DNA of 64,000 nucleotides from Anaeramoeba ignava BMAN (lineage: Eukaryota > Protista > Anaeramoebae), in NCBI GenBank assembly GCA_028826165.1, contig JAPDFW010000087.1, positions 124,001 through 188,000 of the forward strand, read 5' to 3'. Below, one piece after another: positions 1-64,000 of the stretch. How positions within the stretch are numbered: the stretch's first letter is position 1; each line of letters begins with the position of its first letter. The position numbers were made by a program, and so were the translations under genes. The notes under the pieces were generated by a model that saw nothing but the letters and a program-made list of their open reading frames with translations, searched no databases and had not been told where the DNA came from.

Positions 1-1900
1 TTATATCAATTTTATATCAATTTTATATCAATTTTATATTAATTTTATATTAATTTTATATCAATTTTATAAAAATTTTATATTAATTTTAAATTAATTT
101 TAAATCAATTTTATATCAATTTTATATTAATTTTATATCAATTTTATATCAATTTTATATTAATTTTATATTAATTTTATATTAATTTCAAATCAATTTT
201 ATATCAATTCCAAATCAATTTTAAATTAATTTTATATCAATTCTAAATAAATTTTATATCAATTTTAAATCAATTTTATATCAATTTTATATTAATTTTA
301 AATCAATTTTATATCAATTTTTATATCAATTTTATATCAATTTTATATCAATTTTATATCAATTTTATATTAATTTTAAATCAATTTTAAATCAATTTTA
401 AATCAATTTTTATATTAATTTTATATTAATTTTATATCAATTTTATATTAATTTTTATATTAATTTTATATTAATTTTAAATTAATTTTAAATTAATTTT
501 ATATCAATTTTATATTAATTTTATATTAATTTTTATATCAATTTTATATTAATTTTATATCAATTTTATATCAATTTTTATATCTATTTTAAATCAATTT
601 TATATTAATTTTAAATCAATTTTATATTAATTTTATATCAATTTTATATCAATTTTATATCTATTTTAAATCAATTTTTAAATCAATTTTTAAATTAATT
701 TTATATTAATTTTATATCAATTTTATATCAATTTTATATCAATTTTTATATCAATTTTATATCAATTTTATATCAATTTTATATTAATTTTATATCAATT
801 TTATATTAATTTTTATATCAATTTTATATCAATTTTATATCAATTCCAAATCAATTCCAAATCAATTTTATATTAATTTTATATCAATTTTAAATTAATT
901 TTATATCAATTTTATATCAATTTTTATATTAATTTTATAATTAATTTTATATTAATTTTATATCAATTTTATATTAATTTTAAATCAATTTTATATCAAT
1001 TTTATATCAATTCTATATCAATTTTATATCAATTTTATATCAATTTTATATTAATTTTAAATCAATTTTATATTAATTTTATATTAATTTTATATCAATT
1101 TTATATCAATTTTATATTAATTTTATATCAATTTTATATCAATTTTATATCAATTTTAAATCAATTTTATATCAATTTTATACAATCAATTTTATATCAA
1201 TTTTATATCAATTTTATATCAATTTTAAATCAATTTTAAATCAATTTTATATTAATTTTTATATCAATTTTATATCAATTTTATATCAATTTTATATCAA
1301 TTTTATATCAATTTTAAATCAATTTTAAATTAATTTTATATTAATTTTATATCAATTTTATATTAATTTTATATCAATTTTTATATCAATTTTATATTAA
1401 TTTTTAAATTAATTTTATATTAATTTTATATCAATTTTAAATTAATTTTATATTAATTTTATATCAATTTTATATTAATTTTATATCAATTCCAAATCAA
1501 TTCCAAATCAATTTTAAATCAATTTTATATTAATTTTATATCAATTTTAAATTAATTTTATATTAATTTTAAATCAATTTTAAATCAATTTTAAATCAAT
1601 TTTATATCAATTTTATATTAATTTTAAATCAATTCCAAATCAATTTTATATTAATTCTATATCAATTTTATATTAATTTTAAATCAATTTTATATCAATT
1701 TTATATTAATTTTAAATCAATTCCAAATCAATTCCAAATCAATTCCAAATCAATTCCAAATCAATTTCAAATCAATTTTATATCAATTCCAAATCAATTC
1801 CAAATCAATTTTATATCAATTTTAAATCAATTTTAAATCAATTTTATATTAAATTCTAAATAAATTTTATATCAATTTTATAAAAAATTTTATATTAAAT
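1..1900. repeat. 11-bp tandem microsatellite (TTTTATATCAA/TTTTATATTAA/TTTTAAATCAA), probably filling an intron of the radical SAM-reductase gene
   Basis: Degenerate 11-mer repeated continuously from base 1; ends shortly before a TTAG acceptor at 1937-1940 that precedes coding sequence. Confidence 0.9.
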
Positions 1901-1940
1901 TCTATAAAAATCCTATAAAAAATTTCATTAAATTTGTTAG

Positions 1941-4935
1941 ATTGGAAACTTCTTACCAAACGAAAAAGCTTTTTTTATTGGGACTTTAGGAAGAAATTTA
2001 TCTTGTAAATTCCATAAACATTGTGTTAATGAATTCCTTCCAAAAAAAACAGATCGCGAAATTGAAGATATTTATAAAGGTGATCCAATGTCTCCTGAAG
2101 ATATAATTAAGAAATGTGAAGAAAATGAATGTAGAATTATCGTTTTTGCTTATTATGTAATTCATTAATTTTGAAAGGAAAAAAAAAATTTTTTATTTTT
2201 TAACAAATTTTTTTTTGGAATTAAATTAGGAACCAACAATTTATAGTGAATATGCTGTTGAAATTGCAAAGTAAATTAAAAATAAATATAAATTAAAAAA
2301 TAAAAATAAAATTAAATAATTGGAATTTTTTTTGCTTTTACAAGACTTGCAAAACAAAAAGAAATCAAAACAATTTACATTACAAACGGATACATGACAC
2401 AAGAAACAATAGAATACATTTTCCCCCACATAAACGCAGTAAATGTGAATCTGCACTCATTTAGAAACTCAACGTATCAGAAACTCACAAACGCAAGACT
2501 TGCTCCAATTTTAAAAAACATTGAAAGATTTTACAAACTTGGAGTTTGGGTCGAAATTACAACCCCAATAACTCCAGAACTCAACGACAAGCAAGAGGAA
2601 CTGGAGGAGATTGCACAATTCATCTCATCCTTGGATCCAAATATTCCTTGGCATATTGCACCTCATTATGGATTACAAACTCCAATTCAAGAATCAATAC
2701 TTGAAAAAGCTAGAGAAATTGGCGAAAAAGAAGGACTCAATTTTATTTATACTTATAATTACAACAAATTCAGCAAATCAAATCCTGTCAATTCCGAAGA
2801 GAATAAACCGCAAAATATCAACAATATCATTTGCCCAAATTGCAGAGAAATCGTTGCCAAAAGAACAAATACAAAAACAGAATATTTGGAAATGAGTAGT
2901 GAAGGAAAGTGCGCAAAATGCTCACAAATAATACCAGGAATTTGGGATTCGAAAACAGAGAATCTATTAGTTCCCAAAATAGAGCCAAATTCACCTGAAG
3001 CTCAGGAGATTATTTGGGGTTCAGGAATTCAAGAACAACAAAAATCCTTTTTTGAAGATTCTAAATTTGATAGAGATCATCGAGTCTTGATTTTATTTGG
3101 AACTCAAACAGGAACATCTGAAGAATACGCCCACCAATTAATGAGATCGATACAGGAAGATGAAAAAGCTGGTGGTTCGTTTGATGTAAGAGTTGTAGAT
3201 CTTGATAATTATCCAAGTCATTTACTTTTGACAGAATCATTAGTTATAATTGTTACTTCAACTTTTGGAGAAGGACAAGTAAGAAAAACAAACAAATTCA
3301 TCTCTTTTTTTATTTTAAATTTTTTTTTTTTAACAAAAAAAAAGCCGCCAACAAATGCAATGAAACTTTATGATTTTATTAAAAATCAAGATCCAAAAAA
3401 AACTCCTTTTTTACTTGAAAATTTAAAATTTGCCATTTTTGGTTTGGGTAGTTCAATGTATACTGAAAGATACCAAAAATTTGCTCGATTTCTTGATTCC
3501 AGATTGGAAGAATTGGGAGCAAAGAAACTTCACAGACTTGGTGAAGGTGATGTGATGAAATCAATTGATGAACCATTCTCGAAATGGACTCAATCTTTAT
3601 TAAACAAGTTGATCAAAAAGCATGGAGCATCAAAAACTGGAATTGTTTCCAAAAAATCACAACTTGAAGTTGTCTTTGAAGATGAAATGAAAAAAAATGC
3701 AAATATCAAAGAAAAAGATGAAAAACCAAAAATTGATACAACAGAAGTAAAACATTTTTTGTTTTTTTTTTTTACAAAAACAAGACAACAAAATTAATTT
3801 CAAAATTTTTTTTACTAAAATTTGATTTGGAAAGAAAATTCATCTTAGATTGGTGAACAAAAAAGAACTTTTAAATTATCCTCCACAAGAGAATCGAAAT
3901 TGCAAGCATTTAGAATTCGAAATTATTGGAGACGAGAAAAGAATATTTGAATCAGGAGATCACATTGGGATACATCCACCAAATCCAATCAAATTAGTGG
4001 AAAAATTTGGGAAATTATTGAAAATTGATTTGAATCGGAAAATCCAAATCCATCCTTTCTGGAAGCACGAAGGATTTTTGTCAATCCGAGAAGTGCTTAC
4101 AAAAGATTACAATCTGACATATCCAGTAAACCAAAACAAATTGAAGTCTTTGTCCAAACACTGTGTGAATCTGCAAGAACAAGAAGAACTTTACAAACTA
4201 TCGAAGGATCCGATGAAATATGATGAATGGATGATTTTCCATCAACGAGGAATTGTTGATGTTTTTGAGAATTTCCCACATATCGAGCTGTCATTTTCGC
4301 GACTTTTTGAGCTTCTTTCGAAACAACCGATGAGATTTTATTCGATCTCGTCTTCACCAAAAATATCACAAAAGAAATTCACATTAACAGTGCAAGTAAT
4401 GGAAAATGGATTGTGTTCGAATTTTTTAGCGAACATGAAAGAAGGAACAGAAATTGAAGCTCATTTGCAAAAATCATCGTTTCAAGTTGATCATTCAAAG
4501 CCGCTTGTTACAATCTCAACAGGAACAGGATTTGCACCAATTCGGGCTGTAATTCAAGACAGAACTACAATGGACAAAAAGGAGTTGGGTTGGTTGAATG
4601 TTTTCTACGGAGCAAGAACAGCCAAAATGGACGCGATTTATAAGGAAGAAATTGATCAACTCAAAAATCAAGGTTTTATCAATGAAGTTTTTTATGCGTT
4701 TTCTCGTGATCAAAAGGAAAAGATTTATGTACAACATCTTTTGCGTAAACAAAGTCAACTTGTTATTTCTTGTGTGAATGAAGGTGGTTCTATTCTTGTT
4801 TGCGGACAAATTGAGATGGGTTTGGAAATTCAATCTGTTTTAAAAGAGATTCTTGGAGAGAAAACTTTTAGTGATTTTTCACAAACTGGGAGATTTTTTT
4901 TAGAAACATGGAATTCGGGACACGTCAAAAAATAA
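1941..4935 (+). CDS. 5'-partial fusion protein: AmmeMemoRadiSam (AmrS)-like radical SAM domain + CPR-like diflavin (FMN/FAD/NADPH) oxidoreductase
   Basis: Spliced exons 1941-2156, 2230-2270, 2345-3278, 3345-3746, 3835-4935 join in frame through GT-AG introns. AmrS-like motifs: FLPNEKAFFIGTLG-RNLSCKFH, MSPEDII, AYYEPTIYSEYA, TNGYMT, GVWVEITT..LND, IPWH, CPNC..CAKC..IPGIW. Flavodoxin motifs: LFGTQTGTSE, TSTFGEGQPPTNA, FGLGSSMY. FAD/NADPH motifs: RFYSISSSP, GLCSNFL, TGTGFAP, AFSRDQKEKIYVQH, VCG, LETW. Confidence 0.85.
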
Positions 4936-5068
4936 TAAAAAAAAAATTTTTTAAATTAAATTTTAAATTAAAAAAAAAATTGAAAGGAGAAAATAAAGAC
5001 GAAAAAAAAAATTAAAAAAATTTTTATAAACAAATTTCATTTTTTTTTTAAAAATTGGAAAAAAAAAA

Positions 5069-7021
5069 ATGGAAATTGAAAAAATCATTCGTTGCGCAGA
5101 ATGTAATGCTGTGTATCAAGAAAACGCTTTTAGTTCACCATTATGCCAACATTCGTTTTGTGGGAATTGTTTTATGAAGATGAAAAAAGAAGCAATTGAG
5201 AACAACCCATATGAAAATTCCAACGAGACTGTATTCATTATGGAGTGTCCAGTATGTCATGTAGTGGGGAAAATTCAAGAGGACGAAGAGATGTATGCAA
5301 ACCGAGCGTTAAGCATGTTAGCGAAAACATTCACGAACATGCCATTTTCACGGCAAGAAAAGTCGCAACTGTGCGAGGAGTGCGAAGCGGAAGAAGCAAC
5401 TGAGAGATGCGAGGAATGCGGGGTGTACTTATGCAAGAAATGCGGAGAAAAAACACACTCTTTTCAGGTGCTTAAGTCCCATCATCGAGTGCCTTACAAC
5501 TCGAAAAATCCTGAGATCTCAAAAGAAAACTTGACATGTCCGCTCCATCCGAATAGGATGAAGGAGTATTTCTGCACAAAGTGCAATATGGCGATTTGTG
5601 TCGACTGCATTGTTCTCGGAGAACATCGCGAGCACGATATCGTTAAACTTGAGCATCTCGCGCAAGGAGCAGAGACTCGAGTCAGTTTAGCTTTGACAAG
5701 AAACGCGTCAATTATAAATCAATTAGAATCCAAGCTCAGTAAAATCCGTTCTTTGCAGGACTCCCTTGGCGACAAGCTGTCCCGCACAAAGTTGATTCTC
5801 GAGAAGCGCTTTATCGAGGCTTATGACGCGCTTGAGAACCGACAGGCTGCCTTGGTTCAGGAACTTGACGACGTCGGTTACACTGTTTCTGCCGGAATCC
5901 AACGGTTTTTGAATTCAAATAAAAGACAAATTAACGTTCTCACTTTGTGCAAGCAATTCGCCCAGCAAATTATACAGATTAACAATCCAATGGTTCTTCA
6001 TGAATTCGAAAATATTCTTGAGAAAATTCTTTCAACTGAAGGTTTTGATGAGAAGGAATTCAACAAGTCGCAATATGAAATAACCGCCGAATTCGAATCA
6101 GTTGAGGATGAGACACTTCGTCTGGCAACAATCACAGCACCAAAATTCTACGGTCTTTTAGGCCACCAAGTCCTTGAGATCAGCGACCGTTATGAATTGC
6201 CTGAAGAAGAAATGGACTTTTTCAAGGTTGTCATTAAATCAGGAGGTGTTTTAACAGTCAAAGCTTGGAACGGAACTGATGGCGGTTGCATTCGACTCAA
6301 CATCCGCGACAAATTGGTAATCGAATCAGGAGGCAAAATTGATCTCACCGGCTTGGGTTATCGCGGAGGTGAAGCCGTGAACCAAGCCACAGAAGGCCGA
6401 GCCAAACAAGGAGAGAGTCACAACGGAAAAGGGGGTGATCAACAAACTGCCAACAACGGAGGCGGCGGTGGTGGATTAGGAACTGGTGCCTTTGGCGGTT
6501 ACGGTGGAGGTGGCGGCGGCTATGGAACCAAAGGAAAAGACGCCGGCGCAAATACTTATTCCAGTGGTTTTCATCCTGGTGCAACTGGTGGAGACACTTA
6601 TGGTGATGAGCAAATCTCAACTCTTTATCGTGGATCAGGTGGTGGATCTGGTCATCCTTACTCAAACGGTCAAACAAAAGGCAAAGGTGGTAACGGTGGT
6701 GGCGCATTGTTGATTAGAGCTAGAATGGTCATCAATGACGGTGAGATTCTTTGTGATGGTGAAAAAGGTGAAGACGGTATTTCTGGTACTTATGGTTCTG
6801 GTGGTGGCGGTGGAAGTGGTGGATCAATATTGATCTTCGCAAATCTTATTAATAATGGCAAAATTTCTGCTCTTGGTGGAAAAGGTGGTGTTAATACTAA
6901 TCCGGGTTATCAAGGTATTTGCTCAAATGGTGGTGATGGTGGTGATGGAAGAATTGCTCTAAAGGGAATTCTTAAAGGAAATCCAACAACTCCAAACGCT
7001 TTTCTTTTAAAGAAAAAGTGA
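5069..7021 (+). CDS. TRIM-like E3 ligase: RING + two B-boxes + coiled coil + C-terminal glycine-rich domain
   Basis: Intronless 650-aa ORF. RING CAEC..CQHSFCGNC..CPVC, B-box CEEC..CEEC..LCKKC..H..HH, B-box CPLH..FCTKC..ICVDC..H..H, helical region, then a GG-rich domain of ~270 aa. Confidence 0.85.
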   Translation: MEIEKIIRCAECNAVYQENAFSSPLCQHSFCGNCFMKMKKEAIENNPYENSNETVFIMECPVCHVVGKIQEDEEMYANRALSMLAKTFTNMPFSRQEKSQLCEECEAEEATERCEECGVYLCKKCGEKTHSFQVLKSHHRVPYNSKNPEISKENLTCPLHPNRMKEYFCTKCNMAICVDCIVLGEHREHDIVKLEHLAQGAETRVSLALTRNASIINQLESKLSKIRSLQDSLGDKLSRTKLILEKRFIEAYDALENRQAALVQELDDVGYTVSAGIQRFLNSNKRQINVLTLCKQFAQQIIQINNPMVLHEFENILEKILSTEGFDEKEFNKSQYEITAEFESVEDETLRLATITAPKFYGLLGHQVLEISDRYELPEEEMDFFKVVIKSGGVLTVKAWNGTDGGCIRLNIRDKLVIESGGKIDLTGLGYRGGEAVNQATEGRAKQGESHNGKGGDQQTANNGGGGGGLGTGAFGGYGGGGGGYGTKGKDAGANTYSSGFHPGATGGDTYGDEQISTLYRGSGGGSGHPYSNGQTKGKGGNGGGALLIRARMVINDGEILCDGEKGEDGISGTYGSGGGGGSGGSILIFANLINNGKISALGGKGGVNTNPGYQGICSNGGDGGDGRIALKGILKGNPTTPNAFLLKKK

Positions 7022-7206
7022 TTTTTTTTTCTTTATTTAAAAAGAAAAGATTTCCTTTTCATTTCACCTTTATTTTTTTTTTATCGAAATTTCCCTAAAA
7101 AAAAAAAGAAAAAAAAAATAATAATAAAAATAAAAAAGAAAAGAAATTTTTCCAAAACAACATTGAAATTTATAAAAATATTGAAGTAATTTTTCCAAAA
7201 ACATGA

Positions 7207-7410
7207 AATTTATAAAAATATAAAAAATAATTTCATTTTCATTTTCATTTTCATTTTCATTTCTGATTTGATTCCCATTTCTTAATCCATTCTAATATCA
7301 AATCTAAATTTATAAAAATATAAAAAATATTTTCATTTTCATTTTCATTTTCATTTTCATTTCTGATTTGATTCCCATTTCTTAATCCATTCTAATATCA
7401 AATCTAAATT
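7207..7410. repeat. ~100-bp tandem duplication that includes the last codons and stop of AK6
   Basis: TCATTTCTGATTTGATTCCCATTTCTTAATCCATTCTAATATCAAATCTAAATT occurs at 7257-7310 and again at 7357-7410, each preceded by the same (TTTTCA)n tract. Confidence 0.85.
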
Positions 7411-8054
7411 TCTCTCTAAATCATTAATCTCATTATTTTCAAGTTCTAAAATGATTTCTTTCTTGTAACTATCCTCTGCCTCTTCAAGAATAACTCCAAA
7501 AATTTCAGATTCAATATTATCAGTAAGTTTTTTTTGGTGATAATTTCTCTTAGAAAGTCTATCATAAAGAACAGTATTATTTGTGCGCAAAACAACAACC
7601 AAATCAAACCATCTTTCAGGAAAAAAATCACATCCATGATAATCCACAATATTTCCTCCCAAATTCATTTGGTTTTCAAGTTCATCGCATATTTTATCTT
7701 CATCAATAATATAGCATTTATATTCATCATCCCATCCATCGCATAAATTCTTTTCTTTTGCAAGCAGAGAAATGTCATGATGAACATATCCTGTTGATTG
7801 ACTAAGTTGTTGAGCAAGTGAAGTTTTTCCTTTTAAATTTACAAAATGAATTTTATATAAAAAAATTTTTTTTTTAATAATTTTGAAATGAATTTTGAAA
7901 ATAATTTTAAAAAGAATTTTAAAAAGAATTTTAAAAATAATTTTGAAATGAATTTTGAAATGAATTTTGAAATGAATTTTAAAATACCAGTTCCTGGTGT
8001 TCCTGTTATTAAAATATTAGGGATTTTTCTTTGAGGAATTTGTTTAAATTCCAT
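7357..8054 (-). CDS. AK6: Adenylate kinase 6 (Fap7/hCINAP family)
   Basis: Exons 8054-7988 and 7829-7357 give PNILITGTPGTGKTS (P-loop) and IVDYHGCDFFPERWFDLVVVLRT..LYDRL..RNY. Confidence 0.93.
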
Positions 8055-8119
8055 TTTAAAAAAAAATGAAAGAAAAAATGAATTTAAAATTTTTTCATTT
8101 TTTTATTTATTTATTAAAA

Positions 8120-8467
8120 ATGTCTTCAGATGAACTTTCTTTACAAGAAATTGTTATTCCTGTTGAAGAAACTTCTAATACAAAAACTGAGAATGAATTT
8201 GATTTTAATTCTGATGATTTTACTAATAAAGAAAAAAATTGTTTTCTTTCTGATGATTGCACTTCGGATGAATTTAATCCTTTATCTTCTTCTGATGTTG
8301 AAGAACAAAAAACTTTTATTCTTCCTTTTGAAAAAATTCAAAATATAAAAATCTCAAAAAAAATTAATAAAAAAATGTTTCTTTTTGATGATGATATTGA
8401 TAATGTTGATAATGATGAAAATTATTTGAAAGTTGTTGAATTAATTAATTTGAATAAAAGAAAATGA
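8120..8467 (+). CDS. Hypothetical small acidic protein (~115 aa)
   Basis: ORF with coding-like composition; the likely start is ATG 8120 (AAAAATG context) downstream of a TCATTT motif; no recognisable domain. Confidence 0.5.
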   Translation: MSSDELSLQEIVIPVEETSNTKTENEFDFNSDDFTNKEKNCFLSDDCTSDEFNPLSSSDVEEQKTFILPFEKIQNIKISKKINKKMFLFDDDIDNVDNDENYLKVVELINLNKRK

Positions 8468-8479
8468 AAAGAAATTAAG

Positions 8480-11270
8480 AAATTAAATAAATAAAATTAA
8501 TTAAGAAATAATTTTAAAAAGAATTTATTATTAAAATTAAATAAATATTATTAAAAATAAAGAAATAAAATTAATTAAAATTTAAACATAAAATTTATTT
8601 AATTTTTAATTATAATTAATTTATAATTTATAAATAAAATTAATTAAGAAATAATTTTAAAAAAGAATTTATTATTAAAATTAAATAAATATTATTAAAA
8701 ATAAATAAATAAAATTGATTAAAATTTTAAATATAAAAATTATTTAATTTTTAATTATAATTAATTTACCATTTATAAATAAAATTAATTAAGAAATTAT
8801 TTTAAAAAGGAATTATTATTAAAAATAAATAAATATTATTAAAAATAAAGAAATAAATTAATTAAAATTTAAATATAAAAATTATTTAATTTTTAATTAT
8901 AATTAATTTATAATTTATAAATAAAATTAATTAGGAAATTATTTTAAAAAGGATTTATTATTAAAACTAAATAAATATTATTAAAAATAAAGAAATAAAA
9001 TTGATTAAAATTTTAAATACAAAATTTATTTAATTTTTAATTATAATTAATTTATAATTTATAAATAAAATTAATTAGAAAATTATTTTAAAAAGGATTT
9101 ATTATTAAAATTAAATAAATATCATTAAAAATAAAGAAATAAAATTAATTAAAATTTTAAATACAAAATTTATTTAATTTTTAATTATAATTAATTTACC
9201 ATTTATAAATAAAATTAATTAAAAATAATTTTAAAAAGAATTTATTATTAAAATTAAATAAATATTATTAAAAATAAATAAATAAAATTAATTAAGATTT
9301 AAACATAAAATTTATTTAATTTTTAATTATAATTAATTTACAATTTATAAATAAAATTAATTAGGAAATTATTTTAAAAAGGATTTATTATTAAAATTAA
9401 ATAAATATTATTAAAAATAAAGAAATAAAATTGATTAAAATTTAAACATAAAATTTATTTAATTTTTAATTATAATTAATTTACAATTTATAAATAAAAT
9501 TAATTAAGAAATTATTTTAAAAAGGATTTATTATTAAAACTAAATAAATATCATTAAAAATAAATAAATAAAATTAATTAAAATTTAAACATAAAATTTA
9601 TTTAATTTTTAATTATAATTAAATTATAATTTATAAATAAAATTAATTAGGAAATTATTTTAAAAAGGATTTATTATTAAAATTAAATAAATATCATTAA
9701 AAATAAATAAATAAAATTAATTAAAATTTTAAACATAAAATTTATTTAATTTTTAATTATAATTAATTTACCATTTATAAATAAATTTAATTAGGAAATT
9801 ATTTTAAAAAGGATTTATTATTAAAACTAAATAAATATCATTTTAAATAAATAAATAAAATTAATTAAAATTTTAAATACAAAATTTATTTAATTTTTAA
9901 TTATAATTAATTATAATTTATAAATAAAATTAATTAAGAAGTTATTTTAAAAAGAATTTATTATTAAAACTAAATAAATATTATTAAAAATAAATAAATA
10001 AAATTAATTAAAATTTAAAATACAAAAATTTATTTAATTTTTAATTATAATTAAATTATAATTTATAAATAAAATTAATTAGGAATTTATTTTAAAAAGA
10101 ATTTATTATTAAAACTAAATAAATATTATTAAAAATAAAGAAATAAAATTAATTAAAATTTTAAACATAAAATTTATTTAATTTTTAATTATAATTAATT
10201 TATAATTTATAAATAAATTTAATTAAGAATTTATTTTAAAAAGAATTTATTATTAAAACTAAATAAATATTATTAAAAATAAAGAAATAAAATTAAATAA
10301 AATTTTAAATACAAAATTTATTTAATTTTTAATTATAATTAATTATAATTTATAAATAAAATTAATTAAAGTTATTTTAAAAAGAATTTATTATTAAAAC
10401 TAAATAAATATCATTAAAAATAAAGAAATAAAATTAATTAAAATTTAAACATAAAATTTATTTAATTTTTAATTATAATTAAATTATAATTTATAAATAA
10501 AATTAATTAAGGAATTATTTTAAAAAGGATTTATTATTAAAACTAAATAAATATCATTAAAAATAAATAAATAAAATTAATTAAGATTTAAATACAAAAT
10601 TTATTTAATTTTTAATTATAATTAATTTATAATTTATAAATAAATTTAATTAAAAAATTATTTTTAAAAAAGGATTTATTATTAAAACTAAATAAATATT
10701 ATTAAAAATAAAGAAATAAAATTAATTAAAATTTAAACATAAAATTTATTTAATTTTTAATTATAATTAATTTATAATTTATAAATAAAATTAATTAGGA
10801 AATTATTTTAAAAAGAATTTATTATTAAAACTAAATAAATATCATTAAAAATAAAGAAATAAAATTAATTAAAATTTAAACATAAAATTTATTTAATTTT
10901 TAATTATAATTAATTTATAATTTATAAATAAATTTAATTAAGAAATTATTTTAAAAAGGATTTATTATTAAAAACTAAATAAATATCATTAAAAATAAAT
11001 AAATAAAATTAATTAAGATTTAAATACAAAATTTATTTAATTTTTAATTATAATTAATTTATAATTTATAAATAAAATTAATTAGGAAATTATTTTAAAA
11101 AAGAATTTATTATTAAAACTAAATAAATATTATTAAAAATAAATAAATAAAATTAATTAAGATTTAAATACAAAAATTTATTTAATTTTTAATTATAATT
11201 AATTTACCATTTATAAATAAAATTAATTAGGAAATTATTTTAAAAAAGGATTTATTATTAAAACTAAATT
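8480..11270. repeat. Intergenic AT-rich satellite, ~143-144-bp unit, ~19-20 copies
   Basis: Marker TTTTAAAAAG(G/A)ATT recurs at ~8521, 8665, 8809, 8951, 9095, 9238, 9381 ... 11248. Confidence 0.92.
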
Positions 11271-11366
11271 GCTTTAAAAAAATCCAAAAATAAAATTTTC
11301 ATTTTTTTCTTCAATTTTTTTCTTCAATTTTTTTCTTTTTATTTTTCATTTTTTTTAAAGAAATAA

Positions 11367-13202
11367 ATGCAAATTGATTGGTGTCTTGAGAAATTAACAA
11401 AAAATCCACCTGAATATTTACCTGAAAATCATGTACGATTTGTATGTGATAAATTAAAAGAAATACTTGTTAATGAAACAAATATTGCGCATGTTAAATC
11501 ACCAATAACAGTTGTTGGAGACATTCATGGTCAATATTATGATTTAATAGAATTATTTAAAATTGGTGGAGAAGCCCCTGATACTAATTTTTTATTTCTT
11601 GGTGATTTTGTTGATAGAGGTCATTATAGGTTCATTTTTTTTCATTCAAAAATTTTTATTTTTATTTTTGTTTTTGTTTTTATTTATAAATTTTCTTTTT
11701 TCTTTTAAAAATAGTGTTGAAACAATTAGTCTTCTTGTTTGTTTGAAAATTAAATATCCTCAACGTATAACTCTTTTAAGAGGAAATCATGAATCTCGAT
11801 GTATTACTCAAGTAAATCGGAATTCATTTTAAAAATCCAAATTGAAATTCATTTTAAAATGAAAATCAAAATTAAAATCAAAATTAAAATTCATTTTAAA
11901 ACCAAAATTAAAATTAAAATTAATTTTCAAATGAAAATTCATTTTGAAATGAAAATCAAAATTATTTTAAAATCAAAATTCATTTTGAAATGAAAATCAA
12001 AATTAAAATTCATTTTAAAATCAAAATTAAAATGAAAATTAAAATTCATTTTAAAATTAAAATCAAAATCAAAATTAAAATCAAAATTAAAATTAAAATG
12101 AAAATTCATTTTGAAATTAAAATTCAAATCCATTTTAAAAATTAAAACCAAAATTGAAATTAAAATTGAAATTAAAATTCATTTTAAAAATTCAAATTCA
12201 TTTTGAAATCAAAATCAAAATCAAAATCAAAATTCATTTTCAAATTAAAATTCATTTTGAAATTAAAATCAAAATTAAAATTCATTTTGAAATTAAAATT
12301 AAAATGAAAATTAAAATTCAAATTCATTTTGAAATTAAAATTAAAATCAAAATTAAAATTCATTTTCAAATTAAAATTCATTTTGAAATTAAAATTCATT
12401 TTAAAAATCCATTTTAAAAATTAATTTATTTAGGTTTATGGATTTTATGAAGAATGTACAAGAAAATATGGAAATATTAATGTTTGGACTTTATTTACAG
12501 ATCTTTTCGATTATCTTCAATTATCAGCAATAATTGATAAAAATTTATTTTGTATTCATGCAGGATTATCACCATCTGTTCAATCAGTAGAACAAGTATT
12601 TATTAAAAATTAAAAAATTAAAAATTAAAAATTAAAATTTAAAAATTAAAAATTTAAAATAAAGATTAAAATTCTTGATAGATTTCAAGAAATTCCACCA
12701 GAAGGAGCTTTAGCAGATTTAGTTTGGTCTGATCCTGAATTAGAAAAACCAGGATTTTCACCATCACAAAGGTAAAAATTGAAATATTTTTTTTTAAAAA
12801 ATTTTTCACCTTTTGATCCAAAAAAAAAATTTTTTTTTTCCTTTTTTTAATTTTGCTTTTTTTTTAATTTTTCATTTTATAATTTTTTTTAGAGGAGCTG
12901 GTTATATGTTTGGAAAAGATATTGTTGAAAGATTTCTTAAAGTCAATAAATTTGATAAAATATTGAGATCACATCAATTATGTATGGAAGGATATCAAAC
13001 ACTTTTTGGAGGAAAATTCTGTACAGTTTGGTCTGCACCTAATTATTATTATCGGTGTAGAAATGTTGCTTCCATTTTAGAAATTTATGTTGATAATGAA
13101 GATTATAATTTCAAGTTTAATGTATTTGGACCTGCACCTGATGAAGAAAGAGTATTTCCAAAAGCTGAAATAGCAACAAATACACCAGATTATTTTAAAT
13201 AA
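11367..13202 (+). CDS. PP2A-family Ser/Thr protein phosphatase catalytic subunit (PPG1/PP4-like)
   Basis: Exons 11367-11629, 11715-11811, 12434-12595, 12665-12771, 12893-13202. Motifs [60 protein letters not shown]. Confidence 0.92.
11812..12433. repeat. Intronic microsatellite (AAAATT/AAAATC/ATTCATTTT)
   Basis: Hexamer-based low-complexity tract between GT donor 11812 and AG acceptor 12433. Confidence 0.8.
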
Positions 13203-13396
13203 AAATTTAAATAAAAATTTAAATTAAAATTAAAAAAGGAAAAGAATTTTGAAATTTGTTTTTTCAATAAAAGAAAAAAATTGATAAATTTGAATTGTTT
13301 TCTATATTTTATTTTTTAAAAAAAAAAGAATGAAATTTCTATTTGATTTTTAAATTGATTTTTTTAATTTGATTTTTTTAAATTGATTTTTTTCAA

Positions 13397-15826
13397 TTAG
13401 CAAAATAATCTAATTGTTTTATCTGCTCCTGAAGTAAAAAGCCAAGGTTGAATTGGATGAAAAACACAATCCAAAACTCCCAATTCTAATTTCTCATTTG
13501 GATATTCATGACCATGTAAAATTTTAACAGGAACAATCAAAGGATTTTGCAAAAGATCATTAAAAACCTTTCCATAGAAAACTTGAGTTGTTTTATCATC
13601 AGAAGAAGAGCAGAACAAAGGGAATCTATTATGGAAAGCAACTTTACGAATAGCAAGAGAATGATATCTCATGATCTTATAAGGTTTTGTAGAAAGATCG
13701 ATATCGAACCAGCACAATTTTTTGTCATAAGAAGAAACAATGAGATTATCACCTCCTGGATGGATGTCTATGCTTGAGATCCATTGAACACCAGGCATGA
13801 GCTTGAGCGTCATTTTGCCTCTTAAAAGATTGTATATTCGAACATGTCTTTGTGTGGCAACAAAAAATAACGGTTTTTTTGGATGAAATTTGACACATTG
13901 AACAACTCCTTTTGATTTTCCAAATGGATTTTGTGTCATGTTTTTGGAAACTCTGTGAATCAAAACTGCTTCTCTTCCTCCATTTGGTGAGACTGATGCG
14001 AGATAGTCTCCCTTATTATGCCAAGTCAATGATTTCACAATATTTGTGCATTTTATAATTGCTACAATCCCTTTTGTTGTGAATTTGAATTCTTGTGATT
14101 CGTAGTCTTCTTTTGTGTAGTATAATTCGTGATTATCATGTGCTTCTGTTTCTTCCAGTTCGATCTGGAGTTTTTCAATTAGTTGATCTGTGTTTGAGTT
14201 ATTGGGATTCAGTTTTTTTTGTTGGAAGATGAGTTTTTTGGATCTGATTTCATTGAGGAATTCTTTTGGAGATTTCCAAATAGCATTATGACGTTTCTTG
14301 TGAGTGGAAGATTTTTTAGGATTTTTTTGATTTTGGTTATCTAATTGGTTTAATTGGGATAATTTTTGTTTAATTTTTTGATTTCTATCCAAAATATCAT
14401 TTTCATTTAAATTTTCATTTTCATTTAAATTTTCATTTAAATTTTCATCTTCTAATTGATTTTCATCAAAATTCTCATGTTCAATCACTAAAGGAAATTT
14501 CTTCATCAAATTATTCACTTGTTTCACACTTAAAATTGAATCGCCAGGATTAATAATCAAAACATATTTTCCAACAGCAGCAGCAATAATAGGAGTTTCA
14601 GGATTTGGATTCCAAGCAACAGAATAAACAATCTCGCTAAACTCCCAAGTTTTAAAGCATTTCCCAGTAAAAACCTCCCAAATTTTGATTGATTTATCAT
14701 CAGAACCAGAAACAAGCCAATTTCCAGTCGGATCAACTGAGATTGATCGAACTTTATTAATGTGGCCTTTATATGTGATCATTTCGTGTGTTGGAAATGG
14801 CTTCAGATCCTCTAAATCAGGAAGCTTGGGAATGATTTTGCGCTTGGTTAATTTCTGTTTGCGTTTTTTGGCTCTTGTGCATAAGTACAGATCAAGGCAA
14901 CGGTCGAACCGTTCGTTGAGGAATCGAGAATAGGCAGGAATGTCAATTATTCGATCAAAATTTTGAGGCAAAAAATTTCGTGGTTTTTCATCGTAATTTT
15001 CAATCGATTCCCACGCTTCAATTTCTCGTTGATTCGGCAAATACTCAGGCGGCGGGTTGTATGACTCTTCATGCCCTGGAAGATGAGGTTTTGGCGCGGG
15101 AATATTTTCACCTTTTGATTTTCTTTTTTCTGCCAATTTTTTTTTTTCTGCGAATTTTTTTGGCATTTTTTCTTGGTTCGACCAAAGAAGAAAATCACGG
15201 ACAACACGGCGAGTTCTGCGCTTTGAATATTTCTGTTTGCGAAGTCTTTTGACGATTTTGATGATCTTTTTGGCCTCCCATTTTGAGGGGACAAAACCAC
15301 GTTTAGAAATTGGTTTATTAGTCAACGGATGCAATTTCCCGTCTGGATAATCAAAGAAGTCGACATGAGGAGCATAAGGGTCATAATCCGCATCTGGGTA
15401 TTTACCGCTTTGTATTCTGAATGCGGTTGCCAACTCCTCGTCTGTCAACACATGGTCTTCTCCTGTCAATTTGTTTTGGATAGTTCGCCAATAGTCTGGG
15501 TTTTCGAATTTGGCAAGAAAATCATCCAAATTGTCTTTCTTCTGCGCTTTTATTACATCCCTTTTCAGGATCTTTTCCCCTGTTAAATTATAGCCGATGT
15601 GCGAATATTCTTTGTACCATTCAACAGGTACATCCCCTATTGTGTTTCTTAATTCTTCGTTTTCTCCTTCAGATTCTGATTCAGAATCGCTTAAGAAATG
15701 CTCGTAAAATGCTTCTCTTTCTTCTTCTTCGTTTCGTTCTTCTTCTGATTCTAATTCTTCGCTTTCTGTTGGAAGGAAATCTGAATCTGATTCTGTTGAT
15801 TCGTTTTCAATTTCTTCAAATATCAT
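13397..15826 (-). CDS. BOP1: Ribosome biogenesis protein BOP1/Erb1 (WD40)
   Basis: RNTIGDVPVEWYKEYSHIGYNLTG, FVPSKWE, APKPHLPGHEESYNPPPEYL, ERFDRCLDLYL, then C-terminal WD40 repeats ending FHPIQPWLFTSGAD. Confidence 0.96.
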   Translation of the reverse strand: MIFEEIENESTESDSDFLPTESEELESEEERNEEEEREAFYEHFLSDSESESEGENEELRNTIGDVPVEWYKEYSHIGYNLTGEKILKRDVIKAQKKDNLDDFLAKFENPDYWRTIQNKLTGEDHVLTDEELATAFRIQSGKYPDADYDPYAPHVDFFDYPDGKLHPLTNKPISKRGFVPSKWEAKKIIKIVKRLRKQKYSKRRTRRVVRDFLLWSNQEKMPKKFAEKKKLAEKRKSKGENIPAPKPHLPGHEESYNPPPEYLPNQREIEAWESIENYDEKPRNFLPQNFDRIIDIPAYSRFLNERFDRCLDLYLCTRAKKRKQKLTKRKIIPKLPDLEDLKPFPTHEMITYKGHINKVRSISVDPTGNWLVSGSDDKSIKIWEVFTGKCFKTWEFSEIVYSVAWNPNPETPIIAAAVGKYVLIINPGDSILSVKQVNNLMKKFPLVIEHENFDENQLEDENLNENLNENENLNENDILDRNQKIKQKLSQLNQLDNQNQKNPKKSSTHKKRHNAIWKSPKEFLNEIRSKKLIFQQKKLNPNNSNTDQLIEKLQIELEETEAHDNHELYYTKEDYESQEFKFTTKGIVAIIKCTNIVKSLTWHNKGDYLASVSPNGGREAVLIHRVSKNMTQNPFGKSKGVVQCVKFHPKKPLFFVATQRHVRIYNLLRGKMTLKLMPGVQWISSIDIHPGGDNLIVSSYDKKLCWFDIDLSTKPYKIMRYHSLAIRKVAFHNRFPLFCSSSDDKTTQVFYGKVFNDLLQNPLIVPVKILHGHEYPNEKLELGVLDCVFHPIQPWLFTSGADKTIRLFC

Positions 15827-15899
15827 TTTTTTATTTTAAAAAAAAAATGAAAAATTAATTTTAAAAAAAAAAATATTTTTTTAACAAAAATAATCAAAG

Positions 15900-16860
15900 A
15901 AATTAATTTAAAAATATAATTTCTAAATTAATTCTATTACTAAAATATTAATTTAATGTTTTAGATTTAAATATTTTATTATTTAAATATTTAACAAATA
16001 AATATAAAAAATGAGAATAAATTTAATTTAATATTTAATTTATAAATTAATTTAAAAATATAATTTAATATTTAATTCCATTATTAAAATATTAATTTAA
16101 TGTTTTAGATTTAAATATTTTATTATTTAAATATTTAACATATAAATATAAAAAATGAGAATAGATTTAATTTAATATTTAATTTATAAATTAATTTAAA
16201 AATATAATTTAATATTTAATTCCATTATTAAAATAATAATTTATTGTTTTAGATTTAAATATTTTATTATTTAAATATTTAACAAATAAATATAAAAAAT
16301 TAAAATAGATTTAATTTAATATTTAATTTATAAATTAATTTAAAAATATAATTTCTAAATTAATTCTATTACTAAAATAGTAATCTAATGTTTTAGATTT
16401 AAATATTTTATTATTTAAAAATATTTAACATATAAAATATAAAAAATAAGAATAGATTTAATTTAATATTTAATTTATAAATTAATTTAAAAATATAATT
16501 TAATATTTAATTTATTATTAAAATATTAATTTATTGTTTTAGATTTAAATATTTTATTATTTAAATATTTAACATATATAAATATAAAAATGAAAATAGA
16601 TTTGATTTAATATTTAATTTATAAATCAATTTAAAAAATATAATTTAATAATTAATTTTATGTTTAAAATAATAATTTATTGTTTTAGATTTAAATATTT
16701 TATTATTTAAATATTTAACATATAAATATAAAAATGGGAATAGATTTAATTTAATATTTAATTTATAAATTAATTTAAAAATATAATTTAATATTTAATT
16801 TTATTATTAAAATAATAATTTATTGATTTAGATTTAAATATTTTATTATTTAAAAATATT
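15900..16860. repeat. Intergenic satellite, ~144-bp unit, ~7 copies (same family as 35440-36460)
   Basis: TTAGATTTAAATATTTTATT recurs at ~15964, 16108, 16252, 16396, 16542, 16688, 16831. Confidence 0.9.
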
Positions 16861-17270
16861 TTGAAAATTGATTTTTTTGAAATTAAAATTTTATCTTTTT
16901 TTTGAATTAAATTGAATTAATATTAATTTAGAAATTTGTTTTTAAATTTAAATTTATTAATAATTTTTAAATTCCAAAAAAAAAAAATTAAATTAAAAAT
17001 TAAATTAAAATAATTTTCCTTTTCTTTTTAATAATAAAAATTAATAAAAAAAATAATAATTTATTAATAAATTAATTTAAAATAATAAATTAAAAAGAAA
17101 ATTAAATTAATTATTAATTTAAATTTATTCTCATTTTTTATATTTTTATTTATTTTCAAAATCCACTTTTTTTATTTCATTTTTTTTTTAAATTTTTTTT
17201 TTTCATTTTTTTCCTTTTTTTTAAAAAACAAAAATACAAAAAACAAAACACAAAAAACACAAAAAGCAAA

Positions 17271-18931
17271 ATGGATAATAATAATAATAACCAAATTCAA
17301 AATGCAAATCAAAATGAAAATCAAAATGAAATGAAAAATTTAGAAAAAAAAGTAACAAAAAATTTAATTAAAGATTATTCAAACCTTTTAAATGGAAATT
17401 CATTTAAAGATTTTTCAATTTTTGTTGAGAATGAATCAAATCCTTTTGAAATTAAAGTTCATAAATCAATTTTATCTTCAAGATCTCCTTTTTTTAATGA
17501 GTCATTAAGGCAAGAATCTCTTTCTATTTCTTTAAATCAATTTAATAAAAAAGAAATGGAATCAATTTTGAGTTATATTTATTATGGAAATATTTCTTTT
17601 GAGAATCAAGAAAATCTTATCCAATTATTGGAAATTTCAATTTATTTTAAATTAAATTTATTGAAAGAAATTATTCAAAAAAAAATTTCAAATTCAATTA
17701 ATTATTCAAATTTTTTCCAATTTTTATTCCAAAATCGAAATTTAAATTCAAATGAAATTGAAATAAAATGTTTTGAATTAATAAATCAAAATTTTTCCCA
17801 AATTCAGAATAATGAGAATTTATTCAATTTAACTAAAGAAGAAATTATCAAATTTATTCAATTTAAACAAGAAAAAAAAGAAATTTTTCAATTTGATTTT
17901 TTTCAATTTTTAAATAATTGGATTGAAAAAAGAAATGAAAGATTAAAAGGAAAGAAAGAAAAAGAAAAAGAAAAAGAAAAGGGAATTGAAAAGAAAAGAT
18001 TATTTCATTCTTTTTTTTCATTATTTGATAAAGATTCAATTTCAAAACAAGATTTTGATAAATTAAAACAATTTGATTTTTTTCCTAAATCTTTTTTAGT
18101 TGATATTCAAAACAAAGTTATTCAAGATAATCAAAAAGAAATTGAAAACAAAGAAAAGGAGATTGAAGAGAAATGGAAGAAAGAAGTTGAAGATAAAAAC
18201 AAAGAAATTGAAGATAAATGGAAGAAAGAAGTTGAGAATAAAGAGAAGGAAATTGAAGAGAAAAACAAAGAAATTGAAGAGAAATGGAAGAAAGAAGTTG
18301 AAGATAAAAATAAAGAAATTGAAGATAAAAACAAAGAAATGAAAAAATGAAACCAGCCTTTGAATTAATGGAATTACAAAAGATTTTTTCAGATTCAGAA
18401 ATCGTTAGAGATATTGAATATGTTAAGAAATTACAAGAATGGATAAATGATAATGATTTTTTTTCTAAAATGAAAAAAGGATTTTCAGCAAAAAGAGATG
18501 GATTTAATTCTCAAAATTGGCATAATGCAGTTGATGGGAAAGGAAAAACATTAGTTATTATTAAAACAAAACAAAATTTTATTTTTGGAGGTTTTACTCA
18601 AGTTGGATTTAAACATTCAAGTGGAGAACAAATTAATGATTCAAATGCATTTATTTTTTCATTAAGAAATGATAAAGGAGATAGAATACCTGCAAAGTTT
18701 ACAATTAAACAACCTCAATATGCAATTTATTCTGGTTTAAGTTATGGTCCAGTATTTGGTAATGATGATTTTTATTTAAATTCTGATTTTCATCAACCTG
18801 GTTATTCAAATTTTGGAGGTAGTTATAATCTACCTAATGGAATTACTTATAATACAGATTCAGGTAAAAGTTATTTAGCTGGTTCTTATGATAAATGGGT
18901 TGTTGATGAACTTGAATCTTATTTCATTTAA
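17271..18931 (+). CDS. BTB/POZ + coiled-coil repeat + TLDc domain protein (one apparent frameshift at ~18345)
   Basis: BTB: FKDFSIFV..IKVHKSILSSRSPFF..ILSYIYYG. KEIEEKWKK repeats. TLDc in the overlapping ORF 18347: FSAKRDGFNSQNWHNAVDGKGKTLVIIKT..IFGGFT..AFIFSL..YGPVFG. Confidence 0.85.
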
Positions 18932-19399
18932 AAATTAATTAATAATAAGAAAATCAAACTTTTTTTTTTTAATTTTTTTTTTCAAAATTTAATTCAATTT
19001 TAATTTACTTTTAATCAAATTAATTTCTTTAAAATAAAAAATAAGAAACAAATTTAATTTTAAATAATTTAATTTTAATTTAAAATATTTATTAAAAATT
19101 TAATTAATAAAAAATAATCCAAAAAAAAAAATAATAAATTTTAAAAAATTGAATATTTTTAATATAATAAATAAAAATAAAAATTGAAAATAGAAATTAA
19201 TAATAATTAAATTTAAATTCATTAATTAAAATATTAAAATAAAAATCAAATAAAATTTATTATTAATTAATATTTAAATATTAATAAATTATAATCAAAA
19301 TCAAAAATAGAATAATTAGTAAATTATTTTTTTAGAAAAGTTTATCTTATTCAATCATGTTAAATTCAATTTATTTAAAATTTTTAATTTTTAATTTTA

Positions 19400-20520
19400 T
19401 TTTTAATATATTTTATTATAATTAAAATTGAATAATAAATAATTAAAAATATTAATATAATAAATAAAAATATTATATCAAATTAAAATAAAATAAATTT
19501 AAATTAAATTATTATTAAATATTATTAAAATTAAAGATTTATCTTTATTAAAATATTTATTCCACTTTTTTTAATATATTTTATTATAATTAAAATTGGA
19601 ATAATAAATAATTAAAAATATTAATATAATAAATAAAAATAATATTTCAAATTAAAATAAAATAATTCTAAATTAAATTCAAAATTAATTATTGATAAAA
19701 TTAAATATTTATCTTTATTAAAATATTTATTCCACTTTTTAATATATTTTATTATAATTAAAATTGAAATAATAAATAATTAAAAATATTAATATAATAA
19801 ATAAAAACATTATTTCAATTTAAAATAAAATAATTTTAAATTAAATTTATATTAATAATTATTGATAAAATTAAATATTTATCTTTATTAAAATATTTAT
19901 TCCACTTTTTAATATATTTTATTATAATTAAAATTGGAATAATAAATAATTAAAAATATTAATTTAATAAATAAAACATTATTATTTCAATTTAAAATAA
20001 AATAAATTTAAATTAAATTCATATTCTTTATTATTAAAATTAAATATTTATATTTATTAAAATATTTATTCCACTTTTTAATATATTTTATTATAATTAA
20101 AATTGGAATAATAAATAATTAAAAAAATATTAATATAATAAATAGAAACATTATTTCAATTTAAAATAAAATAAATTTAAATTAAATTATTATTAATTAT
20201 TATTAAAATTAAATATTTATTTTTATTAAAATATTTATTCCAATTTTTTTAATATATTTTATTATAATTAAAATTGGAATAATAAATAATCAAAAATATT
20301 AATTTAATAAATAGAAACATTATTTCAATTTAAAATAAAATAAATTTAAATTAAATTATTATTAAATATTATTAAAATTAAATATTTATTTTTATTAAAA
20401 TATTTATTCCACTTTTTTTAATATATTTTATTATAATTAAAATTGGAAAGAATAAATAATTAAAAATATTAATTTAATAAATAAAAACATTATTTCAATT
20501 TAAAATAAAATAAATTCAAA
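19400..20520. repeat. Intergenic satellite, ~170-bp unit, ~6-7 copies
   Basis: TATTTATTCCA marker at ~19561, 19731, 19901, 20070, 20238, 20408. Confidence 0.88.
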
Positions 20521-20598
20521 TTAATTTAATATTCTTTATTTCATTTTTTTTTGTAAAATTTGTTTCAATCATAAATAAAAAAAACAAATTCCACTTTT

Positions 20599-21288
20599 TC
20601 ATTTTTTGTTATTTCCAGTTAAAGATCGTTTCTTTCCCAAAAAAGCATCAGCTTCTTCTTGAGGAGTTAAAGAGAGTTTGTCATCAACGAAATTAATACT
20701 TGGTTTTTTAGGATTCAAATTTTCAATATCCAGATCATCATCATTATCATCATCATCAAAATTAGGATGAATATCATCAGAAGATTTAGTATCAATATCA
20801 AGAGGAGCTTGATTCAAAAGATTGATAATATCTCTTTGAGAGCGGTGTTGTTGAACGGAAGAATTACCGATGGGTTTTTTATTTGGATCTCTAGTTGATC
20901 TTCTTCTAAATAAATTTTTCTTTTGATTTTCATTTGATTTATTTTTTTTTTGAATTGGATCTGATTCAATTAATCCAAATTCATCAGGAGTTTTTCCGAT
21001 TCCAAATTTGAAAAAGCATAATGTTGTGTGTGAAACCACATTCTGTTCTGTTCCTGTGTAAATGATATCGTTGTGATAAAGAATTTTTGTCTCGTTTTTT
21101 CTCACCATAATTGAATCATGATTTGAACGTAAAATTAAACAAAATGATGAACTTGATAAGTTTTTAATCCAAAATCGATTGTTTTTCATCCAGATTTGAC
21201 ATTGTTTTCTTGATACAGAGTTGTCTGCTTGAGCTGAAAGGAAAACTTTGTTTGGGTTTGATTGATTCAGATTAATTTTAAATGTTTC
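20599..21288 (-). CDS. FHA-domain-like protein, main exon (5' exon(s) probably at ~22030-22200, unresolved)
   Basis: AG acceptor at 21290-21289, then DNSVSRKQCQIWMKNNRFWIKNLSS..ILYHNDIIYTG (degenerate FHA); a candidate upstream exon (..EHSFCYSLLEK) ends at a GT donor at 22030. Confidence 0.6.
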   Translation of the reverse strand, partial: ETFKINLNQSNPNKVFLSAQADNSVSRKQCQIWMKNNRFWIKNLSSSSFCLILRSNHDSIMVRKNETKILYHNDIIYTGTEQNVVSHTTLCFFKFGIGKTPDEFGLIESDPIQKKNKSNENQKKNLFRRRSTRDPNKKPIGNSSVQQHRSQRDIINLLNQAPLDIDTKSSDDIHPNFDDDDNDDDLDIENLNPKKPSINFVDDKLSLTPQEEADAFLGKKRSLTGNNKK

Positions 21289-21294
21289 CTTTTG

Positions 21295-21960
21295 AGATTA
21301 AATTAAAATTCATTTATAAAAATAAAAATAAAATTCATTTATAAATTAAAATTAAAATTAATATTAAAATTAAAATTAAAATTAAAATTAAAATTTAAAT
21401 CAAAATTAAAATTAAAATTAAAATTATAAATTAAAATTTAAATTAAAATTAAAATTAAAATTAAAATTAAAATTAAAATTAAAAATAAAATTCAAATTAA
21501 AATTAAAATTCATTTATAAATTAAAATTAAAATTAAAATTAAAATTATAAATTAAAATTAAATTTAAAATTAAAAATTAAAATTAAAATTAAAATCAAAA
21601 TTAAAATTCATTTATAAATTAAAAATTAAAATTAAAATTAAAATTCAAATTATAAATAAACTTTTTCATTTAAAAATTAAAATAAAAAAAAATTGTGTTC
21701 ATTCTAAAATTAAAATTAAAATAAATTTAATTAAAATCAAAGGTTAAAATTCATTTAGGAAATTAAAATTAAAATTAAAATTAAAATTAAATTTTTTCAT
21801 GAAGAGATTAAAATTGAAATTAAATTAATTAAAATTTAGTTATTAAAAATTAAAATTAAAATTAAATAAAAATTAAAATTAAAATTGGTGTCTTGTTAAA
21901 ATTAAAATTAAAATTTAAATCATTTTAAAAAAAAAATTATAAATTAAAAGCAAAAATGAA
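21295..21960. repeat. Intronic (AAAATT)n microsatellite
   Basis: Near-continuous AAAATT hexamers. Confidence 0.8.
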
Positions 21961-22455
21961 AAATAAAATTTAAATTTAATTTTTAAAATTCTTTTTCTTT
22001 TTAAAAATAAAAAAAAAATAATAAATGCACTTTTTCTAATAATGAATAACAAAAACTGTGTTCATCTCTTCCAAATAAAATAAAAATTTAGGTTTTAAAA
22101 ATTAAAAAAAAAAAATGAAAAAATGAAAATGAAAAAGAAAAACTAAAAATAAATCTTTAGTTATTCAAAAACAAAACAAAAACAAACATAATAAAATCAT
22201 TTTAAAAAAGAAGCAAAAATGAAAAATGAAAAATCATTTTTCTCTTCTTTTTCAAAATTTTTAAACAAAAACAACCAAAACAAAATCAAAAACAAAAACA
22301 AAAACAAAAACAAAAACAAAATCAAAAACAAAAACAAAAACAAAAACAAAAACAAAATCAAAAACAAAAACAAAAACAAAAACAAAAACAAAAAAAACAA
22401 AAAAATGATTCGAAATTTCAATTCATTTTAAAAAAAAATTTTTTTAATGATTTAG

Positions 22456-25246
22456 GTTGAATTGGATAATTAGCTTTATAATAATTTTTTTTATTGTAAG
22501 TGTGGAATCACAAACCTGTGTTTGGAATACAACAACACATACTTACAACTTAACAACGGCACGCAAAACTGGGGATAATTATCAATATTATGATGTTGAT
22601 GCAATTACTCGATATTTTTTTAATCTTTGTGGTCCTTTATTTGATATTACTAATACTACTTGTCCTTGTTGTATTAATTTAGATAATTATACTGGTTTTT
22701 CTTATGATATGAATACTAGTTGTGTTGCTTGGGGTTCTACTAATTATAACGAATCTTATCAATATATTGGTAAATAAAATTAAAATTAAAATTAAAATTA
22801 AAATTAAAATTAAAATTAAAATTAAAATTTAAAATTAAAATTAAAATTAAAATTAAAATTAAAATTAATATTAAAATTAAAATTTAAATTAAAATTATAA
22901 TTAAAATTCAAATTAAAATTAAAATTAAAATTAAAATTAAAATTAAAATTAAAATTAAAATTATAATTAAAATTATAATTAAAATAAAAATTAATATTAA
23001 AATTAAAATCAAAATTTAAATTAAAATAGATGATAACTCAACTGGAATTGGAATCGTTTTAACTTATAAACTTATGTCAGGAAATACAGTTACCAAAACA
23101 ATGTCTTACAATTTATTTTGTCATGAAACAGAACATTTCTCAATCATTTCAGTTTTTCAATTAGATACAAGCCCACCATCATTACACATTAATGTAGCAT
23201 CATTATTAGCTTGTTTAGATCCAACACCTTCACCTGAACCATCACCAACTCCTGATCCAACACTTTGTAAAACAATGTTATCAAATGAATTATACAATCT
23301 TCTTGCTTTGAAGAATCAATACACTTATTACAATACTTTAATTGCTTCAACATTTTATCTTGGTGTTTGTCAAAATGTTATTGATGTCTCATCTTGTCCT
23401 GTAAATATTTAAATATTTCAAAAATTCAAAAAAAATTCAAAAACATGAAATATTCAAAAATAATTTCAAAAAAAAATAAATTTAGTGTTGTGCTGCAAAT
23501 ACATCAACTGGTTGGATGATGGATAGTAATGGATCTTGTGATCAATTAGGTCTTTTAAACACTTCTACATATACTAGTTTACCAGGAAGTGAAGATCCAA
23601 ATGATGGAATTGCTTTAAAATATCAAATGTTAACACCTTTAGGTCATGTTACTCACACATTACGTTTTGATTTTATTTGTGAACCAGATACTCATTCACG
23701 TAAATAATTTTTAATAATCTAATTAATAAAGAATTTATTTAAGAATTATTAATGATTTGAAAAATATTTATATTTAATTCAAAAATGGATAAATAGCTTA
23801 TTTAATTGATGTTTTTGAGAATAATGATATAACACCACATATAACCGAAGCAACTTTTATAACTGCAGCTGGTAATTTTCCAAAAACATTTAAAAATAAT
23901 CAAAATAATCAAAAATATTCAAAAATAATCAAAATAATCAAAATATTCCAAAACATGAAATAATCAAATAATCAAAAATATTCAAAACATTTAAAAATAA
24001 TCAAAATATTCAAAATATTTAAAAAATATTTCAAAAATATTCAAAAATATTTCAAAAATATTCAAAAATATTTCAAAAATATTCAAAAATATTTCAAAAA
24101 TATTCAAAAATATTTCAAAAATATTCAAAAACATTTAAAAATAATCAAAACATTTAAAAATAATCAAAATATTTCAAAACATTTCCAAAACATGAAATAA
24201 TCAAATAATCAAAAATATTCAAAAATATTCAAAAATATTCAAAATATTTCAAAAATAATCAAAAATAATCAAAAACATTTAAAAAATATTTAAAATAATC
24301 AAAACATTTAAAATTATTAAAATTATTAAAAATATTTCAAAAATAATCAAAAATATAAAATAATCAAAATATTCCAAAACATGAAATTCAAAAATAATCA
24401 AAATATTTCAAAACATGAAATAATCAAAAATATTCAAAAATATTCAAAAACAATCAAAAATATTTCAAAACATTTCCAAATATTTCAAAAATATTCAAAA
24501 CTATGAAATAATCAAAATATTCCAAAACATTTAAAATTATTAAAATTATTCAAAATTATTAAAATTATTAAAAATATTTCAAAAATATTTCAAAAATATT
24601 CAAAAATATTCAAAATATCAAAAATATAAAATAATCAAAATAATCAAAATAATCAAAATATTTCAAAACATTTAAAAATATTTAAAAAACATTCAAAAAT
24701 ATTTCAAAAATAATCAAAAATAATCAAAAATAATCAAAAATAATCAAAACTAATCAAAAATATTTAAAAAATATTTCAAAAATATTCCAAAAATATTCCA
24801 AAACATTTCAAAAATAATCAAAAATAATCAAAAATATGAAATTAGCTTGTCCAATGGATCCATTTTCACCATGCCCAACACCATCACCATGCCCTTCATG
24901 TTCACCATGTCCAACTGCATCACCTTGTCCATCAGCATCACCTTGTCCATCATGTTCTCCAATACCATCACAATCACCATGCCCAACAGCATCACCTTGT
25001 GTATCAGCATCACCTTGTCCAACTGCATCACCTTGTTATTCATGTTATCCTTGGCCTTCTACTTGGCCTTGTGATTCTCCTTCTCCTTGTCCAGTTATTA
25101 CTTCACAATCTTCTTCTTCTGGTCTTAATAGAGGTTATACTTTCCTTACTGTTGCTATTATTGGTGCTGCTGCTTTTGTTGGTGGTTGGTTTTTCCAAAA
25201 ATATAAAAAATCTCCAAATAAAAATACCGTTTATCAAGAATTATAA
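22456..25246 (+). CDS. Type I membrane protein with two MRH (mannose-6-phosphate receptor homology/ATG27-like) domains, SPCP stalk, TM helix and YxxL tail; start codon unresolved
   Basis: Exons 22456-22769, 23030-23400, 23486-23699, 23797-23871, 24846-25246. Signal-peptide-like N-terminus; two repeats of the C..YNL..Y.F(N/G).C..C..G..GI.L.Y..F.C..AC pattern; TM FLTVAIIGAAAFVGGWFF; ends YQEL. Confidence 0.75.
23872..24843. repeat. Intronic microsatellite (AAAAATATTC/AAAATAATC type)
   Basis: Degenerate 9-11-bp repeats between donor 23872 and acceptor 24845. Confidence 0.8.
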
Positions 25247-25786
25247 ACAAAATTCAGAATCAAAATCAAAATCAAAATCAAAATCAAAATCAAAATCAAA
25301 TTCAAATTCAAAAATCAAAATCAAATTCAAATTCAAATTCAAATTCAAATTCAAAATTCAAAAAATCAAAATTAAATTCAAAATCAAAATCAAAATTTAA
25401 ATCAAAATCAAAATTCAAAAACAAAATCAAATTCAAAAATCAAAATCAAAAATCAAATTTAAATCAAAATCAAAATTTAATTTAGTTTTCATTCAAATTT
25501 CTTTTTTTTTTAATTCTTTCTCATTTAATCATTCTTTTCTTTCTAATAATAAAACAAAACAAAAATAAAACAATAAAAATTTTTTCTTTTTTTTTTCGTT
25601 TTTGAATTTATTTAATTTCTTTTCTAAAAATGTAGAATTTCTTCAAAAATTATCAATTATCAATTATTTTAATTATTTTTTTTTAAAAAGAAGGAAAGAA
25701 AGAAAGAAAGAAAGAAAGAAAATGTAAAAATTTTATGAAAGAAATTTGATTTAAATTTTTTTTTGGAATAGAATTAAAAAATTTGT

Positions 25787-26207
25787 TTAATTAGTTTCAC
25801 GAAGACGACGAATTGTACTTCTTGCAGTAATAGCAGATGTAGTACTAAATTAAAATAGATTTTTTTAAATTAATTTTTTAATTTAAATTTTTAAATTGAT
25901 TTTTTTTAAATTGAATTTTTAAATTAAATTTTTTAAATTGATTTTTTTTAAATTTAAATTTTTAATTTAAATTGATTTCAAATTTTATTTACGTTAAAGT
26001 ATATGCTCCACCAGCAATAGTTTTATAACAAGATTTACACTTCCAAATTCCAACTGCAGATCTTTTAATTGATTCTTTTCCACAAAAAGGACATAAATAT
26101 TTTGAATGTTGTGTAATTTCAATTTTTTTAATTTGTTTTCTTAAACTTGAACCATATCTTGTTCCATATTTCCCAACAATACCAACTTTTTTTGTATGTC
26201 TTCCCAT
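25787..26207 (-). CDS. RPL37A: 60S ribosomal protein eL43 (L37a)
   Basis: Exons 26207-25993 and 25844-25787: [59 protein letters not shown]. Confidence 0.97.
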
Positions 26208-26379
26208 TTATATATTTTTTATTTTATTATAATTGAAAAATTAAAAGAAGAAATGTAAATAAAAATGAAAAAAAAAAAACAAAAAAAAATTTTTTTTTAT
26301 TTAAAACAAAATTACTAATTATTATTTTAAAATTATTCATTTCATTTTTAATTAATCAAAATATCTTGATTTTTAATTA

Positions 26380-28960
26380 ATATTAATTTATAATTTATTT
26401 ATATTTTTATTATATTTTATATTTAAAAATAATTTATTTATTAATTATAATTTAAAATAGATTTATTTATTATTTTATTTTGATTAAATATTTTAATTAA
26501 CAAAATATATTTAATTTTTATTTAAAAAATTAATTAATTTATTTATATTTTTATTTATTTTATATTTTAAAAAAATTAATTTTTATTTAAATTTTTATTA
26601 ATTAATAATTTAAAATAGATTTATTTATTATTTTATTTTAATTTAAATATTTTAATTAATTTCTTTATCTTAATTTTTAATTTATATTAATTAATAATTT
26701 ATTTATATTTTTATTATATTTTTATATTTAAAAAATAATTTATTTATTAATTATAATTTAAAATAGATTTATTTATTATTTTATTTTTAATTAAATATTT
26801 TAATTAATCAAATATTTGTCTTAATTTTTAATTAATTTAATTTATTTATATTTTTATTTATTTATATTTTTATTATATTTTATATTTAAAAATAATTTAT
26901 TTATTAATTATAATTTTTAAAAATAGATTTATTTATTATTTTATTTTAATTAAATATTTTAATTTTTAATATTTTATTTTATTTTTAATTTATATTAATT
27001 AATAATTTATTTATATTTTTATTCTATTTTATATTTTAAAAACAATTTATTTATTAATTATAATTTAAAATAGATTTATTTATTATTTTTATTTTTAATT
27101 AAAATATTTTAATTAATATTTTATCTTTATTTTTAATTAATATTAATTAATAATTTATTTATATTTTTATTATATTTCATATTTAAAAATAATTTTATTT
27201 ATTTAATTATAATTTTTAAAATAGATTTTATTTATTATTTTTATTTTTAATTAAATATTTTAATTAATATTTTATCTTAATTTTTAATTTATATTAATTT
27301 ATAATTTATTTATATTTTTATTCTATTTTATATTTAAAAACACTTTATTTATTAATTATAATTTAAAAATAGATTTATTTATTATTTTATTTTAATTAAA
27401 TATTTTAATTAATCAAATATCTTAATTTTTAATTAATATTAATTAATAATTTATTTATATTTTTATTATATTTCATATTTAAAAAATAATTTATTTATTA
27501 ATTATAATTTAAAATAGATTTATTTATTATTTTATTTTAATTAAATATTTTAATTAATATTTTATCTTAATTTTTAATTAATATTAATTAATAATTTATT
27601 TATATTTTTATTCTATTTTATATTTAAAAAATAATTTATTTATTAATTATAATTTAAAATAGATTTATTTATTATTTTATTTTTGATTAAATATTTTAAT
27701 TAATAATTTTATCTTAATTTTTAATTTATATTAATTTATAATTTATTTATATTTTTATTCTATTTTTATATTTTAAAAATTAATTTATTTATTAATTATA
27801 ATTTAAAAATAGATTTATTTATTATTTTATTTTTAATTAAATATTTTAATTAATCAAATATCTTTATTTTTAATTAATATTAATTTATAATTTATTTATA
27901 TTTTTATTATATTTTATATTTAAAAAAATAATTTATTGATTAATTATAATTTAAAATAGATTTATTTATTATTTTATTTTGATTAAATATTTTAATTAAT
28001 CAAATATCTTAATTTTTAATTAATATTAATTAATAATTTATTTATATTTTTATTCTATTTTATATTTAAAAACACTTTATTTATTAATTATAATTTAAAA
28101 TAGATTTATTTATTATTTTATTTTAATTAAATATTTTTAATTAATAATTTATCTTAATTTTTAATTAATATTAATTAATAATTTATTTATATTTTTATTC
28201 TATTTTTATATTTAAAAACACTTTATTTATTAATTATAATTTAAAATAGATTTATTTATTATTTTATTTTGATTAAATATTTTAATTAACAAAATATCTT
28301 AATTTTTAATTAATATTAATTTATAATTTATTAATATTTTTATTATATTTTATATTTAAAAATAATTTATTTATTAATTATAATTTAAAATAGATTTATT
28401 TATTATTTTATTTTAATTAAATATTTTTAATTAATCAAATATCTTTATTTTTAATTAATATTAATTTATAATTTATTTATATTTTTATTCTATTTTATAT
28501 TTAAAAACAATTTATTTATTAATTATAATTTAAAATAGATTTATTTATTATTTTATTTTGATTAAATATTTTAATTAATATTTTATCTTTAATTTTTAAT
28601 TAATATTAATTTTATAATTTATTTATATTTTTATTCTATTTATTTTATATTTAAAAATAATTTATTTATTAGATATAATTTAAAATAGATTTATTTATTA
28701 TTTTATTTTTATTAAATATTTTAATTAATATTTTATCTTAATTTTTAATTAATATTAATTAATAATTTATTTATATTTTTATTATATTTTATATTTAAAA
28801 ATAATTTATTTATTAATTATAATTTAAAATAGATTTATTTATTATTTTATTTTGATTAAATATTTTAATTAATATTTTATCTTTATTTTTAATTAATATT
28901 AATTTATAATTTATTTATATTTTTATTATATTTTATATTTAAAAAACACTTTATTTATTG
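26380..28960. repeat. Intergenic satellite, ~145-150-bp unit, ~17 copies
   Basis: AAAATAGATTTATTTATTATT recurs from ~26454 to ~28825 at ~143-160-bp spacing. Confidence 0.9.
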
Positions 28961-28980
28961 AATGAAAATAAAAATAAAAA

Positions 28981-29452
28981 TCATTTTCGAAATAAATCAA
29001 CAAAACATTCTGTTGATTTTACAACAGAATTTGGATTAATTTTCTTTGGAAAAAGTAAAAAAAACACCAATAGGAGTATTTGATAAAATAAGACCTTTTT
29101 TCCTTCTTTTTGTTAAAGCAAGAACAGAACTCATTTTTGCAAAAATTACAACATAATGATCTCCATTTAAATCAAAAGAAGTTTTTCCATTTAAACTTAA
29201 ATTTTCTTTTAAATTTTGATTTGTATCAATTTCTGGTTCAATAAATAATTTCTGAATAATTTGTAAATATTTTTTAACATCTGAATCAAAATGAAAATCT
29301 TCAATAGAATGAGCATAAATAAATTTTTCTAATTGAATATTTACAACTAAAACTGCAGAAATTGAATTTATTTTTGAATTTGGATTATTTTTTGGAAAGA
29401 AATGATTTGATATTAAATTATTGAATTTTTTTGATTTATTTGTTGAATTCAT
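28981..29452 (-). CDS. Divergent profilin-like protein (apparent 1-nt frameshift near 29040)
   Basis: SFDLNGDHYVVIFAKMSSVLALTKRRKKGLILSNTPIGVFF resembles profilin strands; removing one A at ~29040 adds a helix INPNSVVKSTECFVDLFRK* like the profilin C-terminal helix. Confidence 0.55.
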
Positions 29453-29630
29453 TTAATTTAAAAATAAAATAAAAGAAAAAAATGATTTTGAAAATAAATC
29501 TTGATTTATTTTTTTTTTTGATAATATTTTTTAAAAAAAAAAGGGAAAGCAAAAAAAAAGTGGACGATCTTAAAATATTGAGAAATTAAAAAATTTTTCT
29601 TTTGTTTTTCGTTTTTCAAATTAAATTAAA

Positions 29631-32183
29631 TTAAATTCGAATTTCGTAAGAATTTTTTATTGAGCAAGTTAAGTATCTAACCCAAGGAAGAACTTCATAA
29701 CCGCTTTTTTCATGAACTTTAAGATATTTAATAACCATTCCAGAAACGGTTTGACCAGGAATTTCGAATTCTACAGTAACAGGTCTTTTCTCATCATTTG
29801 GTTCTCCTTTAAAAGACGATAAACCGAAATGAGCGCGAAGTAAATATTCTTTTTTTCCTGAGAAGGCCTTAATGTTCCAATCCATGGAATCGATTTTTGG
29901 AGCATAAATGCATTTGCCTTTTGTTGTTTTGATTTTTGGAGAATCAGCGTCTTTTAAAACTGGAATATAAACATGAACATTTCTTGCGGTGAATTTTTCT
30001 CGAAAGAATGACCGCACTTTAACTAGATACTCAATTCGTGATCCTGGATGTTTCTCTGTTACACATTCAACTAAGGAATACTGGTCTTGATGTTTTGGAG
30101 ATTCGATATGACATCAATTCAAATTCTCCATCAGGTGGTACAAATGTAAATGATGAATCAGATTTTATTTTTGATACTTTAACGCATGAATGAAGTTTGA
30201 CATCATCCACTTCAATTTTCTTTTTAGCTTTTTCTTTTTCTTTAATTTTTGAATCAAATTTTTAATTTTAATTTTAATTTTGAAATGAATTTTAATTTTC
30301 ATTTGAATTTTAATTTTAATTTTAATTTTGAAATGAATTTTTAAATTAATTTTAATTTTAATTTTTAATTTTAATTTTAATTTTAATTTTGATTTTAATT
30401 TGAATTTTGAAATGAATTTTTTATTTTAATTTTAATTTTAATTTTAATTTTAATTTTAATTTTGATTTTAATTTTAATTTTAATTTTAATTTTAATTTTA
30501 ATATGAATTTTTATTTTAATTTTAATTTTAATATGAATTTTTAAAAAATTACCAACTGCTTCTTTATGTAAAAAGAAAAAATTATCACTTAAACCAAAAT
30601 GAACAGTAGGCATTCCTGAAAGTTTAGAAATAATATTAACTTTTCCAATAATTTCCGAACTAAAAAATAATAAATTAAATATTGAATTGAATTAAATTGA
30701 ATTGAATTAAATTAAATTAAATATTGAATTGAATATTGAATATTAAATATTGAATTAAATATTAAATTAAATATTAAATTAAATATTAAATTGAATTGAA
30801 TTGAATTGAATTGAATTGAATTGAATATTAAATATTAAATATTAAATATTGAATTGAATTGAATATTAAATATTAAATATTAAATTAAATATTGAATTAA
30901 ATTGAATTAAATTGAATTAAATTGAATTAAATATTAAATTAAATTAAATTAAATTAAATATTGAATTAAATTGAATTAAATATTGAATTAATAAAATTAA
31001 AATTGAATATTGAATTGAATTGAATTGAAATTAAATATTAAATATTAAAATTAAAATTGAATTAAATATTAAATTGGAATTGAATTGAATTGAATTAAAT
31101 TAAATTAAATTAAATGAATTAAATTAAATATTAAATTAAATTAAATTAAAATTAAATATTGAAATATTGAATATTAAATATTGAATTGAATTGAATTGAA
31201 TTGAATTAAATTGAATTAAATTGAATTGAATTGAATTGAATTGAATTGAATTGAATATTAAATTGAATTAAATATTAAATATTGAATATTGAATTAAATA
31301 TTGAATATTAAATTGAATTGAATTGAATTGAATTGAATTAAATTAAATTAAATTAAATTAAATTAAATTGAATTAAATTAAATTAAATTGAATTGAATTG
31401 AATTGAATTAAATATTAAATTAAATATTAAATTGAATTGAATATTAAATTGAATTGAATATTAAATTGAATTGAATTGGATTGAATATTGAATTGAATTG
31501 AATTGATTTGAATTAAATATTAAATTGAATTGAATATTGAATTAAATTAAATTAAATTAATTCATAAAAATTCATAAAAATTCATAAAAATTGATAAAGA
31601 AATACTTGATAACTCTTCCAGTTGAATTAACAACCATTCTAATTTCCTCTATAACATCAACAAACAATTCATTTTTATTATGAATAATACCATCAGAACG
31701 CCAAGAAACTTTTCCAGTAACAGCCATAGGGATAGTTTTTGGTTCCTGTTTTTCAGGTTTATAAACCTCCGAATTAATATATTCTTGAAGAATTTTAGAC
31801 TCAGAAAATTGAGGGAAACCGAAATCCATCATTTCATCAAGAAGTTGATGAATCACAATAAAATTATCGCGAATACTTTCTTCATCAACATCGCCAAAAT
31901 AATCTTGAAAAACTTGCACTAATTTATATAAAAACTGTATTATCATAAGCATGTTGGAGTTAAGCTTCGTTGCTGCTACAAAATATAGTCCCTTGTGCTG
32001 TATGTAAGCATATGTGATTCCGTCTTCATCTTCGATTATTGGTTGCTTGTATTTTTCTTCGTCTCCGTGTATTACTTTTTGTATTACTTTCTTAATTCGT
32101 GCTATTAATAAATCCCCTCGATAATTTCGCATTATTAATATTTGTCCGTGTGGATCAAGAATGTAAATTCCTGAACAAGCCAT
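29631..32183 (-). CDS. AP1M1: AP-1 adaptor complex medium (mu) subunit (apparent frameshift at ~30075)
   Basis: Exons 32183-31606, 30659-30553, ~30239-29631. Motifs RNYRGD, EESIRDNFIVIHQLLDEMMDFGFPQ, VSWRSDGI..KNELFVDVIE, LSGMP, DDVKLHSCV, FVPPDGEFELMSYR, YEVLPWVRY. Confidence 0.92.
30665..31560. repeat. Intronic (ATTGA/ATTAA)n pentamer microsatellite
   Basis: Pentamer tract inside AP-1 mu intron 1; the same motif fills the BCAT introns at 32910-33310 and 34290-34810. Confidence 0.82.
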
Positions 32184-32684
32184 TTTATAAATGAAAAAAA
32201 ATAAAAAAAATGAAAAAATGAAAAAATGAAAAAAATGAAAAAATGAAAAAATTTAAATTTGTTTTTGTTTTTTTTGAATTGAAAAAAATTCAAAAAAAAA
32301 AAAAAAGAAAATTCAAGTTGATTTTAAAAAAAAAAGATTTGAATCAACTTTTAAACTGAAAAAAAAATTCAAAAAAAAAAGAATTTGAATTAAAAAATTA
32401 AAAGTTGATTTTGAAATGATTTGAATCAACTTTTAAACTGAAAAATCAAAAGTTGATTTTGAATTTGATTTTTGAATTTTGAATTTGATTTGATTTTAAA
32501 TTTAATTTGAATTTTGATTTGATTTTGAATTTGATTTTAATTTTGATTTGAATTTTGATTTTAATTTTGGATTTGATTTTGATTTTGATTTTGAATTTGA
32601 TTTTGATTTTGATTTTAATTTGAATTGAATTTTGATTTTAATTTTGAATCAAGTCGTTCTTCTCAAAATTCTTTCTCTTCATTT

Positions 32685-35201
32685 TTATTTATCTTTTAAA
32701 ATAACAGACCATGGATGTTCTATTTCTCCATATTGTATTCCGATAATTTCTTTTTTAATTCTCTTAGTGATTTTTCCTGCACCAGAATTTGGATCATCAG
32801 GATCAAGTGGAATTTTATATTCTTGACCATGGAAATTAATCACATTAATTGGTGAAACAATAGCTGCAGTTCCAGCTCCAAACATTTCATACATCTTTTT
32901 TAATTTTTAAATATTGAATTGAATTGAATTGAATTGAATTGAATTGAATTGAATTGAATTGAATTAAATATTAAATATTCAATATTGAATTGAATTGAAT
33001 TGAATTGAATTGAATATTGAATTAAATATTAAATAGTGAATTGAATTGAAAATTGAATTGAATTAAATTAAATATTAAATATTCAATATTGAATTGAATT
33101 GAATTGAATTGAATTGAATTGAATTGAATTGAATTGAATTGAATTGAATTGAATATTGAATTGAATTGAATATTGAATTGAATTAAATATTAAATTGAAT
33201 TGAATATTGAATTGAATATTGAATATTAAATATTAAATATTAAATTGAATTGAATTGAATATTGAATTGAATTGAATTGAATTGAATTAAATATTGAAAT
33301 GAATTAAATTGAATTGATTTTGATAAAATACTCTGTTTTCTTTAACAGCTTCCATTAATTCTTCAATATTCCAATCTTTTTCAGAAACTTTGAATTCTCC
33401 CCAACCACGAGCTAAAGTTAAAATAGAATCTCTTGTAATTCCTGGAAGAATTAAACCATCATCAAGAGAAGCAGTAATCAATTCATCTTCACCATCTTTA
33501 TTTTTCCAAAATCCAAAAAGATTCATTGCACCAACTTCAGTAATCTTTTTTTCTGGACCATATAACCAAAGAATTTGTTCGCATCCTTTTTCAAGTGCTT
33601 TCATTCCAGGTAAAAGTGTTGGGCCATAATTTCCACCTAATTTTGCATTTCCTGTTCCTCCAACCCATGCTCGACAATATTCATCTTCTGCCCATAATTT
33701 TAATGGTTTAAATGCTGAAAAATATGGTCCAACTGGTGATAAGATGACATATATCTTCATTGATGTTGGAGTTCTTAAACCTAAAGCTGGCTATTTTCAT
33801 CCATTTTTGATTTTATTTAATTTAATTTTTATTTAATTTTGATTTTGATTTTGAATTGAATTGAATTTAATTTTGATTTGAATTTGAATTTGATTTTAAA
33901 TTTGATTTTGAATTTGAATTTGATTTTGAATTTGATTTTGAATTTGATTTTGATTTTGAATTTGATTTTGAATTGAATTGAATTTGAATTTGAATTTGAA
34001 TTTGAATTTAATTTTGATTTAAATTTGATTTAAATTTGAATTTGATTTAAATTTGAATTTGATTTTGATTTTGAATTTGAATTTGATTTTGAATTTGAAT
34101 TTGAATTTGATTTTGAATTTGATTTTGATTTTGATTTGAATTAATTTAAATTTACAGTTGTTCCAATTATTGTTGGTCTAATATAAAGTGAAAAATCTTC
34201 TTTTTCAGGAATCCAATCAGCATCAATTAAAACTAATTTTTCCAAACATTTCAACAATTCATCTGGATTAAAATCCTAATTTGATAATAAAAATATTAAA
34301 TATTGAATTGAATATTAAATATTGAATATTGAATTGAATTGAATTGAATATTAAATATTGAATATTGAATTGAATATTAAATATTGAATTGAATATTAAA
34401 TATTAAATATTAAATATTAAATTAAATATTGAATTGAATTGAATATTGAATTGAATTGAATTGAATTTTGAATATTAAATATTAAATATTAAATATTAAA
34501 TTAAATATTAAATATTAAATATTGAATATTGAATATTGAATTGAATTGAATTGAATTGAATTGAATTGAATTTTTGAATATTAAATATTAAATATTGAAT
34601 ATTGAATATTGAATTGAATTGAATATTGAATATTGAATATTAAATATTAAATATTAAATATTAAATATTGAAATATTGAATATTATATTTTGAATTGAAT
34701 TGTATTAAATATTAAATTGAATATTAAATTAAATATTAAATTAAATATTGAATTGAATTAAATTGAGAATTGAATTGAATATTGAATATTAAATATTGAA
34801 TATTGAATTGAATTTGAAAAGAAAAATACAGGTAAAGCAAGTCTTTTAGCAGTATTCAAAAATCTTTTCATATTTTGTTCAGGTCTAAAAAGTCGAACAT
34901 TTTTATTTTTGTCTTTATAAGCTTTCATGCCTTCAAAACCTTCAACAGAATAATGTAAAACCATAGTAGCAGGATCCATTTGAAAATTATGATAAGGCAA
35001 AATTCGAGGAGCAGAAAATCCTTGATCTTTAATCCAATCAACTTCAAGCATATGATCTGTGAAATTAATTCCAAACTTCATTGCATCTGGTTCTGGTTTC
35101 TTTTTTGGGTTCTTTGTTAGTTCAATTTTTAATTTTGTTGAATCAATATCGGGAAATTCGCCTTTTTCAAGAAATGGGTAAATTTCTGAATTTTTTTCCA
35201 T
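32685..35201 (-). CDS. BCAT: Branched-chain amino acid aminotransferase (PLP fold IV)
   Basis: Four exons (~35201-34830, ~34275-34155, ~33790-33332, ~32895-32685). Motifs FTDHML, LHYSVEGFEGMKAY, LFRP, SLYIRPTIIG, RAWVGGTGNAKLGGNYGP, EVGAMN, ILPGITR, EMFGAGTAAIVSP. Confidence 0.95.
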
Positions 35202-35439
35202 TTTTTTGTTTTTTTTTTGTTTTTTGTTTTAAAGAAATGAAAAAAAAAAGAAAAAAATGAAAGACGTTTTTTAATAATAAATTTTTTTTTTCACAATAAA
35301 ATAAATCAATTCCAAATCATCAAATCAAAATATGAGTCACTTTTTCTTTTTATTTCTTTTTTTTTTGATCAAAATAAAAATAAAAATTTTTCATTTAAGA
35401 TTTTCTTTTTCTTTCCAATCCAAAAAAAAAATTTAATAA

Positions 35440-36460
35440 AAAATAAGTTTAATTTAATATTTAATTTATAAAATATAATTTAATATTTAATTTTATTATT
35501 TAAAATAATAATTTAATTGTTTTAGATTTAAATATTTTATTATTTAAATATTTAACATATAAATATAAAAAATGAAAATAGATTTAATTTAATATTTAAT
35601 TTAAAAATTAATTTAAAAATATAATTTAATATTTAATTTTATGTTTAAAATAATAATTTATTGTTTTAGATTTAAATATTTTATTATTTAAATATTTAAC
35701 ATATAAATATAAAAATGAAAATAGATTTAATTTAATATTTAATTTATAAATTAATTTAAAAATATAATTTAATATTTAATTTTATGTTTAAAATAATAAT
35801 TTAATGTTTTAGATTTAAATATTTTATTATTTAATTTTAACATATAAATATAAAAATAAGAATAGATTTAATTTAATATTTAATTTAAAATTAATTTAAA
35901 AATATAATTTAATATTTAATTTTATTATTAAAATAATAATTTAATGTTTTAGATTTTAAATATTTTCTTATTTAAATATTTAACATAAAAATATAAAAAT
36001 GAGAATAGATTTAATTTAATATTAAATTTATAAATTAATTTAAAAATATAATTTAATATTTAATTTTATTATTAAAATAATAATTTAATGTTTTAGATTT
36101 AAATATTTTATTATTTAAATATTTAACATATAAATATAAAAATAAGAATAAGTTTAATTTAATATTTAATTTTATAAATTAATTTAAAAATATAATTTAG
36201 TATTTAATTTTATTATTAAAATAATAATTTATTGTTTTAGATTTAAATATTTTATTATTTAAATATTTAACATATAAATATAAAAATAAGAATAGATTTA
36301 ATTTAATATTTAATTTAATATTTAATTTAAAAATATAATTTAATATTTAGTTTTATGTTTAAAATAATAATTTATTGTTTTAGATTTAAAAATTTTATTA
36401 TTTAAATATTTAACATAAAAATATAAAAAATGAAAATAGATTTAATTTATAAATTAATTT
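35440..36460. repeat. Intergenic satellite, ~143-bp unit, ~7 copies, homologous to 15900-16860
   Basis: Same unit (TTTTAGATTTAAATATTTTATTATTTAAATATTTAACATATAAATATAAAAATGA) as upstream of the first BTB-TLDc gene. Confidence 0.9.
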
Positions 36461-36628
36461 AAAAATAATAAAAAAAGAACAAAATAAGACAAAATTTTTT
36501 TTCCTTTTTTTCAAATTCCACTTTTTTTTCCTTTTTCCTTTTTCAAATTCCACTTTTTCCTTTTTTTTCAATTTTTTTTTCCTTTTTTTTTATTCATTTT
36601 TTTCTTTTTTTAAAAAACAAAAAACAAA

Positions 36629-39080
36629 ATGAATAAAAATAATAATAACCAAATTCGAAATGAAAATGCAAATCAAAATGAAAATGCAAATCAAAATGCA
36701 AATCAAATTGAAATGAAAAATTTAGAAAAAAAAGTAACAAAAAATTTAATTAAAGATTATTCAAACCTTTTAAATGGAAATTCATTTACTGATTTTTCAA
36801 TTTTTGTTGAGAATGAATCAAATCATTTTGAAATTAAAGTTCATAAATCAATTTTATCTTCAAGATCTCCTTTTTTTAATGAGTTTTTAAGAGAAGAAAA
36901 CGATATTGATAAAATTTTTTTAAGCCAATTTAATAAAAAAGAAATGGAATCAATTTTGAGTTATATTTATTATGGAAATATTTCTTTTGAGAATCAAGAA
37001 AATCTTATTCAATTACTAGAAATTTCAATTTATTTTAAATTAGATTTATTGAAAGAATTTATTCAAAAAAAAATTTCAAATTCAATTAATTATTCAAATT
37101 TTTTCCAATTTTTTTTCCAAAATCGAAATTTAAAATTAAAAGAAATTGAAATAAAATGTTTTGAATTAATAAATCAAAATTTTTCCCAAATTCAGAATAA
37201 TGAGAATTTATTCAATTTAACTAAAGAAGAAATTATCAAATTTATTCAATTTAAACAAGAAAAAAAAGAAATTTTTCAATTTGATTTTTTTCAATTTTTA
37301 AATAATTGGATTAAAAAAAGAAATCAAGAGATTAAAAGGAAAGAAAAGGTTATTTCATTCTTTTTTTTCATTATTTGATAAAGATTCAATTCCAAAACAA
37401 GATTTTGATAAATTAAAAGATTTTGATTTGCTTCCAAATTCTTTTTTAATTAATTTTGAAAGAATTAATCTTGAAATTCAAGATCAAGAAAATCAGGAGA
37501 AAATTAAAAAAGAAGAGGAAATTGAAGTGAAATTGAAGAAGCAAATCAAAGATCAAAATCAAGAAATTGAAGATAAAAACAAGGAAATTGAAGAGAAATG
37601 GAAGAAAGAAATTGAAAATAAAGATAAACAAATTAAAGATAAAAACAAGGAAATTGAAGATAAAAACAAAGAAATTGAGAATAAAGATAAACAAATTAAA
37701 GATAAAGACAAAGAAATTGAGGAGAAATGGAAGAAAGAAATTGAAAATAAAGATAAACAAATTAAAGATAAAAACAAGGAAATTGAAGATAAAAACAAGG
37801 AAATTGAGAATAAAGATAAACAAATTGAAGATAAAAACAAGGAAATTGAAAGAAATGGAAGAAAAAAACAAGAATAAAGAAATTGAAGATAAATGGAAGA
37901 AAGAAATTGAGAATAAAGATAAACAAATTAAAGATAAAAACAAAGAAATTGAAGATAAATGGAAGAAGGAAATTGAGAATAAAGATAAACAAATTAAAGA
38001 TAAAAACAAGGAAATTGAAGAGAAATGGAAGAAAGAAATTGAGAATAAAGATAAACAAATTGAAGATAAAGACAAAGAAATTGAGGAGAAATGGAAGAAA
38101 GAAATTGAGAATAAAGATAAACAAATTGAAGATAAAAACAAGGAAATTGAAGATAAATGGAAGAAAGAAATTGAGAATAAAGATAAACAAATTAAAGATA
38201 AAGACAAAGAAATTGAAGAGAAATGGAAGAAAGAAATTGAGAATAAAGATAAACAAATTAAAGATAAAGACAAAGAAATTGAAGAGAAATGGAAGAAAGA
38301 AATTGAAGATAAAGATAAACAAATTAAAGATAAAAACAAGGAAATTGAAGAGAAATGGAAGAAAGAAATTGAGAATAAAGATAAACAAATTAAAGATAAA
38401 GACAAAGAAATTGAAGATAAATGGAAGAAAGAAGTTGAGAAAATGAAACCAATTTTTGATAAATATCGAGTACAATATAAAAAAGATTTGCAATATTTAA
38501 AACAAATAAAAGAATTCCAAAAGATTTTTTCAGATTCAGAAATTAAAATATTGAATATGTTAAGAAATTATATGAATGGATAAATGATAATGATTTTTTT
38601 TCTAAAATGAAAAAAGGATTTTCAGCAAAAAGAAATGGATTTAATTCTCAAAATTGGCATAAAGCAGTTGATGGGAAAGGAAAAACATTAGTTCTTATCA
38701 AAACAAAAGATAATTTTATTTTTGGAGGTTTTACTCAAGTTGGATTTAAATATGTTCAATCAAATGGAGAATGGAGTAATGATCCAAATGCATTTATTTT
38801 TTCATTAAGAAATGATAAAAGAGATAGAAAACCTGTAAAGTTTACAATCAAACAAGGTAAAGAAGGAAATGCAATTCTTTCTTATTCAGGTTATGGTCCA
38901 TTTTTTGGTGATGGAAATGATTTTTGGTTAAATTCTAATTTACAACCTGGTCAATCAAATTTTGGTTCTACTTATAATCTTCCTAATGGAATTACTTATG
39001 ATACAGATTCAGGTAAAAGTTATTTAGCTGGTTCTTATGATAAATGGGTTGTTGATGAAGTTGAAACTTATTTCATTTAA
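36629..39080 (+). pseudogene. BTB + expanded coiled-coil repeat + TLDc paralog with about 3 frame disruptions (pseudogene or assembly-damaged gene)
   Basis: Near-identical to 17271-18931 in the BTB and TLDc regions, but split over ORFs 36629, 37428, 37567 and 38607; shifts near 37330, 37850-37870 and 38545. Confidence 0.65.
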
Positions 39081-39234
39081 TTTCATATTTTTAATTTTTT
39101 TTTTCAAAATTGAATTCTATTTTCTTTTACTTTTAATCAAATTAAATTCTTCCAAACAATAAAAAGGGAAAACAAAACAAATTTTAAAACTTTAAATTTC
39201 AATTTAAAAATATCATTAAAAATTTAATTTTTAA

Positions 39235-40080
39235 TATTCAATTCAATTTATTTCAATATTCAATATTCAATTCAATTCAATTCAATTCAATTCAATTCAA
39301 TTCAATATTCAATTCAATTTAATTCAATATTTAATATTCAATATTTAATATTTAATATTCAATTCAATTCAATTCAATTCAATTCAAATTCAATTTCAAT
39401 ATTTTCAATATTCAATTCAATATTTCCAATATTTCAATATTTATTCAATTCAATATTCAATATTCAATATTTAATTCAATATTTAATATTCATTCAATTT
39501 TTCAATATATTCAATATTCAATATTCATTCAATATTTCAATTTATTCATTTTTAATATTTTATTTATTATTCAATATTCAATTCAATATTTAATTTAATA
39601 TTCTAATTCAATATTCAATTCAATTCAATTCAATTATTTATTTTATTCCCAATATTTCAGTTATTCAATTCAATATTCAATTCAATATTCAATATTCAAT
39701 TTAATTCAATATTTAATATTCATTTAAATATTCAATTCAATATTTAATATTCAATCCATATTCAATATTCAATTCAATTCAATATTTTAATATTTAATAT
39801 TTAATTCAATTCAATTCAATTTAATATTCAATTTAATTCAATATTCAATTCAATCCAATTCAATATTTAATATTTAATATTTAATATTCAATATTTAATA
39901 TTCAATATTTAATATTTAATTCAATATTTAATATTCAATTCAATTCAATTTAATTCAATTCAATTCAATTCAATTCAATTTAATTCAATTCAATATTTAA
40001 TATTCAATTCAATTTAATATTCAATTTAATATTCAATTCAATATTTAATATTCAATTTAATATTCAATATTTAATTCAAA
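39235..40080. repeat. Intergenic (TTCAA/TTTAA/TATTCAA)n microsatellite
   Basis: Reverse complement of the ATTGA repeat found in nearby introns. Confidence 0.82.
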
Positions 40081-40211
40081 TTATTTGTATTTGATTTAAT
40101 TGGAATAAAAATGGAAAAAGAAATTTATTATTTGTTTGTTTCAAATTTAATTTTCGAAAATCAATCCAAAAAGAAAAAGAAGAAAAAGAAAAAGAAAAAG
40201 AAGAAAATTTT

Positions 40212-41316
40212 CTATTTTTCATTTCCCCAATATTCCAAATCAATATTCATTTCATTCAAAATCATTAAAGCAGTTTCATGTTTTGCAGAAACTTTATTTG
40301 GTCTTTCTTTAGCGATGAAAGATCTTTTTAAATGAGGCATATAAATTTCAACAGCAAAACCAAAATTAACTTTTCTTGGATTTTTTGCTTGAGGAGGAGC
40401 GAAATTATTTCCTACGCAATATTCATGAAGAATTTGAAATGGTGTTTTATCAAATATTTCAGTCCATTGATCTTTATCATAAGTTTCGATTTTTGGGGGT
40501 GTTCGATAATCATATCTATCATCTTCATTTGGAGAATCCCAATCAACTTTGTTTAGCAAAATAAATTAAAATATAAAATAAGATTAAAAATTTAATTTAT
40601 AAATTAAAATTAAGATTAAAATTAAGATTAAAATTAAAATTAATAATTATAAATTAATAATTAAAATTAAAATTAAAATCAAGATTAAAATTATAATTAA
40701 AATTAAAATTAAAATTAAAATTAAAATTAAAATTAAAATTAAAATTAAAATATAAAATTAAAATTAAAATTCAAATTAAAATTAAAATTAAAATTAAAAT
40801 TAAAATTAAAATTAAAATTAAAATTAAAATTAAAATTAAAATTAAAATTAAAATTAAAATTAAAATTAAAATTAAAATTAAGATTAAAATTAAAATTAAA
40901 ATTAAAATTAAAATTAAAATTAAGATTAAAATTAAAATTAAAATTAAAATTAAAATTAAAATTAAAATTAAAATTAAAATTAAAATTAAAATTAAAATTA
41001 AAATTAAAATTAATAAAATTAAAATTAAAATTAAAATTAAAATTAAAATTAAAATTAAAATTAAAATTAAAATTAAAATTAAAATTAAAATTAAAATCAT
41101 AATTAAAATTAAAATTAAAATCAAAATTAAAATTAAAAGAATAAAAAGATTTAAAAGTAAAATAAACAGAATAAAAAGTTGGCAAATTTTTAATTTTGAA
41201 AAATATATCTAACCTTGAACTCCTCTATTTATTTAATTTAATTTAATTTAAAATAAAAATTTTTAAAATTATGAAATTTTTGAAATTAAAAAAAATAAAA
41301 CAAACCTTTTTGACAT
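40212..41316 (-). CDS. Small single-dsRBD (double-stranded RNA-binding motif) protein
   Basis: Exons 41316-41306, 41224-41214, 40546-40212 give MSKRGVQVDWDSP...KTPFQILHEYC..P..FAVEIY..NKVSAKHETALMILNEM, an alpha-beta-beta-beta-alpha dsRBD pattern. Confidence 0.7.
40600..41140. repeat. Intronic (AAAATT)n microsatellite, nearly perfect
   Basis: Long pure hexamer run; source of the spurious NF/IL ORFs. Confidence 0.9.
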
Positions 41317-41401
41317 TTAAACAAAAAAAAAATGAAAAATGAAAAATGAAAAAAAATGAAAAAAAAAAATTTCATTTTTTTTCCTTTTTTGTTTTTTAAA
41401 A
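41317..41401. promoter_or_regulatory. Compact bidirectional promoter with back-to-back TCATT initiator-like motifs
   Basis: 85 bp between divergent ATGs (dsRBD gene and Nup62); AATGAAA copies near the minus-strand gene and TTCATTTT near the plus-strand gene. Confidence 0.5.
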
Positions 41402-44043
41402 ATGTTTACACACCAGAATAAAACAAGTATATTCGGAAATCGAACACAAAACCAAACACCAACTCAACAAAATCAAAGCAGAACAAGTATATTTGGAAAT
41501 AAGACACAAACACAAACACAAACTCAAGGAAGAACAAGTTTATTTGGAAATCAGAATCAAAATCAAAATCAACAAAATCAACAAAATCAAACACAAGGCA
41601 GAACAGGTTTATTTGGAAATCAAAATCAAAATCAAAATCAACAAAATCAAACACAACAAAAATCAACTTTATTTGGAAATCAAAATCAAAATCAACAAAA
41701 TCAAACTCAAGGAAGAACAGGATTATTTGGAAATCAAAATCAAAATCAAAATCAAAATCAACAAAATCAAACACAAGGAAGAACAGGTTTATTTGGAAAT
41801 CAAAATCAAAATCAAAATCAAAATCAACAAAATCAAACACAACAAAAATCAACTTTATTTGGAAATCAAAACCAAAATCAACAAAATCAAACTCAAGGAA
41901 GAACAGGTTTATTTGGAAATCAAAATCAACAAAATCAACAAAATCAACAAAATCAAACTCAAGGAAGAACAGGTTTATTTGGAAATCAGAATCAAAATCA
42001 AAATCAACAAAATCAAACACAACAAAAATCAACTTTATTTGGAAATCAAAATCAAAATCAAAATCAAAAATCAAAATCAAAATCAAAATCAAAATCAAAA
42101 TCAAACACAAGGCAGAACAGGTTTATTTGGAAATCAAAATCAAGCACAACAAACTCAACAAACTCAACAAAAATCAACTTTATTTGGAAATCAAAATCAA
42201 CAAAATCAACAAAATCAAACACAAGGAAGAACAGGTTTATTTGGAAATCAAAATCAAAATCAACAAAATCAAACTCAACAAACTCGACAAACACAACAAA
42301 CTCAACAAACTCAACAAAAATCAAGTTTATTTGGAAATAATAAAACTCAAACTCAACAAACACAACAAACTCAACAAAAATCAAGTTTATTTGGGAATAA
42401 TAAAACTCAAACCCAAATTTCTACTAATCCTGTTTTATTTGCAAATAAATCACAAAATCAAAATCAAACTCAACAAACTCAACAAACTCAACAAACTCAA
42501 CAAACACAACAAAAATCAAGTTTATTTGGAAATAATAAAACTCAAACTCAACAAACACAACAAAATCAACAAAAATCAAGTTTATTTGGGAATAATAAAA
42601 CTCAAACACAGCAAACACAACAAACACAACAAACACAACAAACACAACAAAACCAAAACCAAAACCAAAACCAAAACCAAAACCAAAACCAAACTCAACA
42701 AAATCAAACTCAACAAAATCAAACACAACAAACACAACAAACACAACAAAATCAACAAAAATCAACTTTATTTGGAAATAATAAAACTCAAACACAACAA
42801 ACACAACAAACTCAACAAAAATCAAGTTTATTTGGAAATAATAAAACTCAAACACAACAAACACAACAAAATCAAACACAACAAACACAACAAAATCAAA
42901 CACAACAAACACAACAAACTCAACAAACTCAACAAAATCAAAACCAAACTCAACAAACACAACAAAAATCAAGTTTATTTGGGAATAATAAAACTCAAAT
43001 TCAACAAACACAACAAACAAAACAAAACCAAAACCAAAACCAAAACCAAAACCAAAACCAAAACCAAAACCAAAACCAAAATCAAAATCAAAATCAAAAC
43101 CAAACTCAACAAACACAACAAAATCAACAAAAATCAAGTTTATTTGGGAATAATAAAAATCAAACACAACAAACTCAACAAACTCAACAAAAATCAAGTT
43201 TATTTGGGAATAATAAAAATCAAACTCAACAAACTCAACAAACTCAACAAAAATCAAGTTTATTTGGGAATAATAAAAATCAAACTCAACAAACTCAACA
43301 AAATCAACAAAATCAACAAACTCAACAAACTCAAACTCAACAAACTCAACAAACTCAAAATCAAGATCAAAGCAAAACACAAACAAAAAAAGTTTTATTC
43401 GCCAATACAAATCAAAACCCAAGCAAAGAACAAGCAAAAGAAAAAGTATCTAAAATCCAGAAAAAAAACTTACGAGGAATTCGAGACTTATGGAGTGAAG
43501 AAATTGAAACATCAATAAAAGAATTTACAGTAAAAGCAATGGAAACAAAAAATTTAGATGGAGAAATTAACAAGAATTTAGATAAAATTATCAAATTCCA
43601 AAAGCAAGTTGAATTAGCACAACAATCATTTCAAGAATTAGATGAAGATTTAGATTCAATTGAATCACAACAAATTGAAATTTCTGATCTAATTGATCGA
43701 TTAGATCATGAAATTGACGAAATCTTTGCAAATTCAACAGAATTGGAAAAACATCCTGTTGTGATTGAAAGAGAAAACACTTATGGACTCGGTGTCACTA
43801 TTGATTCTCAGTTGATTTTTATTCGTGAAAATTTATTAGAACTTGTTACTCGTTTTAATTTGGCTCAAAATCATCAAGAAAAAGAATGAATCAGTTTTTG
43901 TTCAAATTTCTAAAATTTTGGATCATCATTTGAACTCTTTGAAATGGATTGATAAAAATGAAGCCATTTTAAAACCGAAAGTACAACAACTTGCAGAAGC
44001 TATTCAAAAAGCTTATTTAGAACAAAGTTATTTCCGAAAATAA
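41402..44043 (+). CDS. NUP62: FG-repeat nucleoporin Nup62/Nsp1-like (apparent frameshifts at ~42068 and ~43885)
   Basis: About two dozen xLFG/SIFG repeats with Q/N/T spacers, followed by an Nsp1_C-like coiled coil (WSEEIETSIKEF..LDEDLDSIESQQIEI..ERENTYGLG..ISKILDHHLNSLKWID). Confidence 0.85.
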
Positions 44044-44109
44044 TTTTTTTTTTGAAAAACATTTTTTTTGAATTGATTGAATCAATTATAATAAAACTTA
44101 AATCAAATT

Positions 44110-45300
44110 TAATTTCAATTGAATTCATTTTATTCCACTTTTTAATTTAATTATAATTTAATTTCAAAAATTAGATTTATTTTATTCCACTTTTTAATTT
44201 AATTTAATTATAATTTAATTTTAAAAAATTAGATTTATTTTATTCCATTTTTTTTTTAATTTTAATTTATTTTTAAAAATTGAATTTATTTTATTCCACT
44301 TTTTAATTTAATTGAATTTAATTATAATTTAATTTAAAAAATTGAATTTATTTTATTCCACTTTTTAATTGAATTTAATTATAATTTAATTTTAAAATTA
44401 GATTTATTTTAAGAATTTAATTTAATTTTAAAAATTTAGATTTATTTTATTCCATTTTTTTAGAATTTAATTATAATTTAATTTTAGAAATTAGATTTAT
44501 TTTATTCCACTTTTTAATTAAATTTAATTTATTTTTAAAAATTTAGATTTATTTTATTCCATTTTTTTTAGAATTTAATTATAATTTAATTTATTTTTAA
44601 AAATTAGATTTATTTTATTCCACTTTTTAATTTAATTGATTTTAATTATAATTTATTTTTAAAAAATTGAATTTATTTTATTCCACTTTTTAATTTAATT
44701 TAATTATAATTTAATTTTAAAAATTAGATTTATTTTATTCCACTTTTTAATTATAATTTAATTATAAAAATTGAATTTATTTTATTCCACTTTTTAATTG
44801 AATTTAATTATAATTTAATTTTAGAAATTAGATTTATTTTATTCCACTTTTTAATTGAATTTAATTTATTTTAATTTTAGAAAAATTAGATTTATTTTAT
44901 TCCATTTTTTTTAGAATTTAATTATAATTTATTTTTAAAAAATTGAATTTATTTTATTCCACTTTTTAATTTAATTGAATTTAATTATAATTTATTTTTA
45001 AAAATTGAATTTATTTTATTCCACTTTTTAATTGAATTTAATTATAATTTATTTTTAAAAAATTGAATTTATTTTATTCCACTTTTTTTTTAATTATAAT
45101 TTTAATTTTAAAAAATTAGATTTATTTTATTCCACTTTTTTTTATAATTTAATTTAATTTCAAAAAATTGAATTTATTTTATTCCACTTTTTAATTGAAT
45201 TGAATTTAATTATTAAAAATTGAATTTATTTTATTCCACTTTTTAATTGAATATAATTTAATTTTAAAAATTAGATTTATTTTATTCCACTTTTTTTTTA
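44110..45300. repeat. Intergenic minisatellite, variable ~50-60-bp unit containing TTTATTTTATTCCACTTTT
   Basis: The ATTCCACTTTT core recurs about 20 times. Confidence 0.85.
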
Positions 45301-45357
45301 ATTTAATTTTAATTTAATTTTTTTTTGAATGACGTGTTTATTTAGAAAAAATTTTTT

Positions 45358-45395
45358 TTTCATTTTTCATTTTTCATTTTTCATTTTTCATTTTT
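45358..45395 (+). promoter_or_regulatory. Tandem TTTCATT initiator-like elements upstream of DBP2
   Basis: Five TTTCATT copies ~50-85 nt before the ATG; the same motif precedes most genes in the window. Confidence 0.45.
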
Positions 45396-45397
45396 AA

Positions 45398-47247
<1,850 letters not shown>

Positions 47248-47439
47248 GAAAAATTATGATATCGTTCGTTTTAATTATAAAAATTCTCAAAAGAAAAATT
47301 GAAAAAAATTTAAAAAAAAAAAACGTTCATCTGATTTTTAAATTTAATAATTTAAAAATTTTAAAAATAAATTTAAAAATAAGAAAATAAATTTAAATTT
47401 AATCGTTCTTCTTCTTATAAAAATCCTCAAAAAGAAAAA

Positions 47440-47790
47440 AATTAAAAACAAATTTAAACAGAAATTTAAAAATAAATTTAAAAAGAAATTTAAAAATAAA
47501 TTTAAAAACAAATTTAAACAGAAATTTAAAAATAAATTTAAAAATAAATTTAAAAATAAATTTAAAAATAAATTTAAAAACAAATTTAAAAATAAATTTA
47601 AAAATAAATTTAAACAGAAATTTAAAAACAAATTTAAAAATAAATTTAAAAATAAATTTAAAAATAAATTTAAAAATAAATTTAAACAGAAATTTAAAAA
47701 TAAATTTAAAAATAAATTTAAAAATAAATTTAAAAATAAATTTAAAAATAAATTTAAAAATAAATTTAAAACAGAATTTAAAAATAAATT
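47440..47790. repeat. 12-bp tandem repeat (AAATTTAAAAAT)n
   Basis: Directly visible between the convergent DBP2 and Akt genes. Confidence 0.85.
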
Positions 47791-48030
47791 TGTTTTTCAA
47801 CATTTTCATTTCCATTTTCATTTCCATTTTTTTTTTGTGAAATGAACAAGAAAAGAAAAAAAAAATTTTTTTGAAAAAGAAAAAAAAGTGGAACAAAGAA
47901 AAAAAATTTTTTTGATTTAAAAAAAAAAACTGATTTAACTCAAGATATCATACATTGAGTAAATTCAAAATATTTTTGATTTTGATTTTTGATTTTTGAT
48001 TTTGATTTTGTTTTTGATTTTGATTTTGAT

Positions 48031-50713
48031 TTAATCTAAATTATTTAAATCACCAAGTCCATCAACATTTTCCATAAAAGTAAAACCATCAAAAGCTTTT
48101 TGACTTATTCTTCCCATTACACTTACATCTGGAACTGAATTTTCACCTTTTTCTTTTGTAAATTCTTGATCAAAATTTGAAATATCAGTAACTTCTTTAA
48201 TTTCAGGTTTAAAAGAAGGTTCAATTTCTTTTTTATAAACTTTTTCCCAATCAAAAATAGCAAAATAAGGATGAGATTTAATTGGTAAAGAATCTTCATT
48301 TGAAGAACCGATTCTTTTTTTAGGATTTCTAATTAAAAGCTACAGAAATCAAATTTTAATTTAATTTTGATTTTATTTTGATTTTAATTTAATTTTGATT
48401 TGATTTAATTTTGATTTGATTTTAATTTTAATTTAATTTAATTTCGATTTGATTTTGATTTTGATTTAATTTTAATTTTAATTTTAATTTTAATTTTGAT
48501 TTAATTTAATTTAATTTTGATTTAATTTGATTTAATTTTAATTAATTTTAATTTTGATTTTAATTTAATTTTAGTTTTGATTTAATTTTAATTTGATTTT
48601 GATTTAATATTGATTTAATTTTGATTTTGATTTGATTTGATTTTGATTTAATTTTAATTTTAATTTTAATTTTAATTTGATTTTAATTTTAATTTTAATT
48701 TTGATTTAATTTTAATTTGATTTAATTTTGATTTAATTTTAATTTAATTTTGATTAGATTTAATTTTGATTTTGATTTGATTTGATTTTGATTTAATTTT
48801 AATTTTGATTTGATTTTATTTTGATTTAATTTTAATTTTAATTTTGATTTAATTTTGATTTGATTTTAATTTAATTTTGATTTAATTTAATTTAATTTAA
48901 TTTTGATTTAATTTTGATTTGATTTGATTTGATTTTGATTTAATTTAATTTTAATTTTAATTTTGATTTTAATTTTGAAATAATTTTGATTTAATTTAAT
49001 TTTGATTTAATTTAAATTTTAATTTGATTTTAATTTAATTTTGAAATAATTTTGATTTGATTTAATTTTGATTTAATTTTAATTTTGATTTTGATTTGAT
49101 TTGATTTTGATTTAATTTAATTTTAATTTTAATTTTAATTTGATTTTAATTTTAATTTAATTTTGATTTTAATTTGATTTAATTTTAATTTCATGTTATA
49201 AATAATTTTAATTAATTTTCATGTTATAAATAATTTTAATTTTAATTTCATGTTATAAATAATTTTAATTAATTTTCATGTTATCAAAAAAATTTTTTTT
49301 TTTGGAATTTTGGAAAAATTACTTTCTTGATTAAATCTCGAGCAAGCTCAGGAACATCTGGTGGAAATTTCAAAGGTTGACGGAGAATTTTCTGATACAA
49401 AACATTCATATCTTCTGAATAAAAAGGAGGCAAACCAACCAACATTTCATACATCAAAACACCCAAACTCCACCAATCAACAGATTTTGAATAACCAATT
49501 TCCAAAAGAACTTCTGGAGCCATATATTCTGGAGTGCCACAAATAGTTTTAGTACCATTTTTCTCCTCAGAAATATTAGTTTTCACAAGACCGAAGTCAG
49601 TGATTTTGATATGACCATCATCAGAAAGAAGGATATTTTCAAGTTTCAAGTCGCGATAAACGATGTCAAGTTTGTGGAGATATTCCAAAGCAAGAACAAT
49701 TTCAGCAGCATAAAGACGGACACGTTCATTGGAGAATTTGCCTTCTTTTCTCAAGTGGAAAAAGAGCTCACCGCCATTAGCGTAGTCCAAGATCATGAAA
49801 AGTTTCTCATCTGACTGGAAAGAGTAATGCAAAGAGACAAGAAACGGATGTCTAGCTCTCAAAAAAACGTCTTTTTCAGCAAGTGTTTGTTCGACTTGCT
49901 GAGATATTGCCAGACGACCTTTGTGAAGACTCTTCATGGCATAATAAGTTCCGTTATCTTTTTTTTGAACCAACTGGACTTTTCCATAAGTTCCTCGACC
50001 AAGAACACTTACTATATCGAAATCCTCAAGAGAAACCTTTGGCTGGTTACTGGCACGAATTGTCGAGAGGATTGTCTCGATCCATTTTTGCCGATCGTCT
50101 TCAGACTGTCCGCATATGTAGTACGTTCTTTTCCCGGGAACATCCACTTCGAAACAGTTCGCCTTTTTAACGTTTTCTGCGATTTTTGCTGTCGTCTTCT
50201 CCGAAAGCGGTATCGCTCCCAAAGGCGTTACATCCTGGAATACCGACCCCCAATATAATCACGTCCCACCAATTTTTATATTTTATTGCAACACACTTAT
50301 GTTAGTTTATTTCCGTTTTTTTCACTTATAATTATTTTTTTGCCCCCGTGTTTTTTTTTCTAAGGGTTCTTTTATTATCTTTTCTTTGTCTTCGTTTTAT
50401 TTCTTACCTTCTCTTTTTTGTAATAATACATCATTTTTCCTTGTATTACAAACCATCTTTTTTTCCATGTTTTCCAAACAGCGCCTTTTAAATTTTTCGT
50501 TTTGAATTATGCATTCATTTCCATTTATTGTTTTGATTCATTTTTGTTTTTTGATCCAAATGTTTTGTTTTGAATTGATTTATATTTTTGCATTTTTTTT
50601 TTCTTTATGAAAAATTTTTTTGCTTTTTTTTTTGAAAAATTTTTTTTGTTTTAAAAACCTTTTTTAACTAAAAATCCTTGTTTAATAATTTGTGAATGAT
50701 CGATTGTAGACAT
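48031..50713 (-). CDS. PH-domain AGC kinase (PKB/Akt-like)
   Basis: Exons 50713-50659, 50484-50408, 50234-49323, 48339-48031. PH domain KQGFLVKKGAVWKTWKKRWF; kinase LGRGTYGKV, YRDLKLEN, DFG, TICGTPEYMAPE; hydrophobic motif FDGFTF. Confidence 0.92.
48345..49285. repeat. Intronic (TTTTAA/TTTGA)n microsatellite
   Basis: Low-complexity tract inside the last Akt intron. Confidence 0.8.
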
Positions 50714-50863
50714 TTTTAAGTTTAAAATTTATAAATTTTATAAAATTTATTTTTTTCTTTTCTTATAAAAAAAAAAAGGGAAAAAATGAAAAAAAAAATT
50801 TTAAAAAATAAAATTTAATTTTCATTTTTTTTCTTTTTTTTATTTAATAAATAAAAATAATAA

Positions 50864-51741
50864 ATGCAAACTTCATTTAAAAATCCATCAGGTTCAAAAT
50901 TACCAACTCAAAAACCACAAGAAATATCACAATCACTTCCAATTTACAAGCCACCAATTTGGGGAGAAAAATTATCAACAAAAATATCACTTGATGTAAT
51001 TAAAGAAGGAATTTTAATAGAAAAAATCAATTTAGAAAATTACAGTTGTTTTACATTTGGAAGAGTCGAAGATGCAGATCAAGTATTGCTTCATCCAAGC
51101 GTCTCACGGCGACACGCAGTCATACAAACAAGTAAAACGGGAGAAGTGTTTATTTATGATCTTGACAGCACTCACGGAACTTTTGTTAATACGTCCAGGA
51201 TAAGTCCAAAAATTTTCACAATTTATATCATGATGACTTCGTTGTTTTTGGTCAAAGCTCAAGAAAATTCGTTCTTAATTGTCCAAGCCAGATTTCTCCC
51301 CGAAAAGAATTCGACTCTTTAAATCCTAGAAAACATTCTATTGAATTAAAAGAAAATTCACTTTCGAAAGACTTGGAAGCTCAAAATGACAAAAATATCG
51401 TTAATTCTAATAGCAATCTTAATACTAATACAACAAATAATGATCAAGCTAATGTTGTTGAGGAAGATTATGAAACTATTGCTCGTCGAAAAATTCGTTA
51501 TTTAAAGAAATATTATGATGAACCAAATGAAAATGAAGTTGATGATTTTTTTGATAGAACAAAAAATAATAAAAAAGATCATCAAGACAAGAATTTGAAA
51601 ATTTTGTCAAGAAAAAAATTTGTTGTAAATATTGAATCAAGTGATTCTGATGCAGATGAAGATACTCTTGAGAAATATATGACTAATTTAAGTGGGAAGA
51701 AAGATGATAAAGAAGAAGAAGAAGAAAAAGAAAAGAAATAA
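50864..51741 (+). CDS. FHA-domain protein, kanadaptin (SLC4A1AP)-like (apparent frameshift at ~51215)
   Basis: YKPPIWG..LDVIKEG..FGR..HPSVSRRHAVIQ..YDLDSTHGTFVN; the shifted frame continues FGQSSRKFVL and later DDFFDRT and DTLEKYM. Confidence 0.75.
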
Positions 51742-51805
51742 TTTAAAAATTTAAAGAAAATTTTATTTATTGAAAAATTTAAAAGAAAGAAAGAAAGAAA
51801 GAAAA

Positions 51806-51842
<37 letters not shown>

Positions 51843-52080
51843 AAAAAATTGTGAATATAAAATTATTAAAGAAAGAAAGAAATTTTCTTCTTTTTGAAAA
51901 TTAACTTTTTTAATTTTAATTTTAATTTTAATTTTAATTTTGATTTTAATTTGAATTTTAATTTGAATTTTAATTTTAATTTTGATTTTAATTTTAATTT
52001 TAATTTTAATTTTAATTTTAATTTTAATTTTGATTTTAAATTGAATTTTAATTTTTAAAATGAATTTTATAAATGAATTT

Positions 52081-55000
52081 TTAATAAATCAATAGTAAAT
52101 TATTAATCACGTCAAGTAATTTATTGCAATAAACAAAATCTGAAGAATTTGGATCTAATAATTGAATGCATTTCAAAAAAAGTCTTTTAGTTTCTTGAAT
52201 AGGAGCTAAAGAATCACGATCATTTTCTTTATTTGATAAAGAGTCATTAATAACATTAATCATATCAGTAGAAATTGAAGTAAGAAGTTGAAGATTTTTT
52301 CCTTCACTAAGACTATGAATAATAGAAACAAGTCTTTTTTGTCCAAGAATAACAAGTTTACTTCCAAGTAAGTTTTTATTTTGAACATATTCAATTTCTG
52401 ATTCTGCTTCTTCATCTTTTGTTTGTGTGTATAATCCTAATATATATTCAATTATAACTTCATCTTTGTTATAAAAAAGTTGTTCTGCAATTGTTAATGC
52501 TTTGTTTCTATCGTATTTGAAAAGGGTTTGAAGAAAGAACATCATTTCTGAATTTTGAGTTTTTGATAAAATTTCATTTGAATTTTCATTTAAATTTTCA
52601 TTTAAATTTTCATTTAAATTTTCATTTGAATTTTCATTTGAATTTTCATTTAAAATTTCATTTAAATTTTCATTTAAATTTTCTTTTAATTTTTCTTTTA
52701 ATTTTCATTTAATTTTTCTTTTAAATCAAAACTAAATCTTGTTTCATTCAAAATTTCTCCCCAAAATTGAAGCATATATCGGAAATTAACTGATATTTGA
52801 TATTTCCAACTTAAAGAAATAATTTCCACAAATAATTTTATAATTTTTAAATATTCTTTAAAATTAATTGTTATATTTTTTAATTCTATTTTTTTAAATT
52901 TTTGTAATTTAATAAATGATTCTTTAAAATCAAGAAATTGGATTTTTTTATCATCTAAACTATCATCTATTTTTTCTACATTTGAAAACTTTTCCATAAT
53001 ATTTAATAAATTAAGTGTTGCTTGGAAAAAGTATGAAAGAACATTGCTGTTGAATTTTAAATGTTTTTGATAATATTGACTTGATGGAATTTTACGAAAC
53101 TTGAAAAATAAATTTTTGATTTTAAATATAATTTCACTGAAAAATGTACTCCATATTAAATAACAAACTCCACCTTGAACTTGATATTCTTTAATTAATT
53201 CTAAATATTTCAAACCTTCTATAAGTAATTGATAATTATTGCGATGTGAATTCCAAAAAGATAATAAGATCCATGATTTTGTATAATATATTTGATAATT
53301 TTTAGAATATTCTGGAAATTTATTTCTTAATTTTTTTGCATTTTCCATCAGAATTTCTTCAATTTTATTTTCATTTTGATTTTGATTTTCATTTTGATTT
53401 TCATTTTCATTTTCATTTTGATTTTGATTTTGAATTTGAATTTGATTTTCATTTTCATTTTCATTTTCATTTTCATTTTCATTTTCATTTTCATTTTCAT
53501 TTTCATTTTCATTTTTATTTTCATTTAAATTTTCATTTTCATTTAAATTTTCATTTAAATTTTCTTTTATCTTCCTTGAAATTCTTCGAAGTTCAGTTAC
53601 TTTTTGTCGTTCAGGAAATTGAGCTGATAATTCTAACATTGAAATTAATCTTGTAATGTTACAATCTTGATCTTGTCTGATTCTTTGAACAGAAATATCT
53701 TCATCAACTACAGATGATTGTTTTTGAATAAATAATACAATTTTTGTTTCTTCTTCTAAATTTTCCCATTTTTTCAAATTGTCTTTATTTATCTCATTAT
53801 TTCCATTTTTTCCAAGATATTTAAGTAAATTCAAACAGAAGTAAATTAATAACAATGAATGTTGATTTTTGGAATTTTTGATGCAAATTGAATAGATTTG
53901 ATCAATTTTAGATTGGAATGTATTGCTTTTAATATTTTGTGAATTATGATGTTTTGTAATAAAATTCAAAAGCCATTTCTCAATAGATGTCATTGAATTA
54001 TCTATAATTTCAAGTCTCAATAATTTTTGAATATCACATGAATAAAACCAAGTTTGGAATAGATCAATTTCATCTTCTTCATTCAAAGAAATAAGATTGA
54101 AGGAATTAATAAGAATTTCGCAATGAGTTTCAATATAAAATAAATTCTCAAATAAAAATTGAGATAATTTAATTAAATTTGAGGTATTTTGAGGAATTAA
54201 TTTTGTTGGAGAAACATCAAATTGGAAAGATCTAATAAAGGAAACAACAGGAAAATTAATAGAAAGCTGATTGTTATTATTATTATTATTTTCATCAATT
54301 TGATTTTGATTTTCATCATCATCTTCATCTTCATCTTCATCATCACTTTCAATTTGTTTTTGTTTTTGTTTTTGTTTTTCACTTTCTAATTTTTTGGGAA
54401 TAAAATCATCAAAAAATCCTTTTTCTTTTTGATTTTTAAACCAATCTGTTTTTATCAAACAATTAGAATCATTATTATCATTATCATTATTATCATTATC
54501 TAAATTTGTTAATGTGGTTTGTGATTTGTTTGATGCTTCAATCAAATAACATGCTTTAACAATATTTTCTCTCATCAAAAGAAAATCTTTTGGTGAAACT
54601 TTTTTAATTGTTTCTTTCTCTTGAAAAGTATTTAAATTAACAGAAGATAGAGTTTGTGATTGATCATCTTGTTTGGTTTCATTTTGTTCAGGATTTGAAA
54701 GTGTTTGATTAACTGTATTAATAGCTTTGAGAAGAAATTGAGTTTGGCAATTAACACCCAAAAATTGCTCTAAATATTCCAAAGCACGAACTGCCCATTC
54801 TGGAGAGTGGAACCCTTTCAATAATGATATAATCTCTTCTCTTAATGTTTCTGGTTCTTGTTTTTCATCTTTTTTGTTCGTATTTTCTTTGATACTATTA
54901 CTTCTTTTGTGATTACTTTGGTTTTCATTATTTTCGTTATTTTTAATGCTTATTTTTGGAGTTTCTTGTGAATTTTTTGTTTCTTGTTTTTTGTGATCTG

Positions 55001-57028
55001 AATATTGTAAACGATCTATAATGTTTTCATCAATCATTTTTTGTATTCTGTTTTCGTTGTTTGAGTTTTCATTGTTTAAATTTTGATTGTTTAAATTTTG
55101 ATTTGAATTTTGATTTGAATTTTGATTTGAATTTTGATCTTCATTTTCGTTTTGAATTTCAATTGCATTTAAATTTTCATTTGAACTTTTTGGAGAATAA
55201 CGTTTTTTAGGAGTCATTTCTTGCACAAAATTCTTAATTGAATTAGTGAAATTACTATTTGATTTTTGGGGTTGAGATTGATGGACTGACGATTTCAAAG
55301 TTTCAATTAAATGACCAAACAAAAGCGAATCTCTATGATTTCTCAGAGAATCACTCATCAAAGTGCGTTGAGTAATAGAAGAGAGTTGAACTAATTCTGT
55401 GGGGATTTTGATTTCGTAAATGAATCCTTTGGATGTGATAAGAAAAGATCTAGCAGGAGAATGTTGTTCAGTAGAACCGAGAAGACCAGTTGTTGTTAGC
55501 AGTCTGCATCCAGAAGGGACTGATAACGAACCATGCTTTCCATCATGTCTCATTCCCCATAACTCAAGTAATTTTCTTCGGGGAGCATAGATAACCAGAA
55601 ACAACGAATACATCTTCTGTGCTGTTGTAGGTTTGTGTTTTTTCTCAGAAAGTTCGCTTTGCTGTGGGGTTGATGGAAATGGAGTTTCGAGCCAACCACA
55701 CTGAGCATCGCGATATCCTTTAAACATTCTTACAATAACGAAATTAAACATGTCAAATATCAATACTCTTCCCAGATTGTCTGTGATTGCTGCTAATCTT
55801 CCTGATGGTTCTGATGTAATTGATGTGAAAATGCGGTGCTTGTCAGTCATTTTCCATTTCATTGGAAGTTCTATTGATTTCTCAAATTTTTCTTCAGGTT
55901 TTTTAGTCTCATTTGCTTTTGTGTTGCTGCTTTTAAGAAAATTCTTTGCAAATGAAATGAAACTTGAGATTGTTTTTGACGCAACATTGGAAGCAAAACT
56001 AACAACTGTACGCAGAGCATTTGTTTCTTCTGTGATTGGAAAAGAGGCGATCATTGGATGTTTTCCAACAGAAATGAATCTCGAGCCGTCACGAAGTTGG
56101 TTGAATATTGAGTATTGGAAATTTTCAGTGATTTTCGATGAAATGACATCAAACGTTTTTTTCTGTCCAATTAGTTTCCATTTGCGATAACTTAATGACA
56201 TTTTTTGTGTGTTTTGTGCTGATTTATCTGGTTCTGTATTCCAAAATGTTAAAAATGTGAATAAAGAAAACCCATCAACAGCAACTACAACATCTGTATG
56301 AATTATTATCAATTCTTCTGTTTCATTTGTTGTTTTTGAATATGTATTAGAATTTGAACGAAGCTTAAATCTGATTATTGGCGAATTATGAAGTTTATGT
56401 TCAAGAATCGTTTTTCCTTCCTTTTTTTTTTTGTTTATTATTTAGTTAAATAATTTATTTTTTATTTTTTATTTTTAAATAAATTTTCCCAAATAAATCA
56501 TACACTTGAAAATATTTTAAATTCGCCAGAAGAATAACCAACAACTAAAACAGAAAAACTTTGTGAATCGGATTGAGATTTAGGAAGAGCAACAGTGATC
56601 CACAATAAAGTATTAATAACATCAAGAGATTTATCATTTTTTGCGGAAACAAGAAAAAGATACTTATTCAAACGAGTTTGTCTCATTTTTGAAGTTAAAC
56701 TGACTTGTTTTTTTTTTGATCCTTCTAAATCAATTATAATAAAAGAAGACCTAAAACTGATTGCAAGATATTTCCCATTTCGCTCAATAGCAACATTGCA
56801 TTTTTCCAACGGAAACTCTCTTTCATGATTATCTTCATCATCTGTATGTGCACTTTCATCTACATCTGAAAAACGCCAATCGCCCCAACTATCATTATTT
56901 TGAAATAATTTTTCTATTTCTTTTTTTTCTTCTTTTCTTTCATCTTTTTTTTCTTCATTTGAAAAGAGAAAACTTAATGTTTGTTCATAATTTAATTGAT
57001 AAAATAAACAAGATTCGATTGTAGTCAT
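52081..57028 (-). CDS. RAB3GAP2: Rab3 GTPase-activating protein non-catalytic subunit (apparent frameshift at ~52700)
   Basis: Exons 57028-56504 and 56420-52081. Motifs VLVVGYSSG, LAAITDNLGRVLIFD..IVRMFKGYRDAQCGW, LVIYAPRRKLLELW, and C-terminal GQKRL. Confidence 0.85.
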
Positions 57029-57290
57029 TTTTTATTTAAAAAAATTTGAAAAAAAAAATGAAAAAAAATGAAATTTAAAAAAATGAAAATGAAAAAAAAA
57101 ATGAAAAAAAAAATGAAAAAAAATGAAATTGAAATTTAAAAAAATGAAATTGAAATTTAAAAAAATGAAATTGAAATTCTTTCTTTTTAATTACTTTTAA
57201 AAATTTCTTTCATCAAAAAAAAAAAAGATTCAAAAAATTGGAATTGAAAAAAAAAAAGTCGAAAATTTATTCTTCTTTTTTTTTTTTTAA

Positions 57291-60200
57291 TTAATTTGTT
57301 TGTTCTTTTGTTAATTCTTCAAATGAAAATGGTTGAAATTTAATTCCTTCTCCTTTATAAAATTTGTTTTGAAATTCAACCCAATGTAATCTTAATGCAT
57401 GTAAAAGTGCTGAAAAAGTTTCCATTATCATTAAAACTGAAATAGTAATAAAAACCCAAATTGCAAATCCAATAAAAACCATCCAAGAATAAGTTGTTAA
57501 TGGGAAAAGAACCAATTTTTGCCAAAAGACTTTACTTAATTCTAAATTTTATTTGAATAAATTTTTTTGAATAAATTTTTGAATAAATTTTATTTTAAAT
57601 AAATTTTTATTTGAATAAATTTTATTTGAATAAATTTTTTTGAATAAATTTTATAATAAATTTTTTATTAAATTTTTATTTGAATAAATTTTTTTGAATA
57701 AATTTTTTTGAATAAATTTTTATTTAAATTTTTTATTTAAATTACGTGAATGTGCAAGTGAAAGAGCCCACAAACGTAAATAAGAAGCTGTGTTAGAAAT
57801 GGAACCAAGAACAAATTCAATAGTAGTAATTGCTTGTTCAACAAAAACTTCACTCATTTGAAACTGTTCTTCATGACTTGTTTCATCTTTTTTTTCATCT
57901 TTTTGATTTGCAATAGGAAATTCATTAACTTTTTGATTATCTATATTAATATCCAATTCAAGATCTGAGTTTGAATCATGATGTTTTAGTTGATATTTAG
58001 ATTCATCAAACAAATCATTTGGTTCAGCTTGATTTTCAATTAAACTTCGGTTTTCATGTTGAAGTTTTTTTTCTTTTAACATTTTTTTTTTCGCTTTATT
58101 TTTTAATATAAAAGGTTTTGGGCACAACATCCAAGGAATAGCAATCACAACAAGAAACAAAAGTATTAATTGAATGATTCCTTGATTCGGATATATTTTC
58201 ATGTCATGTTCAACAGATCCTGGTGAGATTACAAATCTAATTAATGTGTTAATTAATAAAACTCCATGTCTTTGTGTTTGAATTGATCGGTTGCTCCAAC
58301 GAATATTCCATTTTAAAATTACAAGGAAAACCATGTATCCAAAAAAGGAAAAGAAAAATATTATTTGTGGAAGAAATCCACACCAAACATCTACATAACG
58401 TTTGAAATGAACTGCATTAAGAAGATTTAATACAATACCAAGTGTCATCTTTTTAATAATTTTTTTTAATAATTTTTTTTAATAATTTTTTTTTAATAAT
58501 TTTTTTTTAATAATTTTTTTTAATAATTTTTTTAATAATTTTTTAAATATTTACATGACTAACACCAATAATAACTGATAATTTCATTTTCAAAGAATTA
58601 ACATATAAAAGTTCATTCTTTCGATTTTGCCAAACTATAATTTAAACAGAAATATTTCAATATATAAAAATAAAAATAAAAATAAAAATTAAAATTAAAA
58701 ATTAAATAATACCTGGATCAACTCCAAAAGGATATGCACAATTATGACTAACTAAATGATAATTTGAATCATTTTTATCTGGACTCCAACAACTTCCAAA
58801 AAAATCAATTGGAAGTGAAAATGTTTCATTATATAATAAACCAGTATACATACTAAATAATCCCATAAGTAATAAAATATATCTTCCATTATATAAAACC
58901 TCTACAAGCTAAAATGAAATCAAATTAAATAAATCAAATTAAATTAAATCAAATGAAATCAAATTAAATAAATTTAAATCAAATTAAATAAATTTATTTC
59001 AGTTTACTTCTCCTAATTTTTGTTTTCCAAATTTTTTCTCTTTCAAAATAAAAATCATTGCTGTTAAAAATAATAAAGATCCATGTCCCAAATCACCAAA
59101 CATAACTGCAAATAAAAATGGGAAAGTAATAATTGAAAAAGGAGTTGGACTAATTTCACCATAATTTGCTGTTCCATATGATTCAACAAGTCCATGAAAT
59201 CCAGTAGTAAATTTATTTGTCTCAAAAAAAGTAGGTTTTTCTTTTTTTTCATCATTAATAATTTCTAAAACAGTTGGAACAATAACACCAGAATCTTCCT
59301 AATTGAATTTTAATTTATGAATTTTATAATTTATAATTTATAAATTTATAAATTTTTACACTAGCTTTCTTAAGTTCAATTTTAACTTGATTAATTTTAT
59401 TTGATGGACTCCAAGCTTCTGCAATTAAACATTGTTTTGTTGTATCAAAATTTAACATATTAATAATATGATTAATTGCTTTTTCTTGTTTGACTTTATT
59501 TTTCCAATGTGATAATCTTTTCTCAGTTTCCATAAGTAATTCTAATTGTCTTCGTTTTGATTTATTAAGAACTAATCGAGTTTCGCTATATTTTTATTTC
59601 AAATTTTAATTATTATTTTTGTTTCAAATTTTAATTATTATTTTTATTTCAAATTTAAATTATTATTTTTGTTTCAAATTTAAATTATTATTTTTATTTC
59701 AAATTTAAATTATTTTTATTTCAAATTTTAATTATTATTTTTATTTCAAATTTAAATTATTATATTTATTTCAAATTTAAATTATTTTTATTTCAAATTT
59801 AAATTATTTTTATTTCAAATTTTAATTATTTTTATTTCAAATTCAAATTATTATATTTATTTCAAATTTAAATTATTTTATTTATTTCAAATTTAAATTA
59901 TTTTTATTTCAAATTTAAATTATTATTTTTATTTCAAATTTTAATTATTATTTTTATTTCAAATTTTAATTATTATTTTTGTTTCAAATTTATATTATTA
60001 TTTTTATTTCAAATTTTAATTATTATTTTATTTCAAATTTAAATTATTTTTATTTCAAATTTAAATTATTATTTCAAATTTAAATTATTTTTATTTCAAA
60101 TTCAAATTATTATATTTATTTCAAATTTAAATTATTTTTATTTCAAATTTAAATTATTAATTTTATTTCAAATTTTAATTTATATTATTAATTTTTATTT

Positions 60201-61911
60201 CAAATTTAAATTATTATTTTTATTTCAAATTTAAATTATTTTTATTTCAAATTTAAATTATTATTTTTATTTCAAATTTAAATTATTTTTATTTCAAATT
60301 TAAATTATTATTTTTATTTCAAATTCAAATTATTATATTTATTTCAAATTTATATTATTATTTTTATTTCAAATTTTAATTATTAATTTTATTTCAAATT
60401 TAAATTATTATTTTTATTTCAAATTTTAATTATTATTTTTATTTCAAATTTAAATTATTTTTTTTCAAATTTAAATTATTATTTTTATTTCAAATTTTAA
60501 TTATTTTTATTTCTTACCGAATTTGTTCTTGTGTTTTCTCAAATAAAGTATATCTTTCTCTTGGTGATTCAGAAATTTCAAAAAGTTTTGCTCCAAAAGT
60601 TTGACAATATTTTGTCAATTTTTCTCCAATAACATCTCCTTCAAATAAAACCATAAATGCAGTTTTTGGTGTTTTTTTTTTCTAAATTTTCAATTTAAAA
60701 TTTGATTTGTTTTTTTTTTTAATTGGAAATTATTTTTTAAAAAATTTTATAAATTTAAATTTAATTTCAAACAAGTTTTAAATCCATAATTGGTTCATCT
60801 ATTTCTTCTTGTTTAAATAGTAAATTTCCTCTTGAAACTCTCCATAAAATTCTTTCTAATGTAAAAACTTCAGTTGAATTAATAATTCCTACAATATGTC
60901 TTTTGAATAAATATAAAAATGAATTTTAATTTTAATTTTAATTTTAATTTTAATTTTAATTTTAATTTTAATTTTAATTTTAATTTTAATTTTAATTTTA
61001 ATTTTAATTTTAATTTTAATTTTAATTATTATTTTAATTTTAATTTTGATTTTAATTTTAATTTTAATTTTATTATTTTAATTTTGATTTTAATTTTAAT
61101 TATTATTTATTACCCTAAATCACCAAATATTCTTGCATGATGTTGATTATCTAAAAGAGTATCTTTTTCATGATCATTATGATGAAAATCTTCTTCAAAA
61201 TCCTTTATATTAAAAATATTTCAATTATTTAAATTATTTAAAATTGATCCATTTAAATTTGATCGATAAAATTATTTAAATTTGATTCATACTCCTTGTG
61301 CAAAAAAAATATCACTTTTTGTAATTGTATGTTTAAGTTCAACTAAATCAATAAATTGTGAATAAATTTCATTTAATCCAACTATCATATTTTTTAAATC
61401 CTCATGATATCTTTCAATTTCAGACTAAATATTATTTAAATCAAAAAAGAAAAAAAAAGAAAAAAAAAGATTGTTATTTGAACAATTGATTTAAAAAGAA
61501 AAAAGCTGTCATTTCTTTATTTACATCTAAATTTTCCATTTCCATTTTATTAATTGATTCAATCTCATCTGAAGAAATAATTTCTTTGGCAAATGGTTCT
61601 TCTTCCTCAACAATTTGTTTTTCAATAAATGCTAATTTTCTTTCAATTTCAGTGCATTGTTTAATTTCTTGAACTTTTGGTCTTTGAAAAGAATTAATAT
61701 GTGAATTTAACTATTTTTAAAATTAATATTCATTTATAAAATTAAAATTAATATTCATTTATAAAATTAAAATTCATTTATAATATTAAAATACATCAAC
61801 AAATTGAATTAAACCAGCTTCTCCTAAAATTTTAATTGTTGGATATGCTGCTTCTGGTTGAAGATATAAACGAACTAATTTCATTTCTTTTGATCTTAAT
61901 AAAGAACCCAT
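57291..61911 (-). CDS. ATP6V0A: V-type proton ATPase V0 subunit a (Vph1/ATP6V0A), multi-exon
   Basis: Starts [18 protein letters not shown] at 61911. Motifs [73 protein letters not shown] (essential Arg), [16 protein letters not shown]. Confidence 0.95.
59590..60510. repeat. Intronic ~22-25-bp minisatellite (TTATTTTTATTTCAAATTTAAA)
   Basis: Tandem units inside a V-ATPase intron. Confidence 0.85.
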
Positions 61912-62153
61912 TTTTATTTATTTATTTATTCTTGTTTTTGTTTTTGTTTTTTTTTGTTAATTTAAAATTAAAAAAATGAAAATTAAAAAAATGAAAATTA
62001 AAAAAATGAAAAAAAAATTTTTAATTAATTTTTTTTCTCCTTTTTCTTTTTCTTTCTTTTTCTTTCTTTTTCTCCTTTTTTTAATTTTAATTTTATTTTT
62101 ATTTTTAATTTTTTAATCATTTTTTCTTTTATTTCAAAATAATTAAATAATAA

Positions 62154-62571
62154 ATGACTGATTCTAAAAATGTTTTATTTGGTTTTTTAATGTTTTTTTT
62201 TATTTTTCTATTCGTTATTGCAATTTGGAAATTAACTTTACTTTTTTTAAGAACTCCTCAACTTTATCATCAAAAAGTAAAAACAAAATTCAAATAAAGA
62301 AAAGAAAATAAAATTCAAATAAAGAAAACAAAACAAAATTCAAATAAAAGAAAAAATTTTTTACTTAATTTTTGCTTTTTTTTATCTTTTTTCTCAATTA
62401 GATTTTCTTCTTCTTAATTAGTATTGGATCTTGTGGAAGAATTGTTTGTTTTTTCTTTCAAACATTCTTTTGGGATTTTTATTCAGATAATTCCAAGAAT
62501 ACTTTTAATCCTTTAATGGCTTTTTTTTCAGATTTTTTTTTATCTGCATTTTTTACTTTAATTTTTACATT
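62154..62571 (+). CDS. 3'-partial multi-pass membrane protein, THH1/TOM1/TOM3 (GPR137-like) family
   Basis: Not in the ORF track. Exons 62154-62276 and 62402-62571 translate MTDSKNVLFGFLMFFFIFLFVIAIWKL..QKIFFFLISIGSCGRIVCF..FFSDFFLSAFFTLIF, then a GT donor at 62572. Confidence 0.6.
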
Positions 62572-62614
62572 GTACCTTTTTTTATCATTTAAAATTTTAA
62601 GAAGAATTAGAAAA

Positions 62615-64000
62615 GAATTAAATATTAATTAAATATTAATTAAATATTGATTAAATATTAATTAAATATTGATTAAATATTAATTAAATATTAATTAAAT
62701 ATTAATTAAATATTAATTAAATATTAATTAAATATTGATTAAATATAGATTAAATATTGATTAAATATTGATTAAATATTGATTAAATATTGATTAAATA
62801 TTGATTAAATATTGATTAAATATTGATTAAATATTAATTAAATATTAATTAAATATTAATTAAATATTAATTAAATATTGATTAAATATTAATTAAATAT
62901 TGATTAAATATTGATTAAATATTAATTAAATATTGATTAAATATTAATTAAATATTAATTAAATATTAATTAAATATTAATTAAATATTAATTAAATATT
63001 AATTAAATATTAATTAAATATTAATTAAATATTAATTAAATATTAATTAAATATTAATAATTAAATATTAATTAAATATTAATTAAATAAATATTAATTA
63101 AATATTAATTAAATATTAATTAAATATTAATTAAATATTAATTAAATATTGATTAAATCAAATATTTAAATATTGATTTAAATATTAATTAAAATATTGA
63201 TTAAAAATATTAATTAAATATTAATTAAATATTGATTAAATATTAATTAAATATTAATTAAATATTAATTAAATATTGGAATTAAATATTAATTAAATAT
63301 TAATTAAATATTAATTAAATATTAATTAAATATTAATTAAATATTAATTAAATATTAATTAAATATTTAATTAAATATTAATTAAATATTAAATATTAAT
63401 TAAATATTGATTAAATATTAATAAATATTAATTAAATATTGATTAAAAATATTTAAATATTGATTAAATATTAATTAAATAATTAAATATTGATTAAATA
63501 ATTAAATATTATTAAATAATTAAATATTAAATAATTAAATATTAATTAAATATTGATTAAATATTGATTAAATATTAATTAAATATTGATTAAATATTAA
63601 TAAAATTAAATATTAATTAAATATTATTAAATATTAATTAAATATTGATTAAATATTGATTAAATATTAATAAATATTAATTAAATATTGATTAAATATT
63701 AGATTAAATATTGATTAAATATTAATTAAATATTGATTAAATATTGGTATTAATTAAATATTAATTAAATATTAATTAAATATTGATTAAATATTGATTA
63801 AATATTGATTAAATATTAATTAAATATTAAATAATTAAATATTGATTAAAATTAATTAAATATTTAAATATTAATTAAATATTGATTAAATATTGATTAA
63901 ATATTAATTAAATATTAATTAAATATTAATTAAATATTAATTAAATATTAATTAAATATTAATTAAATATTGATTAAATATTGATTAAATATTGATTAAA
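62615..64000. repeat. 11-bp tandem microsatellite (ATTAATTAAAT/ATTGATTAAAT), probably intronic
   Basis: Continuous 11-mer to the window end, following the donor at 62572. Confidence 0.9.

Follow-up and report, generated by a model that had tools for sequence, protein, structure and literature searches.

A fusion gene on contig C88 of the anaerobic amoeba Anaeramoeba ignava (hereafter the C88 copy; protein KAJ5071532.1) joins an AmrS-type (AmmeMemoRadiSam) radical SAM domain to FMN, FAD and NADPH domains, in this order, and the existence of this AmrS-reductase fusion is practically certain. The gene runs from an exon at C88:123101-123292 to position 4935 of the window, i.e. the whole stretch of 64,000 nt analyzed here (C88:124001-188000). 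The AmrS half of the C88 copy is probably a pseudo-radical-SAM domain on a working reductase, as judged from the residues it has lost, and the true self-reducing candidates are three intact A. ignava paralogs and at least two proteins of A. flamelloides. The modules and the principle already have precedents; what appears new is the joining of a radical SAM domain to a complete diflavin reductase, as no radical SAM fusion to a complete FAD/FMN reductase was found in the literature searched.

The C88 copy has six exons that encode an open reading frame of 961 residues with no internal stop, and all five introns are of the GT-AG type (Table 1). The product matches NCBI KAJ5071532.1 in every residue, and a single residue separates it from the complete transcript ORF in EukProt. 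A sequence-only reading of this DNA had placed the gene at 1941-4935. Exons do lie there, but the gene begins upstream, beyond a long intron, and also contains the short exon 3, the length of which agrees with the unaligned letters of the spliced contigs. The same reading had correctly located the AmrS-like and flavodoxin domains in one uninterrupted exon, and the two further introns leading to the FAD/NADPH module. Intron 1 has the same position in all four A. ignava fusions, and two more positions are common to the C88 copy and the paralog on contig C60.

Table 1. Features of the C88 copy. Positions are those of the window unless the contig is named.
Feature	Position	Strand	Description
Exon 1	C88:123101-123292, upstream of the window	+	192 nt, 64 codons; N-terminal four-cysteine site
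Intron 1, 3' part	1..1940	+	Whole intron 2648 nt, taken up by an 11-bp tandem repeat; in X3 and X4 the exon 1 letters continue directly at 1940
Exon 2	1941..2156	+	Residues 65-136, AmrS domain with broken cluster motif; TIGR04337 positions 64-125; spliced contigs
Degenerate radical SAM cluster motif	1992..2015	+	R82-x3-C86-x2-H89 in place of CxxxCxxC; extra Cys at 92
Exon 3	2230..2270	+	41 nt; completes the GGE-equivalent motif, YYEP instead of YNEP
Exon 4	2345..3278	+	Remaining AmrS barrel, C-terminal four-cysteine ribbon (2832-2921), linker, start of FMN domain from 3069; single open frame matching TIGR04337 positions 142-339 (E 6.7e-33) and Flavodoxin_1 over its initial 60 positions
DxK replaced by NxH	2448-2456	+	Within exon 4
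Introns	3279-3344 and 3747-3834	+	GT-AG; skipped in spliced contigs of X3 and X4
Exon 5	3345..3746	+	Remaining flavodoxin-like FMN domain and flexible hinge; PF00258 (E 8.5e-14)
Exon 6	3835..4935	+	FAD-binding, connecting and NADPH-binding domains, flavin-shielding W954, seven-residue tail, stop; PF00667 (E 1e-33), PF00175 (E 1.6e-13); rat CPR alignment

In each of the runs X3 and X4, which come from two studies, one contig joins exon 1, 1940-2157, 2341-3278, 3345-3746 and 3835-3932 with the introns absent, and overlapping contigs extend the spliced coverage to 4889. The runs are unlabelled; we take them to be RNA, as they skip the introns and no second, intronless copy exists in the genome. 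The spliced contigs from exon 1 to 3932, together with the complete transcript ORF, demonstrate a single mRNA. An unspliced DNA contig of run X1, which may be the source of the assembly, spans 2322-3932 and thereby crosses the region near 2950-3080 where the sequence-only reading had considered a misjoin. A misjoined assembly or two separate genes would hardly be conceivable: the junction is crossed by DNA and by spliced contigs in two studies, the same fusion occurs at three other A. ignava loci and in a second species, and we found no point in favour of either. The variant sites between runs are few, four of the five being synonymous and all lying outside the AmrS domain.

The N-terminal half belongs to the AmrS family, as had been proposed, on the basis of its TIGR04337 match and of the AmrS tree, which places it together with the three A. 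ignava paralogs (support 97-98); the intron positions shared with them agree with this descent. An alignment-based structure model of the C88 copy reached a mean pLDDT of 87, with a low-confidence hinge at residues 559-593; because the underlying alignment consisted of intact homologues, the model leans towards intact forms, and single-sequence prediction gave a pLDDT of only 44. Residues 45-286 of the model match the PFL-activating enzyme (PDB 3c8f), a partial TIM barrel, with a Z-score of 20.7 and an rmsd of 2.7 over 221 aligned residues.

The radical SAM site of the C88 copy is broken. The first cluster cysteine, invariant in 273 non-Anaeramoeba AmrS sequences, is replaced by Arg (R82). Over the 56 columns that are each conserved in at least 90% of these 273 reference sequences, the C88 copy keeps 36, compared to 54-55 in the five intact Anaeramoeba proteins and a minimum of 46 in every other sequence. 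The absent elements include the whole DPIEKKPLxH motif and the Gln after the motif, in addition to the first cluster Cys and the Asp and Lys of DLK. The latter motif (DxK), common to the PFL-activating enzyme and kept as DLK in the paralogs, reads NxH, and the GGE-equivalent NEP of the paralogs has become YEP by an Asn-to-Tyr change. A two-residue deletion at YNEP was ruled out in favour of this substitution. Nor does the missing cysteine stem from faulty splicing or sequencing: the spliced contigs of both studies match 1940-2157 exactly, and the ORF in EukProt agrees in these residues. The C88 copy retains the barrel fold, the NG motif and the Glu of the GGE-equivalent, as well as all eight cysteines that make up the two outer four-cysteine sites. 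Moreover, the C88 copy keeps 64% of the conserved columns compared to 33% of the variable ones (Fisher p 4.5e-5), an excess that could partly predate the loss of the site.

The sequence-only reading, silent on the broken motif at 1992-2015 and on TYW1, a known radical SAM-flavodoxin fusion, had regarded this gene as a self-reducing radical SAM system. With the three-cysteine motif and other SAM-site residues lost, that claim does not suit the C88 copy but fits the three intact paralogs; the C88 copy very probably lacks canonical radical chemistry. Its residues C86, H89 and C92 could hold a metal cluster. An active non-canonical radical SAM enzyme, with a cluster on C86, H89 and/or C92 and a new substrate, is nevertheless improbable. 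Variant cluster motifs do exist in radical SAM enzymes (PMC8941971), the retained fold, NG motif and Glu of the GGE-equivalent would suit such an enzyme, and C92 falls in the third-Cys column when the sequences are aligned differently. However, neither alignment fills more than two of the three Cys columns, the DxK shared with the PFL-activating enzyme is gone, and the TIGR04337 score of 200.1 bits is below the curated cut-off of 220, compared to 349.3 bits for an intact paralog.

Profile search identified a complete diflavin reductase, in agreement with the sequence-only reading, with PF00258, PF00667 and PF00175 all above cut-off and thus FMN, FAD and NAD(P) domains in one chain. The CPR-type residues are present, including the S765/C918/E952 triad, the shielding W954 and the 2'-phosphate site S885/R886/K891/Y893, and the FMN phosphate loop is also kept. 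These motifs had been described as intact with a terminal acidic-x-Trp; E952-x-W954 does exist, but the Trp is not terminal, being followed by a seven-residue tail that the C88 copy alone has among the fusions. Residues 593-955 of the model match the CPR FAD/NADPH domain with a Z-score of 36.8. The best solved-structure match of the reductase is rat CPR (E 7e-70), the best solved matches being eukaryotic CPRs, and a search of the ESM Atlas returned reductase matches only. Neither Pfam nor NCBIfam gave a match to the NOS heme oxygenase domain, the N-terminal part being AmrS, which makes "nitric oxide synthase-related", the name given by NCBI, a misleading label; other misleading database names for these proteins are flavodoxin family protein and TYW1. 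The TYW1 family TIGR03972 matched neither the C88 protein nor an intact paralog at E 1e-8. Five FAD_binding_1 genes were found in the A. ignava genome, four of which are the AmrS fusions. The only other diflavin reductase is a CPR- or Tah18-like gene at C113:64187-65953.

Fast evolution of the C88 copy is confined to the AmrS domain, the terminal branch of which is 1.21 compared to 0.19-0.35 in the three siblings. The corresponding values are 0.51 versus 0.51-0.73 for the FMN domain and 0.91 versus 0.57-0.96 for the FAD/NADPH part. The long AmrS branch, and the finding of this copy in one species only in the data seen, would fit a duplicate decaying whole towards a pseudogene. Such a decay is very unlikely given the full ORF, the five spliced introns, the intact reductase motifs, the normal branch lengths of the reductase and the mostly synonymous variants. 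A different fate is that the C88 copy left the AmrS pathway to become a general cytosolic NADPH diflavin reductase, which would either supply electrons to other Fe-S or flavin proteins or act as an NADPH oxidase that consumes oxygen, with an AmrS vestige kept only folded. It would explain why acceleration is seen in the AmrS domain alone, why the whole DPIEKKPLxH surface motif was lost in addition to the cluster ligand, and why only this copy has a tail after the flavin-shielding Trp; moreover, just one other diflavin reductase is present in the genome. We regard this fate as rather unlikely, since a vestige could have been deleted, whereas a domain of 350 residues is kept whole, all eight outer cysteines included, and conserved residues are retained in significant excess.

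The three further A. ignava fusions, on contigs C104, C24 and C60 (KAJ5068588.1, KAJ5079341.1 and KAJ5074596.1, respectively), have an intact CxxxCxxC motif and a full reductase. In A. flamelloides there are at least two kinds of fusion, KAJ3437534.1 and KAJ3428373.1, both intact, but no degenerate counterpart of the C88 copy was found in this species; the C88 copy may therefore be species-specific. For the intact paralogs, the architecture and motifs are there to be read in the proteins. From the conserved motifs, the one-electron reduction that radical SAM enzymes need (flavodoxin, flavodoxin reductase and NADPH) and the precedent of TYW1, we infer an electron route from NADPH to SAM. They are likely to reduce themselves in the following way. 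NADPH would pass a hydride to FAD, which would hand on single electrons to FMN; the hinged FMN domain would then reduce the [4Fe-4S] cluster, and the cluster would cleave SAM to give the 5'-deoxyadenosyl radical for a substrate in the AMMECR1/Memo pathway. The proteins begin at the position of the prokaryotic N-terminus with no obvious targeting extension, which makes a cytosolic or nuclear site likely.

For the C88 copy, we favour a non-catalytic partner, the own reductase of which would feed electrons in trans, while the dead AmrS domain would be the docking part for a sibling paralog or for partner proteins of the pathway. As deduced from the residues kept and lost, a role of this kind within the AmrS pathway has a chance at or just short of even. 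The explanation as a whole, self-reducing intact paralogs together with a pseudo-radical-SAM partner, seems to us evenly balanced between right and wrong. A broader picture is more speculative, and we doubt that it would hold in all its parts: the Anaeramoeba family would be a self-sufficient radical SAM enzyme that, like P450BM3 among the P450s, needs nothing beyond NADPH and SAM. It would be the third component of a eukaryotic AMMECR1/MEMO1 pathway, retained by anaerobic protists alone, with the C88 copy as its dedicated non-catalytic subunit donating electrons in trans.

The full fusion was recovered in A. ignava and A. flamelloides; in Parabasalia and in an anaerobic heterolobosean, AmrS is joined to a flavodoxin without the FAD/NADPH part. 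When a full-length paralog was searched against 1.84 billion representatives, only four matches spanned both parts, two from Anaeramoeba and two of the AmrS-flavodoxin type. One of the latter comes from the anaerobic heterolobosean Creneidae sp. SRT213 (run DRR658064), and the other led to about 40 relatives, including proteins of the Parabasalia Trichomonas vaginalis, Tritrichomonas foetus and Histomonas meleagridis. Those of these relatives that were placed in the tree form one clade (support 100). Nested among the fused proteins is a parabasalid AmrS without flavodoxin (Tritrichomonas musculus KAK8893044.1, P0457), explained either by secondary loss or by truncation of the gene model. AmrS is found as a stand-alone protein in Trimastix, Paratrimastix pyriformis, Entamoeba invadens, Blastocystis, a further flagellate and three more assemblies, which we take to be Kipferlia and BaSk metamonads. 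All eukaryotic AmrS proteins that could be named are from anaerobes, which hints, within the sequences retrieved, that AmrS may be a member of the pathway that is sensitive to oxygen and missing from aerobes. Of the roughly 450 AmrS sequences collected, a non-exhaustive set in which clustering could hide some, no prokaryotic one is fused to a flavodoxin or reductase; the long prokaryotic members seen are fused to Memo, AMMECR1, inteins or other domains. One Logan contig (P0059) encodes a probably prokaryotic AmrS behind a membrane 4Fe-4S domain (PF12801), possibly another built-in electron supply.

The sequence-only reading had envisaged a laterally acquired prokaryotic enzyme that was then wired to a reductase, which is too simple. 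A recent transfer from a named prokaryote is unsupported, as the trees name no donor and AmrS is widespread in anaerobic protists. The spread of AmrS-flavodoxin proteins across Parabasalia and Creneidae, and of stand-alone AmrS in other anaerobic protists, argues against a recent bacterial transfer altogether. In the AmrS tree, Creneidae adjoins Anaeramoeba with moderate support and the deeper backbone is unresolved: FastTree groups most eukaryotic AmrS (96), but IQ-TREE leaves the backbone open. The data neither establish nor reject a common origin for all AmrS-flavodoxin fusions (AU p 0.315). With Anaeramoebae and Parabasalia as sister groups, the simplest reading is that AmrS is old in anaerobic protists and was joined to flavodoxin, or to the full reductase, before or around the Anaeramoebae-Parabasalia split. 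Independent fusions are possible.

The closest precedent is TYW1, in which, similar to the Anaeramoeba fusions, a radical SAM domain is combined with a flavodoxin-like FMN domain for reductive activation. The fused FMN domain of TYW1 serves the activation of the radical SAM cluster, and TYW1 has been called the first radical SAM enzyme to which a flavin domain is fused (PMC8941971). However, the flavodoxin of TYW1 is N-terminal, the FAD/NADPH module is missing, the radical SAM domain is of another family and the tRNA substrate is known. A. ignava has its own TYW1 (flavodoxin and radical SAM) at C100:58-61 kb, and its genome thus contains two unrelated radical SAM-flavin fusions. Compared to AmrS (TIGR04337), the fusions share the N-terminal four-cysteine site, the PFL-activase-like barrel and the C-terminal four-cysteine ribbon; they differ in the attached flavodoxin and reductase, never seen in the long prokaryotic members, and the C88 copy lacks the cluster motif. 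The FMN-hinge-FAD-NADPH module is the same as that of stand-alone CPR, NDOR1/Tah18, MTRR and CysJ, and lies C-terminal to a catalytic domain as in P450BM3, nitric oxide synthase and pyruvate:NADP oxidoreductase. In the fusions, the acceptor is not a heme but a radical SAM domain, and both a membrane anchor and a NOS oxygenase domain are lacking. The parabasalid and Creneidae proteins (e.g. T. vaginalis EAY03699.1) have AmrS followed by flavodoxin with an intact CxxxCxxC, as in the fusions; unlike the Anaeramoeba proteins, they stop behind the FMN domain and depend on a flavodoxin reductase from outside. No description of them was present in the papers found. The AmrS-reductase fusion is likewise undescribed in the literature searched, including the genome paper and its supplements, with most subscription papers outside the scope of the search; the sequence-only reading had also known of no description.

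On the basis of gene neighbourhood, Balaji and Aravind connected AMMECR1 with a radical SAM enzyme and a dioxygenase-like protein, and they predicted an RNA base modification (PMC2034487). An AmrS with the whole reducing system aboard removes the usual obstacle with radical SAM enzymes, that of finding the natural reductant, and the intact paralogs make the question of AmrS function testable. The C88 copy provides a natural inactive control, and the parabasalid AmrS-flavodoxin a natural half-way form. We know of no reaction assigned to the AmrS/AMMECR1/Memo trio, of which humans keep AMMECR1 and MEMO1. The sequence-only reading had pointed to AMMECR1 and Memo as genes to look for; the A. ignava genome does have four AMMECR1 and three Memo genes, but none adjoins a fusion, and such genes are common in eukaryotes anyway.

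Sets of three to four paralogs recur in this genome, with four AmrS-reductase fusions, four hydrogenase-flavodoxin genes, four AMMECR1 and three Memo, and two of the Memo loci (C1 and C60) have a similar neighbour gene. These recurring sets and similar neighbours may point to an old large-scale duplication. The four [FeFe]-hydrogenase-like genes with a C-terminal flavodoxin lie at C138:56 kb, C1:1684 kb, C127:96 kb and C104:1013 kb, and their flavodoxins form a clade of their own, separate from the flavodoxins joined to AmrS. Immediately upstream of the intact C104 paralog, a short ORF on the minus strand (C104:449918-450370) resembles, by eye, a bacterial glyoxalase/VOC protein. Within the window, the C88 copy is followed by an intronless RING/B-box/coiled-coil (TRIM-like) gene on the plus strand (5069-7021), which has an unrecognised glycine-rich C-terminal part, and by exon pieces on the minus strand (7357-8054) that read like adenylate kinase 6.

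What the first reader, a model, noticed from the sequence alone, without database searches (positions are those of the whole stretch)
1983..2030. Non-canonical cluster motif: CxxxCxxC replaced by RxxxCxxHxxC
Seen: an exon absent from the ORF track reads GTLG-R-NLS-C-KF-H-KH-C (AGA 1992, TGT 2004, CAT 2013, TGT 2022) where AmrS proteins have GTxG-C-NxR-C-xF-C. The family DLK motif also reads NLH. Both Cys losses need two base substitutions, so homopolymer error is unlikely. Inference: either a catalytically dead radical SAM fold repurposed as a binding or regulatory domain on an active reductase, or a new His/Cys-ligated metal site. The C-terminal CPNC..CAKC metal ribbon is retained.
Basis: partly seen in the sequence, partly recalled or inferred. 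Interest (0 to 1): 0.8.

Follow-up and report, generated by a model that had tools for sequence, protein, structure and literature searches.

The report
Radical SAM domain without its cluster site
An anaerobic amoeba (Anaeramoeba ignava) transcribes a fourth, fast-evolving copy of a "radical SAM enzyme plus built-in NADPH reductase" gene. Its radical-making iron-sulfur and SAM-binding residues are gone, but the fold, two other four-cysteine sites and the reductase are kept, so it is most likely a repurposed, non-radical domain and not an error or a dead gene.

Summary
Window 1980-2036 encodes GTLG-R-NLS-C-KF-HKH-C-VNEF at the position where three paralogs in the same genome, and the A. flamelloides homolog, have GxxGCNFxCxFCQNW. 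A spliced transcript contig and a transcriptome-derived 961-aa protein (P0060, matching NCBI KAJ5071532.1) carry the same residues. No alternative exon with a canonical motif exists.

One correction: the best alignment keeps Cys2 and Cys3 and puts a 3-residue insertion (HKH) between them. Only Cys1 is replaced, by Arg.

The change is not isolated. The DPIEKKP..H motif, the DLK motif (NLH; the Asp matches the K+/SAM ligand Asp129 of PFL-AE) and other conserved positions are also lost: 17 of 66 conserved AmrS columns, against 3-5 in the canonical copies. Both Cys4 sites, the predicted PFL-AE-like fold and the diflavin reductase motifs are kept.

Faster evolution is confined to the radical SAM half (branch about 1.95 against 0.2-0.4). 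The reductase half evolves like its paralogs.

Best reading: a selectively maintained paralog that no longer does radical SAM chemistry. A new His/Cys metal site is untested.

Three bacterial or metagenomic AmrS-like lineages show parallel losses.

The scan had already noted this gene, and the canonical fusion elsewhere in this genome.

The parts
1..1940 (+). 3' part of intron 1. The whole intron is about 2.65 kb. It starts at C88:123293, outside the window, just after exon 1 at L016:9101-9292. Window 1-1895 is an 11-bp tandem repeat (TTATATCAATT).
   Evidence: The acceptor TTTGTTAG|ATTGGA at 1940/1941 and GC 7.6% come. P0060 joins the exon 1 product directly to the exon 2 product.
1941..2156 (+). 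Exon 2 (72 codons), residues 65-136 of P0060. It covers beta-1 and the degenerate cluster loop of the AmrS-like radical SAM domain.
   Evidence: TIGR04337 matches profile positions 64-125. The RNA contig lies on it with 0 differences.
1980..2036 (+). Degenerate cluster motif GTLG-R82-NLS-C86-KF-H89-K-H91-C92-VNEF. It stands in place of GxxG-C-NFx-C-xF-C-QNW.
2013..2021 (+). Approximate 9-nt in-frame insertion (His-Lys-His) relative to all canonical homologs. Its exact placement depends on the alignment.
   Evidence: MAFFT alignments.
2230..2270 (+). Exon 3 (41 nt), encoding EPTIYSEYAVEIA(K). It carries the YxEP (GGE-like) motif, with Asn changed to Tyr in the preceding exon.
   Evidence: The 36 unplaced letters of RNA contig record 9 between its two flanking pieces are consistent with it.
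2345..3278 (+). Exon 4. It encodes the rest of the radical SAM barrel, the C-terminal Cys4 ribbon, a linker and the first half of the flavodoxin (FMN) domain.
   Evidence: The RNA contig piece 2341-3278 supports it.
2448..2456 (+). NLH in place of the family's DLK. The Asp position corresponds to PFL-AE Asp129, a ligand of the active-site K+ that also binds the SAM carboxylate.
   Evidence: the last is PMC10267522.
2832..2921 (+). Retained C-terminal Cys4 ribbon (C313, C316, C339, C342).
3345..3746 (+). Exon 5: the second half of the flavodoxin domain plus the connecting region.
   Evidence: The GT..AG joint 3278>3345 is seen in the RNA contig.
3835..4935 (+). Exon 6: FAD_binding_1 and NAD_binding_1 (CPR/CysJ-like), ending in stop TAA at 4933-4935. 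GCR reads GAR. The C-terminal Trp is kept, followed by a 7-residue tail.

Best explanation
The gene at window 1941-4935, with its first exon 2.65 kb upstream, is the fourth copy in Anaeramoeba ignava of a fusion between an AmrS-type radical SAM domain and an NADPH diflavin (FMN/FAD) reductase. It is the divergent copy.

In the three canonical copies the reductase presumably passes electrons NADPH > FAD > FMN to the SAM-binding [4Fe-4S] cluster. That step is inferred.

In this copy the radical SAM half has lost what reductive SAM cleavage needs. Cys1 of the CX3CX2C triad is Arg. The Cys2-Cys3 spacing is lengthened by an HKH insertion. The Asp and Lys of the DLK motif and the whole DPIEKKP..H motif are replaced.

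The rest is kept: the partial TIM-barrel fold, the N-terminal and C-terminal Cys4 sites, and the flavin and NADPH motifs. The gene is intact, correctly spliced and transcribed.

Most likely it is a selectively maintained pseudoenzyme-type domain. It no longer makes a 5'-deoxyadenosyl radical. It probably serves as a binding or electron-relay module, through its remaining metal sites, on a still-functional reductase.

Shown here: the sequence, the transcript, the pattern of losses and retentions, and the domain-specific acceleration.

Inferred: loss of SAM cleavage, activity of the reductase, and the present role.
For: 1. The motif is confirmed in the genome, in a spliced RNA contig and in a transcriptome ORF.
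2. The three paralogs on C104, C24 and C60 and the A. flamelloides homolog P0002 all keep GCNFxCxFCQNW.
3. At 66 columns conserved in at least 80% of 68 full-length AmrS homologs, this copy departs at 17 and the canonical Anaeramoeba copies at 3-5. The losses cluster in DPIEKKP..H, Cys1 and DLK. All 8 auxiliary cysteines, NG, E220, ND and PWH are kept.
4. TIGR04337 scores 198.8 bits, below the cut-off of 220, against 347-352 for the canonical copies. The Pfam Radical_SAM match starts only at residue 100, after the motif.
5. In the radical SAM half the canonical copies are 62-70% identical to each other and this copy is 41-47% identical to them. In the reductase half all pairs are 34-42% identical. 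Terminal branches are 1.94-1.96 against 0.21-0.40 for the radical SAM half, and 1.25 against 0.88-1.21 for the reductase half.
6. The AF2 model has pLDDT 89.9 and pTM 0.90, and its best solved match is PFL-AE (E 1.7e-12). Confidence falls to 50-65 only around residues 91-110. The canonical control scores 85-96 in that stretch.
7. PFL-AE Asp129, which aligns with the family's DLK Asp, ligates the active-site K+ that also binds the SAM carboxylate.
8. The reductase aligns end to end with rat CPR at E 2.6e-70. In the P0060 sequence the FMN, FAD (RxYS) and NADPH (GTGxAP) motifs and the C-terminal Trp are present (motif assignment from my own knowledge of the CPR family).
9. All five introns are GT..AG and the open frame runs 961 codons.
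Against: No biochemistry was done. Radical SAM enzymes with non-canonical cysteine patterns exist (ThiC, HmdB and QueE variants; my own knowledge). So two Cys plus a remote Cys or a His cannot be excluded from sequence alone.

No ortholog with the same degenerate motif was found in A. flamelloides. Purifying selection on the new state therefore cannot be shown by comparing species.

The quick trees leave the order of duplications unresolved.

The Cys of the reductase GCR motif is Ala, so hydride transfer may be slowed.

The motif region is not covered by the DNA-run contigs that were laid.
Confidence: 0.7

Rival explanations
1. It is still an active radical SAM enzyme with a non-canonical cluster site. 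C86 and C92, together with a third ligand, would bind a [4Fe-4S] cluster that still cleaves SAM using electrons from the fused reductase. The third ligand could be His89 or His91, or a remote cysteine such as the extra Cys18 in the N-terminal CCCC run.
For: Two of the three cysteines remain, next to two histidines. The fold, the Glu of YxEP, and the NG and ND motifs are kept. The fused reductase is retained. An extra Cys stands at residue 18 where the canonical copies have Thr.
Against: The DLK Asp and Lys and the DPIEKKP..H motif are lost at the same time. The Asp equivalent in PFL-AE helps hold the SAM carboxylate through K+. The radical SAM half evolves 5-9 times faster than in the paralogs. 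The loop after the motif is predicted with low confidence, unlike in the canonical control.
Confidence: 0.1
2. It is a new His/Cys metal site without radical chemistry. The C86-x2-H89-x-H91-C92 loop would bind Zn, Fe or a small Fe-S centre. That centre would act as a redox or sensing site fed by the FMN domain.
For: Two His and two Cys lie within seven residues at the former cluster loop. The domain is kept intact next to a complete reductase.
Against: There is no ortholog in which to test conservation of the His residues. The bacterial lineages with parallel losses have no His there (SNLPCTG, SNFSCEY, ENFRCRFC). The loop is modelled with low confidence. No coordinates were available to check geometry.
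Confidence: 0.12
3. It is a decaying pseudogene. After duplication the copy lost function and is drifting, and transcription is residual.
For: Catalytic residues are lost and the radical SAM half has a long branch. No ortholog was found in the sister species.
Against: The open frame runs 961 codons across six exons in a genome whose introns are about 8% GC. All splice sites are GT..AG and are used in the mRNA. A complete ORF was recovered from the transcriptome. All 8 auxiliary cysteines and 49 of the 66 conserved columns are kept. The reductase half evolves no faster than in the active paralogs. A branch of about 1.9 changes per site without a single stop or frameshift is not what neutral drift would give (inference).
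Confidence: 0.06
4. It is an assembly, sequencing or gene-model artefact. The true transcript would carry the cysteines or use another exon.
For: The DNA-run contigs laid here do not cover 1900-2321.
Against: An RNA contig from a different study matches 1940-2157 with 0 differences and uses the predicted splice sites. A transcriptome-derived protein and the NCBI model agree. No CxxxCxxC exists in any + frame of C88:122001-129000. TIGR04337 finds no other exon on C88. The differences are multi-base substitutions plus a 9-nt in-frame insertion, not homopolymer slips.
Confidence: 0.02

Closest known systems
AmmeMemoRadiSam system radical SAM enzyme (AmrS, TIGR04337), and the three canonical AmrS-diflavin reductase fusions of A. 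ignava (P0001, P0061, P0216) plus A. flamelloides P0002
   Same: It has the same domain order (AmrS-like, Cys4 ribbon, flavodoxin, FAD, NADPH). The first-intron position and phase match C104. The N- and C-terminal Cys4 sites and the predicted fold are the same. It lies inside the Anaeramoeba clade with SH-aLRT 100.
   Different: Cys1 is Arg. An HKH insertion sits before Cys3. DPIEKKP..H and DLK are lost, and there is a 7-residue deletion after PWH. The TIGR04337 score is below the cut-off. The radical SAM half evolves 5-9 times faster.
Pyruvate formate-lyase activating enzyme (PFL-AE, 3C8F/3CB8), the closest solved structure
   Same: It shares the partial TIM-barrel radical SAM fold (Foldseek E 1.7e-12, TMt 0.76). 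The DLK motif aligns with PFL-AE D129-L-K131.
   Different: PFL-AE has CX3CX2C and Asp129 ligating the K+/SAM site. Here these read R..C.....C and Asn/His. PFL-AE has no Cys4 extensions and no fused reductase.
Bacterial/metagenomic AmrS-like proteins that lack cluster cysteines (P0075 = MCX5834565.1 from a Deltaproteobacteria MAG, P0159, P0184)
   Same: They show the same pattern of loss and retention. Cys1 is lost (in two of them Cys3 too), DPIEKKP and DLK are altered, both Cys4 sites, NG and PWH are kept, and their branches are long.
   Different: They are stand-alone proteins of about 340 aa with no reductase. They lie elsewhere in the tree, in at least two places, so the losses are independent. 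They have no His-rich insertion.
Eukaryotic TYW1 (flavodoxin domain fused to a radical SAM domain)
   Same: It is a eukaryotic radical SAM domain fused to a flavodoxin-type FMN domain that is thought to supply its electrons (PMC9186531, seen).
   Different: TYW1 has the flavodoxin at the N-terminus, no FAD/NADPH module, and an intact SAM cluster. It is a different radical SAM subfamily.
HemW / CgdH2-type radical SAM superfamily proteins that act as heme chaperones
   Same: They are radical SAM-fold proteins whose role is binding and transfer, not radical catalysis (bioRxiv 10.1101/2023.03.30.534706).
   Different: They keep the CX3CX2C cysteines, belong to the HemN-like subgroup, and have no reductase fusion.

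Membership tests
Radical SAM superfamily (PF04055), as a catalytic member | Three-cysteine motif (CX3CX2C or a known variant) that ligates the SAM-binding [4Fe-4S] cluster | tested here: not met
   The motif reads R82-x3-C86-x5-C92. All canonical homologs have C-x3-C-x2-C in the same columns.
Radical SAM superfamily (PF04055), as a catalytic member | Partial TIM-barrel fold, with a Pfam score above the gathering threshold | tested here: met
   PF04055 scores 59.3 bits against a cut-off of 29.5, but the match covers only residues 100-242 and so skips the motif. The AF2 model has pLDDT 89.9 and its best PDB match is PFL-AE at E 1.7e-12.
Radical SAM superfamily (PF04055), as a catalytic member | SAM-binding residues (the Glu of the GGE-like motif, and the Asp/Lys of the DLK motif in the PFL-AE-like branch) | tested here: not met
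   The Glu of YxEP is kept (E137). DLK reads NLH. The Asp aligns with PFL-AE Asp129, a ligand of the K+/SAM-carboxylate site.
Radical SAM superfamily (PF04055), as a catalytic member | Reductive cleavage of SAM to a 5'-deoxyadenosyl radical | not testable with these tools
   This needs anaerobic protein, EPR and a 5'-deoxyadenosine assay.
AmrS (TIGR04337, AmmeMemoRadiSam system radical SAM enzyme) | Whole-domain score at or above the curated cut-off of 220 bits | tested here: not met
   It scores 198.8 bits. P0001, P0061 and P0002 score 351.9, 346.6 and 351.1 bits.
AmrS (TIGR04337, AmmeMemoRadiSam system radical SAM enzyme) | Family-specific N-terminal Cys4 and C-terminal Cys4 sites | tested here: met
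   C17, C20, C24 and C34, and C313, C316, C339 and C342, are all present.
AmrS (TIGR04337, AmmeMemoRadiSam system radical SAM enzyme) | Family-specific DPIEKKP..H motif before beta-1 | tested here: not met
   It reads ESINYGM..N. All eight positions are changed.
AmrS (TIGR04337, AmmeMemoRadiSam system radical SAM enzyme) | AMMECR1 (AmrA) and Memo (AmrB) partners present in the same genome | tested here: met
   The genome has 4 AMMECR1 loci and 3-4 Memo loci, none of them adjacent to this gene. Any functional link is untested.
Diflavin reductase (CPR/CysJ-like: Flavodoxin_1 + FAD_binding_1 + NAD_binding_1) | All three domains score above the Pfam thresholds, in the canonical order | tested here: met
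   Flavodoxin_1 scores 105.6 bits, FAD_binding_1 116.9 and NAD_binding_1 50.8. It aligns with rat CPR at E 2.6e-70 over residues 11-555 of the reductase half.
Diflavin reductase (CPR/CysJ-like: Flavodoxin_1 + FAD_binding_1 + NAD_binding_1) | Cofactor-binding and catalytic residues (FMN loops, RxYS, GTGxAP, the Cys of GCR, the C-terminal aromatic residue) | tested here: inconclusive
   The FMN loops, RFYSIS, GTGFAP and the C-terminal Trp are present. GCR reads GAR, whereas the paralogs keep the Cys. A 7-residue tail follows the Trp. Activity was not measured.

The most novel reading that the evidence does not exclude
The former cluster loop (R82, C86, H89, H91, C92) may have become a new His/Cys-ligated metal or small Fe-S centre. 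Together with the two retained Cys4 sites, it would receive electrons from the fused NADPH-diflavin reductase. That would make a SAM-independent redox enzyme or redox sensor built on a radical SAM scaffold. The parallel cysteine-less AmrS-like proteins of bacteria would then point to a second, non-radical activity hidden in the AmrS family.
Probability: 0.12. Interest if true: 0.75.

Novelty: new variant of a known kind. Interest (0 to 1): 0.45.

Why it matters
AmrS is a widespread radical SAM family of unknown function. Its partners, AMMECR1 and MEMO1, are conserved up to humans.

Anaeramoeba carries self-sufficient AmrS-reductase fusions that should be easy to assay. This fourth copy is a natural cluster-site knockout of that design. 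It keeps the fold, the two Cys4 sites and the reductase.

Comparing it with its canonical paralogs could separate what the SAM cluster does from what the auxiliary sites and the protein surface do.

The parallel cysteine-less AmrS-like proteins in bacteria suggest this is a recurrent, selected state and not an accident.

On its own, however, a degenerate paralog after gene duplication is a common evolutionary outcome, and no new chemistry has been shown.

Tried and rejected
**How the spliced model was handled.** Exon pieces were searched one by one, by reference. The full-length product was used only through the database protein id P0060 that a tool returned. In scripts, exons were translated separately; exon DNA was concatenated once, only to compute a GC fraction.

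**Dead ends.**
- The first two family scans failed on a frame error of mine.
- A PDB sequence search with exon 4 alone found only the flavodoxin part.
- A word search with the 689-aa ORF of paralog C104 returned only P0001 and P0002 among the fusions. Word searches with P0060 itself returned A. ignava proteins only. Their sensitivity is limited, since one search also missed P0002.
- Run X7 (organism B) gave only low-complexity matches at 80% or higher DNA likeness. It says nothing about an ortholog.
- X1 DNA contigs do not cover 1900-2321.
- The careful ML tree did not finish in time, so quick trees were used.
- Literature searches for AmmeMemoRadiSam, for Anaeramoeba with radical SAM, for radical SAM pseudoenzymes, and within the Anaeramoeba genome paper found nothing on this gene or fusion.

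**Considered and rejected.**
- An alternative upstream exon with a canonical motif: none exists.
- Sequencing or assembly error.
- A separate lateral transfer from a degenerate bacterial AmrS lineage. The copy groups with the Anaeramoeba clade at SH-aLRT 100, and shares the fusion architecture and the first-intron position with its paralogs.
- A neutral pseudogene: see the rival explanations.
Full report
**What is in the sequence**

Window 1980-2036 (+ strand) reads GTLG-R-NLS-C-KF-H-K-H-C-VNEF. The codons are AGA at 1992, TGT at 2004, CAT at 2013, CAT at 2019 and TGT at 2022. The stretch lies in an exon without a start codon, so a bacterial-style ORF list misses it.

Window 1-1895 is a single 11-bp tandem repeat array. 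The window is contig C88:124001-188000 of a 42.8-Mb genome. The repeat continues upstream for another 0.7 kb. Just before it lies an exon that starts with ATG and encodes the N-terminal AmrS segment with a Cys-rich motif (L016:9101-9292).

The gene model has six exons:
- exon 1: L016:9101-9292
- exon 2: window 1941-2156
- exon 3: 2230-2270
- exon 4: 2345-3278
- exon 5: 3345-3746
- exon 6: 3835-4935

All introns are GT..AG. The CDS is 2886 nt, giving 961 codons plus the stop.

**What the gene is**

The exons were scanned one by one, by reference. They match TIGR04337 (AmmeMemoRadiSam system radical SAM enzyme, AmrS), then Flavodoxin_1, FAD_binding_1 and NAD_binding_1 of the CPR/CysJ type.

The exhaustive protein search with exon 4 returned a 961-aa database protein, P0060, that is 100% identical over that exon. 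P0060 is a complete ORF from the Anaeramoeba ignava transcriptome in EukProt. Its cluster mate is NCBI KAJ5071532.1, named 'nitric oxide synthase-related', on a contig of 321,525 bases, the length of C88. It equals my model except for one Lys/Glu allele at window 3991. The same allele appears in DNA and RNA contigs. From then on the full-length protein was used by its id.

**Is it real, or an error or a wrong exon?**

Run X4 comes from a different study than the DNA runs and behaves as a transcriptome assembly. Its contig record 9 lies on 1940-2157, 2341-3278, 3345-3746 and 3835-3932. It skips each predicted intron. It has 0 differing letters over 1940-2157 and extends 305 letters beyond 1940, which fits exon 1 plus a leader.

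P0060 joins the exon 1 and exon 2 products directly.

No CxxxCxxC occurs in any + frame of C88:122001-129000. TIGR04337 finds no other exon on C88.

Both were tested and neither holds. One caveat remains: the DNA-run contigs laid here do not cover 1900-2321, so the independent support is RNA-derived.

**Correction to the observation**

MAFFT aligns the motif as GCNFxCxF---CQNW against GRNLSCKFHKHCVNEF. Cys1 is replaced by Arg. Cys2 is kept. Cys3 is kept but pushed three residues away by an HKH insertion. The spacing is therefore R-x3-C-x5-C, not a simple Cys-to-His change. Either way these are multi-base changes plus a 9-nt in-frame insertion, not homopolymer slips.

**Context in the genome**

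A. ignava has three further AmrS-reductase fusion genes, on C104, C24 and C60. All have GCNF[ST]C[SK]FCQNW. Their products are P0001, P0216 and P0061, of 951-953 aa. A. flamelloides has at least one canonical fusion, P0002.

The first intron sits at the same codon boundary in C104 (after DPIEKKP there, after ESINYGM here) and has the same GTTTGT donor. In C104 that intron is also full of microsatellite; in C24 the same two exons lie about 1.4 kb apart. The window's gene is therefore a paralog that arose by duplication within the eukaryote.

The genome also has 4 AMMECR1 and 3-4 Memo loci.

**The loss is not confined to one motif**

I aligned 68 full-length AmrS homologs and the Anaeramoeba proteins. 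In that alignment 66 columns are at least 80% conserved. P0060 departs at 17 of them. The canonical Anaeramoeba copies depart at 3-5.

| Feature | Canonical copies | P0060 |
|---|---|---|
| Motif before beta-1 | DPIEKKP..H | ESINYGM..N |
| SAM-cluster cysteines | C, C, C | R, C, C |
| DLK motif | DLK | NLH |
| YxEP motif | YNEP | YYEP |
| N-terminal Cys4 | present | kept (C17, C20, C24, C34) |
| C-terminal Cys4 | present | kept (C313, C316, C339, C342) |
| NG, E220, ND, PWH | present | kept |

A few further conserved positions are also changed.

A profile alignment places DLK on PFL-AE D129-L-K131. In PFL-AE, Asp129 is a ligand of the active-site K+ that also binds the SAM carboxylate (PMC10267522).

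The radical SAM half of P0060 scores 198.8 bits on TIGR04337, below the curated cut-off of 220. The canonical copies score 347-352 bits. The Pfam Radical_SAM match begins only at residue 100, after the motif. In P0001 it begins at residue 79.

**Domain-specific acceleration**

| Measure | Radical SAM half | Reductase half |
|---|---|---|
| Identity among the canonical copies | 62-70% | 35-42% |
| Identity of P0060 to them | 41-47% | 34-36% |
| Terminal branch, P0060 | 1.94-1.96 | 1.25 |
| Terminal branch, canonical copies | 0.21-0.40 | 0.88-1.21 |

P0060 stays inside the Anaeramoeba clade (SH-aLRT 100) even when other degenerate sequences are added. The order of duplications is unresolved, and these are quick trees.

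**Fold**

An AlphaFold2 model of P0060:1-350 has mean pLDDT 89.9 and pTM 0.90. It shows the strand-helix pattern of a radical SAM barrel. Its best solved match is PFL-AE (3C8F, E 1.7e-12, TMt 0.76).

Confidence drops only at residues 91-110, just after the altered loop (block means 50 and 65), and at 291-310, where there is an insertion before the ribbon. A control model of the canonical P0001, built with the same alignment, scores 97.0 overall and 92 and 85 in those post-loop blocks.

No coordinates are available, so ligand geometry could not be examined.

**Reductase half**

It aligns with rat CPR over its whole length (E 2.6e-70). By my reading of the P0060 sequence against the CPR family, it has the FMN loops, RFYSIS, GTGFAP, the FSRDQ..YVQH block and a C-terminal Trp. 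Two points depart from its paralogs: GCR reads GAR, and seven residues follow the Trp. It looks functional, but this is inferred.

**Relatives elsewhere**

The exhaustive search of representatives shows only three clusters of AmrS-flavodoxin fusions:
- P0060 itself;
- P0061, which represents the canonical Anaeramoeba copies;
- P0062, a 559-aa canonical AmrS-flavodoxin protein from an unnamed assembly.

Word searches with either half of P0060 found only A. ignava proteins as close relatives. So no A. flamelloides ortholog of the degenerate copy is in these databases. This fits a lineage-specific copy. It also means conservation of R/C/H/C across species cannot be tested.

Unexpectedly, three prokaryotic or metagenomic AmrS-like clusters show the same pattern:
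- P0075, a Deltaproteobacteria MAG protein seen on 24 contigs in a conserved neighbourhood;
- P0159;
- P0184.

In each, Cys1 is lost (in two of them Cys3 as well), DPIEKKP and DLK are altered, and both Cys4 sites, NG and PWH are kept. They fall in at least two places of the tree, away from Anaeramoeba. So the radical SAM site of this family has been lost repeatedly while the rest stayed under constraint.

**Interpretation**

The combination points to a maintained protein whose AmrS-like domain no longer performs reductive SAM cleavage. That combination is:
- an intact, spliced, transcribed 961-codon gene;
- catalytic and SAM-site residues lost together;
- the structural core and eight auxiliary cysteines retained;
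- acceleration only in the radical SAM half;
- a reductase that looks normal.

I estimate about 0.7 for this reading. What the domain does now is inferred. It may be a docking or electron-relay module on an NADPH-diflavin reductase, perhaps working with the AMMECR1/Memo paralogs or the canonical fusions.

The rivals are:
- a still-active enzyme with a non-canonical cluster (about 0.10);
- a new His/Cys metal site (about 0.12, and compatible with loss of radical chemistry);
- a drifting pseudogene (about 0.06);
- an artefact (about 0.02).

**Comparison with what is known, and novelty**

No paper found here describes AmrS-diflavin reductase fusions or this copy. An earlier follow-up of this scan on another piece of the genome reached the same view for the canonical fusion.

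The nearest known designs are TYW1 (flavodoxin plus radical SAM; PMC9186531) and self-sufficient diflavin fusions such as P450 BM3 and NOS. The nearest precedent for radical SAM folds with binding roles is the HemW/CgdH2 group, which keeps its cysteines.

As a catalytic radical SAM or AmrS member, the window's protein fails tested defining features. As a diflavin reductase it passes the domain tests. I class it as a new variant of a known kind, of moderate interest (0.45). Its main value is as a natural cluster-site-negative counterpart to an easily assayable family of unknown function.

Noticed in passing
L016:9305-10000 and window 1-1895 (C88:123305-125895): Intron 1 of this gene is about 2.65 kb and consists almost entirely of one 11-bp tandem repeat (TTATATCAATT, about 235 copies, 7.6% GC), yet it is spliced out. 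The C104 paralog has a roughly 1.3-kb first intron, also full of microsatellite, at the same codon position. In C24 the matching exons lie about 1.4 kb apart; that intron was not read.
   Followed up: partly
window 3933, 3963, 3991: Three linked variants (C>T, C>T, A>G) appear in both DNA (X1) and RNA (X4) contigs at about half the depth. The last changes Lys to Glu and is the form present in P0060. The culture therefore holds two alleles or haplotypes.
   Followed up: partly
window 2492-2753: A microbial mat metagenome (run X6) holds a 262-nt contig with a single difference (2715 G>A). A near-identical Anaeramoeba therefore lives in that mat.
   Followed up: no
L020:6001-7032 (JGI 3300025145) and 23 further contigs: A bacterial AmrS-like protein that lacks two of the three cluster cysteines (P0075/P0211, Deltaproteobacteria MAG) sits in a conserved neighbourhood. 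A DJ-1/PfpI gene, a GH57 gene and a GT4 glycosyltransferase gene lie upstream, and CoA-transferase genes lie downstream. No AMMECR1 or Memo gene is nearby.
   Followed up: partly
P0062 (Logan contig of 1795 nt): A 559-aa protein from an unnamed assembly joins a canonical AmrS domain to a flavodoxin domain only, with no FAD/NADPH module. It may be a different or truncated version of the fusion. In one search it grouped next to the Anaeramoeba clade, but it did not.
   Followed up: no
window 3279-3344: Intron 4 is 66 nt long, in frame and free of stop codons. A bacterial-style ORF call (2394-3797) therefore reads straight through it and adds 22 spurious residues.
   Followed up: yes
G000: C73:156707, C93:908315, C83:87116, C13:467365 (AMMECR1); C1:403846, C60:379293, C57:39824 and C57:42450 (Memo): The genome has four AMMECR1 loci and three to four Memo loci, about as many as its four AmrS-like genes. 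None is adjacent to an AmrS gene.
   Followed up: no
window 5069-7021: The next gene encodes a B-box/coiled-coil (TRIM-like) protein ending in a long glycine-rich region.
   Followed up: no
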